A stretch of DNA of 63,446 nucleotides, filler included, from Stramenopiles sp. TOSAG23-3 (Eukaryota), in assembly GCA_900128585.1 (NCBI GenBank). It is 21 parts of 21 records of this genome, joined end to end, with 100 filler letters (N's around TTAATTAATTAA, not from the genome) between each part and the next. Parts side by side here need not be neighbours in the genome. Positions count along the whole stretch, not along the records: positions 46,548 to 48,339 come from LT645383.1; 20 more parts are not named here. The stretch is one strand, 5' to 3'. Positions 1-63,446 of this stretch are shown here, piece by piece. The position numbers were made by a program, and so were the translations under genes. The notes under the pieces are model-generated. The model did no database searches, had not been told where the DNA came from, and worked only from the letters and a program-made list of their open reading frames with translations. The number at the start of each line of letters is the position of its first letter. The stretch's first letter is position 1.

Positions 1-1
1 A

Positions 2-349
2 ACGATCGACTGCGCGTCCGTGTGTAACTGCGTGGACCTTGGGCCGGACGAAGTTACCCTGGTGAGTGCGCACCAGGACTGTCCCCTCCCGCTTCTTAGA
101 TTTTGCACCCCTTGATTCTTTCTGTGTTAACCGAGGGAGTTTCTGCTCCAACTGGTACATAATGGCCCGTTGGAGGACCGAGGAAGACTCCTCCTCGTTC
201 ATTTCTGCATTAAAAGCGTCTATCTCATCGAACTCTTCCTCTCTGGGCTGCTTCCGGCGTCGCTTAGACGTGCCCCCACGGTTGCGACGAAGCCCGGGCC
301 GCCATTTCTTCCGCAATGGAGACTCTTCAAACCGGTTTTTGAAGCTCAT
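2..349 (-). CDS. N-terminal part of a hypothetical protein running off the window edge
   Basis: Manually translated open frame from ATG at 349 (MSFKNRFEESPLRKKW...) to the window start with no stop. GC-rich like neighbouring genes and bounded by an AT-rich upstream region. Confidence 0.6.
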   Translation of the reverse strand, partial: MSFKNRFEESPLRKKWRPGLRRNRGGTSKRRRKQPREEEFDEIDAFNAEMNEEESSSVLQRAIMYQLEQKLPRLTQKESRGAKSKKREGTVLVRTHQGNFVRPKVHAVTHGRAVDR

Positions 350-1111
350 CGTTCGAACAATCTCTAAAAATTGTACGAAGGAATGTTAAACCGTTACTAT
401 TATAGCGCTTCTTTTTTTTTAACCGTGCGATGCTGAACATGTGGGAGCAGAAAAAAATATTGCAGAAAGCCTTCCATGGAACATTAAACATGGAAATGAA
501 TATAATAATTCTTTATTAAATAATAATAACTGCATTGCATTGCATTGCATACATTATTATAGAATACATGAAGACAGCGAGGAAGTAAAAGAAACGACGG
601 CGCATTCTGATCGATTTTCAACTGAAAGAAATTTCAACTTTCAACATAGAGACAGCAGGTAATTGCTTTGATAAAATTGGTTTCAATATAGAAATAGCAA
701 GATGATAAATTTAACTGATATCTTGGAATTTGCCTTTGAATATTAAGGATATATATATCTAAAGGAATGATTAATCAAGTATTGGTTGATTTTTGCGTCG
801 TTATATACATTGATACATATATTATTAAATTAAATATTTTAATTAAAATCTGAAGTAGTGTGCCTTAATTTTATGAGACACAAAAACTATGGTTTTATTT
901 TCTATATGTTTGGCAGATTTTAGATATCAGAAAAGGGTTAGTCCTAGCAATTATAATGTAAAACAAGATTAATGTAAACATGAATAATGACCACGATTTA
1001 ATTTAAAACTTGCATCTATACCTGGTCACCTTTTGGTTGAGAGACTTCTTTGCCATTTCTACAATGTCGCCACTCTGTATCACTGCGCCCTAAGGGGTGT
1101 GTGATTTTTTA

Positions 1112-2617
1112 CTATCTCCTTCTGTGCTTTCTATGTTTGTGTTTTTTGCTTCGATTCCCCCGGCTGTATTTTTCAGATCTCCCCGATTCTTCCGGGGGCA
1201 GTGGAGTGCGCAGCGGATGATGCCCCCATCCACCACCACTTACCATCACTGCGGGGCGGATTGCCCCCATGTCTGCCCCCCCGACCCGCGTGGCGTTCCT
1301 ATCTTTCTCGACCTGAAGCTCCTCCTTCAACAACTTTTGTTGCCGTTTCAAATCGATTATCACGTTTTCGAACTTCTTCAGCCTTAGTTTGTACTCATAC
1401 CCGTTTTTCTCGCTTGATTCGAATTTCTCTCTGGCTTTGTCCAAATCCACTTGCTGCTCCCTCAACACACGCTTCAGCCTTGCAATCTCGTCCTTTCCTG
1501 CAGCAATGTCGTGGTTAGCATTCTGGAGCTGGTCTTCCGCCCGCTGAAACTTCGTTGTCAACCGATCCCTCTCTTCCTCTACCGCTCTCGTCTTTTCCCG
1601 TGCCTCGTTCCTTTGTTTCTCCAAATCGGCAATGTCGTTCTTCATTCTATTCCTTGCAAATTCCATGCCTCTCGAATCGTCCTCCCTGCTCCGTTGCAGT
1701 TCCTCCAACGCCGCGATCGCAGTGTCCCTCGACATGAACGCCTTGTGCCGTTCGTCCGTGTACCGGTGCATCATTCCCTTCATGTCCTCTAAAATATTCC
1801 CCCGATCGTCAAACTTTTCTTGGGCAATTGCCATCTCCTCCACTTTGTCGTCGTACTTTCGCACCAGCGGGTCATACTCCTCCCGTTTGAACGTCACGAA
1901 CTCCTTCCTTAGGTTCGCCAAGAGCTTCCCGTTCACTTTGTACCTCATCGCATTCGCTTTCGCCACCGTTCTTGCTCGAAAGATACCCATCCGAAGCAGC
2001 CTCAACTCTTTGGTCGGCACCCGCGTGAGCCCAGCTTCCTCGTCCAAAAGTTTGTCCGGCGCATATTTGTCCTCCCCAGACATAATGTCTATCACGTACA
2101 GTTCTCTCACGCAGTCGGAGTGCCCCCTGTCTTTGGCGATGTCCCTCGGCGTCTTGTCGTAGTGGTTTCGCATATCCCGCGTCGCCTTGTTCCGAAGGAG
2201 AGCCTGGACAATGTCAAGGTGCCCCGCTCGAGCGGCAACATGCAGGGCCCCCTCCCCGTTCTTGTCTTGGGCGTTCACGTTCGCCTCGTTGTGAAGCAGG
2301 TACTCAACAGTTTGCTGGTGCCCCGATTCTACCGCATAGTGAAGAGGGGTTTTTCCAAACCCCCCAACCGCGTTCACACAGCCGCCACGGGCCAGCAGGT
2401 TCCGAAGTTTCATAGTCTTCCCCTCGTGCGCAGCGCTCAAAACGTCGCAGGTATTGATTCCAAAGTCTTTCACCTCGACATCACGGGATATTTCTACACG
2501 GGGTTGTAAGTATTCAGATTGAAGATACCATTTCTGTTTGTCGAGGGGTTCCGGACCTTGAAGGTGGTACGGAACCAGCGCCTTCGTCGGATCGGTGGCC
2601 GTAGGCTGCTCCGCCAT
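1112..2617 (-). CDS. Ankyrin-repeat protein with long C-terminal coiled coil
   Basis: 501-aa ORF with ANK motifs (GKTPLHYAVESGH, GEGALHVAARAGH, KTPRDIA) followed by a heptad-rich E/K/R region. Confidence 0.9.
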   Translation of the reverse strand: MAEQPTATDPTKALVPYHLQGPEPLDKQKWYLQSEYLQPRVEISRDVEVKDFGINTCDVLSAAHEGKTMKLRNLLARGGCVNAVGGFGKTPLHYAVESGHQQTVEYLLHNEANVNAQDKNGEGALHVAARAGHLDIVQALLRNKATRDMRNHYDKTPRDIAKDRGHSDCVRELYVIDIMSGEDKYAPDKLLDEEAGLTRVPTKELRLLRMGIFRARTVAKANAMRYKVNGKLLANLRKEFVTFKREEYDPLVRKYDDKVEEMAIAQEKFDDRGNILEDMKGMMHRYTDERHKAFMSRDTAIAALEELQRSREDDSRGMEFARNRMKNDIADLEKQRNEAREKTRAVEEERDRLTTKFQRAEDQLQNANHDIAAGKDEIARLKRVLREQQVDLDKAREKFESSEKNGYEYKLRLKKFENVIIDLKRQQKLLKEELQVEKDRNATRVGGADMGAIRPAVMVSGGGWGHHPLRTPLPPEESGRSEKYSRGNRSKKHKHRKHRRR

Positions 2618-3349
2618 GCTGCGTCGCTCCGGGTCTTGTCCAGGAACAGGCTCTTGTGTATAGAATCTAGCTAGTCCCTTTCGCCGCGTGTGCGATGTTT
2701 TATTCCCGCCCGACTTCCCCTGAAAGTAGGTTATTATTATTTATAATTATGCATTTGTTTGGGAGTTTAAACTGGTAAATGGTGGTTTGCTCTTCCGTTG
2801 AATTATTGTTTTACTTACACAACAACACTTAAGAAGAAAATGGTAGTAGTAGGCACAGTATTTGTAAATAATAATATAAGAACATACTACAACAATAATG
2901 AACATGCAATAACATAGGGATGAAGATGAACAGCAACAACAACGGCTGCTGCTGCATTATATTATCATTAAACCTTAAACCTCCAGAGATTTTGTTCTGA
3001 TAAAAAAATAACTGACGAGGGACGAGGGAGAAGAAAGGAGAACGGGAGAACGCGAGAACGCCTGAAAGCCTGAAAGCAGGAAGTGGGAAACAACAAACAA
3101 CAAGGAGGTCCTAAATATTTTTGTCAGTCAGCTGATCGGCTTTGAGCTTTAGTGTTTTTCTTGATCATCCATCATCCATCGAGTGAGTTTCCATTTTTGT
3201 TATTATTATTATCTCAAAAAATCTCAAATCTCCTCCTCCATCAGTTTTACAAAAATGGAATATATGAATATATGTTCCAAACAATTTACAACTTACAACA
3301 ACAGAGAAAGACACGGGAGGAAGAAGACAAATAAGAAAATCAACCACCA

Positions 3350-3398
3350 ACAACAAACAAACAAGAACAAACAAACAAACAAACAAACAAACAAACAA
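3350..3398. repeat. (AAAC)n microsatellite
   Basis: Run of aaac units in an intergenic spacer. Confidence 0.85.
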
Positions 3399-3979
3399 AA
3401 TTTATTTTATAAACAGAAGAAGAAGAGAATGAAAAAAAGTTAGTTCCGTTACAATTTACAATGTCTTCTTAAAAGCAATTTCAACTAGCAGTTGTCTACG
3501 AATGCTGTACGCCTGTATTATATGAAAGAATAGAACTACGTTTCTTCATACATTAAGGAACATTTAAATTATCAATTACACATTTATCCGGATACTTCAA
3601 TCTTCTATATGTTTAAATATTAAAACCTTCGTTATTCTATAATGAATACCTTATCCTTAATCGATTTCTTATAATTATAAAAAAGAAGAGGAAGAAGAAT
3701 AATAAATATAAGATTATTGTTTTTTTTGCATTTTTTGTGTTTGTTTTGTTTCTTTATTCGGTACCAGGTACTTCGAACTACTAATTGGAAGGAATGGTAA
3801 TAATTTGTACGAACAATGTATTTGGTTCCTTCTTGCACCAGTGAAATTGGTGGAAGCTGGGCCTAATCCAGTCTCGTTCTACCGAGTCACTAAAATCTTC
3901 CGGTGTTTACATTTAACGAACAGTGTAAGAACTATTGGTGCAAGTTCCAAGTCGTTCCTCATCCTTTTCCTCCTCGAGA

Positions 3980-5134
3980 ATGTCCCCTCCTAACGGACCA
4001 GAACAGCCGAGAAACCAGACCGCAGAAGAACGGATCAACGATGCCAAATTCGGCAAAAAAATGGGGTTTGAGCAAAAAACCACTTATCACGCCTACCACG
4101 CAAGTATGAACACAAAATCTGGTCACTACCACAACCAATACTCGTTCGCGAAAAACACACGATTAGCTAAAGAACGACATAAGCGTTACCTCGCGGAAAA
4201 GGTCAGAAAGGCCTGCAACCCCGACCAGCTATCAAAGTTTGTCACTACGTTTAAGTTGAGTTCTATTACCGACCAGAAGCGAAAAGTAGCTACGAGCCAA
4301 GCAGACACCCACGAATCGTTCGTCGCGCCAAGAGACGATGTCCATAGACCTGAAAACCCAGATAAGTGGCTTGCAAACGACACTTTCCGTACTGAGTCTA
4401 GGCGAAAGGATAATTTTGACTTACGAATAGCCGCGACCAAGAGCCTGGGTAACATGATGGGGCTTTTGCGGGACCCTGAGATGCCGCCAAAGCGAATTAA
4501 ACGGCGGTCATGGGTCAACAGAGTGCCAGACCAATGCAACAAGTGGGAAAATTTTCTTGCAAGGGTAAAGGTAGCCGCTGATCAAGCGGGGTCGACGGGT
4601 TCGTACGAGGCAAGTACCGAGTTTCGGCACCGCCCTCCGTCGCCAGAGGGCAGAACGTTCAGGACCAAATTCAAGAAGACTATGAAAGGCGTTCCTATGA
4701 GTGGAACGCAAATTCCCCTTCTCTCTGCGACGGAGGCGGAAATTAATCGAAGGCCAAAGTTTGATATGTTTCCATTTGGTTGGTACAACGATGGTGGGAG
4801 CCCAGCGCAGCACAACGGGTTTAAAGAGTTAGCGAGGACGGAAGGTGTTCTCCCTGGGGACACGAGACCGTCGCTGCGCCGACGGACGGGGGAGGCACCG
4901 TCGACGACCACGAGGAACGATAGGGAGAACATGATGTCGCGGGCATCCATGACGAGCAACGTCACACTTTTTTCCAGGGATTTGTTGGACACGAGGGGTT
5001 CCACATACGAAATGCAAGGGGCAGAGAGCTTTGGCACACCCTGGACAGCGTTAAAGGTAATGACGCCAGGGACAGGAAGGAGTAGTATGAGAGATGGGAT
5101 GAAACCACTGCAGCAATTGGGAAATACAGTGTAG
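3980..5134 (+). CDS. Hypothetical basic protein
   Basis: Long ORF (track 3935..5134) with first ATG at 3980. GC-rich against AT-rich flanks. No domain recognised. Confidence 0.75.
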   Translation: MSPPNGPEQPRNQTAEERINDAKFGKKMGFEQKTTYHAYHASMNTKSGHYHNQYSFAKNTRLAKERHKRYLAEKVRKACNPDQLSKFVTTFKLSSITDQKRKVATSQADTHESFVAPRDDVHRPENPDKWLANDTFRTESRRKDNFDLRIAATKSLGNMMGLLRDPEMPPKRIKRRSWVNRVPDQCNKWENFLARVKVAADQAGSTGSYEASTEFRHRPPSPEGRTFRTKFKKTMKGVPMSGTQIPLLSATEAEINRRPKFDMFPFGWYNDGGSPAQHNGFKELARTEGVLPGDTRPSLRRRTGEAPSTTTRNDRENMMSRASMTSNVTLFSRDLLDTRGSTYEMQGAESFGTPWTALKVMTPGTGRSSMRDGMKPLQQLGNTV

Positions 5135-5426
5135 GACGGGCATGCGGGAGGAGGGAGAAGGAGAGATAATGAAAACAAGAAAAGTCGCACTAAAATGGAT
5201 TATCATAAAACCAAAGTATTGAAGAAAAAGTATGATTATCTTAAAACATAAAAAATTTAGCATGTTTATTATAAATTAATTTAACTCTTCGGTTATTTCA
5301 ATCATTCGTTTTTCCAACAACAGTTGTTGTTCTTTAAGCAGACGCAACACGTCTTTATACTCATAGTTGTGTTTTTGTTTTATATTTATAAACGCCTTGT
5401 TACTTCATCGGATTGCCCCCGCACAC

Positions 5427-6500
5427 TTACGCACCTGGCTGTAAATGCTGCAACACCTCGTCTATGGTTTCGTAGAGTGCGCAGTAGCATTGCGCATATA
5501 CGTGGTACTTCGAGTCGCTCTCACTAACCGTTTCCGCTAGAGACTTTTCGTTTTCTTCCTCTTCGTGCGAAGAACTGCCGTTCTCCCCGTTCATGTGTTC
5601 GTTTTGGTACTGAAAGAGGGACACTTCAAGAGACTCTATCATCTGCTTTGAGCTGTCCTGGCTCCGCCTTAAGTCCTCTTGAATTTCTTCAAATGTTTTA
5701 AGCGCGCCCCGAAGGCGTCTCTTCTCTTTTCGTTCTGCTTTGAGGTTCAGCGTTAAATTGTCACACGTTAAACGTTTCTTTGTATTCTCCATTTTCAAAC
5801 CCTTCACTTCGTTTGTCAAGCGAAGAACTTCGTTCGACAAACGTTCGTTTTCCGTTCGGAGCTTAGCTGCATTTTTATCCGACGCGACAAAGCACTTCTT
5901 CATGGTTCGGGAGTCGTCAAGTATGATTCTATGCTTTTGGTGCAAGGCAGCGGACATTTCGTTCGAGTTCTTCACTTCAACCTGGCATTGTTTTAATTTG
6001 ATAGCAAGGATCTCCATCATTGTGTTGGCAGGGGAGGAGGACGTCGCGGTCGGTTGCTGGGAGAAAGCGACGTTGTGCGGGGCTTTGTTGGCCAATTCTG
6101 AACACTCGATATGTTTCCACTGAAGATCTTCGTTTGTCTTTTTGTGAACTTTCTTTAGACTGTCGTATTTCACGCGCAGGCTCTGGGACTCTCTGCTAAT
6201 GATGGCGTTCTCGCTCTGAAGCTGAAGAAGGGTCTCTTTCAAAGTTTCTGTCCGAGCCCGTTCCTGTTCTAGCTGCTCGTTCAAGTCCTTCACTGCGCCG
6301 TCTGACGCGTTCCTCACCGAGTCAAACTCTCTTTCTTTTTCACTCAACAGAAGCTCAAGCCTTTCTTTTTGTTTGAGAACAATTTTAATGTCGGCCGACA
6401 GTTGCGAAAACATCATAAAATGCGAAATATAATCACTGTCGTTGTCGACCTCGTTTGCATCCCCCGGTGCATCAACGAAGAAGGCAGAAGTTGCTGACAT
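5427..6500 (-). CDS. Coiled-coil protein
   Basis: 357-aa ORF with heptad-pattern L/E/K-rich sequence. Confidence 0.8.
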   Translation of the reverse strand: MSATSAFFVDAPGDANEVDNDSDYISHFMMFSQLSADIKIVLKQKERLELLLSEKEREFDSVRNASDGAVKDLNEQLEQERARTETLKETLLQLQSENAIISRESQSLRVKYDSLKKVHKKTNEDLQWKHIECSELANKAPHNVAFSQQPTATSSSPANTMMEILAIKLKQCQVEVKNSNEMSAALHQKHRIILDDSRTMKKCFVASDKNAAKLRTENERLSNEVLRLTNEVKGLKMENTKKRLTCDNLTLNLKAERKEKRRLRGALKTFEEIQEDLRRSQDSSKQMIESLEVSLFQYQNEHMNGENGSSSHEEEENEKSLAETVSESDSKYHVYAQCYCALYETIDEVLQHLQPGA

Positions 6501-6696
6501 TCAGGATGGTTGGTGGTGGCGGGAAGTAAATAAACAAATAATGGGATTAAAAGTTTCGTAATGATTCGACAAGTTCTTAATTGTTCAGCTTTTGTTTTTA
6601 AATATACTTTCAGTCTATCTGTTCTTTTTGATTCTTATCTTTTCTTGAGTATCAACGTATCAACCAGCAAAGAAGAAAGTAATAAAAAAAACCCAT

Positions 6697-6843
6697 TTTT
6701 CTTCTTCTTCTTTCTTTTTTCTTCTTCTTTCTTCTTCTTCTTTTCGTCGTTCTTCTTTTCTTCTTTCTTCTTCTTCTTCTTCTTCTTCTTCTTCTTCTTT
6801 CTTCTTTCTTCTTTCTTCTTTCTTCTTTCTTCTTTCTTCTTTC
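6697..6843. repeat. (TTC)n/(TTTC) low-complexity polypyrimidine tract
   Basis: About 145 bp of imperfect TTC repeats. The ORFs called over it are spurious. Confidence 0.9.
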
Positions 6844-7859
6844 ACTCCCTATACTGTGTGCATGTTATTAAACATAATTAACTCGCTCGCTATTGTCATA
6901 CAATAATACAAAATACATACACACAACATTAAAACCAGCCTTGGCCGCCGTCGGGGATTGCTAAGGTTTAGTCCTACTTGTAATAATACTTACAATACAT
7001 TTTATTACCTATCTATAATTATGATCCTGTTAAAGGCTATGCTGTGTTCCGATTCACTCACTGTGCCAATGCTAATGCTATTTCTTCTTCCAAAAAAAAG
7101 AGAAAAAAATGGATTTTCGGAATAAATTATTTATATGAATGCTGTGCTTTGGCTTTGGTTATCTTATTTCTAATTATTCGTCGAACAATCTTCTCTTCTT
7201 TCGTAATTGTAATTATAATTAAGTAAATATTATTGATATATATTATACTACACTAATTCATACTTATGTGTATATTCAATATTCTATATCATTTCGTTTC
7301 TTTCGTATCAAATGTATCTTATTTATATCTTATATATTTATACAATTACTTTCTTTTAAATATAATTATCCTTATTATTGGATTATGGAGTACATATTAG
7401 AATTTTATAGAATTGTGGCTGAGCGAGCTGTGGCTTTAAAAAAAATTATCTAAAAAAAAAAAAGGAAAAAACTTCTAATTTTGTTCTTATTCTTCTTCTT
7501 TCTTCTTCTTCTATTTTTTTTACCCATTTCTTCTTCCTTTCATCAGATAGAACACAGCATCATCATCATCATCACTCACATCTCAATTCACAAGAAGAAG
7601 AAGGAAGAAAGAAGAAGAAACAGAAGAGAATAAATCGATCACAAAAAAGAACACAACAATTATTTAATAAAATTTAACATCTTTTCTTTCACTTTTCACG
7701 TTTCACGTTTCACACCATATTTTATTATGTATTATGTATCATTAATGTTCGTTTTGATTGCAGGGAAGGGAAAAAGAATTATTTCATTTTCACTTGCTGT
7801 ATATAGAAAGCAATAAACATTTAGCCACGCCCGTCTCTCACTATAAAATACCGCACACC

Positions 7860-9452
7860 ATGCTGCAACTTACCCTTTCGCCATCTCGAGCGTTTGCGCT
7901 CCTCCTTGTGCTCTCGCTAGCCTCCGTTGCATTTTCCCAGCAGGACGGCAATCCCCACGGCTGGGACAGGAAAAGACGGTGCGATCAAATCGACTACAGT
8001 CCCCCGTGCGGGGTATGTGAAGGGTACGGTGGAATCCCGTACGGCGACGAGAATGATCAGATCCACCTCACGACTTGCGAACCAATAGCCACCGCGTCCT
8101 CCGTCAAGAACCCAGTCAAACCGGTGTGGGGGGCAACCTTCACCGTACACCACTACAGTGAAATTTTGATCGGCCCGAAAACCGATCCTTTCTGTTTCAA
8201 CGCCTTTCCGTCCAACTCATCCATCGGAAAACTGTGCTACCGCGCTGACAGCGGCATGCAGTCGTACCAAGCGAAGGGGGGCAAGGGGCTCCGGTATGAC
8301 CTGAACGTAAAGACCGTCGTTGGGAACGTGACCACAGAAGTGCTCCACCAAGGCGTGAACATGTGGATAATCAACAGGCTGCCCTGGTACGCTGCCGGGG
8401 TTCACCAGTGCATTTGCACGACAGTCCACCAGGACTCCGACCTTCACTCCCCCACAATGTACCCTGTCGATTACAACTGGACCGAACAAATGTTTTACAT
8501 CGGCCGGGAAAAGATCGGGATCGAGTACGGTGCGCCCGAGGACAAAGAGGTCCTGGAGCACTGGGCGTTCGGGCCGCACCACGTCTGGTCCCAGCCCGAA
8601 TCGGGAAAGATTCGAAGAATGTGGCAGCCCTTTAACGGCCTTCAGGTATTTCCGAACGGGACAGGAAACCACACGGTAGATCCGTCCCTGTTCATGGACG
8701 CGCCGCCTGCCCTTTGCAAGAAAAAGGGAGGAGCAACGTTTCGAATCAAGTGCGACGACAACGGGTACCCGATCAACAAGCCGAACGAGTCAGAGTCCGG
8801 GAACAGTGCGACGTCGACGGCGGCCCCGTCCGAGAAGGACAAGAAACGGGCGCACCAGCCGAAACCCCGAGCGCATTATCGGGGCGACTCGTTCCCGCAA
8901 ATGTCCAAAACGCTCAATGGGTGGCTTAAGAACGGAAAGCACACGCGTGGTCGTACCCGTCCGTGCGAGAGTTTCACGACCAAAGAACTCCAAGAACTGC
9001 AGGGATTGCTTTACTTGGCAAGAGACGAAAAGTTGAATGCCATCTACGAGAAGGCAGAAGACAACCGAAAGCTGCGGGCGTCCATTGAGGACCTGATGGA
9101 TACGTGGAAGAAACTGAACGAAGACATCGATAACCATTCGGAGTCGGAAACATTGTCGCAAATAAACCGAGACGGGCACTGCCATGAGGCAGTCATGTGG
9201 TATGTGCACCACCTGACGGAGGACATGAAACAGATTTTGACGGAAACGACCGACATAACAATTCCATTGCTTTCCCCAAGCTGGCACGGTCATTCCTGCT
9301 TGGAGGCAAAGAAGCTGGCAGAAGAGGGCAAAGAGACCCTCGATGCGACGTTTAAAAAGGTATGCGAGCATTACCAGGAACAAGTCACTTGCGCAAGCTG
9401 TCACTCAAACGTAAGCCCACCCGGCCACGAGTTTTTGTCGGCAATGTTTTGA
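7860..9452 (+). CDS. Secreted Cys/His-rich protein with C-terminal CxxCH motif (function unknown)
   Basis: ATG at 7860 is followed by a signal peptide (MLQLTLSPSRAFALLLVLSLASVAFS). A TATAAAA box lies about 18 nt upstream. Motifs include CGVCEG, RDGHCHEAVMWYVHHL and CASCH. Confidence 0.85.
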   Translation: MLQLTLSPSRAFALLLVLSLASVAFSQQDGNPHGWDRKRRCDQIDYSPPCGVCEGYGGIPYGDENDQIHLTTCEPIATASSVKNPVKPVWGATFTVHHYSEILIGPKTDPFCFNAFPSNSSIGKLCYRADSGMQSYQAKGGKGLRYDLNVKTVVGNVTTEVLHQGVNMWIINRLPWYAAGVHQCICTTVHQDSDLHSPTMYPVDYNWTEQMFYIGREKIGIEYGAPEDKEVLEHWAFGPHHVWSQPESGKIRRMWQPFNGLQVFPNGTGNHTVDPSLFMDAPPALCKKKGGATFRIKCDDNGYPINKPNESESGNSATSTAAPSEKDKKRAHQPKPRAHYRGDSFPQMSKTLNGWLKNGKHTRGRTRPCESFTTKELQELQGLLYLARDEKLNAIYEKAEDNRKLRASIEDLMDTWKKLNEDIDNHSESETLSQINRDGHCHEAVMWYVHHLTEDMKQILTETTDITIPLLSPSWHGHSCLEAKKLAEEGKETLDATFKKVCEHYQEQVTCASCHSNVSPPGHEFLSAMF

Positions 9453-9576
9453 TTTAAAAAAAAAAACCAAGTACACTTGTTTACGTTCGATCTAAAAAAG
9501 TTTTAAAACGTTTTAGTTTACTTCGTAATGTCGCATGGTACAAATATTTACACGCGGTGGGCTTCAGTCAATATCT

Positions 9577-10410
9577 TCAATTTTGCTTCTTTCCCCCGTC
9601 CTTCCCTTTCGACCGTTTTTCTTTCGGGTAAAACACGACGTCAGTTCGGACGATGCTTTTACGCCCCTTCTGCACAACCGACCCTTCGTGCAAAGGGTCG
9701 GTATGGCACCCTGTCATTCTGCCGTGGGGAAAAATCAAAATGTCTCCAGTTTTAGGAACGACGGAGATCGAGCCAACCTCTTTCGATAGCGTCATGAGCC
9801 GTTCGGGGGTGTTTCCTTTTTTACTCTGCAGGGCAGGACTGTCGTCCGCGAGCTGAAAGAACGTTGTCGTTCCCCCGTCAAAGTCTTCGTTCAGGTACAC
9901 GAGCATGGAATACGCTGAAAAGGACAGGAGGCGCCCGGTCTTTTTGTCGTGCTGTGTGAAACTTTTGTCAAAATGGGGCGTAGAGAACTCCCCTTCCTCG
10001 TAGTCGTACAGCCGAAGGAACCCTGATACCTCGTACCCTGGTGGTGCAAGCGTCGCCGTGTTCTTCGGTCCCGCCACCCCCGGAAGAAATTGGCGAATAA
10101 TAGAGCCTAACGGAGCGACGTGTGCGGCGTCAGCGTGAACTGGAGTATGGTGCTGGGATTTTCGCCTGTCTTTTATATCGTTCCCTCCGTCGTCGCCAAC
10201 CTTAGTGGTTCCCTGCCTTTCCCGAATTGTCGTTTTAATTACGCTCCGAAGCCCCATGCAAATTTCGTTGCATTTTGCACTGGTCATCACATTTCTAAGC
10301 AAAAATGCCCCAGGAACACCACCAACTGCTTCCTTCACAATCTCCTCGTAATCGTCTTCCCTATCAACCGAACTGAAAGCCTGTAGAAACACTTCCTTTG
10401 CCGCCTCCAT
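9577..10410 (-). CDS. 2-oxoglutarate/Fe(II)-dependent dioxygenase (prolyl-4-hydroxylase-like 2OG-FeII_Oxy domain)
   Basis: PHFD (HxD), YLNEDFDGGTT, distal His in LHEG and the 2OG-binding K/R in GRKSIVRTD. Confidence 0.9.
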   Translation of the reverse strand: MEAAKEVFLQAFSSVDREDDYEEIVKEAVGGVPGAFLLRNVMTSAKCNEICMGLRSVIKTTIRERQGTTKVGDDGGNDIKDRRKSQHHTPVHADAAHVAPLGSIIRQFLPGVAGPKNTATLAPPGYEVSGFLRLYDYEEGEFSTPHFDKSFTQHDKKTGRLLSFSAYSMLVYLNEDFDGGTTTFFQLADDSPALQSKKGNTPERLMTLSKEVGSISVVPKTGDILIFPHGRMTGCHTDPLHEGSVVQKGRKSIVRTDVVFYPKEKRSKGKDGGKKQN

Positions 10411-10809
10411 GATGGCGGGTCCAAAAATGAAATTGTGCCCTTCGCAAAATGTACAGAGGAGTGTTACCTTTTCTTTGGAGCTGTTTCTATCATACGCTGT
10501 TCAGACATTTTTATGATGCATGTATTGAGATAACGTAGGAAGGGAAGTGGGAAATGTACAGAGTGGGAACAGACCAGAACGTTGTTGAACGAATAATACA
10601 CGAGACACGGATTTGATGTTTTGGGTTTTAGTTTTTCGTTGTTTGTGATGATCGATGGAAGAAGGGAAGAATAATGATGAGATGATATTGATGCTGCTAT
10701 ACTCTATACTATTATATAATCGCGTCGCATTTGTTTCAAGTAAAAAAAGCGTGTACGTGTACGCCGTCGTGTACGTACAAAAAATTATTTATAAAATCTT
10801 TAAAAGACG

Positions 10810-13608
10810 TCACACGATGTTGTCCGTGTTACCCACCCTAATAGGCAATTCAAATTCGCGTGGTGGCGCCACCAAAACCACCGGTTCGTTTTGCAGATTC
10901 CTTTGTTTATACAGTCGGAGAATCATCGAAGACGTGCAAAAAATCGACTTCACCAAATCCCCAAAGTCAGTGCCAAACATGCCCACCCGATGCCTTGCGG
11001 CAGACCGCAGAACGTACACCTTCAACACGACCAAGACTTCAGTCACGAATAGTAGTAGAAAAGGCCACCACAATCGACCCGCATGAGAATCGTGGGGTTC
11101 ATAACCGCACTCTTCACCTCTGGTCGAGCCTGTCCCAAAGTAGTTTTGCGCCCAACGCTTCGTGGTTTGTCCCCCAATGTTTTTGCAGTCGATGGCGTCA
11201 ATGTTTGAGCACACCTGGTCTTCCGTATGAAACGTACCGTTCCGGGATTTGCAGGAATGCCAAAAGGAGTAAAATGGGGTGGGGGGCTTGCGAAACGTCG
11301 CGCAGCTCTTCTGCATGCCCTTCCATACCCCCATTTGGTTACATGCTTGGCTGTCTAGGTTGGAGCATATCTCTTTCAGGCCCGGCATTATACCCGCCCC
11401 ATCATCGCAGGAAGTAACAAAAGTCTTCAATAAAACCACAGGTTTTTGTGTACTGTCCAATCCACTTTGATGAGAGCATTGGTCGATAGTTGCATTCCAA
11501 AGCCAGACACTTCCGGTGGCGGCGCCCATGCATGCTGGCTTTACTTCATCAATGCAAGTACGTGTTTCAAAATTATACACGGACACAACAGGGATATCGT
11601 CCGGATCATAGTCATTTTTGCGCAGATATCTTTCGCAGCGCATTGCTTCGTGTGAAACATCGCAGCTCTGCGTTCTGGGGTCGTACAATCCATGCATGTG
11701 TTCACATTGCCGGGCGTCGATATTTAGACAGACTTTGCTTTTGCCGTCCAGTTCAGAGTGCCATTTCTGACCACAAGTTTTCATTGCTACAATATGCCTC
11801 ACTTGAAGGAAAAATGGAACGTCTCTCAGGAGGAATATCCCAACTATAAGAAGGAGAAGGAGACAACGCAGCAGTGCAATAAAGGAAAACATGCAACCAA
11901 ACAAGCACGCCCTGCGTCGTTTGCAAAAGTTAGTCTTGCAACCACACGGGGTGGCGGACTCGGACCCTGCCAACACAATTTTCGACAACATAAACGGCCA
12001 ACTGCAGGGAAACGTAATCGCAACACAGAACGTACTTGTAAAGACGCAAAACGGTCTTGGCCCTGGTGCGGCGGATCGCGTGGTCCCAATCGACAACGGC
12101 TCAGAACCTGGAAGTAGCTGGGCGTGCTCTTCCATAAGGCTTTCAGACGCGCTCTTACTGGGAAACATCGTCACGACACTGCCCTCTACAACAAACTGTT
12201 GAGCCGGCTCTGCCCGGGGCAAAATCTCTTCCTCCTGAGTCGTCTCGACGTTGATCACCTCGATCTTTTGCGGGACGTTCTGATTGCTCAATCGCACTTC
12301 GATGCCGCGTCTGCCCTCTCCCACGACATCGTTCATGACAATGTCCCGTTTCGGCAGCTTTCCGCGGCTCCTTTCCGATCCCGTTAGCTTCCTCATCATT
12401 CCTCTAGGCTCGTTGGCAACCTTTAAAACAGCCGCCTTCCGAAGTGTTTTCTCCACCTCTTCGTCCACTGCAACCCGTGGAACAAATAACACGTTTTGAA
12501 TTGCCCGCACAGCCTCATGGTACCTCTCCGTGTCCCCCCACAACTGCTTCATACCAAACCCAGCCGCGCCTTCGTCCCAAGCGACCAAGTGCACCAAAAT
12601 CGTTTTTCGAAGTTTCAAAATATCGGTCCCGATCATGCTGTACTTTGAAAGGCACGGCCCACACGCGGTATGCAGTCCCGGCGTATGCATTTCCTCGTGC
12701 AAGTAAATGGCCGGTGAGGCCTTGCGCTTCTCGTCCAGGTACGCTTCGAAATTGCTTCGCCGGAGAGTATTCTTCACGCACTGAATCAACGAGTTTGGAG
12801 ACCGAGGCTGAAACGTATTGTATGGGACGCAAAGAATACTTTTCCCCTCCTCCGTCATGGAGATTCGTAGTTTTGTCTCTCCTTCCCCCACGGCTTTTGT
12901 ATATACATCACGAGAAGAACTGGTACATGAAAGGGTGTCGTTCGAGAAAAGATCCTTCCGCAATAAGGTCTGGGCCGCGGCTGCGATCTCTTTTTGTCTA
13001 TCTAACCCTGCCTCGTCAGCCTCCCCCTCCATCATCACGCGGCATACCCATCGAAAGATGGAAAGTTTAACACCCATTTCGAACGGCATTTTTTTGTACG
13101 CCCTGCTGTACACGGCCCACTTCTGTTTTGCTCCCCACGCCTGCATTGCCAGAGGAAGCACATAATCGTCGAGCCCCTGTCTTGACTCTCTGTACCCGTC
13201 GCTCAGAAATCCCACGGCGACCATATCCAAGCACAGGCCGGTCCACATTTCGTCGGAGACTAACGGGTCATCTTTGCCGCTCAGTACGATTCGAAAGATT
13301 TTGCGGTTTGCATTGAACCGTGCGCTGATGCTTCGTTGGGATCTGGAGATACCGCCATTTGCTTCTGTGGGACGCCCTTCATCTCGTTTCCGTTTCTTAA
13401 CCTGTTCCGTAGGCACCGCATTGTCGTCCCAAAGCCCAACAAAGTCGTCGAATCCTGGAATAGCGTGGGGACCATCATTGCTGGCGGTTTCAAACATTTC
13501 TTCAGGGAAGAGCACAGTAGTGTCCCCCGCCTGATCGATTAAGTTAGTTGGATCACTTTCGTCAACACAAATGGAATTTTCCGAGCTCCAAAACGTGTCA
13601 CTGACCAT
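10810..13608 (-). CDS. Large membrane protein: soluble N-terminal region, TM segments, Cys-rich domain, C-terminal TM
   Basis: 932-aa ORF with hydrophobic stretches (LFGCMFSFIALLRCLLLLLIVGIFLL; LWWPFLLLFVTEVLVVL) flanking a Cys-rich region. Confidence 0.8.
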   Translation of the reverse strand: MVSDTFWSSENSICVDESDPTNLIDQAGDTTVLFPEEMFETASNDGPHAIPGFDDFVGLWDDNAVPTEQVKKRKRDEGRPTEANGGISRSQRSISARFNANRKIFRIVLSGKDDPLVSDEMWTGLCLDMVAVGFLSDGYRESRQGLDDYVLPLAMQAWGAKQKWAVYSRAYKKMPFEMGVKLSIFRWVCRVMMEGEADEAGLDRQKEIAAAAQTLLRKDLFSNDTLSCTSSSRDVYTKAVGEGETKLRISMTEEGKSILCVPYNTFQPRSPNSLIQCVKNTLRRSNFEAYLDEKRKASPAIYLHEEMHTPGLHTACGPCLSKYSMIGTDILKLRKTILVHLVAWDEGAAGFGMKQLWGDTERYHEAVRAIQNVLFVPRVAVDEEVEKTLRKAAVLKVANEPRGMMRKLTGSERSRGKLPKRDIVMNDVVGEGRRGIEVRLSNQNVPQKIEVINVETTQEEEILPRAEPAQQFVVEGSVVTMFPSKSASESLMEEHAQLLPGSEPLSIGTTRSAAPGPRPFCVFTSTFCVAITFPCSWPFMLSKIVLAGSESATPCGCKTNFCKRRRACLFGCMFSFIALLRCLLLLLIVGIFLLRDVPFFLQVRHIVAMKTCGQKWHSELDGKSKVCLNIDARQCEHMHGLYDPRTQSCDVSHEAMRCERYLRKNDYDPDDIPVVSVYNFETRTCIDEVKPACMGAATGSVWLWNATIDQCSHQSGLDSTQKPVVLLKTFVTSCDDGAGIMPGLKEICSNLDSQACNQMGVWKGMQKSCATFRKPPTPFYSFWHSCKSRNGTFHTEDQVCSNIDAIDCKNIGGQTTKRWAQNYFGTGSTRGEECGYEPHDSHAGRLWWPFLLLFVTEVLVVLKVYVLRSAARHRVGMFGTDFGDLVKSIFCTSSMILRLYKQRNLQNEPVVLVAPPREFELPIRVGNTDNIV

Positions 13609-13703
13609 CTCCGCGACACTCTCAAAATCGTAATCATCTGTTAACGACTCAACAGTGGATGACTCTCGCTCAACAGTGGATGATTCTCGCGCGTTTTGAA
13701 TTG

Positions 13704-13803
13704 NNNNNNNNNNNNNNNNNNNNNNNNNNNNNNNNNNNNNNNNNNNNTTAATTAATTAANNNNNNNNNNNNNNNNNNNNNNNNNNNNNNNNNNNNNNNNN
13801 NNN
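13704..13803. other. Artificial contig linker N44-TTAATTAATTAA-N44 (first of 20)
   Basis: The same 100-nt linker recurs at 27494, 29392, 31289, 33186, 35083, 36979, 38875, 40769, 42663, 44556, 46448, 48340, 50232, 52123, 54012, 55900, 57788, 59676 and 61562. TTAATTAATTAA gives stops in all six frames, and the pieces are length-sorted. Confidence 0.97.
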
Positions 13804-13938
13804 GCCGAGAGAAAGTGGATATAAACGCATGCAGTTGCGAAGAAAACAACCTGGCACAAAATTTTGGAAACACACACAATGCCCCTCCATATTCTACCAT
13901 TAATTTGATAAGTCCTGCCATAGTAGAAAGTTTTTTCC

Positions 13939-16900
13939 ATGGACTTGGAGGGTGGTGTTTTTAGTGCTTCAAAGGAGTATGCACCACCTTTAACAGGAGG
14001 GGTTTCAAGTGACCCGGAGGATGGTCGCAGCTCTAATCATATCCCAGATGATACTGCCTACCAAAACCAACACCGTGTCGTTTCTGCGCGAACCGTGAAG
14101 ACAATGCAATGGTTTAATCCATCGCACATTGAGCAGATGGAACACGTTAATAGCAAACTACAGTCTTCGCAGAAAGACTCATCAAAAATAACGTTTTCCA
14201 GTAGCACTACCGAAGACAGGAATGAGTATGGTTTACAGAAACCACCCTCACAAGCGGAATTTCGAAAAGTGAAACGACAAAACCAGGATTGCCTCGTAAC
14301 ACCTCTAGAGGCTCTGTCAATTCCTCGGCCGGTAGTGTTTGGAATTACGAAGGATTCTATAACATCGAAAGAGCATAAAATCGCCCTTGATTCCCGAACG
14401 CTAACAACCAGCTACGCCGCTCCGTGCAAAGACGCTCACCCCAGTGGCGCGTCAGCAATAGTGCGGGCTGCTTATATAAATTATGGCGTCAAAAACTCTC
14501 CTCGGATTGATTCAGATTACAATGAAACCTCAATACGAACGATTCCTGTGAAAGTTGATCGTGCTGATAATAGTCCGGTGTGGTCGGGAAGCTACTTATG
14601 GAAAATTCCTTTCAATAATGATGGTATCCCTCGGATCAGGTGGTTCCGTACAGTACATGATGTTGGTAATGACGGTTCAGGTATATATTTGAAATGGACC
14701 GACCCCCAGCGACCAAGAAAAGCCGCCTCTGAGTTGGCAGTGTCACTTGTGAAAGAGATCGTTGTTGGCCAAGTAACAAATGCATTTTTTAAGCAAGTGC
14801 ACAGAAGGGGGCCCAGTAGCTTGCCACCCCCGGCTTTAAGTTTCTCTTTGATTACAGAAACGCGGACTCTAGACCTTGCTGCAACAGATAAGAAAGATTA
14901 TGATAATTGGGTCAAAGAATTACGAAAAATAATTAACGAGAAGAGAGTGGATAATTCAAGACCTAGATATTTAAAACCCCTCATCGATGAGCGTCGTGTG
15001 GATTCCGGCAGGATCTCTAATTTTGCACATGTAGACAAAACAAAACATGTGGGGGATGAAGTCAATAACAATTTGACTAATACAAAAATGACAAATGAGG
15101 CTCTCCGTAGGTTTTGGAGAGATACTCTGTTCGATCACTGTAGGCACAATCGTTTGTCAGAGGTACAGACAATCATGAATGAAGGGTGCCCTATCGACTT
15201 GATGGAACGAGAAACTGGGGACACTGCATTAATGGTGGCATGCCGCCGCGGAAGAACTCATATCGTAAGGTTTTGCCTAGGACGAGGTGCAAAAAATGAC
15301 CCCCACCCACAATATGGTCAAACAGCTTTGCAGGCGGCTGTAGCTAGCGGGCATCACAGATGCGCACAAGTAATTTTAGAAACCGCGAAACCTCACAATA
15401 TGGACGTTGTGATTGTAAACCACGCCGATCCAATGAAAGACTCTCCCCTTCATATTGCAGCACGGCGTGGTGATATTCAGACCATGGAAGTACTATTAAG
15501 ACACGGTGCAGATTATAAGCTGGTGGATTCAAAAGGCTGCCGACCCTTGCATCTTGCAGCATCTAACAGTATGTATAAAGCAGTTGCATTGTTTGTTGAT
15601 GTTGTTGACAATTTAGATGTTGGAGAATACAATGGTAATACTGCATTGCACCTCGCAGCAACCGTAAACGACCCAGCTGTTGTAAAATTATTACTCGATT
15701 CAGCCGCCGACCCGCGTTGTATAAATATTGAAAATAAAACACCCCTTAACATAGCCATGGAATTGCGACATGATGAATGTGCACATTTATTGAAAAAAGG
15801 CATGGCAGATGTGCTTGGAACTCCGCGTCCAGAACCTTTCCTGTCCCGTTGTCTTAAACCTGGTGAGGAAGAGACTAACGGGGCCAGGCCGATGTTCAAG
15901 CCATCGCATCATTCCACGTCCTTTGCTTCCGCAAATATACCGCAAGGCTACGTCAGTGATTATCGAACGGCGGCTGTCAATACAAATGCGAATAGAAACC
16001 GTTCTATTGCAGACAACAGCCCCGACATCGTGTGTGGTGGTTTTCAAAGTCGTTTATTTGATGGTTTAGATGTATCGTCTAATTTTACCGGTGTTCAGCA
16101 GAGGCATCATAATCCATATGACACAACGCAGGAGAGCTACGCGAATTCTAGGACAGATAGTTCAAATCTGCCTTATTCCAATAACGGTGCGCCTGCAAGT
16201 GCTTCATTAGCAAACTATGACAGTACTAACAATTATTTTATAGAGACTCGTTGGTCTGATACTGGAGGTGCCCATGAACTGTCAGAATACGACGATTCTG
16301 GCGCGCTTGGAAATGACAACTCGATTATTTATGTGTACACAGATGCTCGCGGTGCAGTATGGGAATATAGATATACTGAAGAAGGTTATCCATATTTTTT
16401 TAATACACAATCAGGAACGTCACAATGGGAAGATCCTTGCCCAGAAGGTTACGACGGTTGGCATGAATCTAACTGGTATCAATGGGGTAAATGGCATAAT
16501 CACAAAAACGACGATGACACTGCGGAGTGCAACGGCCAGTATCAAGCGGCGTCATCGGAACCACATGGTACGATAACACAGAAAGTGCGCGCTCAGTTAG
16601 CTCGTAGAAATTGTGCGAAAAGTCCCGATGGAGCACAAAGCAAAACAGAACACATTAAAGCTGCTTGGAGCGATTTTTCTACTGACGGGAAGCATACAAA
16701 ATGTAAAAAATCAATTGAGAACATTAACGGCCGAAGCCCCACCAATGAAGAGGTACTTCGGCAAGGAAGTCCAGTACACAATCAAATCCAAACAACCGAG
16801 GTCGATATTACGAAATTTAGCAAAGTACCCCAAAACTCAAATGATACACGAAAAGTAAGGAAACCTCAAGATGTACAATCCCAGTCAGAGAAAGATTATA

Positions 16901-18876
16901 TTGACGACAGGATGAGTCTGCAGGCAAAGCCTGAGTTGCAAAAATTCTTTAAAATGAGGAAGATGGGTATACCTATAGGAGCAGTTGCGCATAAAATGAC
17001 TTTAGATGGTATACCATCTGAAATTATTTTAGCTTTTCGAAATAGCAATAATAGTCAACAAAAAGAATCAACTTTGAAGACTAGATTTAAAGTTGCAGAC
17101 CAAAGTGCGCTCAGAGATAATGATAGTATGAACAAGTATTTCAAGATGAAAAAAATGGGAATTCCCTTAGGTGCAATTCGTCAGAAAATGGTTAAGGATG
17201 GCATTTCAGAATCCAGTATTGCAGCCTTTTGCAAAGAAGCCGGCACTACTTATGTGCAGGAAGAAAAGCAACAAAGTACTAAAGCTGACACATTAGAAAA
17301 ACTGAAAAGTCGTCGGGAGGAAATGAAAAGGGGAAAAGAATATGAAAAATATTTCAAAATGGAAAAAATGGGAATTCCTTTAGGTGCCATAAAAAGCAAA
17401 ATGTCAATGGATCAGTTATCTGTATCAGATATATCTGCTTTTTGTTTAGAGTTAAACAAACAACCACCGCCTCCGCCTGCATCAGAAAAATCCTCATTGG
17501 CGAGAAAAATGATGAAGTTACACTGGGAAAAAATTCCCCATGAGCGTTTACGGAACACTGTTTGGGGGAAAGTTGACGCAAATGCGTCTGTAGAAAAGAA
17601 CGAAGTAGATCAATTGACAAAATTGTTTGGTGCAAAAACCCCTCGGACTTTACAATCTTCGTCTGTCAGGACGGCTACGAAGGCGTCTAAACGAAACACT
17701 AAATTTGCAACTCGTATCGACAGCAAGAGGCTTCGCAACATTGAAATAGGACTCGCGCAATTTAGGAACTTCGAAACTTTCTCTGATATCATCAATGCCG
17801 TCTGTACAATGGACGAAAACAATCTCCCAGTGCTTAAACTTGAAGCGCTATATTCCATATCCCCTTCTGCGACAGAAACTTTAGTTTTCAAAAAAATAGG
17901 CGCTGGTAGTCTACTCGGCAAAGCAGAGCAATGGTTAATGACCGCATCAAAAATTCCTCGGTTTATCGAAAAAGTAGACATCTATCGTTTTAAGCTTAAT
18001 TTTAACGACAGAGCTAAAGAACTAGCCCGTAATATCCAACTCCTGTCAGAGGTATGCAAAAAAGTGAAGCAGTCGAAAAAACTTATGTCGGTCCTAGAAA
18101 ATGTTCTTAGCATTGGTAATTTAATGAATAAAGGAACTCACAAAGGCGGAGCTGCTGGGTTCAAACTGAATTCTCTAATGAAACTTATACAAACTAAATC
18201 GCACGACAAGAAAACTACAATTTTAGATTTTTTAGTCCAATCAACGCTAGAATCAAAGGAAGAAAGTCGTCAGATGGTACTAAATTTTCCTGATGAGTTA
18301 ACTGGAATAGAAAATGCTGTAAAAATCGACGTAGCCAGGATTAAAAGAGACTTCTTTGGTTTAAAAACAGGTGTAGAGAAAATGAAACGAGAAGTAGATA
18401 CCAATGTTGAAATATTGCAGCTGCTGGGGAGCCCTCGGAATGAGATTTTTGCATCGCTTTGTAAAGAGTTCGTAGAAACTGTCGCAACAAAGGTGCTCTG
18501 TGCTTTAAGCAATGCCATGGAGGATGTAACAAAAGAATCCAGCAGCGTTGTAGCATATTTTGGAGAAGATCCAGAAAACTCCACTGCCAATCAAATTTTC
18601 GAAATTCTTTATCGTTTCTCTAATGCATACAGGTCTGCTGTGAGAACGATTTCGGAAAGATTAAGACGGAAGCGACGAGCAGCAGAGCGAAAAATGAAGC
18701 GCAAAGACTCCGACTCCGGGAAAAAACTCGCCGCACCTCGATCTAAACCCCCTAATCAAAACCATGGCATTTCAGGGAAAAATGCCCTGTTGGCCAGTAT
18801 TAAAGCAGGGGGGGGGGCTCGATGGCCTTCGACAAGCAGCAAAAATAAAAGAAATTTCATCTCCAAGAAGCATTGA
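13939..18876 (+). CDS. Multi-domain formin (PH, ankyrin repeats, WW, three helical KYFKMxKMGIP repeats, short FH1, FH2, WH2-like)
   Basis: PH (SFSLITETRTLDLAA...W), ANK (DSPLHIAA, NTALHLAA), WW (WEYRYTEEGYPYFFNTQSGTSQWEDP), PPPPP, FH2 (KLHWEKI...TVW; IGNLMNKG...GFKL..L.KL), WH2-like NALLASIK. The true C-terminus may extend to 19108. Confidence 0.92.
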   Translation: MDLEGGVFSASKEYAPPLTGGVSSDPEDGRSSNHIPDDTAYQNQHRVVSARTVKTMQWFNPSHIEQMEHVNSKLQSSQKDSSKITFSSSTTEDRNEYGLQKPPSQAEFRKVKRQNQDCLVTPLEALSIPRPVVFGITKDSITSKEHKIALDSRTLTTSYAAPCKDAHPSGASAIVRAAYINYGVKNSPRIDSDYNETSIRTIPVKVDRADNSPVWSGSYLWKIPFNNDGIPRIRWFRTVHDVGNDGSGIYLKWTDPQRPRKAASELAVSLVKEIVVGQVTNAFFKQVHRRGPSSLPPPALSFSLITETRTLDLAATDKKDYDNWVKELRKIINEKRVDNSRPRYLKPLIDERRVDSGRISNFAHVDKTKHVGDEVNNNLTNTKMTNEALRRFWRDTLFDHCRHNRLSEVQTIMNEGCPIDLMERETGDTALMVACRRGRTHIVRFCLGRGAKNDPHPQYGQTALQAAVASGHHRCAQVILETAKPHNMDVVIVNHADPMKDSPLHIAARRGDIQTMEVLLRHGADYKLVDSKGCRPLHLAASNSMYKAVALFVDVVDNLDVGEYNGNTALHLAATVNDPAVVKLLLDSAADPRCINIENKTPLNIAMELRHDECAHLLKKGMADVLGTPRPEPFLSRCLKPGEEETNGARPMFKPSHHSTSFASANIPQGYVSDYRTAAVNTNANRNRSIADNSPDIVCGGFQSRLFDGLDVSSNFTGVQQRHHNPYDTTQESYANSRTDSSNLPYSNNGAPASASLANYDSTNNYFIETRWSDTGGAHELSEYDDSGALGNDNSIIYVYTDARGAVWEYRYTEEGYPYFFNTQSGTSQWEDPCPEGYDGWHESNWYQWGKWHNHKNDDDTAECNGQYQAASSEPHGTITQKVRAQLARRNCAKSPDGAQSKTEHIKAAWSDFSTDGKHTKCKKSIENINGRSPTNEEVLRQGSPVHNQIQTTEVDITKFSKVPQNSNDTRKVRKPQDVQSQSEKDYIDDRMSLQAKPELQKFFKMRKMGIPIGAVAHKMTLDGIPSEIILAFRNSNNSQQKESTLKTRFKVADQSALRDNDSMNKYFKMKKMGIPLGAIRQKMVKDGISESSIAAFCKEAGTTYVQEEKQQSTKADTLEKLKSRREEMKRGKEYEKYFKMEKMGIPLGAIKSKMSMDQLSVSDISAFCLELNKQPPPPPASEKSSLARKMMKLHWEKIPHERLRNTVWGKVDANASVEKNEVDQLTKLFGAKTPRTLQSSSVRTATKASKRNTKFATRIDSKRLRNIEIGLAQFRNFETFSDIINAVCTMDENNLPVLKLEALYSISPSATETLVFKKIGAGSLLGKAEQWLMTASKIPRFIEKVDIYRFKLNFNDRAKELARNIQLLSEVCKKVKQSKKLMSVLENVLSIGNLMNKGTHKGGAAGFKLNSLMKLIQTKSHDKKTTILDFLVQSTLESKEESRQMVLNFPDELTGIENAVKIDVARIKRDFFGLKTGVEKMKREVDTNVEILQLLGSPRNEIFASLCKEFVETVATKVLCALSNAMEDVTKESSSVVAYFGEDPENSTANQIFEILYRFSNAYRSAVRTISERLRRKRRAAERKMKRKDSDSGKKLAAPRSKPPNQNHGISGKNALLASIKAGGGARWPSTSSKNKRNFISKKH

Positions 18877-19023
18877 ACTCCACCAGTTACGCCAATCACT
18901 ACTCGCAAGAACAATCGAAAGTGGTATTCCTCTCGATGACGCAAAATCGTTAGTGTCCCAAATAACGGGAACGGAAGAACACCACCCATTCGTTTTGGGA
19001 TGGTTGAAACAAAATTCGCCCAT

Positions 19024-19354
19024 AAATGAACTGCTGGGAAAGTTAGGTATGGAAAAAAGGATGAGTGTATCTGAAACCCGTGCAGCTGAGTGTCGAAATT
19101 TAATTTAGAAACAAAATGCGCCTACAAATGAACTGCTGGNNNNNNNNNNNNNNNNNNNNNNNNNNNNNNNNNNNNNNNNNNNNNNNNNNNNNNNNNNNNN
19201 NNNNNNNNNNNNNNNNNNNNNNNNGCAGCTGAGTGTCGAAATTTAATTTAGAAACAAAATGCGCCTACAAATGAACTGCTGGATAAATTAGGTATGGAAA
19301 AAAGGATGAGTGTATCTGAAACTCCTACAGCTGAGTGCCGAAATTTAATTTAGA
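19024..19354. repeat. 102-bp tandem repeat spanning a scaffold gap
   Basis: Unit AAATGAACTGCTGG...GGTATGGAAAAAAGGATGAGTGTATCTGAAAC...CAGCTGAGTG.CGAAATTTAATTTAGAA starts at 19024, 19126 and 19269, with an N gap at 19140-19224. Confidence 0.8.
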
Positions 19355-19529
19355 AGTGAGATTCTCTGGAGCAGGACATTAGCGAATCGTATCATGTGGG
19401 CCTCAAAGCAGAAAGCGGTAGCATTGATGAAATGCAATAGCACTGCGGTACCAAACCAGGAAGGTGTGAGTCAGCAATTATAAAAGAAGAAAGTATGGAA
19501 ATGTTAATTAAACCTGGACTTGGAAAGCA

Positions 19530-20150
19530 AGGGTTGGGAAGACGAGACGGAACCGCGCAACTCGGGTGCAGAGACTGAAGTGCAATCCTCAACGCACTCC
19601 TCAATTGCCGCGACGGTACTAGTGCTATCCTCGGCTGAAAAACAAATCCAGACAGCCGCAGCCCACTAGTAGAAACGACAGCTTCGGAAGATAAAGTCCG
19701 GTCGGGCGTCCCGTTACACCCAGAAGAAAAGACGGGCGCCAATCAGAGTCGCAGATTTCGATAATTACCCGAACACTAAAGCCGTACTCAGATTCCGCCT
19801 TGCCGAACGTCGAAGTAGGGGAGCACATGATTCACAGACGAATAGCACGCCTGCAACATTGCATCTCGCACCTTTACCATCACCAAAGCCCTTCAATGAC
19901 AGCTTTGACTACCAAGTCGAACGACATGATAATTCCATGAACGATTTACATAATAGAAAACGAGCACCTTTCCAACATTTTAGCCGTTGTTCAATAAATC
20001 AAACAAGTTATGAATCAGTTATGAGTTAGATATCGGATGAAGAAGTCGATTATGGAGTAGACGATATCGTAGAAAATTCACATATCGTTACTGATTATGA
20101 ATGGAATACACAAACGAATGATTACGTAACAATCAAATGGACACATTTAC
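19530..20150 (+). pseudogene. Decayed coding-like sequence of unknown family (copy 1)
   Basis: Translates to PLPSPKP...DNSMNDLHNRKRAP...RC...MS*ISDEEVD...DIV with an internal TAG. Homologous to the neighbouring copy at 20314-20940. Confidence 0.55.
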
Positions 20151-20153
20151 TAA

Positions 20154-20197
20154 AAAACAAAAAATTGGCTGTTATTTAAGTAATTAAAATTAAGCTT
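20154..20197 (+). repeat. Dispersed AAAACAA(G)AAAATTGGCTGTTATTTAAGTAATT element
   Basis: Near-identical to 33112..33155. Further copies at 46209, 46365, 56977 (+) and 20993, 21032, 21425, 51926, 57142 (-). Confidence 0.8.
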
Positions 20198-20313
20198 TCT
20201 CATGTACCGCGAAAATGAATCTGCTCCTTTTGTCCATTAAAGGTTTATATTCCTTCATGTACTGCGAATTTATCTCTGCTCCTGTGATTTTACTAATCAA
20301 TATACCCTTGTCC

Positions 20314-20940
20314 TTAGCCTTGACTGTTATTTCCTGATGTACTCCGCACATGATCCGAATCGGTGTTTTGATTTGCGACGATGTCAGATGACCTGCAGTC
20401 AACTTCCTCATCTGATGCCTCACTCATAGATGAAAAAAACCCTGTGTGATTTTCCAAGCAGCGGCGTGAATGTTTTAGAGGTGTTCGTTGTCTGTCTTGT
20501 AAATCAGCCAAGGAATTGTCGTTTGCGGGTTCAGGTGTCGGGAGAGGATCGTATGGGACAGTGTGCGTAATCGGCATTTCTGGCCCTGCCAATGGACTAC
20601 GCCGATGAAGCAACCGACACCGTGCCCCTCACCCGGAACCCACACGGCTCGGACCCAGATAGCTCAGGCTCGGGAGTCCGAGACGGAACCGCAAAGCTCG
20701 GGGGGCGGGCAATCCAGCAGTGAGCACTCCAGTAATGCCCAAGCTCTAATAATGTCACCCTCGGATGACGACACATAAGTAGTATCCTCAATGCAATCAT
20801 CAGACGACAGGACCCCGGGCGCCCATGCACTAGCAGACGACGGCGACGCTGACGCCGAACTGCTACCCTCGAATGCTTCGACAACATCGATGTCATCCTT
20901 GGACGAAGCAGGGGGAGGAGGAAGCGGACCACAGCATCGC
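20314..20940. pseudogene. Decayed coding-like sequence of unknown family (copy 2, halves on opposite strands)
   Basis: Minus strand 20314-20630 encodes PLPTPEP..DNSLADLQDRQRTP...RC...MSEASDEEVD...DIV. Plus strand 20660-20940 matches 19540-19620 (CGAGACGGAACCGC core). Confidence 0.5.
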
Positions 20941-21448
20941 TAAAACACTTGCTCGTAAAAACTTAATTTACTAATTTTATCTCTAATTCTATCTAAATAA
21001 CAGCCATCATTTTTTGTAACTTAAAATTTATATTTACCTGAAATAACAGCCAATATTCTATCTCCAAAAATCTAATTATTTAAGGATGATTTTACATCGC
21101 TAGGGGTAGACTTTTTGTAAAAAGAAGAAGGATGGATTGTGTGTTTTTTAATTAATAGGAAAAGCAGGAGAGGATGATTGCAATGATGGTCTTCAATACG
21201 AATAAATATGAGACAATCCTATTTTATTATATTATTTCTGTTTTTACTCTTTGTCTGTAAATATATTTTTACCAAAAAACCCTTATTTTGTAGCTTAGTC
21301 AGATTTTTAGGGAAAATCTTCTGTTTTTGACTTCTTTCCTCCTCTCTCCAATGCAAAAAGTATATAAACAGTATCGGTAAAATTTCAAGCGATTCTGCGG
21401 GACTCTCTGAAGAAGATAAATTTCAATTACTTAAATAACTTGCTAATC

Positions 21449-33155: not shown

Positions 33156-33973
33156 CGTCGTACCCTAATCCTAACTTGATTCTGTNNNNNNNNNNNNNNN
33201 NNNNNNNNNNNNNNNNNNNNNNNNNNNNNTTAATTAATTAANNNNNNNNNNNNNNNNNNNNNNNNNNNNNNNNNNNNNNNNNNNNAATTAGGGTTTTGTT
33301 GGTGGGGTTGAGTTCCCAAGTTAGCGCAAGAACTGGCATTTGCGGATCCACTAGCTAAAGTGTTCGTAGCAGGCGATTTTTTTGGGCTGCGCGCAGTGAT
33401 ATTTTTTCCCTTTCGCCGAAAATAGGCGACTCTGCTGCGATTGCACTGCGATTGCTTCCCTTTTAGCTTTTGTGCCTTTTCTTGGCTGGAATGCATTTGA
33501 TCTGAAATTAATGTGTCTTCTGGATGTCCAATTTGCTTCTAGACTGTTTGTGTGAAACGTTTTCCTTGAGCTTTGCCTGAAACATTGTTTGCTCTGACCA
33601 TTCCTCTCCCCATCACGCCATGTTCAAAGAACGGAGAGTGTGAAACAGCTAAAACTTATTTTTGATTGAGGAAAAAATGAGGAAAGAAGAAAAATGAAAA
33701 AAGAAGAATATTTGAAGGAAATAATTTATTGGCTAGCAGTCGTTGTTGGCTATAAATTAGAAATTAATTAAGTATAACATTTAGTATTCTTTTCCATTAA
33801 TGATAGGTATAATGACTGAAGCAGCTGATGGGAGTTTCGATTTTTTTGTTTTTTGTTTTTTTTATTTGTATAAAAGGATTACAGCATGGAGAAAGAAAAA
33901 GAATATTCTTTTGAAGGTTTTGATGATCCGATGAAGGTTTTCCCCGTTGTTTGGTGCTGTGTTTATATATTTA

Positions 33974-34284
33974 CAAGGATTTGTTGCTTCGCCGTCGCGC
34001 GATTTCAAGTTTCTTCTCTGCTTCGCCCAACCAATCTGGGCTCGCTCAAGGGCGCTTCTCGCAATACCCTCCCGAACTCCATAAGGCCAAAAGAATGTTA
34101 TGAAAACGGTGAGCTGCGCAGAGAAGCTTCCTTGAGCGAAACCTCTACACTATCAATGCAAGGGCTGTTGGTGCAGTATACTCCCAAGCGAGCACAGAGA
34201 AACTTCCTTGGCGAGCACAGAGAAACTTCCTTGGCGAGCGCAGAGAAACTTGAAATCGCGCGACGGCGAAGCGACAAATCCTTG
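33974..34284. mobile_element. MITE-like foldback element (311 bp, 41-55 bp terminal inverted repeats)
   Basis: CAAGGATTTGT(T/C)GCTTCGCCGTCGCGCGATTTCAAGTTTCT at 33974 is inverted at the 34284 end (40/41 match). No TSD recognised. Confidence 0.6.
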
Positions 34285-34298
34285 GTTCTACCTAAATC

Positions 34299-34560
34299 TT
34301 CCTTGAGCGAGTGCAGAATCTTCCTTGAGCGAGTGCAGAATATCTTCCTTGAGCGAGTGCAGAATAACTTCCTTGAGCGAGCGCAGAGTTTCTTCCTTGA
34401 GCAAGCGCTTCCTTGAGTGAGCGCAGAGTACTTCCTTGAGCGACCACCTTGTATCTTCCTTGAGCGAGCGCAGAGAACTTTCTTGAGCGAGCGCAGAGTT
34501 TCCTTGAGCGATCGTAAATTCCTTGAGCGAGCGCAGAGTTCTCCTTGAGTGAGCACAGAG
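34299..34560. repeat. Imperfect tandem array of TTCCTTGAGCGAG(C/T)GCAGA units
   Basis: About 12 units with period 16-24 bp. Related units also occur inside the foldback at 34128, 34204 and 34227. Confidence 0.9.
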
Positions 34561-35512
34561 CAACATCGACATCTCCGATAATTTATTCCAGTTTTCATCG
34601 ATTTTCTCTTTTCGCCCTACATTTCTATAGGCAGGGATTATGGATAGGTTTGTAGGTAGGCGAACACACCACAGAAGTGTTTTCAAACAAAAAAAATTGG
34701 AAAGTACAAAGAACCAAAAAGAATTTTCTTGATGTCAGTTTTTATTAAATAATAAAATTAAGGAATTAGAAAATCCCACCGTAAAAAATAAGACAACACT
34801 TGCAAAGATTCCGAATTTCGAAAGAAGAAATAATTTTAAAAAGAGAGACAGAAGAAGCAAGAGGATGATGATTTTATTATTAATCGTCTAATTTGTGTAT
34901 TGTATAATACCTGTACCGGTACCAAAAAAAAAAAAGGTACCAGTACATTTATTATTAGACTATTATTGTTAGAACTATTTATAATAATTGGAATTTTATT
35001 AAATAAAATTTAATATCGTGAGAATAGACTTTTATAATTTTCAGTTAGTCTAATTACTTCCCTTTTCAACCGTGCTCGTTTGNNNNNNNNNNNNNNNNNN
35101 NNNNNNNNNNNNNNNNNNNNNNNNNNTTAATTAATTAANNNNNNNNNNNNNNNNNNNNNNNNNNNNNNNNNNNNNNNNNNNNAATCACTGCTCATTTATT
35201 CTACTACTCTCCTCTTCTTGTAGCGAGCAATGTGAAAGATTCACACCACACCACCGACCCACAACAAAAAACAATCTGGTCGTATATAATAAATAATATA
35301 TACAACACAGCATCTAATTTAGTGCTGTGTTATCTAATAAATTTCTTAGCTCGGAGGGGCTCTCTTCTTAATGTTACTATTATTTTTTTCAAAAACAAAA
35401 ATGCATGAATTTATATTTTGTAGTCCTTTTTTGTAGGGTCTAATTTATTATGACTCCATTGTATTTTACGAAATGTTCGTGGGCGCGTGCGTGGTCATTG
35501 GCGCATGATGTG

Positions 35513-36088
35513 TTAAGCTGTTGGTTTGGTGCCGCCATGCGCGGCGCAGAACGCACTGTTCTTCTCCCACGCCGCGATCTTCGCCAATCGGCTGAGCGTT
35601 TGTTCGTCGCCCGTCATCCAGTGTTGCCTGTACTTGATGTAAAACAAGCGGAAATTGCCGTCCGCGTGCCTCCGAAGGCACATGTCGTATATACCTGCAG
35701 TCCGCCAGAGCCGGCCATTAAAGTTATGTGTTGCCGTGACTTTCGCAGTGAGGTTTGCGACGGCACCGTCGGTGGCGGGGTTCACCCCCGCAAAGTCCAC
35801 GACAATGTTTCCGAGTTGGTGGTGGGTGGTATTGAATCCTTCGAGAAAACATGGCCACACGAGCCAGTTGGTGTCGCGATTCAACGTCATTGGTTTCGCT
35901 CCCTCAATGTTATAGTCAGTGAAGTACGTGTCCTCGAAAAAGTCTAGCGTTAAATCCCATTGCTGGAGATCCAGGTTGTTAAAATAGCCGCTGGTGCGCT
36001 GCGCAACTGTCAGGCGTGGGTCCACTGCTGTCGTCGTCATCGCGAAAGAAGATACCAAAAGTGAGGCAATGGACAGTCCAAGAGCCAC
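35513..36088 (-). CDS. SnoaL/NTF2-like fold protein with N-terminal hydrophobic segment
   Basis: YFNNLDLQQWD, THHQLGNIVV, VTATH and AGIY match the SnoaL_4-like pattern. The likely ATG upstream is cut off by an in-frame TAG at 36092-36094. Confidence 0.7.
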   Translation of the reverse strand: MALGLSIASLLVSSFAMTTTAVDPRLTVAQRTSGYFNNLDLQQWDLTLDFFEDTYFTDYNIEGAKPMTLNRDTNWLVWPCFLEGFNTTHHQLGNIVVDFAGVNPATDGAVANLTAKVTATHNFNGRLWRTAGIYDMCLRRHADGNFRLFYIKYRQHWMTGDEQTLSRLAKIAAWEKNSAFCAAHGGTKPTA

Positions 36089-37080
36089 GAACTACGTGAT
36101 CAAAAACGCAGCCATGTTGCGGTGTGTGGAGACAGTAGTGCACTGCCGAACCTCGCTGGTTTCACCGCCGTCCATGTTGTTGTAATCTCCTGTCAGGGGT
36201 TGAAGCTGCATAGTTTCGATTGAAGAAGAACGAGCGGATAGTAGTGGCCAGCTTTTAGTTGGCTGAAACTGGGGCCTCTCTTCACTCGTGGTCCTGAGAC
36301 GTACAAGATTCTGTCCTTTAACGACGTGCCCGTTGACTTCCGAGTGACCAAAGTTTTGGCGTTCACCACAGAGTGATATAAAGCGAGAAAAACATGATTG
36401 CAAAACAAAAAAATGAAATGGGTCATCATCATTATTTGTTGTTGTTTTTTATTATTTTTATTATTATTTTATTATTATGCCATAGTAGTGTAGTTAGTTG
36501 TAAATATTAATATTAATAAATATTATACCGTCGTCGTATTATTATTATATTTCTTCTTCTTCCGTCCACTTATTACTATTATACTATCTATCTACTACTA
36601 CTACTACAACAAATTTTTTTTTTCTTCTTTTTTTTTTTTTCATCATCATATTTTATTATATTACGGTATCTCTTCTTCTTTCTCCTCCTCCTTCTTTTTT
36701 CTTTTTTTCTTCTTCTTCTTCTTCTTTCTTCATCATCATCTCCCCAAAATCAAGAATTCTTCATATTCTTTTCTTTCTAATATCCAATAAGAAAACGAAA
36801 ACGTAAAAATATGAAACAAATCATTTCATAAAAAAAGAAAATTTGAAAACAATGTATTCTCTGTCATATCAACGCAACAGTTCAAAATTAAAAGAATTAT
36901 TATGGCAAGTTTATTAGTTGGGAGTGATGACAAAAGGAGGAAGACCAGTAAGGAGGAGGACGGCATCAGCCAGCTGAANNNNNNNNNNNNNNNNNNNNNN
37001 NNNNNNNNNNNNNNNNNNNNNNTTAATTAATTAANNNNNNNNNNNNNNNNNNNNNNNNNNNNNNNNNNNNNNNNNNNNTA

Positions 37081-38874
37081 AAGGACTGCCATGGCTTGGT
37101 CGACGGCCAGTACGATTATGTTCCGCCCGAGACCTCCCCAAATGTTATCCAGTCACACAGTGGCAACGTGGGGGAAAAGGTCAATTGGAGCAACGGGGAC
37201 TTGTACATTGCAAACAAAGTGCCATACCTGCCGGTCGACCGTCAACGCGGGCAAAAGATGGCTTACCGCAAAGTACTGTACATGTATTGGGACGAAAACC
37301 ACGCCCGAAAACGAAACGAAAAGCCCAACAACATAGGGAGTACGGGCGACTCAAATGTGGAAGACGAGGCCACCGCCGCCACCGCGGAAGCCGCCGAGGT
37401 CAAACCACTTCAGCTCCCGTACGAAAACTTTGATACATTTGACCCGGATTCGAGCGAAGGCGTAGTCCCAAGCTATTGGCGAGAAGTGCCAATCAACGCA
37501 AAAGAGTGGGACGAGGAGATGAAAAATGCCGCCGGCAAAGAACAGCCGAAGTTCATTACCAGGATATCGTTGAAGATCCAGAAGACAAAGGAGCCAGTCA
37601 GCGCAGCGTCGACAAACACAAACGCTGACGCCAAAAAATCCCAGCTGGAGGGCGAGGACGACGCCAAAAACGAAAAACCCCAGCTGGAGGGCGAGGACGA
37701 CGCCAAAAACAAAAAACCCCAGCTGGAGGGCGAGGTCCAACGGGACGAGCGGTCGACCGTGCTGACGCTTAACGACGCGTTGGTTAATGGAAACAAACAC
37801 CTTTCGTTTTTCCTTGAAGGCTCGGACAAGAAGTCTCACCCAATAAAAATAGAAAAGAGCGAAGGCGTTACGATACCCACATGGTCATGGGTGTGGGCGG
37901 GTGGGTGCCTGTCGATTAATAACGAAGCACAGGAGGGTACTACCGAAAGTGGCGAAAACCCGCAAGGCAACGAAACCCACGAACCGGAGCATGAGGGGCC
38001 CGAGCCCGAGACTCCTGAAACGAAGGCAAACGAAAAGGACCCATTTTTGAGTCGCCACAAAAGCGAAACGTTGAACACGTTAGAGAGAAAAAGAATGGCG
38101 AAGTTTAAGGCTTTTGTCAAAAGAAAACAACGCTTGAAATTGATTCGACGGGACGACGAAGACAAGCACGAGATGCGGTTTGTGGACGTTATAAAGGTTG
38201 GCGGCTCTGGTGCCGACGAGGGCAAGGCAGTTTTGCTCGAGAGCGAAGAGTATCAGAAGAAGACGAGGCACGATGTCAACCACGAAGAAAAGCCATTGCT
38301 GACCAAAGGGTTCGTCAGAGACGAGGAGAGCGAAGTGGACCCCCGCTTTTACCACCAAATCGCAGATTTTGTGAGCTCCGTCATTCTCGAACGAGTGTAC
38401 ACAGTCATTGACATAATTGAAAACGTCCATCTGGGCTCGAGGAAGAACAGTGCAAAATCGAAGCTCGGAGAAAAGGGCGCGCAGCGACAATCCTTGCCCG
38501 AATTTCTGCCGATTTGGCAGCGATGCATGCGAATCGAGGGCCTCGAGCGCACGCTGTCATCGAAAGAGAAAGAGTCCCAAAACATGCTGAAGTGGTTCAA
38601 CAAGTTCGACTCCGATAAGAGCGGTTCTATCGATATGAAAGAATTTGCGAACGCGTTGCAGTCCATGGGCTTTCGTCTGCACAAGAAAGAGATAAAGACC
38701 CTGATGGAACGGTTTGACCGAGAGGGTGACGGCGAAATCGACTACAAAGAGTTTGCCATCTGGCTGAACGAAAGCTCTGCACTCGTTAAGGAGCGCAGCT
38801 TACACCAAATATTGGCGATAATCCAGAAGATTCGGGATTCCAGCCAAGAAGGCTCCGAGGACTCGAAAACAGAC
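37081..38874 (+). CDS. EF-hand protein fragment (both ends truncated)
   Basis: Canonical EF-hand pair DSDKSGSIDMKEF and DREGDGEIDYKEF. The frame is open across the whole contig. Confidence 0.85.
37627..37735 (+). repeat. Coding tandem repeat, about 39 bp x3 (DAKNEKPQLEGED)
   Basis: CCCAGCTGGAGGGCGAGG occurs three times. Confidence 0.85.
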
Positions 38875-39348
38875 NNNNNNNNNNNNNNNNNNNNNNNNNN
38901 NNNNNNNNNNNNNNNNNNTTAATTAATTAANNNNNNNNNNNNNNNNNNNNNNNNNNNNNNNNNNNNNNNNNNNNAAAAACTACTTGAAAACGTTTTCTTG
39001 TTGTAGCTCAACCGGTAAGATTATGACGACTCCACTAGAAGAAGACAGTACTTTAAAAAACCAACCGATACTATGATTTAAAACACAACATACACACACA
39101 TTTTATACGCATAAAAAAGAAAACAAAGAAAGAATCTACCAACCTTAAAAACAAAAGATAAGTTATACTACGACTGTATTTTCAATTGTTTTCATTCAAC
39201 GGAACGAAACGAGAAAGGACGGTGTGTGTGTGGAAGTGTGTGTGTGTGTGTGACCACGGTTTGCTTCATAATATTTCTCCCGTAAACGTTGGAGTGGGGT
39301 ACGCCGTTCGCGCATTTGCAGACTGCTAGTTATTTTTTTGGTTTGATA

Positions 39349-40500
39349 ATGAAAGCCATTACCGTCTTAGTTCCCGGGAGAAAGCTGTCCAAGTTCAATA
39401 TAAAATTGGGGGATGGGGGCACTATTGGAGATTTGAAAGTGAAGCTGGCGAAGCGGTTGGGGTGGACACCGGCGAACGTTCGACTCATATGCAACGGGGC
39501 AGAACTGACCGAGTCGAGCGCGCCAGGGGCGGGCAGCTGCAGCGTAGAGGGTCATAAAATTTTTGCCATGTTCTCCACCGCCAAGGAGAAGGGCGAGACC
39601 CGCTCGTTCAAGGTCAAGCTAAAGGTCTTTACCCCCCCGACCGTGAAGCTTCACCACGTGAGCGTCCGCGGCGACATGAAGCGGTCGGACCTGTTCGCGA
39701 TTTTGGGCGCACTCGTCCCGAAAGAGATGCTCTCAAACTTCAATTTTTCCTTTTACCACAAGGGCGAGAAGGTTCGAGACGACTCGTACTGCCTGGGCCA
39801 GCTCCAGGTCAAGGCGGGCTCGGTTTTGACGGTGCGCCGGTCGGACGTCATCGTGAAGAAGAACGTGACCGTTTCGGTGACCCACCCGACGAAGGGCGGC
39901 ACCGTGACCGTCACGGGCAGCTTCGGCAGCAGTTACTCGGCGGGGGCGATCAAGTTGTGCATGTACAAGCGGCAGAAGATTCCCCGGGAGTACTCCCCTG
40001 GCCTGGTGACGTTGTACCACGACCGAACCGGGAAACGGTTGGACGATTTCAAAACGTTGGGCGAGCAGGACGTGCGGGATGGGGACTCCCTTTCGCTGAC
40101 CGTCGCTTCCGCGGACGGGACAATGCTGCTGCCCCTTCGAACGTTCCTGGGGAAGAAGAAGGCGGCGAAGAAACGCAGCGGCGGGAGGGCGAGGGCGAGG
40201 GCGGCCAAGGACTCCTTTTCCGGTTTCAAAAAAGGGTTTTGGGGGGGGGCGCAACAAGAGGACAAAGAAGAAAACGTCGTCGAAAGCGGCAGCCGTCCGC
40301 GCAATGGTACAGCCGTTGGCGGCGGCGGCAGAGCTGGGGAAGGAGAACCACATCAACCGCCCCGAGCCCCTGCCTCCTCGGATCAACTTGGCAGCGCGGA
40401 AATTGAAACTACGAGAACTGCCCACCAACAGCCTCAGCAGCAACAAGATCAACAGCACCGCGAGCCAAACACCGTTGGGGAGGAAGACGACCTTGCTTGA
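39349..40500 (+). CDS. Protein with three ubiquitin-like domains and low-complexity tail
   Basis: TIGDLKVKL...VRLICNGAEL; FYHKGEKV.D....LGQLQVKAGSVLTV; GKRLDDFKTLGEQDVRDGDSLSL. Confidence 0.75.
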   Translation: MKAITVLVPGRKLSKFNIKLGDGGTIGDLKVKLAKRLGWTPANVRLICNGAELTESSAPGAGSCSVEGHKIFAMFSTAKEKGETRSFKVKLKVFTPPTVKLHHVSVRGDMKRSDLFAILGALVPKEMLSNFNFSFYHKGEKVRDDSYCLGQLQVKAGSVLTVRRSDVIVKKNVTVSVTHPTKGGTVTVTGSFGSSYSAGAIKLCMYKRQKIPREYSPGLVTLYHDRTGKRLDDFKTLGEQDVRDGDSLSLTVASADGTMLLPLRTFLGKKKAAKKRSGGRARARAAKDSFSGFKKGFWGGAQQEDKEENVVESGSRPRNGTAVGGGGRAGEGEPHQPPRAPASSDQLGSAEIETTRTAHQQPQQQQDQQHREPNTVGEEDDLA

Positions 40501-40662
40501 ACCAATCGATCGTCCAAGACACCAACAACACGAAGAGTAAAAGCAAAAAACAAAAAAAGGAGAAGAACGATGGGTTTGGTGTGAAGTATTATAAAATGAG
40601 TTTTTTCTTCTTCATCTTCTTCTTCTCTTCTTTCACGATTAATCTCCGTACTATAATGTACT

Positions 40663-40768
40663 TAAAAGAACTACTAGACTATCAAAAAGAACTACTAGAC
40701 TATCAAAAAGAACTCTCTATTCAGAGATCAGAGAACAGAGAACAGAGAACAGAGAACAGAGAACAGAG
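40663..40768. repeat. 21-bp tandem duplication plus (AGAACAG)n heptamer repeat
   Basis: AAAAGAACTACTAGACTATC occurs twice, followed by AGAACAG units up to the contig end. Confidence 0.8.
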
Positions 40769-40997
40769 NNNNNNNNNNNNNNNNNNNNNNNNNNNNNNNN
40801 NNNNNNNNNNNNTTAATTAATTAANNNNNNNNNNNNNNNNNNNNNNNNNNNNNNNNNNNNNNNNNNNNTTCTTTGAATTTACAAAAGAGAAAGAATGGGA
40901 AGGGTACAAACAATTGAATTGAATTGAATTGGCTTAATTTATTGTTTACTTGAGCGTTGGATTGACCACAGAACAGGTGTGTACACACGGGTGATAG

Positions 40998-41504
40998 ATG
41001 GCGAGTAAAGTAGGTGGCAACGAGGGCGGTGGTAGTGGTGGGAGCTTTTTCAGCATGTTTGTCGTTGGGGATAGCATAGAGCGAAGTATCGACGGGTCTT
41101 GGTTTCTAGGAGAAATTCAGGCCGTTTTCCCACCAACTGACACTGTATCAGGGGAGTGTATATACAATATTTTTTACAATGACATTGGTAACACAGAAAC
41201 GGACGTGCCGGAGAGCGAGCTCCGACTGTCGGAAACCAGTGCAAAGGAGAACGACGAGACGAGCAACGAGATGCCGGTGGGGAAAGTAGTCACCGCCGGC
41301 TCAAAGTGCGACGAAGACGACGGGGAAATGGCGGAAGGGGGGAAAAGAAACGATGGTGGGAATGTTGTATTCCACAGCGCGCTGGCGGACGACAACGAAA
41401 CGTTGCAAAGCACGGGGACCGCCTACCTTGTCCACGGAGGAACGAGCGCCGGTGGGAATATGGGTGGCAGTGGGCTGCGTGCCATACGGGCTTTGAAGCG
41501 ATAG
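40998..41504 (+). CDS. Small protein with Tudor-like domain
   Basis: FVVGDSIE....GSWFLGEI..V......YNIFYND.GNTETDVP.SELR fits a Tudor/SH3-like barrel pattern. Confidence 0.7.
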   Translation: MASKVGGNEGGGSGGSFFSMFVVGDSIERSIDGSWFLGEIQAVFPPTDTVSGECIYNIFYNDIGNTETDVPESELRLSETSAKENDETSNEMPVGKVVTAGSKCDEDDGEMAEGGKRNDGGNVVFHSALADDNETLQSTGTAYLVHGGTSAGGNMGGSGLRAIRALKR

Positions 41505-41631
41505 TTGGTTGGTGCCCCTCCGTACGAATGTGCGTCAACCCCGTAGGAGGGTTTCGTTTTTACAAAAGAGCCTAATATTCTACGAATATATATACTACGA
41601 GTACACACATATATATATAATGCCAACAAAT

Positions 41632-42642
41632 TTAATACTGTCTTCTGAACACCGCCCGAATTTTCTTCAAGGCCTGGACAGGGTCGATCGCCTCATGGCC
41701 TACACACTCGACGTCCTCCCGTTTCCGTTTACTACTACTATTCCCCGACTTGGTCCTGCTAGCGTACGCCAAGAATGAGTTCAATACTATCTTCCAACCA
41801 GGAGTCTTCATCGCCGTCCCTGGGACCCTGTTCATGGCCCGATATGGGCAAAAGTACCTGTGGCCGTTTAGCACGTCCAGCTTGTCTCCCAGCGCAACAT
41901 GACGATTGCACAGTCTGCACGTAACGACGCCCGAGAAATCCCACGGCTCGTCCCCCAAGCCCTTCCCCCGCCCGTCCGCGGCGACCGACTCCCAGCCATA
42001 AATGGCCATGACAAGGAACAAGTCTTTTCTCAACGAGGCAAGATCACCCTTCAGCTCCCCGTCACAGCTTGAAAGGTCTAACGATGGCGAAGGTACTGAA
42101 CTGTCCCGGTACAGCCGCTTCAAGCTTTCCTTTCGTACGTTCACCTGCAACGTCATCTCTTTGTCCGGCTGTACTTGAAAAGTCAAAAATGAAAGCGGGG
42201 ACGGGTTGTTCTTCCACGGGCAGTCGCCTTTGTGCTCTCCGGGGAGACGTTCTAATAATGTCAGGGACGCTTCTTTTTTTCCCGCGTAGTCTAGGTCATC
42301 CGAAACCTTGTCAATTATTTGTTTGCCGCAAGAAATGCACTCCAAGTGGTCCGGGCCGATGTTGATCCACCCAAACCGGGCGCACTGCAACGGCCCTACC
42401 TCCGCCGGTTTTGCAAACCAAGTCGGCACGGCGAACGTCGACGCTCGCTTGGTAAACATTCCGTAATCCCACGGCTTACACTTTGACTGATTCGTCTCTC
42501 CCAGCTTAAAAGGAAGGGGAATGTCAGTGGTAATTTTAGTCGGCGACGTATCCAACCTTAACGATGCCGTGCACTCGGTAGCAGCCGCATCCAGCAGTAC
42601 CAATGCTTTCGAAACGCTCGTCCCCATATAATTCATTGCCAC
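41632..42642 (-). CDS. ZC3HC1: C3HC zinc-finger protein (NIPA/ZC3HC1/Rsm1-like)
   Basis: TWFAKP...LQCARFGW...LECISC...H.GDCPW and a second module YGW...CRLC...HRYFCP. Confidence 0.8.
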   Translation of the reverse strand: MAMNYMGTSVSKALVLLDAAATECTASLRLDTSPTKITTDIPLPFKLGETNQSKCKPWDYGMFTKRASTFAVPTWFAKPAEVGPLQCARFGWINIGPDHLECISCGKQIIDKVSDDLDYAGKKEASLTLLERLPGEHKGDCPWKNNPSPLSFLTFQVQPDKEMTLQVNVRKESLKRLYRDSSVPSPSLDLSSCDGELKGDLASLRKDLFLVMAIYGWESVAADGRGKGLGDEPWDFSGVVTCRLCNRHVALGDKLDVLNGHRYFCPYRAMNRVPGTAMKTPGWKIVLNSFLAYASRTKSGNSSSKRKREDVECVGHEAIDPVQALKKIRAVFRRQY

Positions 42643-42762
42643 AACCTTACAAACAAAAACAANNNNNNNNNNNNNNNNNNNNNNNNNNNNNNNNNNNNNN
42701 NNNNNNTTAATTAATTAANNNNNNNNNNNNNNNNNNNNNNNNNNNNNNNNNNNNNNNNNNNN

Positions 42763-43164
42763 GACTGTCGACAGGTCGGGCTTGGCAACATCCTTGTACT
42801 TTGCCCATTTTTCCAACCCTTTTGCCCATTTTCCACTTCCAACGGCTAGTCTGAGTTTTACTTCATACGGCGGGTGTGTCACTGACGAACGGGATTGGGT
42901 CGTTTTTCGCCGTTTCGTATTTGCTTGTCTCTCGTCCTTCTCGCGGACACCTCTAATCTTCACGCCAATCTCACACCGTTCATAGCTCTTTGACTCTTGA
43001 AACGCGACGTACGCATCGGTTCGTGGCTCGCGTTTTTTACTTATCGTAAGCCACGAACCGATACCTGGCCGCTTCGCCATTTTACCAAGTGTTTCTTGGA
43101 GGGCGACGTTCTCAGAAAACGCCTCCTTCGTGACAAATACCCTGAACTCCCACGACGTTGTCAT
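42763..43164 (-). CDS. Hypothetical protein, possibly CYTH/triphosphate-tunnel-like; 3'-truncated
   Basis: WEFRVF, EPRTDAY, GVKIRG, YEVKLR and EKWAK resemble CYTH strand motifs. Confidence 0.5.
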
Positions 43165-43899
43165 CTTATTCAAATAGTACCAGAAAGAGCAACGATGGTT
43201 TCACATTCAAAACACCTTTGTCTCATTGTAAGATGAAATCGTCGCAATGAACTAGAATTATTATATAAAAAAACCCTGTGAAACAATTTCATTTCACTGG
43301 ATTCTCTTCTTGAACAACTTCTTGAATAATTATTAGTTTCTTGTTGATGAGATTATTTTTTTTTCCGTCGTCTGACCTTCTTTGAATCAAAGGCCTTAAT
43401 AGGTAAATATAATAGGAATTAATAATTAAAAAAAAGATATTTTATTATATTATTTTTTGTCGTCGATCGATCGTCGAAGAGAAGAAAGAAAAAAAACAAG
43501 ATAGAAGAAGAAGACGAGAAGACGACGACAAAAAAAACAATTTCATTTTATTTGTTCATCATCTCATTGTGATACATACACACTTAGATAGATAGATTTT
43601 AAAAAAGATAGAGTGTTAGTTTTTTAAGAAAGAAAAAAAGACAGGAGAATATTAAAGATAGAATTGAATCTCTCTCTCTCTCGTAGGTTTCACAGCTTGT
43701 ACATTACAATCGTTGGGAAAGAATCGAATGCACCGGTACAGTGGTAGTTTGTCCATTATAGAACCCCTCTATAAATAGTAGCCTCGCTTATATCCGAAGA
43801 TAAAGTGTGTGCACACGCACGTATCTACGTAAGCGTTTGAGAGTTGTATTGTTGCAAAGGGCCCATTTTTGAAGCAGCATTTGCACGTAATACTAAACC

Positions 43900-44136
43900 A
43901 TGGATTTTTCGGGTTGGCTTGTGGTAATCTTTTGTGTCTTTTTGGTTTCTTCCTGGTTCATTTGGGCGTGTGGCGGTCGGACGGTGACAAAGTGGTTTTG
44001 TGAGCATTACGTCCTTCGGCCTTGCGGGTTCAGCCCGTTCGTAGCCCTGGACAATGGAAACGAGAGGTTCATTGACACAGAGAGCGTGGGAGAGGAAGAC
44101 CACGAGAACAGTACCTCGTACGTTGAAATGTTGTAG
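43900..44136 (+). CDS. Small putative single-pass membrane protein
   Basis: 78-aa ORF with an N-terminal hydrophobic helix. TATAAATA lies upstream at about 43770. Confidence 0.4.
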   Translation: MDFSGWLVVIFCVFLVSSWFIWACGGRTVTKWFCEHYVLRPCGFSPFVALDNGNERFIDTESVGEEDHENSTSYVEML

Positions 44137-44305
44137 GGAGACAGAAATACGTACATACGAGGAGCCGCTACGCCAAGTAATGAGGGTGTGTATTGATACC
44201 CTCGGCGAATGTTCATTAATTTATCGTAAGATAAGAATTGTTCGTAAGACTTAAGAAAATGTCACGAAACTACTAAGAATTCGTACAGTATAGGCAGATG
44301 ATTAA

Positions 44306-44476
44306 TTACTCCAGACTCTTCAAGTACTTCTTGTGCGCCTTATCCTGGGCTTTGAACTGCTTGGCCAACTTCTTCAGTTTGCTCTTGGCGACGGGCTCGC
44401 CCTTCGCGTCGTGGGTCGGCATGCCTTTGTCGTCGAATTTTGAATAATCAGGGTTCTTCAAGAACATTTCGGCCGG
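44306..44476 (-). CDS. CARS1: C-terminal fragment of cytosolic cysteinyl-tRNA synthetase
   Basis: PAEMFL...YSKFDDKGMPTHDAKGEPVAKS.LKKL.K....Q.K.H..Y is the typical eukaryotic CysRS tail. It is fused upstream to an inverted copy of the contig start. Confidence 0.75.
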   Translation of the reverse strand, partial: PAEMFLKNPDYSKFDDKGMPTHDAKGEPVAKSKLKKLAKQFKAQDKAHKKYLKSLE

Positions 44477-44555
44477 TGGAAGTGGAAAATGGGCAAAAGG
44501 GTTGGAAAAATGGGCAAAGTACAAGGATGTTGCCAAGCCCGACCTGTCGACAGTC
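44477..44555. repeat. 79-bp inverted copy of the contig start (42763..42841)
   Basis: Exact reverse complement of 42763..42841. Confidence 0.9.
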
Positions 44556-44657
44556 NNNNNNNNNNNNNNNNNNNNNNNNNNNNNNNNNNNNNNNNNNNNT
44601 TAATTAATTAANNNNNNNNNNNNNNNNNNNNNNNNNNNNNNNNNNNNNNNNNNNNAG

Positions 44658-46142
44658 GAGGCTGCCCGACAAACATACAGTAGACAGCCCCGGCCCCAGA
44701 GCGCGGGCGGCGCTCGCTCGAAACCAAGCGCTGGCGGCAACCCTTTGATTAAGACAGAGGGGAAACGACCAGAAAATCGACCCGGTAGCGCAGCGCGCCG
44801 CCGCTCCCAGAATTCGTCGGGCAACAAAGTAGTGCGCCCAGGCTCTGCGCCGGCACGGAGACCAAACCATGCCGGGACGATCAAGCAGATGGTGCAAGAC
44901 GCAGGAATCAAGACGGGCGCGGATGAAGAGAGCAGAATACGCAGCATCGTGAGCGCAGAAACCTGGGATGGGCGCGGGCGGTCGGACATGTACCACTTCG
45001 GAAAGGTTCTCGGTACGGGGTCTTTCGGCGTCGTGCGGCTAGTGCTGCATAAATTGACGAACACAAAAATTGGGGTTAAAACGTACGACAAGAGAAAGAT
45101 TAAGGACGCTGCGCAGTTGAAAAGGGTGCAGCAGGAGATACGCTTGATGGCCCGCACAAACCATCCGAACATAGTTCGGTTATACGAAACGTTAGAATCT
45201 GTCCACCGTGTCCACCTGGTCATGGAATATGCGTCTGGGGGAAACCTATGCAGCTACGTCAAATTAAAGAAGAGGTTAGACGAGAACGAGGCACGGGCTA
45301 TTTTTCAACAGCTTGCCAGTGCAATAGCATATTTGCATACGCTGAACATAGTGCATCGCGACATCAAGCTTGAAAACATTTTGATAGATGGAAAGAAGAA
45401 CATAAAAATTACTGACTTTGGGTTCAGCGTTTACGTTCAGCAGAAAAAGTTGAAGATTTTCTGTGGAACGCCTTCCTACATGCCGCCAGAGATCGTCATG
45501 AGGCGTGAGTACTACGGGCCACCCGTAGACTGCTGGAGCTTAGGGGTTTTACTATACGCGACACTGTGCGGTTGTTTTCCCTTCACGGCGAACAGTTACC
45601 CAAACTTATACAAGAAAATTGCGCGTGGGCAGTGGCGAGCGGCCCACAGCATGTCGCAAAGCGTTTCCGACTTGCTGAGACGGATGCTAACCGTCGACGC
45701 ATCAAAGCGTATTGACATGAAACAAGTTTGTCGGCACCAATGGACTAAATCTGGCAATGCATACGTCCCAATGAAGCCTTCGCAGCTCCCGCATCTTGTG
45801 TCAGAAAATCCTGCTGACGACTTGGCAAATACAAAAGTGGTAGATGAAATGAAGCGCCACGGGTATCGCCAACAAGCTATCGCAGAAAGTGTTCTTGGGC
45901 GGAAGAAAAACCACGTGTCCACGACATTCTATCTGTTAGCGGAAAAGCTGGGGCCGCCAGCTATTGGTCCACGGGGTGCAAATGGCCAAAGTGCGTACTC
46001 TTACTCGTCTAGTTCAAGATCTTCAAGCTCGCAAAATGCCAAAGGCAAAGGTAACGCGAGGACCGGTGGCTTTTCTCGCGGAAAATCAGCCACTGGTGAT
46101 CGCACAGCAAAACTGCTCAGTGAGTTACAGAGAACGGGGTGA
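44658..46142 (+). CDS. CAMK-group Ser/Thr kinase (AMPK/MARK-related) with UBA-like domain; 5'-partial
   Basis: LGTGSFG, HRDIKLEN, DFG, FCGTPSYMPPE and DCWSLGV, plus a post-kinase UBA-like helix bundle. Confidence 0.93.
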   Translation, partial: EAARQTYSRQPRPQSAGGARSKPSAGGNPLIKTEGKRPENRPGSAARRRSQNSSGNKVVRPGSAPARRPNHAGTIKQMVQDAGIKTGADEESRIRSIVSAETWDGRGRSDMYHFGKVLGTGSFGVVRLVLHKLTNTKIGVKTYDKRKIKDAAQLKRVQQEIRLMARTNHPNIVRLYETLESVHRVHLVMEYASGGNLCSYVKLKKRLDENEARAIFQQLASAIAYLHTLNIVHRDIKLENILIDGKKNIKITDFGFSVYVQQKKLKIFCGTPSYMPPEIVMRREYYGPPVDCWSLGVLLYATLCGCFPFTANSYPNLYKKIARGQWRAAHSMSQSVSDLLRRMLTVDASKRIDMKQVCRHQWTKSGNAYVPMKPSQLPHLVSENPADDLANTKVVDEMKRHGYRQQAIAESVLGRKKNHVSTTFYLLAEKLGPPAIGPRGANGQSAYSYSSSSRSSSSQNAKGKGNARTGGFSRGKSATGDRTAKLLSELQRTG

Positions 46143-46208
46143 AGGGGTGGCATTTCAACAAGAGAAAGAGAGAGAGAGATAAAACAAAATTGCATGAGAG
46201 TACCTTTT

Positions 46209-46238
46209 AAAACAAGAAAATTGGCTGTTATTTAAGTA
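46209..46238 (+). repeat. Dispersed 3'-flank element copy
   Basis: AAAACAAGAAAATTGGCTGTTATTTAAGTA starts 67 nt after the kinase stop. A degenerate second copy lies at 46365-46390. Confidence 0.8.
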
Positions 46239-46659
46239 CCTTTTAAGAGAAAGTTCGTACTTACTGACTTAGTAATAATTTAGAAGAGTAATTCTTTAAG
46301 ATTACTTCGTGTAAGAATTATGAGATACCTCTCTTTATTAAAAACATGATTTGTTTTTTCTTTTTTAACATGAAAATTGGCTGTTACTTGTCTATAGCAT
46401 CAGGGCTCCGGATATTCCGTGCCTATATCCCAACGGCCCTGCCAATGNNNNNNNNNNNNNNNNNNNNNNNNNNNNNNNNNNNNNNNNNNNNTTAATTAAT
46501 TAANNNNNNNNNNNNNNNNNNNNNNNNNNNNNNNNNNNNNNNNNNNNAATGGAGAAATTATTTATGTGGAATTTACACCATAAATAATTCAAAAAACGTT
46601 CAAAAAAAAGTCCCCTTTCATATTTTTAGAAACAGAATAATTCAAAGTCTTTATCAACT

Positions 46660-47694
46660 ATGCATATGCTACTCAATATATTTTCTGTTTCCGTGGTCTT
46701 GCTGCTCAGCGCGGACCATGGATCTGCTGCTGCCGCCGGTAAAGTCTGGAGGTATAGTGGTGCGACGAAATATTGGACGGATATTACCTCCTCAGCAGAC
46801 GGGGCGAAGCTGGCGGCGACTGTTGAATATGGCAACATATGGACCTCCAGCAACAGCGGTGCCACCTGGACGGAAGTAACCTCCATTGGTGCGACGAAAC
46901 GATGGGCTGATATCACCTCCTCGGCAAACGGGACGAAGCTGGCGGCGACTGTGATTTACGGCAACATATGGACCTCCAGCAACAGCGGTGCGAACTGGAC
47001 GGAAGATACCTCCGTTGGTGCGACGAAAGATTGGTATGGTATCACCTCCTCGGCAGATGGAACGAAGCTGGCGGCGAGTGTGTTCAGTGGCAACATATGG
47101 ACCTCCAACAACACTGGTGGGACTTGGAAGGCCGTTGGTGCGACGAAACAGTGGGCCCACTCAGCTATCACCTCCTCAGCAGACGGGACGAAGCTGGCGG
47201 CGTGTGTGTTCAGTGGCAACATATGGACCTCCAGCAACAGCGGTGCGACCTGGACGGAAGATACCTCCGTTGGTGAAAGTTGGGGAGCTATCACCTCCTC
47301 GGCAGACGGGACGAAGCTGGCGGCATGTGAGAATTTTGGCCTATGGACCTCCAACGACAGCGGTGCGACCTGGACGCGGCAGCACAGTGAAGTGCCAGGT
47401 TGTAATGGAATCACCTCCTCGGCAGACGGGACGAAGCTGGCAGTGGTTGCTAATGGTGGCAACATATGGACCTCCAGCAACAGCGGCGCGAACTGGACGG
47501 AAGATACCTCCGTTGGTGCGAAGAAAGCTTGGTATGGTATCACCTCCTCAGCAGATGGGACAAAGCTGGCGGCAGTTGTAAGTGGTGGCAACATATGGAC
47601 CTCCAACAACAGCGGTGCGACCTGGACCGAAAGATCCGTTGGTGCGAGGAAAGACTGGCAAGCTATCACCTCCTCGGCAGACGGGACGAATTAA
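46660..47694 (+). CDS. Secreted Asp-box (BNR) repeat beta-propeller protein; ends abruptly in the eighth repeat
   Basis: Signal peptide, then about 44-aa repeats ITSSADGTKLAA....GNIWTSSNSGATW (Asp-box SxxxGxTW). Confidence 0.85.
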   Translation: MHMLLNIFSVSVVLLLSADHGSAAAAGKVWRYSGATKYWTDITSSADGAKLAATVEYGNIWTSSNSGATWTEVTSIGATKRWADITSSANGTKLAATVIYGNIWTSSNSGANWTEDTSVGATKDWYGITSSADGTKLAASVFSGNIWTSNNTGGTWKAVGATKQWAHSAITSSADGTKLAACVFSGNIWTSSNSGATWTEDTSVGESWGAITSSADGTKLAACENFGLWTSNDSGATWTRQHSEVPGCNGITSSADGTKLAVVANGGNIWTSSNSGANWTEDTSVGAKKAWYGITSSADGTKLAAVVSGGNIWTSNNSGATWTERSVGARKDWQAITSSADGTN

Positions 47695-47819
47695 GCTTTG
47701 GAGGATTAGAAGACATCAACGACAAATAAATGAAAAAAAGTGAAGTTGAAGTTTAAGTTGGTAGCGTTGGGTCAATGCAATAAATGAAGGCGATAACGTC
47801 TGATATCTTAAACATATAT

Positions 47820-47827
47820 AAAATTGA
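47820..47827 (+). promoter_or_regulatory. AAAATTGA Mimiviridae-type early promoter motif
   Basis: Exact octamer followed by TTTAAAG, about 31 nt before ATG 47859, in an AT-rich virus-like segment. Confidence 0.55.
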
Positions 47828-47858
47828 TTTAAAGAAAAACTTTATATATATATTATAT

Positions 47859-48197
47859 ATGAAGTCTTTTGGTAATTCGTCATACGAACAAGTAGAACAA
47901 GAGGTAATGGAACTGTTAAATAATCCAACTGTAAGAATAAAATCTACAATATGGGAGAAATGGAATGACTATTCACCATTAGCTCACGACATTGCAAAAA
48001 TTATATACAATACAGATGATAAAACACTATGGAGAAAATGTGGTGAAAAAATTCACGATAACTATCAAAAAGATAGTTTTTATGTATTGCAATCAATCTA
48101 TTATATTTTATGTTGGTGTTCGGATTTTAAAGAAAAGCACCAAACAATGAGAATATTAGAACATTCCTGGAACAATATAGGCGATTGGGTAGCCTAA
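47859..48197 (+). CDS. Small AT-rich virus-like hypothetical protein (112 aa)
   Basis: A/T-ending codons unlike the adjacent gene, C-terminal W..IG.W.. motif, and a stop codon overlapping the convergent gene. Confidence 0.7.
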   Translation: MKSFGNSSYEQVEQEVMELLNNPTVRIKSTIWEKWNDYSPLAHDIAKIIYNTDDKTLWRKCGEKIHDNYQKDSFYVLQSIYYILCWCSDFKEKHQTMRILEHSWNNIGDWVA

Positions 48198-48337
48198 TCA
48201 GGGTCATAAAATTTAGTATTGAAATTCTTCCTATATTGTTTCATTGGGTCGAGGGTCTTCAGATCGATCATAAAAAAATTATACCCATCGGTTGCGTCAT
48301 TAAACATTTCAACAAAACGTTCTTTTGTTGTATTGTA
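48194..48337 (-). CDS. C-terminus of a probable A32/FtsK-like DNA packaging ATPase (Polinton-like virus type)
   Basis: Not in the ORF track. Manual translation YNTTKERFVEMFNDATDGYNFFMIDLKTLDPMKQYRKNFNTKFYDPD* matches the F..h...AT..Y.Fh.ID......YRKNF tail I recognise from Polinton/PLV packaging ATPases. The Walker motifs lie beyond the contig edge. Confidence 0.65.
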   Translation of the reverse strand, partial: YNTTKERFVEMFNDATDGYNFFMIDLKTLDPMKQYRKNFNTKFYDPD

Positions 48338-48439
48338 TCNNNNNNNNNNNNNNNNNNNNNNNNNNNNNNNNNNNNNNNNNNNNTTAATTAATTAANNNNN
48401 NNNNNNNNNNNNNNNNNNNNNNNNNNNNNNNNNNNNNNN

Positions 48440-49177
48440 GAAAATCCATTCACGAGCGGCCTACCCATGGCATTGCAGACAAAAATAAAGATGGAACTGC
48501 ATTCTGAGGCCTTGGACAAGTGCAGTCTCTTTAACAAATGCGATGAGGCCCTTATGATCGCCTTGGTCAACTCTTTAAAAGTTCAAATCTTCTTGGCAGG
48601 GAGTATCGTGATACGAGAGAAAGTTCAGGGTAAGGGCATGTACTTTTTGGTCAAAGGTGATGTGTCTTTAAGCACGGTAAAAAAGGGGATATTCAAGCGT
48701 CTAAGTGATGGTGCTTACTTCGGCGAACTGAGTTTGCTTTTCAAATCTCCTGCCGCGTGTACAATAACGGCAACGAGCGATTGCGACATGAAAGTTTTGT
48801 ACCGACGTGACTTTACAGAAATCGTTGAAGACTATCCAAGATTTAAGAAAATATTGATGGAAGAAGCGCGACGAAGATATCCCCAATGGGCCGCCTCATC
48901 CCCTTCGAACACTAAGGTTGGTGCCATTCTAGCAAAAAGTGAGTTTGAGAAACAAGGAAAGCGCCTTATGAAAAAATTGGCGCAATCAGACCCAGAAGAT
49001 TCAAACGATGAATCAAAGGAAAACGTTTTAAAGCCAAAATCAGACACAAATCTTGAAGATAGCTTCAAATCCTATACGATTGAACGGTTGATGTCTCTTG
49101 AAAAGAAGCACGCGAAAGTAATGAGCATGTTATATGACATCGGGGGCCATTTTCACATCTTTGACCAGGAAGAGTGA
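48440..49177 (+). CDS. C-linker and cyclic-nucleotide-binding domain of a CNG/HCN/EAG-type channel; 5'-partial
   Basis: LP.AL.TKI..E C-linker, then GMYFLVKG.V, GAYFGELSLL and TITA...C. Confidence 0.85.
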   Translation, partial: ENPFTSGLPMALQTKIKMELHSEALDKCSLFNKCDEALMIALVNSLKVQIFLAGSIVIREKVQGKGMYFLVKGDVSLSTVKKGIFKRLSDGAYFGELSLLFKSPAACTITATSDCDMKVLYRRDFTEIVEDYPRFKKILMEEARRRYPQWAASSPSNTKVGAILAKSEFEKQGKRLMKKLAQSDPEDSNDESKENVLKPKSDTNLEDSFKSYTIERLMSLEKKHAKVMSMLYDIGGHFHIFDQEE

Positions 49178-49382
49178 GAGAATTTGTAGTCCGCGCACAC
49201 AGAGGGACATTTCAGAGCGAGATAAATTTTTTAAGAGATTACGCCAGCGTACCAATTCTATATTAACACACTCTCTTGTAATTTAATTATACCGGTATTT
49301 GCGTTTTTGTATGCTTTAACAATATCAAGACGGTGTTTGTAGGTATCGTAGTTCTTGGGCACAGACCTCGTTTAAACCGCGT

Positions 49383-49880
49383 TCATCTATCTGTACAGCA
49401 CGCCAGGCCCATAAAACTGAAACCCTTCTTTTCCTTGATTCTGGGGGTTATTTTCATCAAATCTTTGTTCATTATATCCTCCATCTGCTTCGCAACAGAA
49501 GGAGAGCTGTCTTCTTTTTTGCCTATATTATTTTCAACAATTTTGTTCTCTTCCTTGTGCTTCATGGCCATCAATCGAATTTTTTCTTTCAATTCCTCGT
49601 TTTCTTGCGAACGCCGTCGAATTTCCAAGTCCTTCTTTTGGACTTGAGTTTTTAAGTTACTCACTACATTCGTTTTGTGCTGCCCTAGAACAGTCTTGCG
49701 TCGGTGGAGCCTTTTGTGAAAATTTTTGGGGCATATTTTTAATACGACCTGGGGACTGTCTACGTGATTTTTTTCTGGACTCCTTTTGTGGTCCATGCTT
49801 GCGACTAGAGCAGAGAGCTCTTCCAAACTTAGCGCACTATGGGCTGGTGAAACATTCTCCTCCTCACCCTTCATTATCAC
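49383..49880 (-). CDS. Hypothetical coiled-coil protein with C-terminal CC motif
   Basis: 165-aa ORF ending LACCTDR. Confidence 0.55.
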   Translation of the reverse strand: MIMKGEEENVSPAHSALSLEELSALVASMDHKRSPEKNHVDSPQVVLKICPKNFHKRLHRRKTVLGQHKTNVVSNLKTQVQKKDLEIRRRSQENEELKEKIRLMAMKHKEENKIVENNIGKKEDSSPSVAKQMEDIMNKDLMKITPRIKEKKGFSFMGLACCTDR

Positions 49881-50920
49881 TCTACGCGGGAAACGCCCCT
49901 GTAAATTGAATGCGCTTGTGTCACAAAACTTTTTTGCCAGGATTGAACCGCAGTTTATTGCTTGTAATCAATCAGAAACAAATAACTGAAACGTTAATGC
50001 ATAAAGCGCGTACTGCAAAATGTTTCTGCTCGCAAATGTTTCACATAATATCGCAATCGACTCCTTCAAGCAGTAATTTATTCAGAGTATTATTCTTGTT
50101 GTGTGTGTTGTTGCCTAGTTATTATTATTTTAATTTCTGCTGCTGCTGCTTTCTTTCTGCGTTTTTTCTCATATGGTTTTGTTATTTCATCTAACCCAGT
50201 CGGGAAGAAAAAAAAAACAACAAGACTACAGNNNNNNNNNNNNNNNNNNNNNNNNNNNNNNNNNNNNNNNNNNNNTTAATTAATTAANNNNNNNNNNNNN
50301 NNNNNNNNNNNNNNNNNNNNNNNNNNNNNNNTTGAGAACCCTATGTACCGGAGAAACCGAACCTCGACCATTACGACGAGCATGCAAGCAAAGCGGCTGG
50401 AAATGAGAAACATCAGAGATGCCCAAGAAGACAGGGCATGAGGGGCGGAGCACGACAGGCAGTGAGACGCAGCTACAATCGGGGGACTTAAGTGAGAGGA
50501 AGGGACTTAAGTGAGGCGCCCGAGAGAGCTAGAGGGGCCGCCCGAGGCACAGGCGACGCCCATGAGGTGGATTCGTGCAACTGTGCCATGCAACCTCGTG
50601 TCGATCTGGGAATAACCCTAAGCGGACACGTGCATGGGCTCGAAAATTCCGCAGGACAGGTCGTCAGGTGTTCCTGATGGCTACCAATTTCGGCAAATAA
50701 ATTCGTGGGGTATATAAAGAACCCCCCGAGTGAAAGAAAACAATGTGCCATCACTGCTCCAAACCACCCACTTATTCGTACCATGGAACCCCTTTGTGCG
50801 GGAAATGTTACCGAATACAAATGGTCCAGTATTTGACAGAGTGGGAGGGTATGACTGTAAGCGAAGCGCTGTCAGAGATCAAACGAGAGCGCGCCGCAAA
50901 ACGTGCCTAGGCCGCCGAGG

Positions 50921-51107
50921 CGTTTCCTTTTTTTTCTCAGGAATTAGGCCACAGTGGCCGCGGACGGATTTATTTTTCATGTACCCTACGCTGCTTCGTG
51001 GACGATTGGTAAGGAAATTCGCCTGGCAAGAACCCTAGGCACCCAAGCCCTGCATGCGTTTCCCTTTTTTCTCAGGAATTAGGCCGACGGTGGCTACGGA
51101 CGGATTT
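50921..51107. repeat. Imperfect direct repeat of about 50 bp
   Basis: CGTTTCC(T/C)TTTTTTCTCAGGAATTAGGCC...GTGGC..CGGACGGATTT at about 50921-50971 and 51057-51107. Confidence 0.85.
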
Positions 51108-51212
51108 GTTGCTAGAACACTTGGAGGGGCGTCTGAAGAACACGCGAAATTCGTTTTCTCATTTGGACTATATACGTGGCGGCTCAGGGAGGATGCGAAG
51201 ACGAAAAAGAGA

Positions 51213-51544
51213 TGTCCAAACGTATTACCAAGAGTATGACAACCGAAAATGTAGCCAAGCTTGTGTTCGAGGCAATGGGCTTCACCGTCGGCGAGTGGGT
51301 TTCGAAGGAAAGGGTACTCAAGGCGAGGGGCCCGATTATTCGCTCGCGGCGGTACTTTGAGGATAACCTGCCTCGCTACGTGCTTGGCAACTTTTTTGAG
51401 GGAGATCAAGGGTTTCGTGCGCTGATGATACTAGCGAGACGAATTGCGCGATATTCCAAGAGAGGAATTTTGCGACACAAAGTGAATAAGAAAGACGACG
51501 ATGGAAAGTGGCGGACTCGATATGTTTACAAGTTATTGGGTTAG
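51213..51544 (+). CDS. Small basic hypothetical protein, possibly virus- or mobile-element-derived
   Basis: ATG at 51213 (MSKRITK...) within track ORF 51176..51544. Compact and K/R-rich, ending DGKWRTRYVYKLLG. Confidence 0.55.
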
Positions 51545-53338
51545 GTCTAGGTACTTCTGCATAGTATTATAGTAGTAGTATTATATATTGAAATGAGCGG
51601 CACAGCATTGAATTCATTATTTTCGGAATTTTTTGTTAAAACTAATTGATAAACCAGTAGTTCGAGATGTTGATTTCGGAAGGATTTAAGAGGAAGGATG
51701 AAAAATATCCATTTTTAAGGTTTTACGTGCTCGTCCGGAAGGGCCTGATTTATTTAATAATTTCTCATTTTCTATGCTGTGTCTATATTAGGAACGAAAA
51801 TAATTATTAAATACGGATTAATTCCGTCGTTTTTAAATTCGGTAACGTGACACAGCATTGTTTCATCATGTCTCGGCGTCACAGTACTTGAAGGAATGTA
51901 AACCTCGGAATGTCTAAATTTAGAGTTCAGTTCGCAGTACATTAATTTTAATTACTTAAACTAATTATAATTAGATCCGAAAATCGGTGAAGTGGTGGTC
52001 TGCTATTGCCTGTACTTTTCACTAGGCGCAAATGTCCATTCACAGAGCACCGACTAACTTTTTTGGGGGCATTTTTGCTATACGGATTTATATAGGTAAA
52101 TATTACAAGTACAACTCGCGTTNNNNNNNNNNNNNNNNNNNNNNNNNNNNNNNNNNNNNNNNNNNNTTAATTAATTAANNNNNNNNNNNNNNNNNNNNNN
52201 NNNNNNNNNNNNNNNNNNNNNNAAAAAATCACTTCTTCATTTCTAAAAAACAAAAAATAAAAGTGGAAGAATAATAGGATTTACACAGCATTAAAATAAA
52301 AAATGAAAGGGGCTTTTTTTCACTCCTGAGGATGGAACTGGAGTGGAGAGTTAAAAGGGTAAAATATTATATTTTATTTTAACATATACACAGGATAATT
52401 AAAATATTATAAAAAGTGAAAAAGAAGAGTGCGAAAATTACTATAAAAAATTAAAACTTTAAGACTTTAATCAAAATTAAGATTACACAAGATAGACTAT
52501 AATTATGGAAAAAAAGTTCTGTTCTTCTTAAAGTTTAAATTATTATTGTCTTTTTTTTTGTTAGCAGAAGAAAGAATGAATATCGTGAAAATAAGGAATC
52601 CTCCTCTCTAACATTATACTGTTTGCTCTGATGATACTGTACGAGGTCGTACACTTAATGCCAATAATAAAAAAAATGTTTTCCTTTCTTCTTCTTCAAC
52701 AACAACAAAATAGTGAGGGGTACATTATAATGTACTTCGAAGGTAGAGGTCTTCTTACAAAGACTATAAGTATATAAATTACATATTCTAATATTTTATA
52801 TATCCTATATATAAAATATATCTCTGAACCAATCGATCCCCAAGACCCCAAGACAGCAAAACACCACCACAACAACCAACCCAGAAAAACCCCCCTCTTT
52901 CTATCCCCCTGTTAAATAATCCCTGTCTCTCATCTCAACCCAGAAAAGAAAAAAGACTATATAAACACAGCATAAGCATTTTCGACAAAATATTACATTC
53001 TTCCTTCTTCTTATTTCTTTTCTTGTGAAAAACATGTTTATATTATGTACGTCTTATACACTGTATTCTACTTTGTATAAAGAAGAGGTGGGCATATAAT
53101 TTGTTTCCGTTTATGAACTTACGTGCGGGGACAGAATTCGGTGAACGTCACCAATAACTTCTCGCACCTCCGTGTATATTACGGTCACGCCGATAGTAAT
53201 ATGTTTTTCTTTTGATGTGATATGTGATATAGCCAATTTTTCGTTTTGATGTGATAAGTTAAATATGATACAAAACTGTACTGTCCTATTAATAATTAAA
53301 TTTAAAATACATCATCGTCGAGAGACTTTCGCCGGGGG

Positions 53339-54010
<672 letters not shown>

Positions 54011-54155
54011 CNNNNNNNNNNNNNNNNNNNNNNNNNNNNNNNNNNNNNNNNNNNNTTAATTAATTAANNNNNNNNNNNNNNNNNNNNNNNNNNNNNNNNN
54101 NNNNNNNNNNNTAGTAAATTATTTAAAAACTGTAAATTTTTCGCTGCATTGAATT

Positions 54156-55898
54156 CTAATACAATCCATTCAAACGGTCCTCATCCCCGATGGGCGCCTT
54201 TTCCTCCACCAGTTCCCCCTCGGGATTGATTGATATGTGTGGTACGGGTGGCGACCCTGGCCACCAAATAAATTTGTCCCCCCCCAGAAACATCAGGGCG
54301 GGCACAAAGATGGCGCGAACAAGAAATGTGTCGATGACCGAGGAAACGACCAGCACGCAGCCGAACTGATTCAGCACGTACTCGTTCGATAGCAGCAGCG
54401 CAGAAAATGCTGCGCTCATTATAACCCCGGCGTACGTAATGGAGGGGCCCGATTCCTCCAACCCTTTCAAAATCGCTGCCTCGGAGGTGTACCCAAGGTT
54501 CCGAAATTCGAAAACCCGAGACACAAGAAACGTATCATAGTCCAATGTCAGGCCGATTATCAATGGAATGCAGCATATTGGGATCATCCAGTAAATGCCT
54601 TTTCCATACCCTTGAAAGATAATCACGGTTATCCCCAGTACCATAATCACCGTGACCGAAATTGTTACCAGCAATCGACAGGCCACAAGGAAGGATCGGA
54701 AGGCAAGGCCGCTCAACACAAACAAAATCACCACCACTGTGGTCAAAACGATGGTGGGGCATTCGCGGTAGACTTCTGCAGTAGAATCGTACACCGTCGC
54801 AACGTCCGAAGCCACATCAAAGCCGTAAGGCTTAAAATTTTTCATGCCCGCGACTCTTCGAATGACCTGAAGGGCCTCGATCCCGACGGCATCAAAGGTG
54901 GGCCCGGACGGGACGACTTCAAGCAAGACGAAATTTCTCTCAAAGTTGGCCAGTCGGTTGAACTTGTCTTGGTACAGTTTGTCTAACGCACTGGACGCGC
55001 TTTCATTCCGCTGCAAAATCATTACCGCTTCGCTGGGCGTTAAAACGTTTCCGTTCTCTATCGTAGTAATATCCGTGAATGACTTCATCGTAAGCCCACT
55101 CTTGCCAGCATTGCGAACAACCTGTTCTTTGAACGACTGCAAGGCATTGAAAAAGCCAGGAGAAAAAATGCGATACCGGTCTTCCGGGCAGAAGTTGGGG
55201 CAGGTCGACTGGCATAGACCTTTTGCGACTTGATGAATGTCGATTCCGTGCAACATAAGCGTTTTCTTTCCGGGGGGTTTCTTGCAAATGTCAATCTTCT
55301 GCAGTTTTCCCAGCTCCGCCGCCGTGGCGCACGAATCGATGAACCCGACATTGTGCCGTATGGCTAATATGTTTACATCCCGATCGTCGTCCGTGCACGG
55401 AAGTTGCTTTATGTTTGGGTTCGTCTGCACTTCCTGCGCTCCCGCAAGGACAAGGAAGGGGCTCATGATCCCGCCACTGATTGACCGCTCTTTAAGTCGC
55501 TCAAACGCCAGGAGCGAAGGGGCGTTTCTTGGCACGATCAACGATTGGTCCGTCGTTATTTCCATGTGCAATAGGACGTACAGAAACGGGGCAGTCAAGA
55601 CTAGCATCATGACGCTGCAAGCGATGGAATGCTTCTGGGCCAACCTTCCGATGGAGTAATAAATCTTCAACCGCTGAAACCACGTTTCGCTCCTTTTCTT
55701 GGCTACGGTGTCTGGCGACAACAGCAGGCGTTTGTCTGCGTTCTTCTCAAAGGATGTAATCTGCGAGGAGCTGGTGCTGAAAATGCTCCTGGCCTCTTCA
55801 ACAACCCCGAACCGGTCCGAATCATCTGCGTGGCCAGCTGTCCGTTTGCAGCAGTTGCGGCTGCAGCACTTGATGCGAAAGCAGGGGCCTAAAAGAAC
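54156..55898 (-). CDS. MMPL/RND-family membrane transporter, C-terminal half
   Basis: GLTLDYDTFLVSRVFE, ITYAGVIM..AF, IDTFLVR..FVPALM and WWP are MmpL signatures. The frame is open to the contig edge. Confidence 0.88.
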   Translation of the reverse strand, partial: VLLGPCFRIKCCSRNCCKRTAGHADDSDRFGVVEEARSIFSTSSSQITSFEKNADKRLLLSPDTVAKKRSETWFQRLKIYYSIGRLAQKHSIACSVMMLVLTAPFLYVLLHMEITTDQSLIVPRNAPSLLAFERLKERSISGGIMSPFLVLAGAQEVQTNPNIKQLPCTDDDRDVNILAIRHNVGFIDSCATAAELGKLQKIDICKKPPGKKTLMLHGIDIHQVAKGLCQSTCPNFCPEDRYRIFSPGFFNALQSFKEQVVRNAGKSGLTMKSFTDITTIENGNVLTPSEAVMILQRNESASSALDKLYQDKFNRLANFERNFVLLEVVPSGPTFDAVGIEALQVIRRVAGMKNFKPYGFDVASDVATVYDSTAEVYRECPTIVLTTVVVILFVLSGLAFRSFLVACRLLVTISVTVIMVLGITVIIFQGYGKGIYWMIPICCIPLIIGLTLDYDTFLVSRVFEFRNLGYTSEAAILKGLEESGPSITYAGVIMSAAFSALLLSNEYVLNQFGCVLVVSSVIDTFLVRAIFVPALMFLGGDKFIWWPGSPPVPHISINPEGELVEEKAPIGDEDRLNGLY

Positions 55899-56001
55899 GN
55901 NNNNNNNNNNNNNNNNNNNNNNNNNNNNNNNNNNNNNNNNNNNTTAATTAATTAANNNNNNNNNNNNNNNNNNNNNNNNNNNNNNNNNNNNNNNNNNNNC
56001 A

Positions 56002-56622
56002 CTTGGAAACACTGCTGGGGAAATGGGGTACTTTGTGCCCACCCTTTTTAACTCTACGTTTACCACAGATAGCTTGATTCGATTAATTTTTACGAAGAAT
56101 AACGAGCAGGCCATAAAGCAGCTTTACCAAGCCGACGGGGCAAGCAGCGATTATTTCAAATTCGTAGACATTTTGTCGGACGCGATCGTCGCATGTTACA
56201 CGCGCCACATTGCCCGCGGCCTAACGTCTCCGAGAGAAAACAAAGCAGAGGTGTATTTGTACGAGTTCCAGCATCCTCCCTCCCGCGGGGCAAATGTTAA
56301 GAACTGGAATCACAAAGGGTGCGATCACATGGCCTGCCACGCCTCTGACAATGTGTTTTACTTCAATTCGATTGCCGACATTCACCTGAACAATGCCTCC
56401 TTCACCCCCTACGAAGCTGCGCTAAGCAATGCAATGCTCAACACCATGGTGGCCCTTGCCGCGGGCGGGAAAGGGGTGTACGTGCCGTATAACGCAGAGA
56501 AGGATGTACGGCTGCAGTGGGGGGTTAAAGGCTCGCCGACTGGGAAACTGCACACCACAAATGTTGATTACCGCCAGAAATTTTGCAACTTGTGGGATAC
56601 TTTCAACTACAGCTTTAGCTAA
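56002..56622 (+). CDS. Type-B carboxylesterase, C-terminal part
   Basis: GNTAGE (catalytic Glu region), D..V.C, VYLYEF.H and ACHASD..F.F (catalytic His). Confidence 0.85.
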   Translation, partial: LGNTAGEMGYFVPTLFNSTFTTDSLIRLIFTKNNEQAIKQLYQADGASSDYFKFVDILSDAIVACYTRHIARGLTSPRENKAEVYLYEFQHPPSRGANVKNWNHKGCDHMACHASDNVFYFNSIADIHLNNASFTPYEAALSNAMLNTMVALAAGGKGVYVPYNAEKDVRLQWGVKGSPTGKLHTTNVDYRQKFCNLWDTFNYSFS

Positions 56623-57141
56623 ATTGACTTTGTTGCTTTAGGACCCTGTATAACTCTGGTTAATTCTGGTGTATTAAAAAAAACAAATTATATTTGGTGT
56701 AATAATGAGGAAATTTTAGAACTACTTGCTTCAATTTTTTACCTGCTCTGCCCTGTTTTTTCATGATGCCGTCGGCCCGCTGGGCCGATTTACAGGTAAT
56801 AATGAGAAAAATATTAACATAAGATTAGCATTGAAACGTAAAAATCATCCTCTTTTTTTTTTTTTTTTCAACAAAAGATCATCTTTAAAATGTATTCTAC
56901 TGTAACAGCTGTTATTATTATATTTAAAAACTTTGTAAGCTGACTCAATACAACTTCAGTTTTTTGTATAACATATTTTTAAACAAGAAAATTGGCTTTT
57001 GTAAAGAGTTGAAAAACAAAATTTAATATTAGTAATGCTTTAAGACTCTCATAGAAGATTTGATGCCTGGTAAACGATAAACAAAGTGCTTTTTTAGTGA
57101 AAAATGCTAATTCGCAAACTTTAAGAGAACGTTTAGTAGAT

Positions 57142-57204
57142 TTCAGTTCGCAGTGCATTAATTTTAATTATCATTACTTAAATAACAGACAATTTTCTTG
57201 CTTT
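57142..57204 (-). repeat. Dispersed 3'-flank element copy (long form)
   Basis: Reverse complement reads AAAGCAAGAAAATTGTCTGTTATTTAAGTAATGATAATTAAAATTAATGCACTGCGAACTGAA. Its distal part matches 51926..51960. Confidence 0.75.
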
Positions 57205-57228
57205 GTAAGAAAGACCAACGCCTCTGCC

Positions 57229-57786
57229 CTAACTAATTTTACCGCCGCTTATCCCCCCTTTTCTTTTCCGTTTGATCCATGCCAAGCTGACAGACGTCTT
57301 CTCGATCTGCTCCTTTGATTCCTTGCGAATTATGCTGAACCTTTCCCCCGTTGTTGAAACCACACGATCGTTCCTCCATCGTACCTTCGAGTCACTTGTG
57401 CAAGGGAGTTTAGCTCCCAACGTTGGGTGGCACTTTCGCGTTTGTTCCAACCGCATAAAGTACCTCTCTCTCATTCTTATTTTCAAGTTGTTTTCTCTCT
57501 TCTTTCTTGCCACGGCGTCTTCTTGTCTGGCGTTTGGGTTCTCGTTCACGTACCAGATCTTCAAATGCTCTTCGCTCGACTGCAGCTCGTCCAGAATGGA
57601 CGATGCGGCCAAGTTTACATCATTGTCAAACAGCATGAGTAGCTGGGACAAATTTGAAATCTCTGGGAAGAGGCGTTTCAGAATTGTCACGTTCTCACGC
57701 TCAAGAGCTGATGCAATGTGCTGGGCCTTTGATGGCTTGACAGTGTCAAAACCTGGAGGGGCAAACCCTGGAGGGGGGGGGCAATT
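57229..57786 (-). CDS. CUEDC2: CUE-domain protein, CUEDC2-like C-terminus; 5'-partial
   Basis: CUE motif LKRLFP...DVNLAASSIL, then VRWRNDRVVSTTGERF, resembling the CUEDC2 IRY.DN.VVSTKGERF motif. Confidence 0.7.
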   Translation of the reverse strand, partial: NCPPPPGFAPPGFDTVKPSKAQHIASALERENVTILKRLFPEISNLSQLLMLFDNDVNLAASSILDELQSSEEHLKIWYVNENPNARQEDAVARKKRENNLKIRMRERYFMRLEQTRKCHPTLGAKLPCTSDSKVRWRNDRVVSTTGERFSIIRKESKEQIEKTSVSLAWIKRKRKGGISGGKIS

Positions 57787-58152
57787 GNNNNNNNNNNNNN
57801 NNNNNNNNNNNNNNNNNNNNNNNNNNNNNNNTTAATTAATTAANNNNNNNNNNNNNNNNNNNNNNNNNNNNNNNNNNNNNNNNNNNNCCGCGCTTGACTC
57901 GCGCTTCGATTCCATGGCAAAGGAGACCGGGGCAGAATATTGGCCAGCAATACCGATGCGGTAAATTATGTCAACCTTTTAAGTTCTATACAGTGGAATA
58001 AGAGATTTGAGGTAAATTTTTTTTGAGAATTCCAAACTCAATTTTTTTTTACTTTTACAGCATAATAGCATAACAAACTAATAAATACCCGGTTGTTATT
58101 TGAGAAATTGTGTCCATTCGCCATGCTATTTCTATATTATTTATTTGGATAG

Positions 58153-59673
58153 TCAAAGGGGTAGGAGGGGAGCGTACTCGTTTCCCCGCTTTCGACTTTG
58201 CAAAGGACTCGTGTTCACTAAGTTGGACCCCTCCGACCTCATATCGCACCATACGTCTTGTCCAATGGTTTTGCCCCGTGGACTAAACCCGGAATAGTTA
58301 TGGGCAGTTAATCTTCCCGCCTCTACGGGCTCAATGTTAGGATAGATACGATAGCGGCCGTCCCTTGCGCCAGGCGTGGCCCGTTTAATGTCCGCACAGT
58401 TCTTTGGAAACGCTCTGTCCTCGCCATACACCCCGCTCGGGGGATCCGCGGTCTCTCGCATGGGGTAATCGACCATCCTCTCTTGCATCATGCGCCACCG
58501 TCGCATATGATGGCTTTCCATCCCGTTCTGATAAGGCCGGGTACTCCAAAGTTTGGCGAAGAAATCGGGGTGCAGCTCATCGCGCCGCGATGTGTAGGCT
58601 TCAAAATGGATCGGTTTCATCGTCCAATCCAAAAAGAGTTTGTCTTTCAATTCAAACGTAAACTCGTCGGGGCCGAATTCCGAACGTTTACGGTAATGGT
58701 TTTCTGGGTGTTTCCAATCGTACGAGTACACCTTGAAGACAAAATTTCGTGGGTAACACATCTCTGTCGATTGGTGAGGGTTCGTAGCGTTCCACTGGGC
58801 GTAGAAGATCCCACACCCCGTACAATTGTGCTCTATGCAGAAATCAACTCGAGTTTTGCCTTCGCAAACCTCGTGCAGACCGCCTGCGTTTTCCCCGACT
58901 TCTTTTGGCACGCAGCATTCCTCGTCGCTGCCACTGCCGTCCCCCGCACCGCCTCCGCCAACTGCGGTATCATTTCCGCCTCCTCCCGCACCGCCTCCGC
59001 CAACTGCGGTAAATTGGAGAAAGGTAGCGTGTACCATGTCCCCTGGGGGATTTTGTCGTAATAAACCCGGGTTGTCCCGAAGGATATTGATAACATCGCT
59101 GCTTTCTACAAATGTTTTTACCCACGCCGGATCCGTGGGATGAACGGAACGATCACGAGGGATTGACTCGTTCGCCCATGTTTTACAGAAATCCGTCCTG
59201 CATATCATCACAGGGGCAGCGGCGGCGGGGGCCGGGGTGGTAGCGGTGCCAAGGTCCAGGAACATGGCCTCACTGCCGCCCTCCCCGCTTTCGCTTCCAC
59301 CGCCGCTGATGGTGCACGCGCAGTAGGTCTTTCCCTGCTCCTCGCACCCAACATGGTGCATCCCAAAAATACGACAATCCTTTGCCCCTTTGCCCTTTTC
59401 CGTGCAGCTTCCCTCGTAGCACGGGGAGTCAGGTTCTGTCGTTGAAAACCCGGTGCACTTCGTCACGTTTTCTACTTTGCACCTCAGTGGGTTCGCCGTG
59501 GTGCTCGTGTTGCACCCCGTGTCAAGGCATCCACAAAACTTCGATTGGCAGTATTTTTTTATTTTTTTGACACAGGCTTTGCTGCTTGGTCGTTTGCATG
59601 GCTTCTTGCGCGCTTCCGGGTAGCACGGGGATTCTACGTTCGTCGCACTGTAGCCACAATTGTCTGATCCGAT
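58153..59673 (-). CDS. Cys-rich extracellular protein fragment with C-terminal fibrinogen/COLFI-like start motif
   Basis: Multiple Cys clusters and Gly-rich linkers, then NCADIK....ARDGRYRIYP....VWCDM. Confidence 0.7.
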   Translation of the reverse strand: MGSDNCGYSATNVESPCYPEARKKPCKRPSSKACVKKIKKYCQSKFCGCLDTGCNTSTTANPLRCKVENVTKCTGFSTTEPDSPCYEGSCTEKGKGAKDCRIFGMHHVGCEEQGKTYCACTISGGGSESGEGGSEAMFLDLGTATTPAPAAAAPVMICRTDFCKTWANESIPRDRSVHPTDPAWVKTFVESSDVINILRDNPGLLRQNPPGDMVHATFLQFTAVGGGGAGGGGNDTAVGGGGAGDGSGSDEECCVPKEVGENAGGLHEVCEGKTRVDFCIEHNCTGCGIFYAQWNATNPHQSTEMCYPRNFVFKVYSYDWKHPENHYRKRSEFGPDEFTFELKDKLFLDWTMKPIHFEAYTSRRDELHPDFFAKLWSTRPYQNGMESHHMRRWRMMQERMVDYPMRETADPPSGVYGEDRAFPKNCADIKRATPGARDGRYRIYPNIEPVEAGRLTAHNYSGFSPRGKTIGQDVWCDMRSEGSNLVNTSPLQSRKRGNEYAPLLPL

Positions 59674-59776
59674 AANNNNNNNNNNNNNNNNNNNNNNNNN
59701 NNNNNNNNNNNNNNNNNNNTTAATTAATTAANNNNNNNNNNNNNNNNNNNNNNNNNNNNNNNNNNNNNNNNNNNNA

Positions 59777-59983
59777 AAGAAGGCGAAGGCGAAGGCGGAC
59801 GCCGAGGCCGCCGCCCTTGCCGGGGCGAACCAGCGAAAGTCCACGTTCGATTTGCACAACTTCAACCTTCCCAACGAGGACGACCTGCCGTTCACGGTCG
59901 CCGCGACCACCAAGGCATCCCGACCAAAGGCGCCGATGCGAGACGGCGTCATGTCCCTCAAACAGTACCTGAAGATGAAGTAG
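59777..59983 (+). CDS. C-terminal fragment of an unknown protein
   Basis: Open frame KKAKAKADAE...GVMSLKQYLKMK*. GC-rich, followed by an AT-rich UTR-like region. Confidence 0.55.
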   Translation, partial: KKAKAKADAEAAALAGANQRKSTFDLHNFNLPNEDDLPFTVAATTKASRPKAPMRDGVMSLKQYLKMK

Positions 59984-60167
59984 AGGCAAACGTAATAATA
60001 AAAAAATCATCCTTTTTTTTTAAATTTTTTTTATAATAATTTTTTTATGTGATGGGGTTAGGTTAGGCTCTTTCTTCTTCAATAATCACATATATAATAT
60101 CATATTAGATACCAACAACACAGGTACCACCGCACCCACGTTCACGTTTACTTTGTACGTGTGGCCT

Positions 60168-61172
60168 CTACGCCTGTCCCTCGGGCGCCTCCTCCTCCCC
60201 TGTCGCTTCCGCCTGGGCCAGACTGGCTTTCTCGGCCAACGTTTTGGACATGTCCTCAATGTCTTGGTGGAGTCTATTCCTTTCGGCCTGGATCCGTTGG
60301 TCCGCTATCTTCTGCAAATGCTCAGGGAGGACGATCTCTTCCTCTTCTTCCACGGGGGCCCCCACTTCCGCCGCCTCGGCCCCCTCTTCCACACCCACCC
60401 CACCTAACTCGGCGCCCTCCTCTTCTGGCGCCTCCTGCACTTCTGGCTCCGGCTCCGGCCGTGGCACCTCTTTCGCCTTGGACAGCGGCAACGAGACCAT
60501 CGGCGTTTCGACGACCACGTCCAGGGGAAGCCGGTGCAGCTCCTGCTCCCGCGTGAACGCCACCTCGTACGCCAGGTAGTGGCGAAAGAAGGTCTTCGAC
60601 ATGTAGTCGCTGATGCTGCGAACCTGTTCCTTGGTGAACACTTTCACGCTCTCCGGGGGGCGCTCGAAGCTGTGTTGGAGCACCAACCCCTGGAAGAAGC
60701 TGTACGAGTCGTCGCGCTGGACAAAGTTTCCCGTCGACTCCGTGGACTCCCCCTTGCTGTTCTCAAAGGTCCGCTTGCTCACTGCGAAAAACACGGACGT
60801 CTGATCGTCCGTGAACTTGTTCTCCTGGGCAAACAGGACGGCGTTGGTCATGTAGTCGATGAAGATGTCGTCCCGCACGTTGGCGTCGGTGACACCGAGC
60901 AGCCGCTTCACAAAGTTTCTACGTTTCGCGTTGACCGTGTCCCCTGGGACGGCCTCGTCCTCGAACCCAACCGCACGCTTCTCTGGGTTCGCTTCGTCCT
61001 CTCCCACATTCTCAGCCGGTCGTCCAGGAATTAGCCTGCTCTGCTCTTCCGTAAGATCGGACCACACAAGTCCGCGTTGCGGCGGAAGGCTAGGCGCTGC
61101 TTCCACCGACGGGGCAGACAAACTCACACTCCCTTCTCCTCCTTCCTCTACGGGTACCTCTTCCTCTGCCAT
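60168..61172 (-). CDS. CFAP119: Flagellar central-pair C1a-32 / CLAMP-domain protein (CFAP119/CCDC189-like)
   Basis: FAQENKFT..Q.S.F, F..LVLQHS.ERPP.S..VF...QV..I.DY...TFFRHY..Y. Confidence 0.8.
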   Translation of the reverse strand: MAEEEVPVEEGGEGSVSLSAPSVEAAPSLPPQRGLVWSDLTEEQSRLIPGRPAENVGEDEANPEKRAVGFEDEAVPGDTVNAKRRNFVKRLLGVTDANVRDDIFIDYMTNAVLFAQENKFTDDQTSVFFAVSKRTFENSKGESTESTGNFVQRDDSYSFFQGLVLQHSFERPPESVKVFTKEQVRSISDYMSKTFFRHYLAYEVAFTREQELHRLPLDVVVETPMVSLPLSKAKEVPRPEPEPEVQEAPEEEGAELGGVGVEEGAEAAEVGAPVEEEEEIVLPEHLQKIADQRIQAERNRLHQDIEDMSKTLAEKASLAQAEATGEEEAPEGQA

Positions 61173-61825
61173 TTCGCGTTACAAATGCACTGGGTGGTAC
61201 GACTACGCCTATTACTACTACTACTTCTAGACGAACGTCGAGTTCAAATTGTTATTCCGTACTATGTTAATTGTCACAAACGAAACGAACGAAGCTAAAA
61301 AAACGGAAGGAATCGTTACTAAATACATTCTTTTCTTTTTCACATCCTAATGTATTTTAACACACGCAGCATACTTTTTTGTTTTTTTTCTTCTAAATCT
61401 TCTACTAAAAAACTAAAAAGTAACCCTCACTGTGTCCCTGTACATTTCAAATGACCGTTATGGTCGTTTTTTCGATTTTCACATCCTATTTAAATATGGT
61501 AGTCTTATTAATGTACTTCTTGTTCTTGAATCTCTCTTTTTTTGATGCAGCGATGACCTCCNNNNNNNNNNNNNNNNNNNNNNNNNNNNNNNNNNNNNNN
61601 NNNNNTTAATTAATTAANNNNNNNNNNNNNNNNNNNNNNNNNNNNNNNNNNNNNNNNNNNNTCCGTCCCCCTCCCCCCGCCCTTGTGTGAAAAGGATTGA
61701 AAGTATTTCTTTTGATACAATAAAAGCAGACAAAAGTTAAGCGTGCATGCAAGAACCTTTTTTTTTTGTGTCGAAAAAAGTTGGTTTGTTCCCTGATTTC
61801 CCCCTCTTTTTTGTTCACTCGTTTT

Positions 61826-63446
61826 ATGGCAGCGGCGGAAGCTTCTATCAACTCAAGGGCACCGCTTTCATCGTCGGGTACTTATTCTTCCGGCTACAAT
61901 ACAATGGAGAAAGGAGGGTCTTCTCGGAACAGTCTCGTGGGAGATGGCGATGAGGACGACTACGATCAATTGACCGTTTCGACGCCTCGCACGGGGCTCA
62001 ACCTGATCAAAGCGTTTTTAGGAACGGGCCTTTTGGCCGTCCCGTTTGCGGTGTCCTGCGCCGGGATCTGGTTGGGCGTCATATTTGTCGGGTTTCTGAC
62101 GCTCCTGAGCAACCACACCCTCAAAATGCTCGTAACGATGGCCCGGTTCGTACAAGAAAACGCGCAGAACAACGTCATGATGCTTGCAACGTAAGTAACC
62201 GTTCACCCACCACCTCGCCCTTCCCTTGCTTTCGTCCGACTAACCGCCCCCCCTTTTCCAAAACAGCCCTGGCGCGATCCGTCGGCCAGAGTTCAGCATA
62301 ACCTACGAGGACATTGGCGAGCGTGCGTTTGGGAAAACGGGCCGGCGCCTGTCGGTGTGGGCAATGCTGATCACAAACATTGGCACAGTCATTGGGTACA
62401 TTATCTTCATCGGGAACACGAGCCTTCACACGGCGGAAGTGATCAACTTCTCCCAGGGCATTCCGGAGAACGTGACGGACGCGCGGTTCGACATCGATCT
62501 GTTCCCCGGCGTAAAGAATTCTATCAAGATCAACACGTTTCTATTCGGCCTTATCCCGATCCTTGGTGGCCTGTCCCTTTTGAAAACGATGAAGAAGCTT
62601 GCGTTCGTGAGCATATTTGGAACGATTGCCATCATCGGGGCGATCGTTGTCGTGGTCTACTTCAGCGTCTCTTACATCGACGAGCACGGCCAGGCAGACG
62701 TCCACATGGCGAACTTCAAATCCCTCCCCACCTTTTTCGGGATTGCAATCTTTAGCTTCAGCATCCACGGGGTCATCCTTTCCATCGTTGGCCCGATGAA
62801 ACGGCCGCAGGACACGTATAAAATGATGAACGGATGCGCCGCGATTGTTGGCATCATTTACTGCGGCTTTGGGCTTGTGGGGTACTTGGCGTTCGGTCCG
62901 GACATCAAGCCGTCCATCCTGGACAACATGCCGGAGGGGAACTTGTCGGAGCGCGCCGTGAAGATAACGACGTACATCATGATGGTTGCGTGCATCTCGT
63001 TTTCCATTCCCCTCTTCAACTTTCCGATATTCCGGGTCGTCGAGCAGTACGTTTGGGGGGCCGACACCGTGACGAGCATCAACAGCCCGACGAACGGGGC
63101 GCGGCACACGAAACGGGGGAACGGCCGAGGGTCCGGGGCCGACATGGCGTACTCGTTGCTGGACGCGAACGCGGAGGAAGGGCGCTCGTCCTCCCAGGTT
63201 GGGCCGAACGAAGCGGGGCGGGCGTCGTCGTCCGGCGGCAGTGCTGGGAAAGAGATCAAGGTGGCGCTGCTTCGATTGCTGATTGTCTGTGCAATGATTA
63301 TTATCTCCTTTCTTTTGGGGTCAATTTTTGCGGACGTGATATCGTTCGTGGGGGCGTTCAGCATGTCCACATTGGCATTCATTTTGCCGTCCCTCTTCTA
63401 CATCAAGATCATGTGGGAGCGCGTGGGAGCGTGCGAACGCGTTACC
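61826..63446 (+). CDS. Amino-acid transporter (Aa_trans, SLC36/38-like); two exons, 3'-truncated
   Basis: NLIKAFLGTGLLAVPFA. After splicing 62191..62266 the frame continues to TYEDIGERAFG and FFGIAIFSF..HG. Confidence 0.9.
62191..62266 (+). other. 76-nt spliceosomal intron
   Basis: GTAAGT donor, GACTAAC branch point at 62238-62244, pyrimidine tract and CAG acceptor. Removal restores the reading frame. Confidence 0.9.

Follow-up and report, generated by a model that had tools for sequence, protein, structure and literature searches.

The window analysed here, 63,446 nucleotides from Stramenopiles sp. TOSAG23-3, is a chain of unrelated short contigs with spacers of 44 N + TTAATTAATTAA + 44 N between them. 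The contig of interest, positions 46548-48339, carries a repeat, a gene for a BNR-repeat protein, an ORF of 112 codons and, convergent with the latter, the tail of a DNA-packaging ATPase gene; its right end is the candidate viral part, and beyond 48339, across an assembly spacer, the window continues with another, unrelated contig. The left end (46548..46628, unstranded, 24% GC) is a high-copy repeat, with a depth of ~310-320 in sequencing runs X1 and X3 as compared with ~50 and ~3, respectively, for the rest of the contig. Run contigs split into several different continuations at 46595-46630, and this repeat is probably the reason why the assembly breaks there. It is also found in marine metagenome run X4; a second copy is absent from the window, and neither the repeat nor any other part of the contig matches Rfam. 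Both ends of the contig sit in repeats. (Small word shares, 0.05-0.13, are seen in 17 marine, aquatic or estuary runs, of which X4 and X15 were aligned with the contig.) In 100-nt windows, GC is 21-35% for 47695-48339 vs 51-62% inside the upstream BNR ORF. The compact AT-rich segment of the first-pass annotation is thus a correct description, but not of anything unusual: 17 other stretches of 300-900 nt below ~32% GC, 8,650 nt in total, lie elsewhere in the window, and the low GC of 47695-48339 is nothing special within it.

The ORF of 344 codons at 46660..47694 (plus strand) is GC-rich and encodes BNR/Asp-box (Sortilin-Vps10-like) repeats (Pfam BNR_6, E 1.6e-11). Its N-terminus is hydrophobic, a putative signal peptide as judged by eye. 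The closest database relatives of the protein are just 38-61% identical, and a search of IMG/VR returned no relatives. Some of its look-alike clusters are labelled viral, a weak observation, since few of their members have a known phylum. The ORF has a GC content of 0.561 and a GC3 of 0.629 (the other long ORFs of the window range from 0.36 to 0.78 in GC3, and the 112-aa ORF stands at 0.265), and it is taken here as host-like DNA next to the viral part. The distinction between virus and host by composition is not a clean one, the GC3 of host ORFs in the window extending down to 0.36, the same value as that of the ATPase tail. The 164-nt spacer at 47695..47858 (plus strand) takes in the sequence 3' of the BNR gene together with that upstream of the 112-aa ORF. 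GC drops across it from 57% to 21-28%, and any host/virus boundary lies within it. A TATA-rich run is located immediately 5' of the ATG at 47859, and likewise upstream of an 82-aa ORF in the related locus L002.

The 112-aa ORF (47859..48197, plus strand) encodes a small, all-helical conserved protein and would have an accessory role in the virus-like element. Starting from an in-frame ATG at 47784, it would grow to 137 aa and take in the octamer motif that is discussed below; the shorter reading is the better one because four relatives (P0018, P0019, P0021 and P0023) start at the 112-aa position. Relatives number 5 among 1.84 billion representatives (E 3.5e-57 to 5e-5, 29-90% identity), and one cluster member is a 112-aa form with three substitutions. 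The AlphaFold2 model consists of five helices at a pLDDT of 93. This is, then, a real and conserved protein with a confidently predicted fold, and of no known family. Pfam assigns none (the best match, TRIP13_N at E 0.066, is below cut-off), nor do PHROGs and NCBIfam; Foldseek finds no fold match (best E 2.4 in the PDB and 1.6 in BFVD), and the family alignment has no match in IMG/VR or in the prokaryote genome collection. The VIA-align comparison yields a best Z of 6.0, and 5 of its top 26 rows are tyrosine recombinase N-terminal domains; for helical proteins the stated noise level is higher than this, and the likeness is retained as a lead only. Look-alikes in the Atlas score 0.89 or less, come from unrelated families and were set aside. 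The five-helix family occurs in a bacteriophage too. From an oligo-dT metatranscriptome (X15), one contig of 155 nt spans 48132-48198, with both flanks unlike those of the present locus; it derives from a relative and was rejected as evidence for transcription of the present copy.

The minus strand of 48194..48339 holds the last 47 codons and the TAG of a gene that is truncated because the contig ends there. Its frame (48337..48197) translates to YNTTKERFVEMFNDATDGYNFFMIDLKTLDPMKQYRKNFNTKFYDPD, with the stop next, and the two other minus-strand frames contain many stops. The TAA of the 112-aa ORF (48195-48197) overlaps this TAG (CTA at 48194-48196). The first-pass annotation had both the overlap, correct to the base, and the existence of a convergent gene, which the ORF track missed because it runs off the contig end at 48339. 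An inverted repeat flanking the overlapping stops (48168-48181/48230-48243) was considered as a terminator hairpin and rejected: ~0.3 such pairs are expected by chance (a rough estimate), and the arm inside the ATPase gene has no nucleotide conservation in L002. A scan for bacterial-type promoters and terminators produced nothing above shuffles.

Searched alone against Pfam, the 47-aa peptide matches 0 families, so that the profile search suggested at the outset as a check on its identity came back empty. Identification proceeds through longer relatives. Among metagenome proteins the tail has 14 matches in 15 candidates, 8 of them at 94-98% identity over 100% of the peptide and aligned to the C-termini of proteins of 231-235 aa. 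PF04665 is present in 11 of the 14 (the three without it are fragments of 136-157 aa). All three full-length relatives that were compared with Pox_A32 match it at 38.7-48.6 bits (cut-off 22.8), in an alignment that spans their residues 25-204 and reaches no more than 15-20 residues into the tail. Walker A (GKSGSGKT) and Walker B (IVFDD) motifs are read in the 98%-identical relatives, and from relatives alone, these positions lying in the N-terminal 184 codons beyond the contig end. Compared with L002, 21 of 141 nt of the tail differ, 20 of them at third positions (19 synonymous codon changes and 1 non-synonymous); differences placed almost entirely at third positions imply a gene under purifying selection. 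Judged by these alignments, the minus-strand tail is the C-terminus of an A32/FtsK-HerA-type packaging ATPase, as had been proposed.

Outside a tight marine clade, nothing is more than 40% identical to the ATPases of this lineage, which is known so far from short marine metagenome contigs alone. One of its members has no match in IMG/VR. (What the ATPase does have there is a sole relative, L001, at 30% identity, on a 5.9-kb contig with a giant-virus-bin contig name). The alignment of the family has no match in the prokaryote genome collection and tblastn none in the phage collection; NCBIfam returns P-loop matches below threshold only, the profile has 0 matches among PDB sequences, and cluster annotation of 10 relatives offers nothing beyond 'hypothetical protein'.

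The surroundings of the gene were read from related loci, among them ~5.2 kb (5,221 nt) of clade sequence. In L002 a 134-aa ORF lies 285 nt downstream of the ATPase and has a weak match to Peptidase_C5 (E 0.0057, below cut-off). A two-sequence profile of this ORF has 11 matches among PDB sequences at E 0.035-1.9, which include, by depositor names, adenain (E 0.035), Chlamydia Dub1, ASFV S273R and SENP1. A protease-like ORF also lies ~1.6 kb from the 30%-identical ATPase of L001, and His, Asp, Gln and Cys positions are invariant between the two ORFs; the structure model of the protease-like ORF has a pLDDT of 41, too low for use. These sub-threshold matches suggest that the ATPase of L002 and L001 adjoins an adenain-like protease ORF. 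A short ATPase beside a very small adenain-like protease is typical of the morphogenesis modules of Polintons, mavirus-type viruses and virophages, and is not known as an NCLDV feature. The slot just downstream of the ATPase is occupied by the 112-aa ORF here vs the 82-aa zinc-finger-like ORF in L002. Divergent genes of L003 and L004 are separated by 45 nt or less, in tightly packed, AT-rich DNA. The longest known contig of the clade is 6.5 kb, and the 20 nearest ATPase relatives outside the clade are on contigs of 14.3 kb or less, with some relatives of 33-36% identity on contigs that range in length from 140 kb to 2.9 Mb. The contigs that carry relatives P0019 and P0020 are 24,959 and 13,516 nt long, and that of P0035 is 6,499 nt. 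A tblastn search of the window with all ORFs of L001-L004 has the ATPase tail as its sole match and finds no further viral pieces; a match to L006 extends over 13 residues and was judged spurious.

Small ATPase, protease ORF and tight packing together are more in keeping with a Polinton/virophage-like virus than with a giant one, and the tail very probably belongs to a virus ATPase of the Polinton/virophage-like kind. The hallmarks of Polinton-like viruses (PLVs) are a PLV-type FtsK-HerA ATPase, a capsid gene of the double-jelly-roll type and a genome size of ~14-40 kb. The earlier designation of the segment as a PLV fragment has indirect support: the small ATPase (231 aa), the adjoining adenain-like ORF of L002 and L001 and the very short spacers agree with it, but the ~5.2 kb of clade sequence contain no capsid, penton, integrase or terminal repeat.

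The spacer contains a single AAAATTGA octamer at 47820-47827 (plus strand). Its 5' base is at -39 relative to the ATG at 47859, with 31 nt between motif and start codon, precisely as first annotated. AAAATTGA is described as a hallmark of Mimiviridae early genes, and the exact octamer lies within the 150 nt upstream of a start codon that the literature gives for a Mimiviridae/Imitervirales early promoter. It was proposed on this basis that the element has a giant-virus early promoter and would form part of a tripartite host/giant-virus/PLV system. That proposal stands as a hypothesis: the motif is present in one copy, the three close relatives (L002, L003 and L004) have no exact copy anywhere in their loci, and the 31 other long ORFs of the window include no giant-virus (NCLDV) marker. 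Nor is the octamer enriched. The window has 6 matches vs 7.64 expected (6 or more occur in 79 of 100 shuffles), and just one of the 9 windows upstream of clade genes has the exact sequence, which is not the high prevalence looked for upstream of the element's ORFs.

It is slightly on the likely side of even that this copy of AAAATTGA is a chance occurrence in AT-rich promoter DNA, and that the genes are read by host RNA polymerase II or without a giant-virus-specific signal. For one copy on the plus strand of a 164-nt spacer the composition-based expectation is 0.039, and the other AT-rich stretches have 1 copy in 8,650 nt, both strands counted; the copy in the spacer is mildly unlikely by chance and was picked after looking, and 0.04 is not an extreme figure for a motif that was noticed on reading. 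The TATA-like run directly 5' of the ATG here and in L002 offers another candidate signal, and some PLVs are described as replicating without a giant virus. What weighs against chance is a looser form of the motif. AWATTGA is found sense-upstream of 4 of 9 clade gene starts vs 0.46 expected (P ~0.001 by shuffling, for a motif defined post hoc and with two of the four matches orthologous), and just 2 of its 6 occurrences in 5,221 nt are away from gene-start windows. The ATPase genes are without an AWATTGA box and have a different box, TTTCTAAATATA, in common. The PLV virophage PgVV-14T is reported to use the same motif (10.1101/2022.07.28.501842); five genes of PgVV-14T (also named Gezel-14T) are described there as preceded by AAAATTGA, the early motif of the giant virus on which it depends. 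By analogy with this published precedent a giant-virus-read promoter is a fair hypothesis: the AAAATTGA/AWATTGA box, ~20-45 nt before some starts, would be a promoter core from which a co-infecting Imitervirales virus transcribes with its own machinery, and the ATPase would package the element genome into capsids during giant-virus infection, as for PgVV-14T. For the present locus we consider it unlikely that the box is read as a promoter by giant virus machinery.

The junction of host-like and viral parts is covered by one run contig. A 724-nt contig of X1 extends over 47591-48314 with 2 differences and bridges the BNR gene and the viral part. Run X3, a second sample of the same organism, yields pieces of the BNR and 112-aa genes with 0 differences at a depth of 2.8-3.7. 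Across runs of the organism, 122 nt of the ATPase tail are found with at least three different flanks, and several ATPase variants with different flanks are present in both samples. Several integrated copies are likely; integration of the viral part at hand is evenly balanced. Amplified low-input libraries can yield chimeric joins, and the join could be an amplification or assembly artefact that connects the BNR gene to a real viral part, derived from a free or episomal Polinton-like virus that the cell was infected with, carried on its surface or had eaten. We regard this as possible, though on the unlikely side. The bridge over 47694 is one contig of a run that may be the source data of the window's assembly, but the depth of that run is continuous over both halves (48.2 and 56.2); X3 has no piece crossing 47694 among those listed, but both halves recur in it without differences and at like depth. 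That both contig ends are in repeats, where assemblers mis-join, is what an artefact would lead one to expect. Near-identical ATPase tails in marine metagenomes imply that the virus circulates outside this organism, which also suits a free virus, whereas the differing flanks of ATPase variants in both samples fit resident multi-copy elements.

That the AT-rich part is instead a piece of a giant virus (Nucleocytoviricota) genome or giant endogenous viral element, with the A32 gene and AAAATTGA its own, is improbable: PF04665 is the poxvirus/NCLDV A32 family, AAAATTGA is a described hallmark of Mimiviridae early genes and some 33-36%-identical relatives are on the very large contigs mentioned above, but the giant-virus-bin name of the sole IMG/VR relative says little for a contig of 5.9 kb, the clade's contigs reach just 6.5 kb, the ATPase is short (231-235 aa) and adjoins a very small adenain-like protease ORF in L002 and L001, and the long ORFs of the window include 0 NCLDV markers among 31.

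The explanation that we favour is that the last 645 nt of contig 46548-48339 belong to a copy of a small dsDNA virus, Polinton-like or virophage-like, and form one of its ends. The full element would bear the usual morphogenesis module, and the slot downstream of its ATPase would hold differing small genes between relatives. The organism would have several related copies, which would be why the assembler stopped inside the ATPase gene, and at least this copy would be integrated beside a host-type secreted BNR-repeat gene. Taken jointly and with the promoter hypothesis left out, the observed and the conjectured parts make it moderately probable that the locus is the end of a small Polinton-/virophage-like element, multi-copy and integrated. 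A far more elaborate picture would have a marine flagellate with several integrated copies of an undescribed Polinton/virophage-like lineage that has an Imitervirales-derived early box, is silent until infection, serves as an inducible virophage-type defence and has an interchangeable accessory slot; as a whole, that is quite unlikely.

Integrated PLVs and virophages are thought to be inducible defences of protists against giant viruses. Few triplets of host, giant virus and small virus are known, with use of the early promoter known from just one, that of PgVV-14T. If the favoured explanation is true, it adds a host among marine flagellates and a new lineage of ATPases, and the candidate promoter box could link that lineage to its giant virus. 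The fragment by itself is too short to show any of these things, and its practical use is to direct a re-assembly of the organism's reads to this place. It is also a warning, the window being a chain of unrelated contigs.

Four known systems are close enough for comparison. With the poxvirus A32/NCLDV packaging ATPases (PF04665) the full-length relatives of the tail share the family match and the Walker A and B motifs; the protein here is shorter and resides in small-virus-like DNA, beside a 134-aa protease-like ORF in L002, and NCLDV markers are absent from the 31 long ORFs of the window. Endogenous PLVs of protists are described as AT-rich insertions, often in many copies, in the genomes of unicellular eukaryotes (PMC10120064, PMC12220804), as compared with a 645-nt end here, in which neither borders nor a capsid gene are seen.

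Mavirus and the EMALEs of Cafeteria, virophages sensu stricto (Maveriviricetes), are described as small dsDNA viruses that sit integrated, in several copies, in the genome of a marine flagellate, as the present element would, and their core module comprises an FtsK-HerA ATPase and an adenain-type protease, as the clade relatives appear to. A specific giant virus is said to reactivate them, and their promoters to match its own. The motif is the late one of that giant virus, unlike the early motif here; the CroV/mavirus late motif contains TCTA. Membership of the virophages sensu stricto is assigned on a virophage-type MCP, ATPase and cysteine protease recognized by dedicated profiles.

The fourth system is PgVV-14T, the PLV virophage of Phaeocystis globosa virus. 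PgVV is described as having no gene resembling the virophage markers (MCP, penton, ATPase, protease), and by that description it is set apart from the present clade, in which an adenain-like ORF would stand beside the ATPase in relatives; the motif is also given as occurring five to ten times in PgVV-14T vs once here. Like the virus proposed here, it is small, has a dsDNA genome and encodes an ATPase of the A32 type; its early motif is the AAAATTGA-core of its mesomimivirus, and related PLVs are integrated in host genomes (10.1101/2022.07.28.501842).

A Polinton/virophage-like virus is genuinely represented in this protist assembly, by a fragment that forms the right part of the 1,792-nt contig at 46548-48339. 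The fragment's two genes lie at the right end of the contig and converge: a 112-aa ORF (47859-48197, plus strand) and the tail of a packaging ATPase gene (48194-48339, minus strand). The first-pass annotation had described this layout correctly. The octamer AAAATTGA, which it read as a Mimiviridae early promoter, occupies 47820-47827 and is separated by 31 nt from the ATG at 47859; the ORF that starts there encodes 112 residues and ends with a TAA at 48195-48197, which overlaps the minus-strand TAG at 48194-48196; and the 47-residue minus-strand peptide is the sole open frame of the three. (The ATPase gene was missed by the ORF track because it runs off the contig end.) Another in-frame ATG lies further upstream, at 47784; relatives of the 112-aa protein start instead at the 112-aa position. 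A 14-nt inverted repeat (48168-48181/48230-48243; 13 of 14 positions complementary, with ~0.3 such pairs expected by chance on a rough estimate) brackets the overlapping stops.

The window contains 42 runs of N. The spacer between blocks from 13,704 onward is always 100 nt, made up of 44 N, TTAATTAATTAA and 44 N (for example, 48340-48439), and block lengths drop steadily from 27,594 onward, from 1,798 to 1,785 nt. Uniform spacers and steadily falling lengths imply a length-sorted chain of unplaced contigs and not one molecule. Contigs on the two sides of a spacer are unrelated, their adjacency is meaningless, and ORFs entering a spacer are cut genes. When 31 long ORFs from the rest of the window are scanned against Pfam, 19 match, all to ordinary eukaryotic families (dynein heavy chain, formin FH2, flagellar C1a-32, ArfGap+FYVE and protein kinase), and none of the 31 is a viral marker. 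The DNA comes from a flagellated eukaryote whose long ORFs lack introns. Among long ORFs of the whole window, GC3 is lowest at 0.36 (dynein heavy chain, formin) and highest at 0.78 (amino-acid transporter), a spread that reflects either a very heterogeneous genome or an assembly that mixes more than one organism.

The tail had been proposed to belong to an A32-like ATPase, to be checked by comparing the peptide with profiles. Taken literally that check fails, in that the 47-aa peptide alone matches no Pfam family; the identity is secured by near-identical full-length relatives, which match Pox_A32 above cut-off. A search with the tail among longer proteins gives 14 matches from 15 candidates, eight of them 94-98% identical along the entire peptide. 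PF04665 is present in 11 of the 14, the remaining three being fragments of 136-157 aa. All three full-length relatives scanned (231-234 aa) match Pox_A32 with 38.7-48.6 bits (cut-off 22.8), and full-length relatives have Walker A and Walker B motifs. Over 141 coding nt, the tail differs from L002, a close metagenome locus, at 21 positions, 20 of them third codon positions; 19 codon changes are synonymous and one is non-synonymous, and DNA similarity ends exactly at the stop codon. Judged by this codon pattern, the gene is under purifying selection rather than decaying. Profile search with the ATPase yields 1,444 relatives among 8,000 scored candidates. Among the 120 listed, only 18 have at least 64% identity, all on contigs of at most 3.9 kb, and the next full-length relative among the matches listed is at 39%; one cluster member sits on a 6.5-kb contig. 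Neither the profile-search matches nor the cluster look-up supplies an informative name, and the ATPase lineage is undescribed in the libraries searched.

The kind of virus is indicated by gene content at three close metagenome loci (L002, L003 and L004) and one distant IMG/VR locus (L001). L002 has the order ATPase, convergent 82-aa zinc-finger-like ORF, 134-aa ORF. The last of these matches Peptidase_C5 below threshold (E 0.0057; 16.8 bits, cut-off 21.3) and is 33% identical to an L001 ORF located ~1.6 kb from the L001 ATPase, with His, Asp, Gln and Cys positions invariant in both. A profile of the two ORFs gives 11 weak matches in the PDB (E 0.035-1.9), whose depositor names include adenain, Chlamydia Dub1, ASFV S273R and SENP1; the structure model of the protease-like ORF is unusable (pLDDT 41). 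L003 and L004 have a divergent 394-aa lysine/arginine-rich ORF starting at most 45 nt from the ATPase start. Other L001 ORFs look capsid-like by eye, yet none has a family match. A short ATPase with a very small adenain-like protease in packed AT-rich DNA is what we take to be a Polinton/virophage morphogenesis module, not a giant-virus one (as in mavirus and Polinton gene maps). The 'PLV fragment' of the first-pass annotation therefore stands as a virus fragment of Polinton/virophage-like kind; the assignment stops at 'Polinton-like or virophage-like', a designation that follows gene content. According to PMC9952930, a virophage call needs dedicated MCP, ATPase and protease profiles, and PLVs are flagged by a PLV ATPase profile.

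A search of 1.84 billion representatives gives five relatives of the 112-aa protein (E 3.5e-57 to 5e-5; 29-90% identity). The family has a C-terminal motif W-x-G-[IV]-G-x-W, and the alignment-based model of the protein consists of five helices with high confidence (pLDDT 93, pTM 0.87). It matches no family in Pfam, PHROGs or NCBIfam and no fold in the PDB or BFVD by structure alignment; this small helical family is undescribed in the libraries searched. Since L002 carries a different small gene in the same place, the slot after the ATPase is variable. A distant relative (9899-10156 of L005, an IMG/VR contig that is GC-rich and phage-like; hhalign probability 95.4%, E 1.8e-8) lies downstream of scanned ORFs that PHROGs identifies as phage recombination genes (RecT, exonuclease, HNH endonuclease, NinB-like). 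Members of the five-helix family therefore occur both in eukaryotic and in bacterial viruses.

The left two thirds of the contig is taken up by a 344-aa BNR/Asp-box repeat ORF (46660-47694, plus strand; Pfam). GC3 of this ORF, at 0.63, exceeds that of the 112-aa ORF (0.27) and of the ATPase tail (0.36), but composition alone does not decide origin because host ORFs in the window span 0.36-0.78. Relatives of the BNR protein are only 38-61% identical, and the repeat family is very widespread. The gene may be viral cargo instead of a host gene. (Its nearest ESM Atlas look-alike clusters are mostly labelled viral, one of them Nucleocytoviricota; very few members have a known phylum.)

Part of the contig is contained in 20 public runs, and three small runs of one organism contain 39-59% of the contig's sampled words. 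The contig was compared with the contigs of four runs. In X1, a sample of the same organism, a 724-nt contig covers 47591-48314 with two differences and joins the BNR stop, spacer, 112-aa gene and ATPase tail. A second sample, X3, has pieces of the BNR and 112-aa genes with no differences and at like depth, none of the listed pieces crossing 47694. Integration beside the BNR gene is likely, on one bridging contig from X1 that is possibly the assembly's own data. The ATPase tail (48193-48314) has at least three sequence contexts across X1 and X3: one variant, seen in both samples, carries 6-7 differences and is flanked differently downstream, and another copy, free of differences, departs from the contig at 48201. 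These contexts suggest a family of multi-copy elements in which the gene after the ATPase varies. At the left end, the first 81 nt (46548-46628) are an AT-rich high-depth repeat (~310-320x; the rest of the contig is at ~50x in X1 and ~3x in X3) that runs on into several different sequences, recurs in a marine metagenome run, matches nothing in Rfam and has no second copy within the window. Both contig ends thus lie in repeats, which is why the ATPase is truncated. The evidence argues for several related copies of the element in the organism, the viral part probably being one of several resident copies. The marine metagenome run X4 contains 48173-48339 with three differences. Endogenous PLVs and virophages are well documented in protists (PMC10120064 and PMC12220804, abstracts).

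AAAATTGA is not enriched in the window (six copies, 7.64 expected). The 164-nt spacer ahead of the 112-aa ORF (47695-47858) has one copy, with a composition-based expectation of ~0.04; the window's other AT-rich stretches, 8,650 nt in total, have one copy. The exact octamer is absent from L002, L003 and L004, and its single copy in L001 is within an ORF. In the upstream regions read, AATATTGA precedes the 82-aa ORF of L002 and the 394-aa ORF of L003 and L004. The looser form AWATTGA occurs six times in 5,221 nt (both strands); four of these copies lie in sense orientation no more than 70 nt upstream of a start. It is found in four of nine upstream windows (0.46 expected by shuffling, P ~0.001), for a motif defined after seeing the data and with two of its four upstream occurrences orthologous; as an upstream box, this post hoc motif is a lead. 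The ATPase genes of L002, L003 and L004 are without AWATTGA and share TTTCTAAATATA ~20 nt before the ATG (L002 140-152, L003 ~455-468, L004 ~1230-1243), inside the divergent spacer of at most 45 nt. TTTCTAAATATA includes TCTA, around which the late promoter of CroV and mavirus is presumably built.

A giant-virus link of the element is a hypothesis. In mimivirus, ~45% of genes, chiefly early ones, have AAAATTGA in the 150 nt ahead of them (PMC5294985; PMC6163669). In the PLV virophage PgVV-14T, five genes are preceded by the early motif of PgV with its AAAATTGA core (10.1101/2022.07.28.501842), and this virus therefore provides a direct precedent for the promoter idea. Unlike PgVV-14T, Sputnik and mavirus use late promoters (same source), and CroV reactivates only those EMALEs that have the CroV late motif (PMC10945749).
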